Virus record (IMG/VR): IMGVR_UViG_3300024187_000021
Span: 1 to 28,402 of that record
DNA length: 28,402 nucleotides
Reading direction: 5' to 3' (one strand)
Source: a virus
Lineage: Duplodnaviria; Caudoviricetes
In this document: piece by piece, positions 1 through 28,402 of the stretch
How the letters are laid out: each line of letters opens with the position of its first letter
Position numbering within the stretch: the first letter of the stretch is position 1
The notes under the pieces: generated by a model
Told to the model about the DNA's origin: nothing
The model's input: the letters and a program-made list of their open reading frames with translations, nothing else
Databases searched by the model: none
Program-made: the position numbers and the translations under genes

Positions 1-41
1 ACCACCAGCCCCGCCTGAATGACGCGATCGATCTGTCTCAT
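1..41 (-). CDS. 5' end of a gene running off the window (MRQIDRVIQAGLV...), possibly a membrane/lysis protein
   Basis: ATG at 41 overlaps the TGA at 38-40 (ATGA), with a GGAGG Shine-Dalgarno just upstream. Only 13 codons visible. Confidence 0.55.
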   Translation of the reverse strand, partial: MRQIDRVIQAGLV

Positions 42-202
42 CGGTCCTCCCATCGTGGTAGTGGTTCAAATAGTAACTGCTGGATGTACGCCGCATCGTC
101 GCCGCGCCCGGTCTGCCGCAGCATCGCCAAGTACGCCCGCAAGAGTTCGAGCCGCACCGGGGACACGATCGCCGGGGCGTCAGATGCCGGTGAAGTAGGC
201 AT
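38..202 (-). CDS. Hypothetical protein, 54 aa (MPTSPASDAPAIVSPVRLELLRAYL...WEDR), not in the ORF track
   Basis: Translated by hand. Fills the gap after the hydrolase gene and its stop overlaps the next ATG. Confidence 0.55.
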   Translation of the reverse strand: MPTSPASDAPAIVSPVRLELLRAYLAMLRQTGRGDDAAYIQQLLFEPLPRWEDR

Positions 203-1433
203 CCGCGTGATCGGTGGTCTCGCCGTCGTACACGTCCGCCTTCTCGCCCTGCAGCGAATGAAAGATCCGCAGCGCCGGGCCCGTCCTCGAGGCCAGCCCG
301 ACCAGCCGGGCCAGTTCGCGCGTCACGCCGGCACTGCCGTTGCTGCCCATGCGGATCGGTTCCGAGATGAACACCGGCCGCCCCGCCTTGTAATACACGT
401 TATTCACGCAGGCGCAATCGAGGACCGTGGCCGCGCCGTCCCGGGGCGTGTGCAGATCCCCGCAACTGCGATCGCCGCCCCAGTCCGATCCGTCTGGGAA
501 CGTCCCCGCGCTCCACGCCGGATCGTCGACGCCATAGTCCAGCGCCGCCACCGGGCAGAAGTCCGGGAACGCCAAAGCATGCGGATTGATGTAGTTGTAC
601 CCCTTCACCCCGCCCTCGTTCGTCGGCTTCAAAATCAGGTTCGGCGCCGGGCGTCCGGCTTCCAGCAGGCCGTTCCATAAATCCCGGCAGGGCTCCGTGA
701 ATTCGTACGCGGGAATCAGCCCGTGGTCTGGAAACGCCACCCAGTAGACGTACATCCCGAACTCCGCGCAGAGCGCCAGGAACGCCGGCCACTGCTCGAG
801 GTAGGCCGGCCCGTACTTCGATGGATCGAACGGGGGCGCCCCGAACAGGTTCGCTTGGACGTTCACGCTCATCCCGAACACCAGCACCACGTTCGCCTGC
901 CACCGGTCCCGCAGCTGCGCCAGCGCCGGCCGGATGTCATCGGCGCCATGCTCTAGAAACTTCCAGTACCCGGCGAAGAAACTGGCCCCCTGCAGGCGGA
1001 CCACCCGCCCCTGGCTGGCCGTCGCCAAGTCCACCCCGGACCGCGTCAGCCGCTCTGGGGCCTCGATCGGCCCCGGGCCTGGCACGGGGCCTGCCCCGCC
1101 CGTCACGCGCGTCAGGAGCTCCACCGGGGGCCTGCTGACGCCATCCTTCGGCACCTCCCGCAGGACGTTCCCATCCCGTGTGAACCGTTCCCACGGCCCC
1201 GGCTGGCCCGGATCCGCCACCGGCCGGGACTCCCAGCGGCCGTCCGGCTGAATCGACAGCCACTGCTGGCCATTCGGGCTCCGCACCGCCACGGTCCCGT
1301 CCCCTTGGTCGATCACCGTCCAGGTCTCATCGCCCCCCTGGGCGTTCACAGGCCGGGATTCCAGCCCCTGGTCCAGATCCCCGAACCGGGCATTGACGAT
1401 GACATTGGCGATCGCCGTGGTCAGTTCAGCCAT
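180..1433 (-). CDS. Fascin/beta-trefoil-like N-terminal module + Pro/Gly linker + clan GH-A (GH5-like) TIM-barrel glycoside hydrolase
   Basis: Start reassigned to MAELTTAI (1433), just after the endolysin stop. ETWTVIDQGDGTVAVRSPNGQQWLS...GPWERF resembles fascin-type repeats. GGAGPVPGPGP linker. TNE and VFISEP are spaced like GH-A acid/base and nucleophile glutamates. Confidence 0.6.
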   Translation of the reverse strand: MAELTTAIANVIVNARFGDLDQGLESRPVNAQGGDETWTVIDQGDGTVAVRSPNGQQWLSIQPDGRWESRPVADPGQPGPWERFTRDGNVLREVPKDGVSRPPVELLTRVTGGAGPVPGPGPIEAPERLTRSGVDLATASQGRVVRLQGASFFAGYWKFLEHGADDIRPALAQLRDRWQANVVLVFGMSVNVQANLFGAPPFDPSKYGPAYLEQWPAFLALCAEFGMYVYWVAFPDHGLIPAYEFTEPCRDLWNGLLEAGRPAPNLILKPTNEGGVKGYNYINPHALAFPDFCPVAALDYGVDDPAWSAGTFPDGSDWGGDRSCGDLHTPRDGAATVLDCACVNNVYYKAGRPVFISEPIRMGSNGSAGVTRELARLVGLASRTGPALRIFHSLQGEKADVYDGETTDHADAYFTGI

Positions 1434-1443
1434 AAGAGTTCCT

Positions 1444-1905
1444 CTATTCGAAGAGCCGCCGGACGCCCAGCACCTGGCTGACGGGGAACGGCGCCAAGGA
1501 CACCGCGTTCCCCTGATTCCCGGCCAAGACCTGGACCCGATCGCCCTGCAGGCCGCCAAAGAATCCCACGTGCCCGGGCGCTTGCAAAACATCCGGCCCC
1601 GGCTGCTGCCCGTCGCCCCGCTTCAGAATCACGATATCAAACCCGACTTCCGCATCTGTCAGGTCGATCGCCCGGCCCACCTGCAGGTTCGACCGCGCCG
1701 CCAGATTCTTCGACCGCGGCAGCCGCAGCAGGTGGCAGACGAAGTTCACGAACGCCGAACACCAGGCCACTTCGTCATGCGCCGGCCAACTGACGTCCAG
1801 CTGCAGCATCGCCAGGATGAACGGGCTGTCTTGGTCGCCCGGCAGTTCCTTGATGCCCACGAACCGCTGGGCCAGATCGAAGGCTGTGATTTCAATTTTT
1901 CTCAT
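1444..1905 (-). CDS. TIGR02594-family (CHAP/NlpC-P60-like) cell wall peptidase, probable endolysin
   Basis: Motifs DEVAWCSAFVN, GHVGFF and VLAGNQGNAV (Cys-His catalytic pair); located in the lysis region. Confidence 0.9.
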   Translation of the reverse strand: MRKIEITAFDLAQRFVGIKELPGDQDSPFILAMLQLDVSWPAHDEVAWCSAFVNFVCHLLRLPRSKNLAARSNLQVGRAIDLTDAEVGFDIVILKRGDGQQPGPDVLQAPGHVGFFGGLQGDRVQVLAGNQGNAVSLAPFPVSQVLGVRRLFE

Positions 1906-2266
1906 GGGTCAGCATCACCCGTTCCAGGACCCCGAGCCGCCGTTCGCAATCCCGCAGCATCGCATCGATCGCCGCCTGCCGTTCCATCTGGGCCCCGATC
2001 CGTCCCTGCATCTCCGTCCCGTGTTCGCTGGCTTTTTCATGCAGGCTCCGAATCTCGGTCCAGAGCCGATCGAACTCTTCCTGGACCCGGCTGGCCCGTT
2101 CCTGCCGCAGCGCTTCCGATTGCAGCAGCAGCGCATCGTCCCAGATGCCGTTCTTCGGCCGGGGGGCGCTCCGCCGCTCGAGCTTCGCCGCCAGCAGCCA
2201 CGTCGCCGTGACCACCGCCTGCAGCACGGCCCACCCGAACAGCAGCCACCCCCGCAGTGATTCCAT
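1892..2266 (-). CDS. Membrane-anchored coiled-coil protein, holin-like candidate (124 aa, MESLRGWLL...)
   Basis: Start reassigned to ATG 2266. One N-terminal hydrophobic helix followed by a charged coiled-coil; overlaps the endolysin start. Confidence 0.65.
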   Translation of the reverse strand: MESLRGWLLFGWAVLQAVVTATWLLAAKLERRSAPRPKNGIWDDALLLQSEALRQERASRVQEEFDRLWTEIRSLHEKASEHGTEMQGRIGAQMERQAAIDAMLRDCERRLGVLERVMLTHEKN

Positions 2267-2289
2267 GCACCCTAGGTCTCTCTCTAAAA

Positions 2290-2406
2290 TTAGCGCAGTA
2301 ACTGAATGGCTTCGATGATCGCCGTCGCGCAGGACACCCAGAAGAGCGCCACCAGCAGCCCCCGGAAGGGCCGCCAGCGCAGCAGGTCCGGCGGGGGGGG
2401 CCTCAT
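2290..2406 (-). CDS. Small single-TM protein, 38 aa (MRPPPPDLLRWRPFRGLLVALFWVSCATAIIEAIQLLR), not in the ORF track
   Basis: ATG overlaps the upstream TGA (ATGA); hydrophobic core; fills the gap in the lysis cassette. Confidence 0.55.
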   Translation of the reverse strand: MRPPPPDLLRWRPFRGLLVALFWVSCATAIIEAIQLLR

Positions 2407-2901
2407 GCCCCACCGCCCCGCAGCAGCGCCAGGGGCGCCCCCAGCAGCCCCAGGACGCCCACCACCAGCCCGACGAGCCCCACCGCCCAGCCATAGCCGT
2501 CCCGGGCCCCCTGGCGGGCGGAGACCGTCCCCGCTTGCGTGGCCTTCACTTCGTCCACCGGTTTCGTCAGTTGCACGATCTTCTCGTTCAGGCCCACCTG
2601 AATCACCAGCACTTCCGACCGGGGAATAAAGGTGCGCTGCTGGTCCCCCAACTGCTGCCGGAATTCGTTCACCCCTTCGAACCGCTTTTCCGTCGCCGCC
2701 TCCGCCTTCACCACGGCCCTGTCCAGCGCTTCAAACTTCGTATCACTCAGTTTCTGCTGGGCCACCAGCGCCGTCCCCAGCGCCTGTTCCGAGGCCGCGA
2801 ACCGCTGTTCGTTACCGCTGGTCCGCCGCCGCGAAGAGCGCCAGGACGTGTTCGAGCGCCGTATCCACCGACCAGCGTGGGACGCGCGTGCTATCCGTCA
2901 T
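2403..2901 (-). pseudogene. Coiled-coil protein with C-terminal TM helix (lysis region), interrupted by an apparent 1-nt insertion at ~2813
   Basis: ATG 2901 overlaps the upstream stop and reads MTDSTRVPRWSVDTALEHVLALFAAADQR-TAA. Removing one A (TAAC to TAC) gives DQRYEQRFAASEQALGTALVAQQK, continuous with ORF 2403-2765. Confidence 0.7.
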
Positions 2902-3203
2902 TCAGCCTTATGAGTCGGAACCGGCACGGGCACCAATTCCAGCTTGTCCGTGATCTGGTAGCCAGCCGGCGTCACCGAGGCCACGTACTGCTGAAGCGCC
3001 GCCTGAGCCTTCTGATACTCACTGGTCGCCTGCTGCGCGCGCAGTTGCCAGATTTCCACGTCCTTCGCCGCGCTCTGAATCGTCAACTTCTGCACGTCAG
3101 TCAGCGCCGGTACCTTCTGGCTGGCGCTCGTTTCCTGCCCATGAAGCACCGAAAATAGACCGACGACGACAACGACGACGATGAGCCAATAGATGCGTTT
3201 CAT
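2898..3203 (-). CDS. Signal-peptide or TM-anchored coiled-coil protein, 101 aa
   Basis: MKRIYWLIVVVVVVGLFSVLHG|Q N-terminus, Gln/Ala-rich helix; stop overlaps the next start. Confidence 0.8.
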   Translation of the reverse strand: MKRIYWLIVVVVVVGLFSVLHGQETSASQKVPALTDVQKLTIQSAAKDVEIWQLRAQQATSEYQKAQAALQQYVASVTPAGYQITDKLELVPVPVPTHKAE

Positions 3204-3219
3204 GGATTGATGATGTCCC

Positions 3220-4530
3220 TTAATTCGTGGCCCGATACTCGAACCGAACCGTTAAGCCAGTTGTATTTGTCAAATCTCCGGTAACCAAAAAAGCACTGGC
3301 GGTCCCGGCCGTCTGTCGCCCGACGATATATGCCGCAGTGCCGTTCGGCAACACATAAGCCGCGAGAGACATCCATGTTGTATTGAACCCGCTGAAATAC
3401 GACACAAGGCCGGCCACGTTAAGACCGGCAATGTTCTCGGCTGTAAAAGGCAACCCCTGCACCTGCACGTTTCCGGTGATCGTGCCCTTCGCGGTGAGGT
3501 CTATTTCCGCATAGGCCGTGACAAACCGCCCAATCTTGACGTAGCGGCCCAGTTGCGTCCCGTACGTTTGCCCGCTCGTTCCACCATCGCCGCCGATCAC
3601 CGGCGTCCATGATCCTTCTTCATAATCATCGAGCGTGTTCACATCCGCCGACGCATTCTGGGAAGCCGGGAACTTGAATTGCCCCGCAGATGCGCCGGAC
3701 GCGTCCACTAATCCCAGCGGGGACAAGGCGCCGGTCACGCTCACCGTCGAACTAAACGTCGCCGCGGCTGCCGCAATCGTCCCAGTCATCGTCGGGCTGC
3801 CACTTTTGACATAGTTCCCGGTGCCGGTGATTGCCGCAGTGGTCAGCGCCTTACTGCCGTCGAGCTCGAGCGTCTGGGATGCGGTACCAGACGAGAACAC
3901 AGGCGCCGCCGTGAATGTGGCCACACCCGTCACGCCTAGTGTCCCGCTCAGGGTTTCGTTCGCGCCTCCAATCGTCCCCGTCAGCGTGGGGCTGGCGCTT
4001 TTCACATAGTTGCCGGTGCCAGTAATCGCCACGGTAGTCAGCGCCTTGCTGCCGTTCAGTTCGACGGTCTGTGAGGCCGTGCCGGATGAAAAGACCGGCG
4101 CCGCGGTAAACGTCGCCACACCCGTGACGCCCAGCGTGCTGGAAAACGTCCCCGTGGTGGCCGCCAGGCCACCGTTTAATGTCTGCAGCCCCGTGAACGT
4201 GTTCGTGCTCAGGCTGGCCAGCGTCGACGGAATTGTGAGGTTCGCATCGGGGATCGTCCACGTCCGCGTGGTGCTGGTACTCAGGCCGGACAACTGAAAC
4301 GCCAGCACCCGCGTGGGGTTCGCATCATCCGCGATCAGCCCGAACGCATCAGATAGGGGCTGACTCGCCGCCGAAGGCGCCGTGCAGACGAAGTTTGACG
4401 CGCCGGAATTCCAGATCAGCGTGTAGCCGTTCGAACACGCCGGCACGGGGGATGGCACGATGACGGCCTGGGCATATACCGCCTGGGCCAGCGTCAGCAG
4501 TGCAGCAACAATCAGCAGGATGCGCTTCAT
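3220..4530 (-). CDS. Tail fibre / receptor-binding-like protein with predicted signal peptide
   Basis: Thr/Gly/Ser-rich shaft. C-terminal NTLDDYEEGSWTP...GRYVKIGRFV motif typical of phage fibre tip domains. Located at the end of the tail module. Confidence 0.8.
   Translation of the reverse strand: MKRILLIVAALLTLAQAVYAQAVIVPSPVPACSNGYTLIWNSGASNFVCTAPSAASQPLSDAFGLIADDANPTRVLAFQLSGLSTSTTRTWTIPDANLTIPSTLASLSTNTFTGLQTLNGGLAATTGTFSSTLGVTGVATFTAAPVFSSGTASQTVELNGSKALTTVAITGTGNYVKSASPTLTGTIGGANETLSGTLGVTGVATFTAAPVFSSGTASQTLELDGSKALTTAAITGTGNYVKSGSPTMTGTIAAAAATFSSTVSVTGALSPLGLVDASGASAGQFKFPASQNASADVNTLDDYEEGSWTPVIGGDGGTSGQTYGTQLGRYVKIGRFVTAYAEIDLTAKGTITGNVQVQGLPFTAENIAGLNVAGLVSYFSGFNTTWMSLAAYVLPNGTAAYIVGRQTAGTASAFLVTGDLTNTTGLTVRFEYRATN
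3775..4137 (-). repeat. Intragenic duplication, period 195 nt / 65 aa (TLGVTGVATFTAAPVFSSGTASQT.EL.GSKALTT.AITGTGNYVKS.SPT.TGTI x2)
   Basis: Copies at ~3970-4137 and ~3775-3942; near-identical protein with many synonymous changes. Confidence 0.92.
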
Positions 4531-4542
4531 CAGGTTTTCCTA

Positions 4543-6960
4543 TTAAAAACAGTCCGTGATAATCCCGCGCTCGATCACGATCGTGCTGGGGCTGGAACAG
4601 GTGCCATCATAGCCGTTCGTCTTGCGATACATGTGGCCTTGGCCGGTGCTAAACACCATCGGGTAATCGTTCGACGTCGTGGTCGAAGGGCTGAGGTAGA
4701 TATCCCCACTGGCGCGCACCGTCCCTTGAAGGTACACGCTCGATCCCGTCAAAAACGCATCGCCACTGGTGGCCGCCAGGATGACATCGTGGCCAGCCGT
4801 CAACGTGAAGGTCGACCCATTCGTATAGATTTCGGTGCCATCCGTCCACCGCAGCATGTTCGCCGTGCCCGATCCAGCTGTGAGCAGAAACCCACTCCCA
4901 TCCATCGTCAGCGCGCCGCCGCCAGCCGTGATCGTTGAACCGCTGATTGTCACGCCCGTGATCGTGCCAGCCGTCACCGTGCCCATGTTCGCGGTGATCG
5001 CATCCAGCGTCGATACGTTAATCTTCGAGGCCGTCACCGACCCCGCCGCCAGTTCCGTGGCCGTGATCGTGCCCGCGGCAATCTGTGAGGCCGTGATCGT
5101 GTTCGCCGCGATCTTGGCCGCCGTGATCGTATTCGCCGCGATCTGTGTGGCCGTGATGCTGCCGGTGGTGATATTCCCGCCAGCGATGCTGGTGATGCTG
5201 GCCCCGTTCCCCGCCAGCGTGCCGGTGATCGTCAGGCTGGTCCCGTTCCACTGCAGGGCGCCGCTCGAGCCACCCAGATAGAACCCGCCCGTGTTGTCCA
5301 TGTAGGTTTTCCACGCCGCGCTGGCGTAGTACCCTAAATGATCCGACCCGAGGAAGAGCCCCGACCCGCTTGGCGTGGCCGTATGCGGCAGCAAAGGGTT
5401 CCCGTTGCTATCGATCCCCAGCAGCCCGCGCGCCGCGCCGCTGTTCACCGTCGCGCCTGGCACACCCAGGACAGACGAAGCGTCGATACTGGTCCCGGTC
5501 ACCACGATGTTCCCCGCCACGGTCAACTGCACGCCGTCCCAGGAGATGATCTGCGTAGATCCCGATGGGTCTCCGCAGCGCCACTTGAACACGCCCGCAT
5601 CGAGCCCAGACCAGCAACCGGTCCCGCTGGTGTAGGACGTCGGCGCCGGCGTCCCCATAGAAAAGTAGGGCGTCAGGTGGTCCAGCGCCATCACCTTCGT
5701 ACTGCCATTCCACAGCGCCAGATCGACGCCGTGTAGGTCCAGCCCTTCCGTACTGGCCTTGATGTACCGGCCGTTCGTCGCCGCGTACGTGCCGAAGATG
5801 CAGCCGTATTCCCCGGTCACGCTGGTGATGCCCCGCAGGTTCCCGCAGCGTTCGCGCACGGTCTGATTCGCCGCGATCGGCGTGTCGCCGGACCACGTGA
5901 CGATCTGGGTATAGGGAGAGTTCACGCCGTACAGGCCGTCGATCGCATTGACTTCCGAAAACCCGTTCCCGCTGACGCCATAGTCCAGCACCAGCGCATC
6001 CACCGCGATCACCGTCCCGGTGGTCATCGAGCCGCCGTTCGCGATCGCCCGCGTGAACTGCCAGGTCTGCAGGCCGTCCGCCAGATCCGCGTAGCTGGTG
6101 ACCGTGCCCCAGCCATCCGTGATCGTCAGGCTGCCGCTGGCCCGTGAGAATGTCCGAATCCGAATCGCATCGCCGCTTTCAAACACCGCCATGTCAGGGG
6201 CACTGGGCAGGTCCTTGACCGTCAGCGTGCTGATCGACCCTGGGGCCGGGACCGTGAAGGGCGCCCCCACCTGGGCCACGCTCTTGGAAATAATCTGGCC
6301 GCCAGCTAGGGCCTGTTCCAGATCAGTGATGAACGATTTCGCGATCAATTCATCCGTGTAAAGGTATCGGAAATCCGCCGCGCCGGTCTGATCAATCCGC
6401 CAGCCGGTGGTCTGGGACGCGAAGCCGGGCTGGCCAATGTAACCATCCACGTCCGCGTTCCCGACGCCCGGATCCAGCGTGGACGCCTGGCCAATATGGA
6501 CACCGCCGCCCTGCAGTTGCGTCGGCCCCCCGAACACCTTAGCAGGGATCCAGCCCGTCCCGTTGTACGCCTCCACGTGGCCGCCATCGGTGTTGGCGAA
6601 GGTCCGCAGCGTGTAGGCATGGTCCGTACGAAGTTGCTGCTGGAAGAGAGTGGTGTCCAGCGTCAACTGGGCCGCCACGCAGCCGGCAAAACTCGAACAG
6701 GGCGCCGACGTCGGGCCCACCATCCGGTACCAGCCCGTGGTGCCAGCCCCAAGGATTTTTTTATAGATCAGCCCCGTGGCCGTATCGTGCCAGAGGTCGC
6801 ACGGGTTCCCCGCCTGGACGCCTTCCGGCGTCCCGCTGCCGCTCCGCTCGTAACAGGGCCCGTGGTTCAGCCGAATCTGATCAGCCGCCACGGTCTGGGC
6901 GCCGGCGCTTGTCGCCGCCAGCAGAAGCCCTGCCGCCATCAGTAGCATTCTTAGTCTCAT
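4543..6960 (-). CDS. Large tail tip / central fibre-like protein with predicted signal peptide
   Basis: Follows the hub gene (ATGA overlap). GSGTPEG...DLWHD motif, ITA..IAA decamer repeats and LDAITANMGTVTAG segment seen in phage tail tip/fibre proteins. Confidence 0.8.
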   Translation of the reverse strand: MRLRMLLMAAGLLLAATSAGAQTVAADQIRLNHGPCYERSGSGTPEGVQAGNPCDLWHDTATGLIYKKILGAGTTGWYRMVGPTSAPCSSFAGCVAAQLTLDTTLFQQQLRTDHAYTLRTFANTDGGHVEAYNGTGWIPAKVFGGPTQLQGGGVHIGQASTLDPGVGNADVDGYIGQPGFASQTTGWRIDQTGAADFRYLYTDELIAKSFITDLEQALAGGQIISKSVAQVGAPFTVPAPGSISTLTVKDLPSAPDMAVFESGDAIRIRTFSRASGSLTITDGWGTVTSYADLADGLQTWQFTRAIANGGSMTTGTVIAVDALVLDYGVSGNGFSEVNAIDGLYGVNSPYTQIVTWSGDTPIAANQTVRERCGNLRGITSVTGEYGCIFGTYAATNGRYIKASTEGLDLHGVDLALWNGSTKVMALDHLTPYFSMGTPAPTSYTSGTGCWSGLDAGVFKWRCGDPSGSTQIISWDGVQLTVAGNIVVTGTSIDASSVLGVPGATVNSGAARGLLGIDSNGNPLLPHTATPSGSGLFLGSDHLGYYASAAWKTYMDNTGGFYLGGSSGALQWNGTSLTITGTLAGNGASITSIAGGNITTGSITATQIAANTITAAKIAANTITASQIAAGTITATELAAGSVTASKINVSTLDAITANMGTVTAGTITGVTISGSTITAGGGALTMDGSGFLLTAGSGTANMLRWTDGTEIYTNGSTFTLTAGHDVILAATSGDAFLTGSSVYLQGTVRASGDIYLSPSTTTSNDYPMVFSTGQGHMYRKTNGYDGTCSSPSTIVIERGIITDCF
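5020..5172 (-). repeat. About five 30-nt/10-aa tandem repeats (SITATQIAAN/TITAAKIAAN/TITASQIAAG/TITATELAAG/SVTASKI)
   Basis: GCCGTGATCGT recurs at 30-nt spacing on the + strand; typical of trimeric beta-helical fibre shafts. Confidence 0.9.
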
Positions 6961-8387
6961 TCGAGGTACCCCACGCCCGCCACGTCGGTGTCCGCCAAGG
7001 ATGGCAGCAATTCTAATTGGTAGATTTTAGCCCCGTTCGTCAGCACCACGGTGAATTGTTCGGTCTGGAACGTCGCACTGGCCACCACCCCACTGGTTCC
7101 GACCACGAGGTTGTCCGAGACATTCCGCAGCCGAGCCCGGACCGATCCCGCCGTCGCCCGCAGCCGCACCGTGACCGTGGCGATGTTGCTGCCGCGCGCC
7201 ACGGTGTCCAGCGCCACCTGCATCCCGGGATCCGCCGGCGTGCCATCCACCGGGATCCAGCCGGGTCCGTTCGATTGCACATATTCCAGCGCGCTGCCGC
7301 CAAGGAAGAATGCCTGACGTCCGGGGCCGGCCGTCGCCGGAATCGCCACCACCTGGGAAATCCCAGACGACCAGAGCTTGTACACATCGCGCCAGCTGCC
7401 CTGGTAAATCGACCCTTCTACGGCCACCACGCGCCGCAGGAAAAGAGAATCCCCGACCACCGAGAGGTCCACGCTGACGATCAGGAAGGTGTTATTGATA
7501 TTGCGACTGGCCGCGATGATCGTCTGGGTCTGCCCCGCCTCCACGCCCTTCCGCAGCGTCTGATACTCCACCGTCGCCGGTAGGGGCGTACTCTGCACCA
7601 GCAGTTCGTCCGCCAGCGCCTGGGCCACCGTCACGTCCGTGGCCGTAGGCGCCGCGATCACGGTCTCCACCAGCCCGTGGGCCGCTTGTTCGCCCGCATC
7701 GTTCGCGATCGCCGTGATCGGGATGTCCGGCGATCCCCCGCGCACGATGACCCGGTTCGCATAGCGCCGGCTGCTGTTCACGCGGGACCGGTGAACCGTC
7801 AGATCCCCCACCGTGTTCCCATCCCCGGTGGTGATGTTGAACGGGGCCGCATGGGCCCCGATCGCGAACATCGTCAGCACCTTAGCCGCCGTGATGCGCC
7901 ACACATAGGCCCCGGACGTCAACGATACGAGCTCGTTCAAGACATCGACCAAGGGCCGATAGTCGTATGTCAATTCCGGCAGCGCTGGGCCATCGACTTG
8001 GCCAGGATCGAGCGTGACGCCATAGGTGGCCAGGTATGTCACCAGCACCTGCAGGGCCGCCTTCAGCGTCCCGGCGGGGATGACATCCTTCACCCACCGC
8101 TGATCGGCCAGGCCGTTGAAATCCGTCACGGACAGACGTGACGCGATGTCGGCCAAGGGCTGATCGCCGGCCCCGGATTCCACAATGTCATCGACGGTGC
8201 CACCAAAAATCGTCACGCCGTCCTCGATCACCACCACTTCGTCATCGAGTTCCGGCCGGTAGGCGCCCAGCAGCGACACGATTTCACACCCCAAGGTCGA
8301 TCGGCCATTCGCCGGCGCCGCGAATCCGAACCGTGACGCCTGGACCCGGCGGGGCGTCCCCTCAATGGTGACTTCGTAGCTCATCAC
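6957..8387 (-). CDS. Tail tip / baseplate hub-like protein
   Basis: Directly after the tape measure gene (start GTG 8387 or ATG 8384). IFGGTVD and YANRVIVRG motifs typical of hub/Tal-like proteins; extra C-terminal beta-rich domain. Confidence 0.75.
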   Translation of the reverse strand: MMSYEVTIEGTPRRVQASRFGFAAPANGRSTLGCEIVSLLGAYRPELDDEVVVIEDGVTIFGGTVDDIVESGAGDQPLADIASRLSVTDFNGLADQRWVKDVIPAGTLKAALQVLVTYLATYGVTLDPGQVDGPALPELTYDYRPLVDVLNELVSLTSGAYVWRITAAKVLTMFAIGAHAAPFNITTGDGNTVGDLTVHRSRVNSSRRYANRVIVRGGSPDIPITAIANDAGEQAAHGLVETVIAAPTATDVTVAQALADELLVQSTPLPATVEYQTLRKGVEAGQTQTIIAASRNINNTFLIVSVDLSVVGDSLFLRRVVAVEGSIYQGSWRDVYKLWSSGISQVVAIPATAGPGRQAFFLGGSALEYVQSNGPGWIPVDGTPADPGMQVALDTVARGSNIATVTVRLRATAGSVRARLRNVSDNLVVGTSGVVASATFQTEQFTVVLTNGAKIYQLELLPSLADTDVAGVGYLE

Positions 8388-10519
8388 GCCAGCCTTAGAC
8401 GCCGCAGTTCACCGGGCAGCATGGGAATGAAGGCCCGGGCCAGTTCGCGCCCGTCCAGCATCAGGACCACCGGCACATCGCTCCCGCTGCCGGCGCCAGC
8501 GATCTGAGACAGACGATCCAAAGGGATCACCGCTTCCGGCACGTCGCCCACCACCGCCAGCCGGGGCTGGGTCAAAATGCCCCCAGATCCGAGTACCGGA
8601 ACGTCCCCGAAATCGTGTTCCCCTGGCAGTACGCCTCGAGCGCCGCCGGTCAACTGGTCGATCGCGCTGCTGGCCTGCTTAAACTGGGCGTCCGTCTTCG
8701 CGTCGAACACCGCCTGGATCAGCTGCCGCGCTTCCTCGCCGCCGTGACCAGCCGCGCCCAACTGGTCCCCGACGTCCTGGACGCCGCGGCCGCCGAACCA
8801 TTTATCCCGTTCCGGGTTCACCACGGTCCCTTCTTCACCGCCCCGGAAATGATTCACCAGCGCCATGACGCCCTGGACCGCCATCGCTGCCGCGGCCGCC
8901 CAGCCCGTGATCGACGACATCGCACTAGACAGCGTCTTCCCGAGCCCGCCAAACATGCCCTGAAATCCCTGGGTCATCCCGGGTCCCGATCCCAGCAGCG
9001 AATTGATCGCGCCCTTGATGAACTTATTCACGAACGATCCCAGTAGTTCGTTGATCAGGGAATGCCAGATGTTCTTCATCGTGTCGCTAAAACTCTGCGT
9101 CCCCATCAGCATTTGCGTGAGGTTCCCAGATACTTGATTGGCTAGGCCCTGCCATGCGATACCGTGGGATTTCACGCTGGCCGCCGCACGCTGCTGGGCG
9201 TTGTCGATGTCCACCCCTGCCGCCGTGATCTGATTTCCGAGCGATAGTTCATTCTGCCGAATGCTCTCCAGCGAAGCATTGATATCGTTTCCGGCCGCCA
9301 CGATCGAATCAGCCGTGTGCAGGAATGCCAGGTTGATCTGGAACCCGGCTTCCATGATCTGGGACGCCAGCTGCGCCGCCTGGTCCTTGTCGATCTGGGC
9401 CTGCATGGCCGCGAAGACGCGATCGGTTTCTTCCTGCAGGTCCAGTTCGGCCTGGGCCAGTTCCTCGATGGCCTTTTTGGATTTATCGGTGGCTTTCGCC
9501 TGTTCGTCGTAATTCAGGTTCAGGGACGCCATCGACTTGCTGTGCGTGTCCACCACCTTCGTAGACGCTGCCGTCGACGTCGTAAATTCATTGACGACAT
9601 CCTTAGCGTGCTGCACGTCCGCCGATAGCGTCTTCACGTTAAAGGACGTGTTCCCCAGCAGACGCCCGAGGCCGGGGATTTTTTCCGCCGCTTCCGCGAT
9701 CGTCAGGAAGAATTCCAGCATCCCGACCCGGAGTTCCAGCACGGCCTTGATGATGAAATCAAAGGCCCCCTGCGCGCCGCTGATTGCCTTCGGCAAGTTT
9801 TCCCCGAGCCATAGGGAGAGTTCCGTCAGGATCGGGACCAGTGGCGTCAGGACGCGCCCGATTAAGGATTGCCCCACCAGTTCCAGGGCATGCATCGAAT
9901 CCCCAAACTTATCGCCCGCCTGGACCGCGTCCTCGCTCATGACGATCCCGAGCTTGTCAGCCTCCGCGGCCGTTTCAGACAGGTGGTTCGTCAGGACCGG
10001 CAGCAGTTCCGCGCCGCTCTTGCCGAACAGATCCATCGCCAACTTCGATCGCGCCATCGGGTCCTCGATCTTCGCGATCGCGTCCCCGATTTTGGCGAAG
10101 GCCACGTCCGGCGCAGACGTCCGGATGTCCTGAAACGACAGGCCCAGTGCGTCCAGGGCCCCCTTCGCGCTCTTGTCCTCACCGGCCAGGTTCTTCCCCA
10201 GCTTGCTCACGGCCGCCGTGACCGCGTCCAGCGAACTGCCGTTCTGTTCCGCCGCATACTTCAGCCGCTGTAGCGCTTCCGCCCCGATCCCGGTTTTCAA
10301 TTCCAGGTCCGTCAGGCTGCTGGTCAGTTCGGTGTATTTCGCTATGGCGCCCGTGATCGCCGCGACAGAAAAGGCGGCCGTCAGGGATGACAGGATGGTG
10401 CTGCCGGCCTTCGAGACCTTCCCGGCCAGCTGTTCCGTGGCGTCCGCGCCGCGGTTCACCGCCGTGGTCAGGCCGGTGATGTCGCCAGCGATTTTATAAA
10501 TAACGCTGAGGTCTGACAT
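8384..10519 (-). CDS. Tail tape measure protein (711 aa)
   Basis: Ala-rich helical protein. TGIGAEALQRLKYAAEQNG and AMDLFGKSGAELLP motifs; C-terminal GGIL...VGDVPEAVIPL motif. Confidence 0.95.
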   Translation of the reverse strand: MSDLSVIYKIAGDITGLTTAVNRGADATEQLAGKVSKAGSTILSSLTAAFSVAAITGAIAKYTELTSSLTDLELKTGIGAEALQRLKYAAEQNGSSLDAVTAAVSKLGKNLAGEDKSAKGALDALGLSFQDIRTSAPDVAFAKIGDAIAKIEDPMARSKLAMDLFGKSGAELLPVLTNHLSETAAEADKLGIVMSEDAVQAGDKFGDSMHALELVGQSLIGRVLTPLVPILTELSLWLGENLPKAISGAQGAFDFIIKAVLELRVGMLEFFLTIAEAAEKIPGLGRLLGNTSFNVKTLSADVQHAKDVVNEFTTSTAASTKVVDTHSKSMASLNLNYDEQAKATDKSKKAIEELAQAELDLQEETDRVFAAMQAQIDKDQAAQLASQIMEAGFQINLAFLHTADSIVAAGNDINASLESIRQNELSLGNQITAAGVDIDNAQQRAAASVKSHGIAWQGLANQVSGNLTQMLMGTQSFSDTMKNIWHSLINELLGSFVNKFIKGAINSLLGSGPGMTQGFQGMFGGLGKTLSSAMSSITGWAAAAAMAVQGVMALVNHFRGGEEGTVVNPERDKWFGGRGVQDVGDQLGAAGHGGEEARQLIQAVFDAKTDAQFKQASSAIDQLTGGARGVLPGEHDFGDVPVLGSGGILTQPRLAVVGDVPEAVIPLDRLSQIAGAGSGSDVPVVLMLDGRELARAFIPMLPGELRRLRLA

Positions 10520-10520
10520 A

Positions 10521-10970
10521 TCAGTCCAGTCCCGTGTTCCCGAGGGTCGACGTCCTGGGCGCTTCGTGCCGTTCCATGCGCCCCTTCGCCCGAGTCAACG
10601 CCTCGATGACGCGCGCTTGATGGTCATTCCGCAGCCGCTCCGCTGCGCGCCGAAAAAACGAGACCGCCGCGTGCTTGATCGTGCCGAATTCCACGAACTT
10701 CCAATAGAACGCCTTCGCGTGATCGATCCGCACAACCGCCGCCAAGGTCCGGGGTCTAGACTTCCAATCGATCGCCCGCTTCAGCACCCCACGTTCGCGC
10801 CGCGGATCCGGTTCGGCCAGTTCGGGCGCGAGACTCGCCGCCGCCCGGGCCACCTGAAACGCCGTCGCGTCGAACGTGGGCTGGAGTTCTTCCTGCACCA
10901 GCGCCGGCAGGGACCGCAGCGCCTTGTTCGCTTCCCGCAGGCCGATCGCCTGGTCGATCGGGTCGCTCAT
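10521..10970 (-). CDS. HK97 gp10-like tail completion/neck protein
   Basis: Start reassigned to MSDPIDQ (ATG 10970, ATGA overlap). AFYWKFVEFGT...FFRRA signature. Confidence 0.85.
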   Translation of the reverse strand: MSDPIDQAIGLREANKALRSLPALVQEELQPTFDATAFQVARAAASLAPELAEPDPRRERGVLKRAIDWKSRPRTLAAVVRIDHAKAFYWKFVEFGTIKHAAVSFFRRAAERLRNDHQARVIEALTRAKGRMERHEAPRTSTLGNTGLD

Positions 10971-11149
10971 GGGCTGCCCGCGTCCGTGTTCGGCATCCCC
11001 AGAATCGCCAGGGCGCACACCTGGCAGGTCACCGAGGCCCCGATGTCATGTACGTGGTCGAATAAAACCAGATGGCCGCAGGGGGACAGCGTGGTCAGGA
11101 ACCGGCCGTCCTGATTCGTCACCGCCGTCACGGTCCTGGTGTTATCCAT
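10967..11149 (-). CDS. Small putative zinc-binding protein (CGH...CQVC), 60 aa, ending in AGSP
   Basis: Starts immediately after the chaperone stop (TAAATG) and its stop overlaps the next ATG. Confidence 0.7.
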   Translation of the reverse strand: MDNTRTVTAVTNQDGRFLTTLSPCGHLVLFDHVHDIGASVTCQVCALAILGMPNTDAGSP

Positions 11150-11829
11150 TTAGTTTTTTCGCCAGTCCCCGAGAATCAGCCGGCCGCCATAGAGCGCCCG
11201 CATGATCTTGACCGATCCCTGGATTTCCTCCACCGTGGCCGGGCGCCGCTCCACGGGGACCACGTCCACATCCGGCAGCAGGAGCGATCCCAACGCCGGC
11301 AGACCCTTGGTCCCATGCGCCAGGGCCACGCCGTACCATGCCCCGGTGATGCGCTGATTCGTGGCCCGACGAGATCGACCGTCTGCTGCCACGAATTCGC
11401 GCCCGAGCTCGAGCAGCGACAGGCCCCAGAACGCGTCCGGGCTCAGACCGAGGGCGCTTCTGGCGTCAATGTAGAGCCGTCGCCAGTCCCAGTGGTCTGA
11501 GCCTCCCGAGGGGGGACCGTACCCGCCTCTTTGTTCGCGTCCACCAAGTCCGTCAGTTTCTGGGCGATCCCTTCGATGCCACCGGACAGGTCGATCAAGT
11601 CCCCCACCGCCTCGAGGGTCAGCGTGGGATGATGCGCCTGCATCGCCGCCCAGAGAAACGCGCGCAAGTCGGAGAAGGATCCCCGACTGACGCCGGCCAC
11701 GATGACAGCGAATGGCCGCAGGGGCTGGAAACTACCTTCCATCAAGCACAGGGCGTTCGTCGTCAGCTTCAGCGTGTACGACGTGCCCCCGAGCTTCAGC
11801 CCGATTTCCCCGCGTTGCCGGTTCGCCAT
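11150..11829 (-). CDS. Tail assembly chaperone GT fusion made by programmed -1 frameshift at 11509-11515
   Basis: The -1 frame is open from C-CCC-CCT to TAA 11150 and encodes WDWRRLYIDARSALGLSPDAFWGLSLLEL, a gpT-like motif that lies upstream of any start in that frame. Confidence 0.8.
11440..11515 (-). promoter_or_regulatory. -1 ribosomal frameshift signal: slippery C CCC CCU, 5-nt spacer, stem-loop
   Basis: Perfect 10-bp stem GGCTCAGACC/GGTCTGAGCC (11494-11503 with 11440-11449) plus an inner CTGGCG/CGCCAG helix. Confidence 0.75.
11443..11829 (-). CDS. Tail assembly chaperone (gpG / GTA-gp10-like)
   Basis: MANRQRGEI...YTLKLTTNALC..E motif; between tail tube and tape measure genes. Confidence 0.88.
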   Translation of the reverse strand: MANRQRGEIGLKLGGTSYTLKLTTNALCLMEGSFQPLRPFAVIVAGVSRGSFSDLRAFLWAAMQAHHPTLTLEAVGDLIDLSGGIEGIAQKLTDLVDANKEAGTVPPREAQTTGTGDGSTLTPEAPSV

Positions 11830-12275
11830 TACGCGGGGGAACCCTGATCCGGCGCTTCCGAGACCGTGATTTCACCCTTGAACGTGATCGGCACGTTCGG
11901 GTTCAAATCATCGATCGAAAACCCGGACACGAACCCGGTGTACTCCCACGTCACGGCCGGGCTCCCCAGCGCATCAGGGGCCGCCACGCGGAACGTCGTC
12001 ACGTCCCGGCTGGCCTGCAGTTCCGCCATCCGCTGCTGGCCCGGATCGTCCGGCTGGTAGTTGCCCGCGAACGCGATCGCGCCGGTATCGCGCACGCCGG
12101 GAATCCGCTGCTTGTGGACGCCAGGGCTGTCCAGTTCCGTCGTGTCGATCGCCGCCGTGGTCGACGCGCCGGGCTTCACGGACGTGATCCGCTTCACTTC
12201 CACGAAGTCTTCCGGGCTGCCGCCGTCAGCCAGGACATACAGGCGGGATCCAAATGCGTGCGTTGCTGGGTCCAT
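11829..12275 (-). CDS. Major tail tube protein
   Basis: IDTTELDSPG...IPGVRDTG, NYQPDDPGQ and WEYTGFVSGF motifs of lambda-like tube proteins. Confidence 0.92.
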   Translation of the reverse strand: MDPATHAFGSRLYVLADGGSPEDFVEVKRITSVKPGASTTAAIDTTELDSPGVHKQRIPGVRDTGAIAFAGNYQPDDPGQQRMAELQASRDVTTFRVAAPDALGSPAVTWEYTGFVSGFSIDDLNPNVPITFKGEITVSEAPDQGSPA

Positions 12276-12291
12276 TGCTCTTGTCTCCTAA

Positions 12292-12738
12292 TTAGTTGAA
12301 TCGCCACCACACCCGATAGTCCTGCTGACACACCACGATGCGAAGTTCGTCCGGATCATAGTCGACGCGCCGACTTTCCCGAAATGCCGCACTGATAAAA
12401 ATGCCATCTTCTGGCGGACTCACCGCCGGGCTGCCGGCGGACACCGTATGCGCTTGCCCCGACAATGCCTCATCGATCGCCTTCCCCAGCGCCGTGGCCG
12501 CCGCATATGGATCGTCCCCGTCCGCTTCGTACGCCGCCGCGTCCACCTGCACCAGCGACTGAATCAGCCCGGTGGGCCCGCTCAAGTCGTAGGCCAAGGG
12601 TTCATCGATCAACTGCACGCGCCCCGCCGGATACTCCGGCACCTGGGGAAACTTCAACTGATAGACGCGCCCGCTGGCCAGCGCCTGCACGCCTTGATCC
12701 CCAGCCAGTACTTCCGCGATCGCCGCTTCGATCGTCAT
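12292..12738 (-). CDS. Tail terminator protein (DUF3168 / HK97 gp11-like)
   Basis: GRVYQLKFPQ...VQVDA...QDYRVW pattern; immediately before the tube gene. Confidence 0.82.
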   Translation of the reverse strand: MTIEAAIAEVLAGDQGVQALASGRVYQLKFPQVPEYPAGRVQLIDEPLAYDLSGPTGLIQSLVQVDAAAYEADGDDPYAAATALGKAIDEALSGQAHTVSAGSPAVSPPEDGIFISAAFRESRRVDYDPDELRIVVCQQDYRVWWRFN

Positions 12739-13103
12739 CAGCCCACCTTCGCCAAGGTATCCAGCGCGATGCCTTCACGCCGGCCGATGTGCTGGGCCGA
12801 TTGAATCCGATACACACGGCCTTCGTACACCAGCCTCCGCGCCTTCGGGACGTCGATCACGTCAGGGTCCATGTCCGCCCGGTACGGAATCTCCCACCGC
12901 GTGTCCGCGCTGGCCGAAAACTGATCCGCCATGAACCGTTCGCGCCCTGAAATATTCTCTTTCGACGCGAACACGTCATCCAGCGCGTCCCACGTTTCCA
13001 CCGGGAATCTGGACGACCCTGGTTCCATGCTCTGCAGCGCTTCCAGCCGGACCACGCGATCCCGCCGGCCGCTGGCCATCGGCCGTTCTGCCGCTTTTAC
13101 CAT
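12738..13103 (-). CDS. Head closure / head-tail adaptor (SPP1 gp16-like)
   Basis: GRRDRVVRLE, SGRERF.A, IPYRAD, RLVYEGRVYRI motifs. Confidence 0.92.
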   Translation of the reverse strand: MVKAAERPMASGRRDRVVRLEALQSMEPGSSRFPVETWDALDDVFASKENISGRERFMADQFSASADTRWEIPYRADMDPDVIDVPKARRLVYEGRVYRIQSAQHIGRREGIALDTLAKVG

Positions 13104-13852
13104 CCGGACGCCTCGCCCGCCGGGTCATAGCGCCACTGGCGCCCCGCAAATGGCTTGTCGTTCCGAATGCCCTTCGAATGCAGCGAACTCTGATCCCCGA
13201 CGTGCTGGACAAAGTACGGGTGAGTCATCACACCAGGCACGTTCGGCCAGCGCAGCAGGGCCCACGTCGCGATCAGCTTGTCGAATCCGATTGTCGGATC
13301 GGTCAGGGCCACGTACTTCCGGCCCCAGGGCGCCAGCCGCACCCAGTCCCGCAGGTGGGCCCGGCCCCAAGCGATACAGTCCAGCGCGTCGTCCGTCCGC
13401 AGCAGAAACACCTGAGATCCCCGCAGGCTGGCTAGGGGCCAATCGTAGGCGTCCACGGCCGATCCCCGTGGGGGCGTGGTGAACCCGAAGCACCGATAGA
13501 CGTGGCGATCCGGCCGCTGGTGCCGTTGCAGCCAGCGCGCGCAGCTGCCGGCGAAGTCCGCACAAAAGACCAGATCGTCTTCTAGCACCGCGATCCACGG
13601 CTGGCCGTCCGCACAGGCCGCCGCCATCGCCTCGAGGCCGTTTTCGTTCGCCCCGATCCGCTTCGCCGGCACGATCAGCCGGGGCGTGGACAGGCCCTCG
13701 AGCGCCCGCTCGAGCCAGTCCAACTTTGGCGCCGTCACCGCCAGATGCAGCCGCGTCAGGTCGAACCCCTGAGCCGCCAGCCCCGTCAACGTAGCCCGGA
13801 GATAATTCGGCTTCGGCGCCCGGTTCGCCGTCCGCATCGCCCACGCGATCAT
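13097..13852 (-). CDS. GT-A fold glycosyltransferase (GT25/GT2-like)
   Basis: Start reassigned to MIAWAMRT (ATGA overlap). IAVLEDDLVF metal-binding motif, FD, and PYFVQHVGDQS C-terminal motif. Confidence 0.8.
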   Translation of the reverse strand: MIAWAMRTANRAPKPNYLRATLTGLAAQGFDLTRLHLAVTAPKLDWLERALEGLSTPRLIVPAKRIGANENGLEAMAAACADGQPWIAVLEDDLVFCADFAGSCARWLQRHQRPDRHVYRCFGFTTPPRGSAVDAYDWPLASLRGSQVFLLRTDDALDCIAWGRAHLRDWVRLAPWGRKYVALTDPTIGFDKLIATWALLRWPNVPGVMTHPYFVQHVGDQSSLHSKGIRNDKPFAGRQWRYDPAGEASGW

Positions 13853-14574
13853 GCGCGCGCCTCCACTTCCCGCCACCGCTCGATCAGCCTGGGCAGCGTC
13901 TGCATCCGGCCCGCGCTGACCAGCCTGGCGTTCCCGATCAACGCCTCACGCAGCGCGCCCTTGATATGCACGATCCGGGTCAGGCTGGGATCGAACCGGC
14001 CCCATTCGCTGTCCTCACAGTTCCATTCCCGGCAGGGCAGCTGCACGATCGCCGCGGCCGACGCCACGGGACGCTTCAGCGTGGTGGCCAGCGCCGCCTG
14101 GTCGCACGCGCCAAACTGCCGCCGCGCCTGCTGCATCTTCGCCGTCGATGTCCGGATGACCTTGGTATCCTCGAGCCAGGCATGTAGGAACGCCCGCGTG
14201 GCCGGCGTGGCCCGCACAAACAGCACCCCGGCATTGTGCGGCAGTTTCGATCGCGCCGGGTCTCGCTTCGTGTATGCGACGTCGAACGGCCGGTCCCACA
14301 CATCGTCCAAGGGCCGCAGGATCAGACAGTCCGCATCGATCAGGAGTAGTGGCGTCCCATCTGGGGATTCATCGACCGCCTTCACCCACTCCGCCAGCTT
14401 CACACTGCTGTTCCGCACCCGGGCGTTCACTGTGACTTCCTTGACGTCGAAGAGCCGCCTCGCCACGATCTGCCGATCCCAGTGCGGGCAATGCTGGGCT
14501 GCCGAGGCCGCCAGGACCCGCGCCATCCGGGCATAGAGCGCGCCGTCGTAACAGGCGATCAGGCGGGGCGTCAC
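13849..14574 (-). CDS. Nucleotide-diphospho-sugar transferase (GT-A; GT8/GT34/GT77-like)
   Basis: LLIDADCLI (DxD), HNAGVLF, DQAAL, LPCREWN, IVHIKG motifs. Confidence 0.85.
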   Translation of the reverse strand: MTPRLIACYDGALYARMARVLAASAAQHCPHWDRQIVARRLFDVKEVTVNARVRNSSVKLAEWVKAVDESPDGTPLLLIDADCLILRPLDDVWDRPFDVAYTKRDPARSKLPHNAGVLFVRATPATRAFLHAWLEDTKVIRTSTAKMQQARRQFGACDQAALATTLKRPVASAAAIVQLPCREWNCEDSEWGRFDPSLTRIVHIKGALREALIGNARLVSAGRMQTLPRLIERWREVEARA

Positions 14575-15182
14575 TGGCGCCGCTCCAATACCAGCAGACC
14601 GCAGGCGTCGTCATAACTCGCCGCGATCTGCCAAGACCGATCCCGGATCATCAGCGCATCGACCGCAGGCCGGATGCCTAGCGCCTTCCGCCGAATCCGA
14701 TCGTCGTCATGTCGCACCAGTCTGTGATCTTGGTCCTTCGTCCCTTCGCCAATGGTGCCGCGCCAGATCGAATCATGGAACACTAGCCACCGCCCCACGC
14801 TGTCCGCATGGCGCCGGAGCTCCGCGTCACATTGGAGATACGTGTGCAGCGAATCCACGAACAGCAGGTCGCACGGCTGGACGGGCGCCTCGAGGCTGCT
14901 GCCGTGGTAGTACGTCCAGCGCGATCCCGCCAGCGCCTGCAGCCGCCGCGCTTCCGGGGTTTCCGTGATGTCGTAACTGATCACGTGCTGGGCGCCCAGG
15001 ATCAGAGCCGACGATGACGCGCCGCGCCGGACGCCGAATTCGATCGCCAAGGGCAACCCCTCCGCCAGCGCCCTGAGCCGCGGCAGGTGGGGGCCGGTAT
15101 GGCCATCGTTGATCCGTTGCGCGTACGCGTACCAGTCCTCGACGGACGCCAGCGTGGATGGATAGACGATCTTGGTCTTCAA
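14571..15182 (-). CDS. Class I SAM-dependent methyltransferase (Methyltransf_24-like, probably a sugar O-methyltransferase)
   Basis: Start reassigned to TTG 15182 (TTGA overlap). IEFGVRRGASS, SYDI, DLLFVDSLHTY, LVFHD motifs. Confidence 0.85.
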   Translation of the reverse strand: MKTKIVYPSTLASVEDWYAYAQRINDGHTGPHLPRLRALAEGLPLAIEFGVRRGASSSALILGAQHVISYDITETPEARRLQALAGSRWTYYHGSSLEAPVQPCDLLFVDSLHTYLQCDAELRRHADSVGRWLVFHDSIWRGTIGEGTKDQDHRLVRHDDDRIRRKALGIRPAVDALMIRDRSWQIAASYDDACGLLVLERRQ

Positions 15183-15814
15183 GACGCCACCGATTCCCGC
15201 GCCACGTCCAGCGCTTGATCGAGGGGCATCCGCGGGAAACATTTCAGCGCCGTCCGACCGGAACAGTTGATCACGTCGATCCCCTGATCCTTTAGGGGCT
15301 GGACGATCGTGTCGAACTTGCGAATGAAGATCCCGAAGGGGGACACGCGATGTCGGGGATGTTTCCCGTGGAAATGCGCTTCACCCTTCGGGCCCGTCTG
15401 CATGTCATAGCCCAGCAGGATGATCCGCTTCGCGCCGAAATGCACAGCCAAGTTCAGCGCCTGATAGCCACTGTTCCGGCCGGTCCGCAGCGTCGACGGG
15501 TCCAGCGCCAGGCCGTCTGTCCCGCCGTTCCGGAGAATCTTCACGCCCCACCCGGCCGCGCCGGCGGACACGCTGTACCGCAGGCCCGCGAACCCGATCG
15601 CGCCCTTGTGCCACTTCCACCATTCCAGATCCGCCGCATAGAGCGCCGTCGCCCAGGGCGCCAGCGTGTATGCCGTGTTCACCGCGATCGCCGCGTCGAC
15701 GCGCCCGCGGCAGAGCTCCACATCGTCCGCCGTCAGGCTGGGCCCGGATGCGAAGCACACCACCAGCCCGTTCGGGGCCAGGCGCGGGACGGTGGCAAAT
15801 CGTTCCTTGGTCAT
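15179..15814 (-). CDS. DUF115/Maf/MptE-like protein with a sialyltransferase-like (GT29/GT42-type) Rossmann fold
   Basis: ASGPSL, IAVN, NSGYQALNLAVHFGAKRIILLGYDM, HFHG.H, VINCS motifs. Confidence 0.75.
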   Translation of the reverse strand: MTKERFATVPRLAPNGLVVCFASGPSLTADDVELCRGRVDAAIAVNTAYTLAPWATALYAADLEWWKWHKGAIGFAGLRYSVSAGAAGWGVKILRNGGTDGLALDPSTLRTGRNSGYQALNLAVHFGAKRIILLGYDMQTGPKGEAHFHGKHPRHRVSPFGIFIRKFDTIVQPLKDQGIDVINCSGRTALKCFPRMPLDQALDVARESVAS

Positions 15815-16173
15815 CGTGCGATCGGATCCCGATACCGTTTCAGCAGCGCCACCACCGTGGGCGCCAAATAGCCCGCCTCACGCTTCGGGCCTTCCCCGTC
15901 ATCCCCGCGGAACCGGTAGAGTTCCGCCAGCTGGATCAAGATGGCCGCCGCCACAGGACCCGGGACGTTCTGCACAGTCCAGGCGGCCATTTCAGCCGTC
16001 CAGGCCGTATCGTCCGGCCGCTCGAGGTACTGAACGATCAGCGCCGTGGCCTGATCCAGCTTCTCCTGGACGTCCAGTTCACCGTTCGTCATCGGGGACG
16101 ACACGCCCACCGGCAGCCGCAGGTGCCGCTGCGCTTGGCTCAGATCGATCAGATCCGCTGGGCTGCCGCTCAC
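15811..16173 (-). CDS. Head-tail connector protein (HK97 gp6-like)
   Basis: LIDLSQAQRHLRL, VAAAILIQLAELYRFR, ALLKRYRDP motifs. GTG at 16173 overlaps the upstream TGA (alternative start 16176). Confidence 0.92.
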   Translation of the reverse strand: MSGSPADLIDLSQAQRHLRLPVGVSSPMTNGELDVQEKLDQATALIVQYLERPDDTAWTAEMAAWTVQNVPGPVAAAILIQLAELYRFRGDDGEGPKREAGYLAPTVVALLKRYRDPIAR

Positions 16174-16964
16174 CACTTCCTGCCTTTATCGTCCATCTGG
16201 GTCAGGTCCACGCCGTCCCGCCCGTTCACGCCCGGGATGCCCTGGTGGCCTTGTGGGCCGGCCTTGCCGTCCCGGCCGCGGCTGACGCACAAGGTCCAGG
16301 CCGTGGGGCCAGCGCCGGGGACGTCCGCCGTGTCCCGGTCCGCGTGCCACTGGGCGCCGCCCTTCGTCACCACGTCGCCCTGCTGGTATGTCCGGCCCGG
16401 TTCGTACACGCCCCGATACAATTGCACCGGGATCCGGAAGGTCTGTTCCTTCGTCCGGCTGCCGTTCGTGAACCGGAAGGTGAACGATCGCAAATCATCG
16501 CCCTGCACCACGGTCAGATCCTCGAGCCCGAGGCCGTCCGCCCCGTCGCGCCCGTCCTTCCCGTCCATGCCCTTCTCACCCGCCGGCCCTGGCAGCCCGT
16601 CCCGACCGTCCCGGCCAGGCGTCCCAGCAGGCCCCGCTGGCCCCTGGGGGCCGTCCATGCCGGTGGCACTAGGTCCCATCGGCCCATCCATACCGCGTTC
16701 ACCCTGAGCGCCTGGGGCGCCTGCTGGGCCACGCTCCCCGGCCGGCCCAGGCGGACCCGGCAGCCCGTCCAGTCCGCGCGCACCGGGGGCTCCGGCGGGG
16801 CCTTCTGGCCCCCGTTCCCCAGCCGGTCCAGGTTCCCCCTGGGCGCCGTCCCGCCCATCCCGGCCGGCCACGGGCGCCCGTTCCTCGAGCGCCTTGACGC
16901 GCGCCTGCAAGGGGTCATAGAGCCCCTTGATCGTGGCTAGGATGTTGTCGAACAGCTTATCCAT
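16170..16964 (-). CDS. Collagen-like head/neck-associated protein with a C-terminal CBM5/12-like module
   Basis: About 35 Gly-X-Y triplets; YRGVYEPGRTYQQGDVVTKGGAQW...WTLCVSRGRDGK domain; AGAAGGA Shine-Dalgarno. Confidence 0.85.
   Translation of the reverse strand: MDKLFDNILATIKGLYDPLQARVKALEERAPVAGRDGRDGAQGEPGPAGERGPEGPAGAPGARGLDGLPGPPGPAGERGPAGAPGAQGERGMDGPMGPSATGMDGPQGPAGPAGTPGRDGRDGLPGPAGEKGMDGKDGRDGADGLGLEDLTVVQGDDLRSFTFRFTNGSRTKEQTFRIPVQLYRGVYEPGRTYQQGDVVTKGGAQWHADRDTADVPGAGPTAWTLCVSRGRDGKAGPQGHQGIPGVNGRDGVDLTQMDDKGRKW
16536..16865 (-). repeat. Collagen Gly-X-Y repeat region (21 + 14 triplets, one GPSAT interruption)
   Basis: Counted directly from the translation, aa 34-143. Confidence 0.92.
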
Positions 16965-16977
16965 GAGTCCTTCTGTC

Positions 16978-17070
16978 CAGCTGCTGAAGGGGGCCCGTGA
17001 AGACGGGCACCGATTCCGGCGCCGGCCGGACGTGGGGATGAAGCACGCCCCGGGCCCCCGTCACCAGCTG
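16978..17070 (-). ncRNA. Candidate structured RNA element (multi-branch stem-loop) between the portal and collagen-like genes
   Basis: 20-bp closing stem with 2 mismatches enclosing two 7-bp hairpins, each with a G-U pair that forms only in the minus-strand transcript. Confidence 0.55.
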
Positions 17071-17076
17071 CACCGG

Positions 17077-18468
17077 TCAGGCCGCCACCGGCAGGCCCAG
17101 GGCCGCCGCTTTGATCCGCCACGCCGCCACCGCGGCCGCTTCGTCCATCGGGGGCGTGTCGCCGCTGCCACCGTCAGCAGGTGCAGGCGTGGCCGCTGGC
17201 GTCCCGGCTGGCGTGTCCGGGGCGCCGGCTTTCGCGTCCCGCTTCGCCAAGGCCGCCAGCGAATAGTTCTGCTGCTGCAGGTAAGGCGTATCGCCACCAT
17301 CCACCGGCTTCAGGTTCAGGCGCCGCCGTGACTCGTTCGGTTTCTTGATGCCGGCGCCGATCGCGTCCTTCTCCGACGTGATCATGGTGGCCGTGTCCAT
17401 CCGGAGTAGATCGTCCAGGTCGAACTGCGTGTCGTACTTGTCCGGCAGGTCCAGCCCTTCGTCTAGGCACAATTCCAAGGACTCGATCAGCGCCTGCAAA
17501 CACTGGCTGTAGTACTGCTGGTTCAACGCCTCGATGTTGTTGTAATTCGGGGGCAGCGCCCCGCCGATCATGTACGCCGGGACGTGGAAACACGAGCAGA
17601 CCGTTTCGACGGTCCACTTCAACTGTTCGATCAACTGGGCATCATGGGCGTTCACCGTCATGGGTTCGTACTTAAGCCCATCACCCAGCACCGCGATCTT
17701 CCCCACGTTGTCCCCAGTGAAGTTCGTGTCCCAGTACGCCTTGATGCGGTCCGCCGTGGGCTGGCTGATTTCTCCGGGCGCCGACAGCACGCCGCCCGGG
17801 TTCGATCCGTTCGCAAAAAATCTGGTGGAGTTCGCCTGAATCCGCAGGCCCTGAATCGCCGCCATCGCGCACGCGAAGATCGGGGACACCCCCAGCAGCG
17901 GGTGGTAGAGCGCCACCATGATGTCGTGAATGATTTCCCGCGCCGGCACCACCACGGGTTCCGTCAGGCCGTTCAGGACGTCGACCCCGAGCGAATAGAA
18001 CACCGACCCATCCGGGGCCAGCAGCACGCGCACGCGGGCCGGGTCCAAGATATACAGCGCCGTCACCACGCCGCGGTTATCCCTGGCCTTCAGCGCGTAC
18101 GTGTTCCCGTGGATCAGCTTGGAAATGATCCACCATTCGATGAACTTGATCCGGTTCTGGTAGTGGTTCGGCCTCTGTAGGACCGGCGAGAATGACGGGC
18201 TGCTGGTTTCTTCCCAGATGCCGTCTGCGTCCTGCTTGACCAGACGCAGGTTCATTTTAGCGATGTCGGACGCGATCAGCGTGGCGCACGCGAACACCGC
18301 ACTATGCGTCAGCAGCGTGTCCGCCCGTTCTTCCTGGTTCCGCTGCCAGGCGCCCGTGAAGGGCTCCCGGATAATCGGCCACCAGCCGCCGCCGCTCACC
18401 GGCACGGGCTGAAAGTTGCCGCCCTTCCGCTTCGGCGCCCGCGAAATGCTCAGGCCAAAGAGTTCCAC
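17077..18468 (-). CDS. Portal protein, HK97 family
   Basis: AVFACATLIASDIA, LIHGNTY, GVSPI, FFANGSNPGGVL, FHVPAYMIG, PNESR motifs. Confidence 0.97.
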   Translation of the reverse strand: MELFGLSISRAPKRKGGNFQPVPVSGGGWWPIIREPFTGAWQRNQEERADTLLTHSAVFACATLIASDIAKMNLRLVKQDADGIWEETSSPSFSPVLQRPNHYQNRIKFIEWWIISKLIHGNTYALKARDNRGVVTALYILDPARVRVLLAPDGSVFYSLGVDVLNGLTEPVVVPAREIIHDIMVALYHPLLGVSPIFACAMAAIQGLRIQANSTRFFANGSNPGGVLSAPGEISQPTADRIKAYWDTNFTGDNVGKIAVLGDGLKYEPMTVNAHDAQLIEQLKWTVETVCSCFHVPAYMIGGALPPNYNNIEALNQQYYSQCLQALIESLELCLDEGLDLPDKYDTQFDLDDLLRMDTATMITSEKDAIGAGIKKPNESRRRLNLKPVDGGDTPYLQQQNYSLAALAKRDAKAGAPDTPAGTPAATPAPADGGSGDTPPMDEAAAVAAWRIKAAALGLPVAA

Positions 18469-18683
18469 TATTCGGCCACCACGTCGCGCCGCTTGTAGGT
18501 CCGGCGCTTCGCCTTCGCCGCCTGGGGTTTCTTTTGGAATCGCGCCTGGTGGGCCTGGATCATTTGCGCCGCCTCAAGGGGCGCCGCCTCGAAATCATCC
18601 CCCGCCTCGAGCGCTTGGCCGTGGTAGCTCAACGACGTCAGCGCCTCGAGCCTGATCGGTTTCAACATTTCGAACAGCCTCAT
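18468..18683 (-). CDS. Small basic head-module protein ending RRTYKRRDVVAE
   Basis: Between capsid and portal; stop overlaps the portal GTG. Start uncertain (18701 GTG, 18683 ATG or a later ATG). Confidence 0.75.
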   Translation of the reverse strand: MRLFEMLKPIRLEALTSLSYHGQALEAGDDFEAAPLEAAQMIQAHQARFQKKPQAAKAKRRTYKRRDVVAE

Positions 18684-18704
18684 GGGGGCGGAACATTTCA
18701 CACG

Positions 18705-18738
18705 AAAGGGGCCCGAGCCAGATATCGGCCCGGACCCC
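18705..18738 (-). terminator. Probable intrinsic terminator/attenuator after the major capsid gene
   Basis: GGGGUCCGGGCC / GGCUCGGGCCCC 12-bp stem (two G-U pairs), 7-nt loop, short UUUCG tail. Confidence 0.65.
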
Positions 18739-18764
18739 CGACTATCTACCTTACCTCCGGCGAA

Positions 18765-20711
18765 CTACGCGCCGCTTTCTTCGCCCCACGTGACGTTATC
18801 GAGCCACGCCACCGCCGCGTCCCGGCGTTTCTTCCAGTTGATGTACCGCTCCGCCCGCAGCGCCAGCAGGTTGTTCTGGAACATGGAAACCGTCTGACCA
18901 GCCGGGCTGCCACCCGGTTCGCTCTCCATCTCGATCGACGCTTCCCGGCTGACGTCCACCGAGACCTGCCCGTCATCAGACAGGAAAATCTCGTTCGCCA
19001 CCGCCAGCACCACAATGTTCTTGTTCGGGGACGCGAACGCCGCGTACTGGGATGTGATCACCGGCAGCCCTTCCAGCGTGCCGCCGTTCATCGTGATCAG
19101 CGGGAATTCCGCCTGACCCAGCGGGTTCCGCAACAGCGACAGCGCCAGCGCCACGGTGTTCGGCATGATGAACACACCGGACGTGGGGTTGATGTTCGCC
19201 GCGATGAAGGCCGAGAACAGCGCCTTGATGTCCGCCCGCACCGCCGCCGCATCGCTGCCGGCCGTAGGCAGGGGATTGACGCCGTTCGTCACCGAGGCCG
19301 GGGACACGCCGACGTCCTCCGCCTTGTCCGGGTCGATGAAGTCGATGTCCAGCCCTTCAGCCAGGTCACCCGCCAGCGCATCGCGCACCAGCATCTCCGC
19401 CGAAGGCGAAGAAAACCGCGCCAGTTCATCGCTGATCACGGAAATCGCCGCCACCTTCGCCCAGGTCAGCGACGTGGGCGAAAAGTCGAACCGCTTCACC
19501 GGCTTCGGGGACGCTTCCCCTACCCACTGGCCGCGGCCGCCGCTCGTCTGTCCGACCATCCGGACGTTGAACGGAATCCGCCGCAGGCTGGGAATGCTGC
19601 CCGTGCCGAACTTGCCCACGATCGTCATGGGCCGCAGGAATTCGATGAATTCGCTGACCAGATTCTGGGCGTACACCAAGTCCGGCGCCCATCCCGGGCT
19701 GCCGGCGCCGCCCGCCAGGCCGGGTTCCACCGCGCTCTTGATCAGCGCCAGGACGCCCGCATCATCCCGGTAGCGCGCCTTGGCGATGTCCAGCGCCGAC
19801 GCGCTGCCCTGGCTCAGATGCGAGGCCATGCGGCAGATGATCGCCCGGGCGAATCCGATCCCCGGGGGCAGCTTCGGCGCCTGGACGTCCACCTGCCGCT
19901 GCTGCTGCTGGGGTTCCTGCCGGCCGTCAGGTGCCTGCCGCTGGATCGGCGCCGCCATGCGGATCTGGGCCTGCTCGAGCGCCGTCAGGCGATCGATGTC
20001 CCCGACCAGCGCCGTGACTTCACTCGAAATGGTATCGCGCTCGATCGTCTGCTCAGACGTGGGCGTGTCGATGCCGTGGAGTTCTTCCAGGCGGGCGCTT
20101 TTCGTTTTGAGCTCCGCGCGCTTCGCCGTCAGCTGTTCGGAAATGTTTCGCATGGGTCTGGACCTGTCCTGTGAAGAGCCCGAACCTACGGGCGGATGTG
20201 TCGCGCTGGACGCTGGCGCAGCAGGCCGTTGACCATCGCAGGATTTAATTGTTTGAATCGTCGCCGGCGCATTCGCGGGAATAGTCACCGCGCTGAGTTC
20301 CAGCCAGAGCCACTTCGTGAACCGATACCCGTACGTGCCCTCGATGCGCGCCGATTCAATCGGCTGGAATCCGATCGACAGCCCCCGCACCAGTTTGTAT
20401 TTCACGGATTGCCAGGCTTCATCGATCCGGTCCTTCAGGCCACCGGGTTCCGAAATTTTCAGGATGCGGGCTTTGACTTCGATCCCATCGGCTGTCACGC
20501 GCGCCGCGAAGACTTCCCCGATCGGTTCGCGCGTGTTGTGTTGCCAGATGAACGGAATAGGCAGGTTGAATTCCGCGCCCTTGGGCTCCACGATGTCGCC
20601 CATGCGATCGGTTTCCGGGGTGGTGGCGATCCCTGTGATGATGCGCTGTTCTTCATCGACAGCCTTCACCGTCAGGAAGGAATACGCCCGTTCAATCGTC
20701 CGCCCGGCCAT
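18765..20711 (-). CDS. Fused prohead protease (HK97 family) - major capsid protein
   Basis: Start reassigned to MAGRTIERAYS. Protease motifs DRMGDIVEPKG, WQH, GLSIGF, ELSAVTIPAN; capsid motifs WVGEASPKP, KVAAISVISDEL, SMFQNNLLALRAERYINW. Possible internal start MRNISEQ at 20153. Confidence 0.96.
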   Translation of the reverse strand: MAGRTIERAYSFLTVKAVDEEQRIITGIATTPETDRMGDIVEPKGAEFNLPIPFIWQHNTREPIGEVFAARVTADGIEVKARILKISEPGGLKDRIDEAWQSVKYKLVRGLSIGFQPIESARIEGTYGYRFTKWLWLELSAVTIPANAPATIQTIKSCDGQRPAAPASSATHPPVGSGSSQDRSRPMRNISEQLTAKRAELKTKSARLEELHGIDTPTSEQTIERDTISSEVTALVGDIDRLTALEQAQIRMAAPIQRQAPDGRQEPQQQQRQVDVQAPKLPPGIGFARAIICRMASHLSQGSASALDIAKARYRDDAGVLALIKSAVEPGLAGGAGSPGWAPDLVYAQNLVSEFIEFLRPMTIVGKFGTGSIPSLRRIPFNVRMVGQTSGGRGQWVGEASPKPVKRFDFSPTSLTWAKVAAISVISDELARFSSPSAEMLVRDALAGDLAEGLDIDFIDPDKAEDVGVSPASVTNGVNPLPTAGSDAAAVRADIKALFSAFIAANINPTSGVFIMPNTVALALSLLRNPLGQAEFPLITMNGGTLEGLPVITSQYAAFASPNKNIVVLAVANEIFLSDDGQVSVDVSREASIEMESEPGGSPAGQTVSMFQNNLLALRAERYINWKKRRDAAVAWLDNVTWGEESGA

Positions 20712-20737
20712 GTTGTGGTTCGGACTGTAACACAACA
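20711..20737 (-). promoter_or_regulatory. Inverted repeat TGTTGTG-N13-CACAACA overlapping an extended -10-like TGtTACAGT, upstream of the protease-capsid gene
   Basis: Perfect 7-bp arms at 20711-20717 and 20731-20737 in an AT-richer intergenic gap. Confidence 0.45.
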
Positions 20738-20768
20738 CCAGCCGTTGCGATTTAATGTATACGAAAAA

Positions 20769-20960
20769 TCAGCCCCGCAGGCGCAGGATGACCAACTGGC
20801 GGGCCGTGGCCGATAGGCTCTGTTCGCGCTGGTTCGCAATTTCGACCAGACGCCGCTGCATATCAGTGGGCAGCCGGAAGGACACGGGCGTCATGGGGAC
20901 ATCGACGTGGGGCCGTCCCCGTCGCCGGGCAGGTTCCGCAGCCGTGATCCGAGGGTTCAT
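20769..20960 (-). CDS. Ribbon-helix-helix (CopG/Arc-like) DNA-binding protein
   Basis: RRRGRP followed by PVSFRLP..MQRRLVEIA......SATARQLV strand-helix-helix pattern. Confidence 0.78.
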   Translation of the reverse strand: MNPRITAAEPARRRGRPHVDVPMTPVSFRLPTDMQRRLVEIANQREQSLSATARQLVILRLRG

Positions 20961-20975
20961 TCGGGCGCCTCCATT

Positions 20976-22685
20976 CTACCGCAGGCCGGCGCCATCTGCT
21001 GCCTGCTGGCCGCCGAGAATGATGATTTTGTATTCCTTCGGCGCCACCGGCGCATGGCGGACCTGCAGCGCCACGCCGATCACCGTGGCCACGATCGGAT
21101 CGATCCGGCCGCGGCTGTTCTTTTTGATCGGTTTTAGGTTGTCGTTCCCATCGCGTTGCACCACCGCGTTCGATGCGCTCCACGCCATCAGGGGGCAACC
21201 GCCCGCGTTGACGTGCCCGGCGAGTACTTCCGCCTCGAGCACCTTGGCGCCCGCACTGATGCCCGCGTAGGTCTGGGGAATTTCGATCAACTGGTCTTTA
21301 GAAAACCCCTCGAGCCGGACCAGATCGTCCACCAGGTGGTGGCCGTGCCACGGGTCATAGCCAACCTGCATGATCTGGAATCGCTTGCGCCAGTCCACCA
21401 GTTCTTTCCGGATGACATCGTGGTCCACGTGCGTCCCTGGCGTGGTCAGCAGCACGCCCTGGCTGGCCCAGAGGTCGTACGGGGCCCGGTCCGCCCGGCT
21501 TCGGTCCCGCAGCGTGTCCGCGGGCGTCCAGACGCGCCGCACCAGCCGCCAGTCATCGTGGGCCGGACTGGGGGGAAACACACCCACCATCGCGCACAGA
21601 TCCAGGTTCGACGCCAGATCGAGCCCTACGTAACAGCGCTCTTTCGTCAGGCTGTCTTCCGCGAACGGCTGCTGGCCCGCGCGCCAGCCCTCCATCGACA
21701 GCCACGGGGCCAGCGTGTTCACCCAGAGGTTCAGCCGCTTCTGTTTAAATTCCGCCACGGCCGCCGGCATGTTCCGCGCCTTGGTCGCCAGCGCGCGCAT
21801 GTCGTCCGGTTTCACCGATACGTTCCAGTTCGGGTTCGCCTTCCGCCACGTCGATTCCTCGAGCCAATCGTCGGACTCATCCGCATGGGCGATAAAAGCG
21901 AAAAAAGTTTCATCCTCGACGATCTGGTCCAGAATTTTGCAGGCGTAATCGTGCTGGTCCCCGCAGGGGGAAATCGGACTATCACCGGCCGTCGTGATCT
22001 GAAAGTTCAACGGCTGCCGCCTGGCGCCCGTCGCGCTCTCCATCACGTCGATCAGCGCCCGCGTTTTGTGCTTATGGAATTCGTCCACGATGATCAGATG
22101 CGGGTTCAGGCCGTCCGTCGAATCCGCATCCGCGCCCAGGGGTTCCAACTTCGAACTGGTGGCCTCGATGTTCAGGTTCGCCGCCAGGACTTTGATCCGA
22201 GACCGCAGGCCGGTACTCATCACTAGTTTTTTTGCGTCATTCCAAACTATCTTTGCCTGGTCCCTTTTGGTAGCGATGCAGTACCCTTCCGCCCCAGGTT
22301 CTCCGTCAAAAAACGTGGTGTACAGCGCCACGATCGCCGCCTCTAAGCTTTTCCCAGATTTTCGCGGCAGTTCGTTATAGCCGGTCCGGAACCGTCGCAG
22401 GTGGTCCGAATCGACGTGCAGCCAGCCGAAGAGCGATCCCAGCCGGAATTGCTGGTGGGGTTCCAGGCGGATCCGCCGCTTCGCCCACTCGCCCTTGTAG
22501 TGGCGCATTTTCTGGGCGAACCGAAAAAACCGTTCCGCCTTCGCCAGATCGAACCGGTAGGGGAATCCCGGCGTGGCCTGCCGCTCGACGTCCCGGACGT
22601 GGCGGGCGCACGCCAGCCGGTGGTACTTCCCAGCCGGCAGCTCCCCAGACAGCACGTCTGCCGCGTACTGGTCCAGGACGTTCAA
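20976..22685 (-). CDS. terL: Terminase large subunit
   Basis: Walker A LPRKSGKS, Walker B IIVDEFH, ITTAG, nuclease motifs YVGLDLAS..DL and RIDPIVA. Confidence 0.98.
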   Translation of the reverse strand: MNVLDQYAADVLSGELPAGKYHRLACARHVRDVERQATPGFPYRFDLAKAERFFRFAQKMRHYKGEWAKRRIRLEPHQQFRLGSLFGWLHVDSDHLRRFRTGYNELPRKSGKSLEAAIVALYTTFFDGEPGAEGYCIATKRDQAKIVWNDAKKLVMSTGLRSRIKVLAANLNIEATSSKLEPLGADADSTDGLNPHLIIVDEFHKHKTRALIDVMESATGARRQPLNFQITTAGDSPISPCGDQHDYACKILDQIVEDETFFAFIAHADESDDWLEESTWRKANPNWNVSVKPDDMRALATKARNMPAAVAEFKQKRLNLWVNTLAPWLSMEGWRAGQQPFAEDSLTKERCYVGLDLASNLDLCAMVGVFPPSPAHDDWRLVRRVWTPADTLRDRSRADRAPYDLWASQGVLLTTPGTHVDHDVIRKELVDWRKRFQIMQVGYDPWHGHHLVDDLVRLEGFSKDQLIEIPQTYAGISAGAKVLEAEVLAGHVNAGGCPLMAWSASNAVVQRDGNDNLKPIKKNSRGRIDPIVATVIGVALQVRHAPVAPKEYKIIILGGQQAADGAGLR

Positions 22686-23182
22686 TTCGGCTTACTCCCG
22701 GCCGCGGGTTCCTCATCAAATTCCGACATGTCGTCCTCACCGGCCGGCCCGTCGCCATAGACCGGCTGTACCTTCGTCCTGGCCGCCGGCGTGATGCCGA
22801 GTTCGATCCACATTTTCTGGCAGTGCTGCAGCGCCTTGTTCGCGATCCCGATGTACGGGTTCGGCATCGGATACCCACTGGGGGACGTCACCACCATCCC
22901 AGACAGCGTGACCTTCGCCAGCGCGTTCTGGTACGTCGCCCACTGCTGGCAGAGCGCCGTCAACAGGGACCGCTCCGCCTCCGTCACCACGCGGGCCTTC
23001 CGCAGCATCGGGGCCAGCCGCTCCCACTCCGTCCGGGCCAGTTCGTCTTTGGCCAAGACGTCCGGGACCGTGTCGAACCCGGGCGTGGCCGCCGGCATCT
23101 CCGGTTCATTCGCCGGCAGGGGCCGGTGGGCGGGGTTCCCCTCGAGGATCCGTTTCTGGGTGGGCGTGGGGCGCTTACTCAC
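22682..23182 (-). CDS. terS: Terminase small subunit, P27 family
   Basis: Start reassigned to GTG 23182 (GTGA overlap). KRPTPT..RILEGNP.HRPL, EWERL, NPYIGI, ELGITPAAR motifs. Confidence 0.95.
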   Translation of the reverse strand: MSKRPTPTQKRILEGNPAHRPLPANEPEMPAATPGFDTVPDVLAKDELARTEWERLAPMLRKARVVTEAERSLLTALCQQWATYQNALAKVTLSGMVVTSPSGYPMPNPYIGIANKALQHCQKMWIELGITPAARTKVQPVYGDGPAGEDDMSEFDEEPAAGSKPN

Positions 23183-24410
23183 AGCCGGACCGCCTGGCGG
23201 CCGGTGAACGCTTCCCACCGGTCGATCGCCACCTGCAGATATTCCGGCTTGAGTTCCAGCCCGAAGCACTGCCGGGACAGGCTCTCCGCCGCGATCAGCG
23301 TGGTCCCCGACCCCAGGAACGGATCGTAGACCGCCAGGCTGTGGTGGTTCCGGATCGGCCGCGCCATGCACTCCACCGGCTTCTGGGTTCCGTGCCCTAG
23401 GCCGCTGTCGTCCCGGGCCGGGATCCGCCACAGCGTCGATGCAATCTCCCAGAGGGTGGTCTGCCGGCGATCGTCCGTCCGCGGCGCAGTCGCGTCACCT
23501 GGCCGCACCGCGTACCAGCAGGGTTCATGCTGCCAGTGATAGTCGCCGCGGCTCAACACCAGCCGGTCCTTCGCCCAGATGATCTGGGCCCGCATCACGA
23601 ACCCCTCCGCCTCGAGCGCCGCCTGGGCCACGCCGCTATGCAGCCCCCCGTGGTAGACGTACGCCACCGTCCCGGGGAAGAGCGCCCACGCCTCCCGCCA
23701 GTCCGCCCGATCGTCGTTCGTGACCGGGCCCAGCTTTTTCCGGTTTTTGTTCACGCCGGCCTTCGCCCGCCACGCCGGGTCGTACTCGACCCCATAGGGC
23801 GGGTCCGTGACCATCAGGTGGGGCACCGCGGCCCCCAGCAGCGCCTGAACCGTCCCCGGGTCCGTGGCATCCCCACAGGCCACCCGGTGGCCCCCCAGCG
23901 CGAAGATCTGCCCGACCTGGATGTCCGTGGCCCGGAGGTCCGGCACCACGTCCGGGTCCGTCAGTCCGGCCTTCGGTTCCCGGGCCGCCATCGCCGCCAG
24001 TTCGTCCGCCCGCCAGAACGCCTCGAGGGGCACCCCGTCCCCGATGTCCTTCCGCAACTGCTCGAGGTTCCACTCCGACAGTTCCCCGGCCCGGTTGTCC
24101 GCGATCGCCAGGTCCCGTTTCTGGTCCGCGGTCAGCCCCCGCCGGCGGACCGCGATCAGTTCGTTCCCCTCCGCCTCCACAATCCGGACGCCACTGATCC
24201 CCGCCTTCGCTGCCGCCTCGACCACGCCGTTGCCCGCCAGCACGACGTCGTTCTCATCGATGACGATCGACCGGGCCGTGCCCACCGCCTTCATCGAGGC
24301 CACGATCATGTCGATATTCCGCGGATTGTGTTTCCGCCGATTCTCCAGGTCCGGGACCAGGTCGCTGACGCCCGTGTGCCCCGCCGCCCCGCTGGTCCCC
24401 CCTGCCTCAC
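23179..24410 (-). CDS. ParB-like N-terminal domain fused to a beta-class DNA N6-adenine/N4-cytosine methyltransferase; 5' end unresolved
   Basis: VTDPPYG, HGTQKPVE and DPFLGSGTT motifs. ParB-like SDLVPDLENRRKHNPRN lies upstream of Met 24309 in the same frame; the nearest plausible start, GTG 24410, needs a -1 shift. Confidence 0.85.
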
Positions 24411-24414
24411 GCGA

Positions 24415-24505
24415 TACCCCACTCTCTGATCTGCGTCTGCGCGAGGGAAGCCGCTGCGTGGTCCCCGGCGTGAAGGCGCGAAAACATTTTCAGTCCCCCC
24501 GGGTG
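24415..24505 (-). other. Candidate cos / packaging initiation region
   Basis: Lies between the terminase-associated HNH gene and the MTase/terS genes. G-run then TGAAAAT, and a hyphenated dyad GGGGACC-ACGCAGCGG-CTTCCC (24445-24466). Inferred from HK97-like genome layout. Confidence 0.45.
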
Positions 24506-24525
24506 GGCCGGACGGCCCCCGGTCG

Positions 24526-24754
24526 TTACCATGTCCAGGGTTTCCACCAGACCGTGGGAAGGACCGAAACTGCCAGCGTGACATTCGCCGGCATCAGCGC
24601 TGCGTCCATCGTCGGTTCGCGCCGTTCGTATTGACACTGATTGCAGCGAAAGCCCAGCCACGCCGCACTTGGGACACAATTTTACTGTCTCACCATCTAA
24701 AGGTGCTGGGCTGGGTGGTATAGGCTTGGGTGGTCCTTGTCTTTTGTGGCTCAT
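24526..24754 (-). pseudogene. Small zinc-ribbon protein split by a frameshift near 24660 (MSHKRQ...CPKCG / WLGFRCNQCQY...WWKPWTW)
   Basis: ATG 24754 overlaps the HNH stop. The second CxxC and a Trp-rich C-terminus are in the +1 frame, ending at TAA 24526. Confidence 0.55.
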
Positions 24755-25104
24755 AGTCCGGCCTGCGTCTTTCTCCCGTGGCACTCCGTACAGAGGCTTT
24801 GCCAGTTGCCGTGTTCATCCCAGAACAGTGTGTGGTTCCCCTTGTGGGGCACCACATGGTCCACCACCGTGGCCGGCGTGATGCGCTGCTCGAGGTAACA
24901 CGCGCTCATCACCGGCACCTGGCCGTCTGGGCGTTGTCCGCACAGGGGGTACCTTCTCCGGAAGGCCGCCGCCCTGGCGTCCCAGCGCCGCGTATAGCCC
25001 CGTTCCTTAGCCGTGCCCCTGCGCTGTTCCTGCTGCTGCCGATGCGCCTGGCAGCGCCCTCCCTTCACCAGTGTGCGGCAGGAGGGTTCCGCGCAGTACT
25101 TCAC
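24751..25104 (-). CDS. Terminase-associated HNH endonuclease (HK97 gp74-like)
   Basis: CAEPSC...GRCQAH, RGY..RW, PATVVDHVVPHKG...FWD..NWQSLCTECHGRKT. Confidence 0.95.
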   Translation of the reverse strand: MKYCAEPSCRTLVKGGRCQAHRQQQEQRRGTAKERGYTRRWDARAAAFRRRYPLCGQRPDGQVPVMSACYLEQRITPATVVDHVVPHKGNHTLFWDEHGNWQSLCTECHGRKTQAGL

Positions 25105-25370
25105 ACCAGCGCCCGAATCGCCGCAGCAATCTCTTGTCCCACCAAGACGTCAGCATCCGCATCTTCACCTATGTGATCGATTGATCGCTTCACCACTGCG
25201 TCAGCCACCTGTGCGGCCTGCTCCAAGATCAGCCTCACCTGCTGCGTGAGTTCAGCGATTTCTTCTGCCGCTTCCTCGAGCGCCGCGATCGGGCTGTTGA
25301 GCTCTTGCGCCCGTCTGCACAGCCGCAGGTGGATGATCTGAACCGATTCGTCGGAGACGTTTTCGCTCAT
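25101..25370 (-). CDS. Hypothetical helical protein, 89 aa
   Basis: Coupled at both ends by 4-nt overlaps. Confidence 0.75.
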   Translation of the reverse strand: MSENVSDESVQIIHLRLCRRAQELNSPIAALEEAAEEIAELTQQVRLILEQAAQVADAVVKRSIDHIGEDADADVLVGQEIAAAIRALV

Positions 25371-25810
25371 AGTTCCCGCACCACCATGCCGTGGATGGCC
25401 TCCGCGATCTTTTTCCGCAGCCGGTAGGCTTCGGTTTTCGTGGCCGATCCGCCCTTCACGTCCTCTGTCACGACTTCCCCCAGCGCGTAGAGCCCCAGAT
25501 CGGTGTACTCGAAGTCCGCCGTGAACACACCCACCGTCTCCACCACCACGTCGATCTGCGCCTGGGCGCCGATCCGGAAGAGCGCCACCACCTGCAGGGG
25601 GTACACGGGCTGCAGCCGCAGATCCGCGATCTTCCCGGCCGCCTGGGCGTATTTCAGTTCTTGGTACCGGGCCGCCTCTTTTTTTGAATCGAACCGGTAC
25701 CCGTCGACCGTGATCGACTGGTTTCCGAACTTCCCGCGCGCTGGGGCCTTCGGGGCCAGCGCCTGGTCCGCCAGCTGCGTCCAGGCGTCCCGCTCATCCT
25801 TACGGTTCAC
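25367..25810 (-). CDS. DUF1064-like PD-(D/E)XK nuclease
   Basis: KFGN...VDGYRFDSKKEAARY..L, FTADFEY, EDVKG, YRLRKK. Confidence 0.9.
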   Translation of the reverse strand: MNRKDERDAWTQLADQALAPKAPARGKFGNQSITVDGYRFDSKKEAARYQELKYAQAAGKIADLRLQPVYPLQVVALFRIGAQAQIDVVVETVGVFTADFEYTDLGLYALGEVVTEDVKGGSATKTEAYRLRKKIAEAIHGMVVREL

Positions 25811-25996
25811 AGGCAGCCGCCCTTCCGCTTATATCGCTGGGCCTCTGTGTTAGCGGCCCGGCACGGCCCGGCAGCCACAACCCCGCTGATAGGCCGAGAC
25901 GGTCCCGTGCTTCGGATCGTCGCTGCGTCTCAGCTTGATTGGAGTCACCGACCGTGTTGGCCGCGATCGATGCGGCCACGGGCCGAGTACGCTCAT
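25807..25996 (-). pseudogene. Small HGT-x-Y-x-C-x-C-xx-CRAAN zinc-finger-like protein with a 1-nt insertion at ~25870
   Basis: 190-nt span (63 codons + 1) with 4-nt overlaps at both ends. Reads KHGTVSAYQRGCGC, then CRAANTEAQRYKRK in the next frame. Confidence 0.65.
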
Positions 25997-26125
25997 TTGA
26001 AATGCTCCATCACGATGCCGTCCTGCACCTCGACGTACGATCGGCAGACGTTACAACTGAACCCGCACACCCGATCGTGCGAGACCCGCCGATCGGTTAC
26101 CTTCGCCCCGCTGACCGGGCAGACT
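25993..26125 (-). pseudogene. Start-less zinc-ribbon-like frame (VCPVSGAKV...CNVCRSYVEVQDGIVMEHFK)
   Basis: Its stop overlaps the next ATG (ATGA). It joins the upstream frame only through a -1 shift. Confidence 0.5.
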
Positions 26126-26774
26126 TCCGGGGCGCATACGGCCGGCGGCCGCCCTTTTTCGCCCGTGCTGTCACGGCGCCGGCCTTCAGTTTTTTTGGCT
26201 TTTTCGCCTTCGCCTCCCGCTTGATCCCCGTCCGCAGGGTCACCTTGTATCCGTCCTTCTCGAGCGTGGCCGCCAGCTTCGTCTGCTTCGCCTCTGTGCC
26301 GGCATCGACGATCAGCAGGAACCGCATCCCGGTTTTCCCGCCCACCTCTGCCGCCTGGACTTCGGTTTTCAGCTTCGAGGCGATCCAGTCCTCATCGAGC
26401 GCCTTCTGGATCCACTTGACCTGGTCCTTATGCGCCAGGTGGGCCACCGCCCGGGAATGCTCCCACGACGGGGACGCCCGCCGCACCGCCAGATCGACCT
26501 TGCTGGCCACCAGGCGATCCGCGTTCGTCTCCGCCTCATCCCCGAACGTATCCGCGTCAACGATCTGGCTGGCCTGCTCCGGGTGGAGTTTTTCAGCCAG
26601 GTTGATCAGATCCCCGCGCCAATAGCGCAGGGCGCCCCGGATGTCCTTCAGCTTCCCCGCCGCCTTCGTGATTTCCTCGAGCGTGGCCGGCCGTTCCAGC
26701 GCCAGCACCAGCGCATGCTGGTCCACGTGGAACGGGGCCCCCAAGACTACGATTTCGCCGTTCGATGATGTCAT
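26097..26774 (-). CDS. LmbU-like DNA-binding protein with a Lys/Arg-rich C-terminal tail
   Basis: YWRGDL...VA.......RR...SWEHSRAVAHL..KDQVKWIQKA....W...KLK resembles the LmbU-family pattern as recalled (WW.GDW...RR..LS..HH..VA.L...EQ..WL..A....W). Confidence 0.6.
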   Translation of the reverse strand: MTSSNGEIVVLGAPFHVDQHALVLALERPATLEEITKAAGKLKDIRGALRYWRGDLINLAEKLHPEQASQIVDADTFGDEAETNADRLVASKVDLAVRRASPSWEHSRAVAHLAHKDQVKWIQKALDEDWIASKLKTEVQAAEVGGKTGMRFLLIVDAGTEAKQTKLAATLEKDGYKVTLRTGIKREAKAKKPKKLKAGAVTARAKKGGRRPYAPRKSARSAGRR

Positions 26775-27307
26775 CCCTTATTCTCCCTGAACTTGACGGG
26801 GGAAGTCCCGTCAATATAGCGCCGTCCGTTTACCTCAAAGAATTTGGTCCCGACGATGATCAGGTCGTTCCGCTCGACCCGGTCATGCACTTCGTAGCTG
26901 AGACAGAGCCCGTTGCGGACGTCATAGCGGGTGTCTTTGTTCCCCCGCGGTTCGATGTGGTGCGCCTCCGCCCGCCGCGGGTGGAGTTCCGCTGTTTTCA
27001 GCACCGGCTGACCGTCGTATCGGTCCTTCCATTCGTCCCGCTTTTTCACCTTCGTCGCCCAGGCCCGCAGCTTGTTCCGATCGGTGTTCCTGGCCGTATC
27101 CTTCGCCTGGGCCCGCTCCAGCTTCGTCTGGACGCCCGGCTTTTTGATCCCGACGTGGTCGGACGTGAACTTCGGGATGGCCCGGGCCACGCTCCGCATC
27201 TCCGCCAGCGTGGGCAGGTGAGCGAACCGCCCCTCCGCTTGGTCGACGACGATCGCCACCTTCGCCGCCCGTTGTGCGGCCCCTTTCGAGACCCGATGCG
27301 GATTCAT
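26771..27307 (-). CDS. HNH-like nuclease with a basic N-terminal extension
   Basis: Start reassigned to MNPHRVSK (ATGA overlap). VKKRD...EAHHIEPR...YDVRNGLCL...H. Confidence 0.78.
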   Translation of the reverse strand: MNPHRVSKGAAQRAAKVAIVVDQAEGRFAHLPTLAEMRSVARAIPKFTSDHVGIKKPGVQTKLERAQAKDTARNTDRNKLRAWATKVKKRDEWKDRYDGQPVLKTAELHPRRAEAHHIEPRGNKDTRYDVRNGLCLSYEVHDRVERNDLIIVGTKFFEVNGRRYIDGTSPVKFRENKG

Positions 27308-27711
27308 CCACGCGGGCCCACGAATTCTGCCGGCGGGGTCGGAATCACCACGCCGATCGGGCGCCACAGGTGGAGCACGTGCGGGTGGCAGTTCACGTAC
27401 TCCGATTCTTTCGGGTGGAGTTGCATCACGACGTCCTCTGGATCCCAGCACAGCCGCTTGACGTAGGCCATCTCTTTCCACGTGGGCGTCCGCTGCTGGG
27501 CAGCCCGGTGGGCGTGAACGCTGACGTGTTCCCATTTTTCAGCGTGGCCGTACGCGCCCTCGACCAGTTCCGCCCCGTCTGAGCAGATCAACGCCAGCCG
27601 CCAGCCTGGCTCCGGCGATTCGATATGAAACGCCCCATTATTCCCGTCCGCCTTCGTGGTGGCCAGGATCGGATGCGTGGTATCTCTTGAAAGTTCAGGC
27701 ACGTGGAACAT
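27304..27711 (-). CDS. Conserved phage protein of unknown function (WEHVSV...PTW.EM..VK...QLHP..SEYVN.HP..LHLWRP)
   Basis: Motif-rich and recognisable as a recurrent phage family; coupled to the next gene. Confidence 0.85.
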   Translation of the reverse strand: MFHVPELSRDTTHPILATTKADGNNGAFHIESPEPGWRLALICSDGAELVEGAYGHAEKWEHVSVHAHRAAQQRTPTWKEMAYVKRLCWDPEDVVMQLHPKESEYVNCHPHVLHLWRPIGVVIPTPPAEFVGPRG

Positions 27712-27717
27712 GGCGGT

Positions 27718-28401
27718 TCATCCCTGCACGTTATCGAACCGGACGTACTCTTTCGACCAGTTGACGTTCACGGTCCCCGTGGGCCCGTTGCGCTGCTTCC
27801 GGACGAACAGCCGCGTGATCACCGCGTCCTCGTCATCCTTCGGCTGCTGGCGGTAGATCATCACCACCACGTCCGCGTCGTTCTCGAGGTCCCCGGATTC
27901 CCGCAGGTCCGATAACTGAGGTTCCCGGGCTGCCCGTTTCGAGGTCCCCTCTGACTCCCTGGACAACTGGGCCAGCGCCAGCACCGGCACGTGGAATTCT
28001 TTAGCCAGCGCCTTCAACCCGCGCGAGACCGATCCCACTTCCTGCGTCCGGTTTTCCCCGCGCCCCTTCATCAGCTGCAGATAGTCCACGATGATCAACC
28101 CCAGCCCGGCTTCCGCCCGGACCTGCAGCGCGCGCCGGCGCACTTCCGCCACCGACAGATGGGGCGCATCGTCGATCCAGATGTGCAGCGTGTCCAGCAC
28201 CTGCATCGCCTGTGAAATCTTCGGCCAGTCGTCCTCCCGCAGCCAGCCCATCCGCATCCGGTGGCTGTCCACCTTGGCTTCGGACGCCAGCATCCGCAGG
28301 AACAACTGCTGCCGGGACATCTCCATGCTGCACACCAGGACCGGCGTGGTGGTCCCGACGTGCCGCGCGATGTTCATGGCCAGCGCCGTCTTGCCCTGGC
28401 T
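27718..28401 (-). CDS. dnaB: Replicative DNA helicase, C-terminal part (runs off the window)
   Basis: Walker A remnant SQGKTALAMN at the window edge, SMEMS, IIVDYLQL, LAQLSR, SDLRESGDLENDADVV, KQRNGPTG. Confidence 0.97.
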   Translation of the reverse strand, partial: SQGKTALAMNIARHVGTTTPVLVCSMEMSRQQLFLRMLASEAKVDSHRMRMGWLREDDWPKISQAMQVLDTLHIWIDDAPHLSVAEVRRRALQVRAEAGLGLIIVDYLQLMKGRGENRTQEVGSVSRGLKALAKEFHVPVLALAQLSRESEGTSKRAAREPQLSDLRESGDLENDADVVVMIYRQQPKDDEDAVITRLFVRKQRNGPTGTVNVNWSKEYVRFDNVQG

Positions 28402-28402
28402 A

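Follow-up and report, generated by a model that had tools for sequence, protein, structure and literature searches.

The assembly of tailed-phage particles is regarded as an entirely cytoplasmic process, and the question raised by the locus described here is whether some tail fibres could reach the particle by way of the periplasm. The window (the whole stretch of DNA analysed, 28,402 nt) holds a siphophage late operon, and its full head and tail operon encloses three genes whose products begin with a basic and then hydrophobic leader followed by Gln. The phage is long-tailed, with soil Acidobacteria as its probable, inferred host. Our best reading, which we regard as probable from the sequences, is that the fibres are exported by Sec, folded with disulfides in the periplasm and docked on tails at or after lysis.

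Gene order and the tail hub

On the minus strand, the tape-measure protein (TMP) gene is followed by a gp27/Mu-gp44-type hub and then by the three leader genes (Table 1). These reading frames lie where they had originally been reported and carry the quoted N-termini, with Gln at residues 22, 21 and 23 of the 805-, 436- and 101-aa proteins, respectively. The 805-aa gene comes directly after the hub in a non-contractile tail operon, its start codon overlapping the hub stop, and no further tail-fibre gene was found between the hub and the lysis genes. Pfam and NCBIfam gave no name for the three leader-bearing proteins or the hub, and the ESM Atlas returned only unnamed viral clusters. Residues 1-346 of the 476-aa hub adopt the four-domain gp27/Mu gp44/Tal fold (VIA: Z 21.8, rmsd 3.8 over 300 aligned residues for 3cdd_A; Z 20.4 for 1wru_A).

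Table 1. Features of the tail-tip region, in coordinates of the window.
Feature	Position	Strand	Remarks
Tape-measure protein (TMP)	8384..10519	-	leaderless; context
476-aa tail hub	6957..8387	-	leaderless; gp27/Mu gp44/Tal fold, residues 1-346
Hub C-terminal jelly-roll domain	6957..7325	-	residues about 355-476; candidate dock for the putatively exported fibre
805-aa central fibre/spike-like protein	4543..6960	-	leader 1-21, Gln22, five local Cys pairs
Predicted Sec/SPI leader of 805-aa protein	6898..6960	-	A-G-A|Q; character conserved in homologues
Core domain of 805-aa protein	5491..6462	-	residues about 167-490; hub-fused and leaderless in sister phages
436-aa second fibre-like protein	3220..4530	-	leader 1-20, Gln21, Cys32/49, repeat shaft
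101-aa small protein	2898..3203	-	predicted leader, likely coiled coil

Predicted leaders and the Gln that follows them

Signal peptides were called by a home-made rule and by eye. All three leaders have a basic n-region, a hydrophobic h-region and small residues at -3/-1, and the best 9-residue N-terminal hydropathy was 2.68, 3.56 and 3.68 for the 805-, 436- and 101-aa proteins, against 0.23-1.92 in the 16 other late-operon ORFs checked. Loss of the leader among homologues had been set beforehand as the result that would refute the original prediction; the leader proved conserved, since 76 of the 120 top homologues listed for the 805-aa protein (query included) carry leader plus Gln, as do 24 of 25 proteins related to the 436-aa protein through its N-terminal domain. 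Gln occupies +1 after the SPI site in 76 of 82 hydrophobic N-termini, the remaining six being non-leaders by eye, and among hub homologues the rule fired in 3 of 108, all false by eye. Leader sequences vary among homologues, the n/h/c character and A-x-A-type site being kept, and a conserved N-terminal strand follows the leader in the mature 805-aa chain. The leaders are therefore read as likely Sec signal peptides with cleavage before Gln.

It is very improbable that the leaders are unused for the virion form, either through a cytoplasmic isoform made from an internal start or by being hydrophobic N-termini of another kind. The 805- and 436-aa genes do contain in-frame GTG codons, at codon positions 24 and 25, respectively, and the signal call depends on a home-made rule. 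However, no internal start is conserved among 25 loci (a start codon falls within the first nine mature codons in 10 of the 25, at varying places), which leaves a leaderless isoform unsupported; the n/h/c character and cleavage site persist despite sequence variation, and the leader is tracked by cysteine pairing.

Cysteine pairing

The original prediction had counted ten Cys in five local pairs in the 805-aa protein (residues 36, 54, 88, 94, 372, 387, 449, 462, 788 and 804), one pair in the 436-aa protein (residues 32 and 49), none in the TMP and one in the hub. The counts are correct; the contrast with TMP and hub proves little alone, because the Cys density of the 805-aa protein is ordinary (10/805, compared with 6/463 in the portal and 7/569 in TerL), and density was rejected as evidence. 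It is the pairing across homologues, rather than density, that exceeds chance. Cys36/54 are both present in 49 cases, single in none and both absent in 7, and the corresponding figures for Cys372/387 are 5, 0 and 69. For Cys449/462, both are found in 31 and a single one in 2 of 74 leader forms, and both in 0 of 36 leaderless forms. Three of the five pairs thus co-vary cleanly; pairs 88/94 and 788/804 do not, with six single cases each, which speaks against our best reading. An even Cys count is found in 66 of 76 leader forms, 19 of 38 leaderless forms and 48 of 108 hubs. Paired gain and loss of Cys is confined to leader-bearing forms, so that pairing tracks the leader, and we read it as a predicted disulfide signature.

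Fibre-like proteins and their relatives

The 805-aa protein is composed of an N-terminal domain (22-165), a conserved core (about 167-490) of a beta-barrel and a long antiparallel sheet, and a low-complexity shaft (about 580-710) with PHROG tail-fibre matches at 1e-10. Eleven of the 120 best homologues listed are leaderless fusions of hub (1-340) and core, with about 46-64% identity over the core. In a quick tree, from which no direction (fission or fusion) is claimed, these fusions are interspersed among leader forms with four changes, at least two of them forced by well-supported branches. The core also matches the long tail fibre of the cultured Salinibacter phage M8CR30-2 (35%, E 1e-21; tblastn, phage records), which is listed as 'Structural protein (LC)', an LC-MS virion protein (PMC5776456 supplement). 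Because it is hub-fused in eleven homologues and present in this virion protein, the core is considered a tail-tip domain. The structural model counts against our best reading: the 805-aa monomer had a pTM of 0.42 and middling fold matches by VIA, with JBD30, Chi and R4C tail tips at Z 7.7-8.6 (best 8.6) and the phi92 spike at Z 7.1, and Foldseek against the PDB (E<=0.001) gave a single match, the T5 tail tip, at TM 0.06.

The C-terminal domain of the 436-aa protein is common in leaderless viral proteins, and its relatives end in an S74 chaperone; S74 chaperones occur on 11 leader-bearing relatives of this protein and on two of the 805-aa protein. Loci retrieved with the 436-aa protein match mostly this common domain, and just one of 21 mapped loci has a homologue of it next to the large fibre, another point against our best reading. 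No sequence match to it was found among solved structures, and the candidate dock named below is for the large fibre, with none for the 436-aa protein. The 101-aa protein is not fibre-like; it is likely a coiled coil. In its family the leader is retained together with a C-terminal GY-x-LDL motif, and the protein is likely exported too. It is coiled-coil-like, as an i-spanin would be, but its relatives have cleavable sites, and no lipobox ORF was seen in 1400-3250; it may act as a periplasmic fibre chaperone or a lysis helper. An Asr match on its leader was below cutoff and disregarded. The fibre or tip identity first proposed for all three proteins is supported for the 805- and 436-aa proteins by the leaderless hub fusions and the S74 domains on leader-bearing relatives, and is given up for the 101-aa protein.

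A candidate dock on the hub

Among hub-selected viral loci, jelly-roll hubs are directly followed by a leader+Gln gene in 12 of 12 distinct cases and hubs without the jelly roll in 1 of 14 readable cases, counts that are not independent of ancestry. The L069 row was left out of the jelly-roll alignment as it is not a jelly roll. Other loci show a second architecture, with the jelly roll on a separate 190-aa leaderless protein that is likewise followed by a leader+Gln gene. The jelly roll alone had no meaningful PDB sequence match; in fold it is similar to carbohydrate-binding modules and TNF-like lectins (8xmz_B, Z 9.7; 9ib6_A, Z 9.0). We propose this domain as a candidate dock for the putatively exported fibre.

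Because of the same fold, the virion might use the jelly roll itself to bind its receptor and not need the exported proteins, which would serve as released decoys, receptor blockers or surface adhesins like those of Bdellovibrio and never be bound to the virion. Leader-bearing S74 fibres of Bdellovibrio are cell adhesins (PMC10769870), and Q-rule proteins of Porphyromonas phages are read as possible outer-membrane modifiers (PMC10367356). This alternative is weakened, and we consider it unlikely: the genes are part of the late operon, where hub stop and fibre start overlap, one core alternates between hub-fused and leader forms, no other tail-fibre gene is present between hub and lysis genes, Pfam and NCBIfam revealed no outer-membrane anchor or secretion domain, and leader-bearing proteins of other virions are MS-annotated.

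Proposed route of assembly

Since leaders and paired Cys are found on the fibre genes and the hub-fused sister domain is leaderless, the fibres likely fold in the periplasm. The 805- and 436-aa proteins would likely be trimeric tail fibres with Sec signal peptides, cleaved before Gln and folded with disulfides in the host periplasm, and the exposed Gln may be converted to pyroglutamate. The tail would be built in the cytoplasm, and the fibres would dock on the finished tail once lysis mixes the compartments, likely through the extra C-terminal jelly roll of the hub. In the likely host class, glutaminyl cyclase (PF05096) is present in 63 of 101 genomes and VKOR in 56 of 61; of the 34 leaders roughly called across 240 kb of G001, however, only 6 are followed by Gln, the host assignment being inferred.

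Virion-bound fibres might also be joined before lysis at the inner membrane, through a slowly cleaved leader that tethers the fibre while tails are assembled against the membrane, or by re-entry of mature fibre through holin lesions. The leader, Cys and co-occurrence data also fit this, and inoviruses build their virions at the membrane from Sec-inserted proteins. It is nevertheless quite unlikely here: after Sec, the mature chain, including its conserved N-terminal strand, would be periplasmic and beyond the reach of the leaderless hub, and hub, tube and TMP are all without leader.

Extending docking at or after lysis further, we give somewhat better than even chances to a family of siphophages with a two-compartment particle, in which head, tube and hub are cytoplasmic and all recognition fibres are secreted, disulfide-locked, pyroglutamate-capped and plugged at lysis into a portable jelly-roll dock, with repeated switching between this arrangement and the ordinary fused fibre; after lysis, co-infecting phages could then exchange fibres. 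The literature searched, which included few subscription papers, contained no account of tail fibres being exported. The DsbA papers were rejected as precedent, as they concern host receptors and not fibres (PMC13412088).

Significance

If true, a Sec-routed fibre adds an assembly step outside the cytoplasm and makes infectivity dependent on several host functions, namely Sec, signal peptidase, and the enzymes for disulfides and glutaminyl cyclisation; export might, speculatively, also hide fibres from cytoplasmic anti-phage sensors. The novelty would be the route, the particle being an ordinary siphophage. What makes the lineage useful is that one domain occurs in it both in a putatively exported and in a hub-fused version, and that the candidate dock is small; the idea is therefore testable with two purified domains. 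It would also follow for phage annotation that signal peptides should not exclude virion proteins.

Comparison with known systems

In hub fold and position after the TMP, the locus resembles the Tal/gp27/Mu gp44 hub and central fibre of siphophages (T5 pb3-pb4, lambda J), and it shares the core domain with the leaderless virion fibre of Salinibacter M8CR30-2. The present locus differs in that the fibre has a gene of its own, with a leader and paired Cys, and in the additional jelly roll at the end of the hub.

Cellulophaga phages phi18:3 (gp085-087, KC821620) and phi10:1 (gp091-094, KC821618) also have runs of adjacent late genes whose leaders are basic-hydrophobic and stop before Gln, and the products of these genes are annotated as MS/MS virion proteins. 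Unlike here, these have a Bacteroidota host and 0-3 Cys, and the records give no export route. A tblastn search of phage records with the 805-aa protein did not return them, and no paper remarking on their leaders was found in the literature search. As the phages are unrelated, the comparison is one of analogy, and the proteins could have been detected by MS through co-purification.

The mosaic adhesive trimers (MATs) of Bdellovibrio (PMC10769870) likewise combine a signal peptide with a phage-like fibre, S74 in many cases and tip-domain disulfides, but they are encoded on the chromosome of a predator cell and act as its adhesins, whereas the genes here belong to a phage tail operon. No MAT was among the listed fold matches, and no match to the MAT N-terminal domain was seen; MATs have a conserved beta domain of about 130 aa after the leader. 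The P. gingivalis phage Q-rule proteins are phage-encoded with SPI leaders exposing Gln, but they are described as proteins of unknown function and were not interpreted as components of the virion (PMC10367356). The Q-rule is described as Bacteroidetes-specific (PMC5837995, PMC10653852), whereas the likely host here is an acidobacterium with a PF05096-type cyclase.

A final parallel is the separate making of fibres. In T4, long-fibre assembly is cytoplasmic and leaders are not known to be involved. Late docking is plausible because T4 long fibres are made separately and then attached to finished particles (PMC3004832).

Results

The window (28,402 bases) carries a siphophage late operon on the minus strand, in the order terminase, protease-capsid fusion, portal, head-tail genes, lambda-like tube, tape measure, hub and three leader genes, followed by likely lysis genes; no spanin lipoprotein was seen at this lysis region. 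Translation of the ORFs bore out the leaders, the +1 Gln and the cysteine positions originally described for the 805-aa (the fibre), 436-aa and 101-aa proteins, whose 9-residue N-terminal hydropathy was 2.68-3.68, while 16 further late ORFs did not exceed 1.92. The 101-aa protein, once taken as fibre- or tip-like, looks instead like a short coiled coil.

Leaders were called by a home-made rule (hydrophobic stretch plus small residue-Gln at the N-terminus) and by eye. Among the best 120 of 447 matches to the 805-aa protein, query included, 76 had leader and Gln, 6 the hydrophobic stretch alone (no leader by eye) and 38 neither, 7 of these being apparently truncated at the N-terminus by eye. The rule was positive in 3 of 108 hub homologues, every one false by eye. 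The N-domain of the 436-aa protein is common to 25 of its 120 listed homologues, 24 of which have leader and Gln, while 77 of the other 95 have neither hydrophobic stretch nor Gln. The predicted leader is a real and conserved feature, so the originally stated refuting case, a leader not kept in homologues, did not arise. A precomputed S74 chaperone domain occurs in 13 listed 436-aa homologues (11 with leader and Gln), and the Pfam scan confirmed it in all four leader-bearing ones scanned and also found it on two leader-bearing 805-aa homologues. The 101-aa relatives in the mapped loci (18 rows, duplicates included) keep the leader by eye, with Gln not in all. A short strand right after Gln is common to leader forms of the 805-aa family (loose motif in 52/76). 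No conserved internal start was found, start codons within the first nine mature codons being present in 10 of 25 loci at scattered positions, and it is very improbable that the leader is left unused.

Features of the window and of related loci
Feature	Location	Remarks
Fibre, 805 aa	window 4543-6960 (-)	leader and Gln
436-aa protein	window 3220-4530 (-)	leader and Gln
101-aa protein	window 2898-3203 (-)	leader and Gln
Hub, 476 aa	window 6957-8387 (-)	
Tape measure-hub junction	window 8384-8387	genes abut without a Dit-like distal-tail gene between them; also in several related loci
Four-gene block	window 13097-15814 (-)	flanked by the genes for head-tail adaptor and head closure; weak matches (PF03407, PF13578, PF01973, all below cut-off) of glycosyltransferase, methyltransferase and MptE-like type, one gene without match; possibly virion or fibre glycosylation
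Collagen-repeat protein	window 16170-16964 (-)	leaderless; weak CBM5/12 match; encoded between the portal and adaptor genes; may be a head fibre
416-aa enzyme-like gene	window 180-1430 (-)	no assigned family; after two membrane-protein genes, with them part of a likely lysis cassette
TIGR02594-like gene	window 1444-1905 (-)	match slightly below cut-off; after the same two genes, in the same likely cassette
Lipoprotein-like gene (LLAAC)	L001:12676-13185	between both fibre genes; a similar gene lies downstream of the fibre gene in L298
Split fibre homologue	L111:10001-11455	over several frames; upstream of a tape-measure-like gene
Hub-fibre, 1304 aa, then 170-aa leader+Gln gene	L292:10001-13166	no jelly roll; sole co-occurrence exception
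Separate jelly-roll protein and leader+Gln gene	L338:12626-13914 (G098); also L329, L330	different tail architecture

The cysteine positions are as originally described; cysteine density is ordinary. In leader forms of the 805-aa family, both, one or neither member of a pair was present in 49, 0 and 7 sequences for Cys36/54, in 5, 0 and 69 for Cys372/387 and in 31, 2 and 41 for Cys449/462, the last pair being found in 0 of the 36 leaderless forms that align there. Cys88/94 (both 19, single 6) and Cys788/804 (both 6, single 6) were less clean. The mature-chain count was even in 66/76 leader forms, 19/38 leaderless forms and 48/108 hubs, all taken over kindred, not independent, sequences. Counts per chain span 2 to 14, so gain and loss of pairs must have happened repeatedly. 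Of the 436-aa family, 24/25 members keep Cys49 and 9/25 Cys32, the first cysteine seemingly shifted by a few residues in 14/25 by eye. To judge from the sequences, this is the pattern that disulfides would be expected to give.

The window hub was matched by 11 of the best 120 homologues of the 805-aa protein, and 10 of the 11, inspected closely, are one leaderless chain of hub residues about 1-340 plus the fibre core (46-64% identity); at three loci with this fused form (L014, L017, L054) the next genes are leaderless. A quick core tree (117 rows, 3 excluded for short coverage) requires 4 changes to account for the fused forms, of which well-supported branches impose 2 or more; recurrent switching or module exchange therefore took place. 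In cultured phages the core matches Salinibacter phages only (5 records), where it sits in a 1954-aa leaderless long tail fibre encoded immediately downstream of the minor tail (tape-measure-like) gene; the supplement of an LC-MS/MS study labels this fibre 'Structural protein (LC)' (PMC5776456). The 805-aa monomer model (pLDDT 73, pTM 0.42) resembled siphophage tail tips and spike sheets to a middling degree, consistent with, and not decisive for, a tail-tip role. Exported decoys, or the receptor blockers or adhesins first proposed as the alternative, acting outside the virion, have the hub-fused relatives against them; we give them a minor chance.

The 476-aa protein has the gp27/Mu gp44/Tal hub fold (mean pLDDT 90.9; 3cdd_A, Z 21.8, rmsd 3.8, 300 aligned) with an extra jelly roll (residues 356-476) beyond a flexible linker. 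Fused hubs match it up to about residue 340 and are without the jelly roll. Fifty viral loci picked via the hub gave 29 distinct hubs at 85% identity; the jelly roll was present in 12, all 12 directly followed by a leader+Gln gene, and absent from 17, whose next gene, readable in 14, was a leader+Gln gene in 1 (L292, 170 aa) and had doubtful hydrophobic starts in 2, counts that shared ancestry inflates. In the G098, G327 and G169 prophages the jelly-roll homologue (for G098, HMM E 1.4e-10, hhalign 94%) is a separate 190-195-aa leaderless protein directly preceding a 234-253-aa leader+Gln gene. The hub jelly roll is thus a candidate dock of the exported fibre; what counts against this is the likeness of its fold to sugar-binding modules and TNF-like lectins. 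Fibre joining at the inner membrane ahead of lysis would be compatible with such neighbouring genes, and a small chance is left for it.

We infer an Acidobacteriota host because an Acidobacteriota MAG (L111; either a decayed prophage or assembly errors) has a broken fibre copy next to a homologue of the tape measure and a hub homologue carries the name of a Vicinamibacterales bacterium. A profile search of the class to which that genome belongs found the fibre in 8/401 and the hub in 10/401 genomes; G056 has tape measure, hub and leader+Gln genes. The remaining 23 genome loci with the core belong to many phyla, and a leader was called in none. Glutaminyl cyclase was over cut-off in 63/101 and VKOR present in 56/61 genomes of the likely host class. 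Several host leaders in the Acidobacteriota genome G001 (L311-L322) stop just before Gln. Gln is near-fixed on the fibres, whereas over 240 kb of G001 it followed 6 of 34 roughly called leaders, so the fibre Gln seems stricter than host habit, by a noisy estimate. Given the G001 leaders and glutaminyl cyclase in most genomes of the class, a partial Q-rule outside Bacteroidota is possible.

Discussion

The whole route probably runs as follows. The fibres would be made from the late operon and Sec-exported; in the periplasm the leader would be cleaved, Gln cyclised, cysteines oxidised and the chains trimerised, perhaps assisted by the 101-aa protein; and membrane breakage at lysis would let the 805-aa fibre bind the hub jelly roll. 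Such two-compartment assembly, read from genes and their arrangement, is likely, and the openly accessible literature gave no account of it or of exported tail fibres. Related accounts concern the Q-rule (PMC10653852, PMC5837995), Porphyromonas phage Q-rule proteins of function not known (PMC10367356), MAT adhesins (PMC10769870), T4 fibre attachment (PMC3004832) and DsbA (PMC13412088). By translation, Cellulophaga phage phi18:3 gp085-087 and phi10:1 gp091-094 carry leader and Gln, and their records annotate them as MS/MS virion proteins; other MS-annotated proteins translated (8 in phi18:3, 2 in phi10:1) are leaderless by eye. To these systems the present locus adds a hub-fused leaderless sister form, leader-linked cysteine pairing inside a single domain and a specific candidate for the dock.
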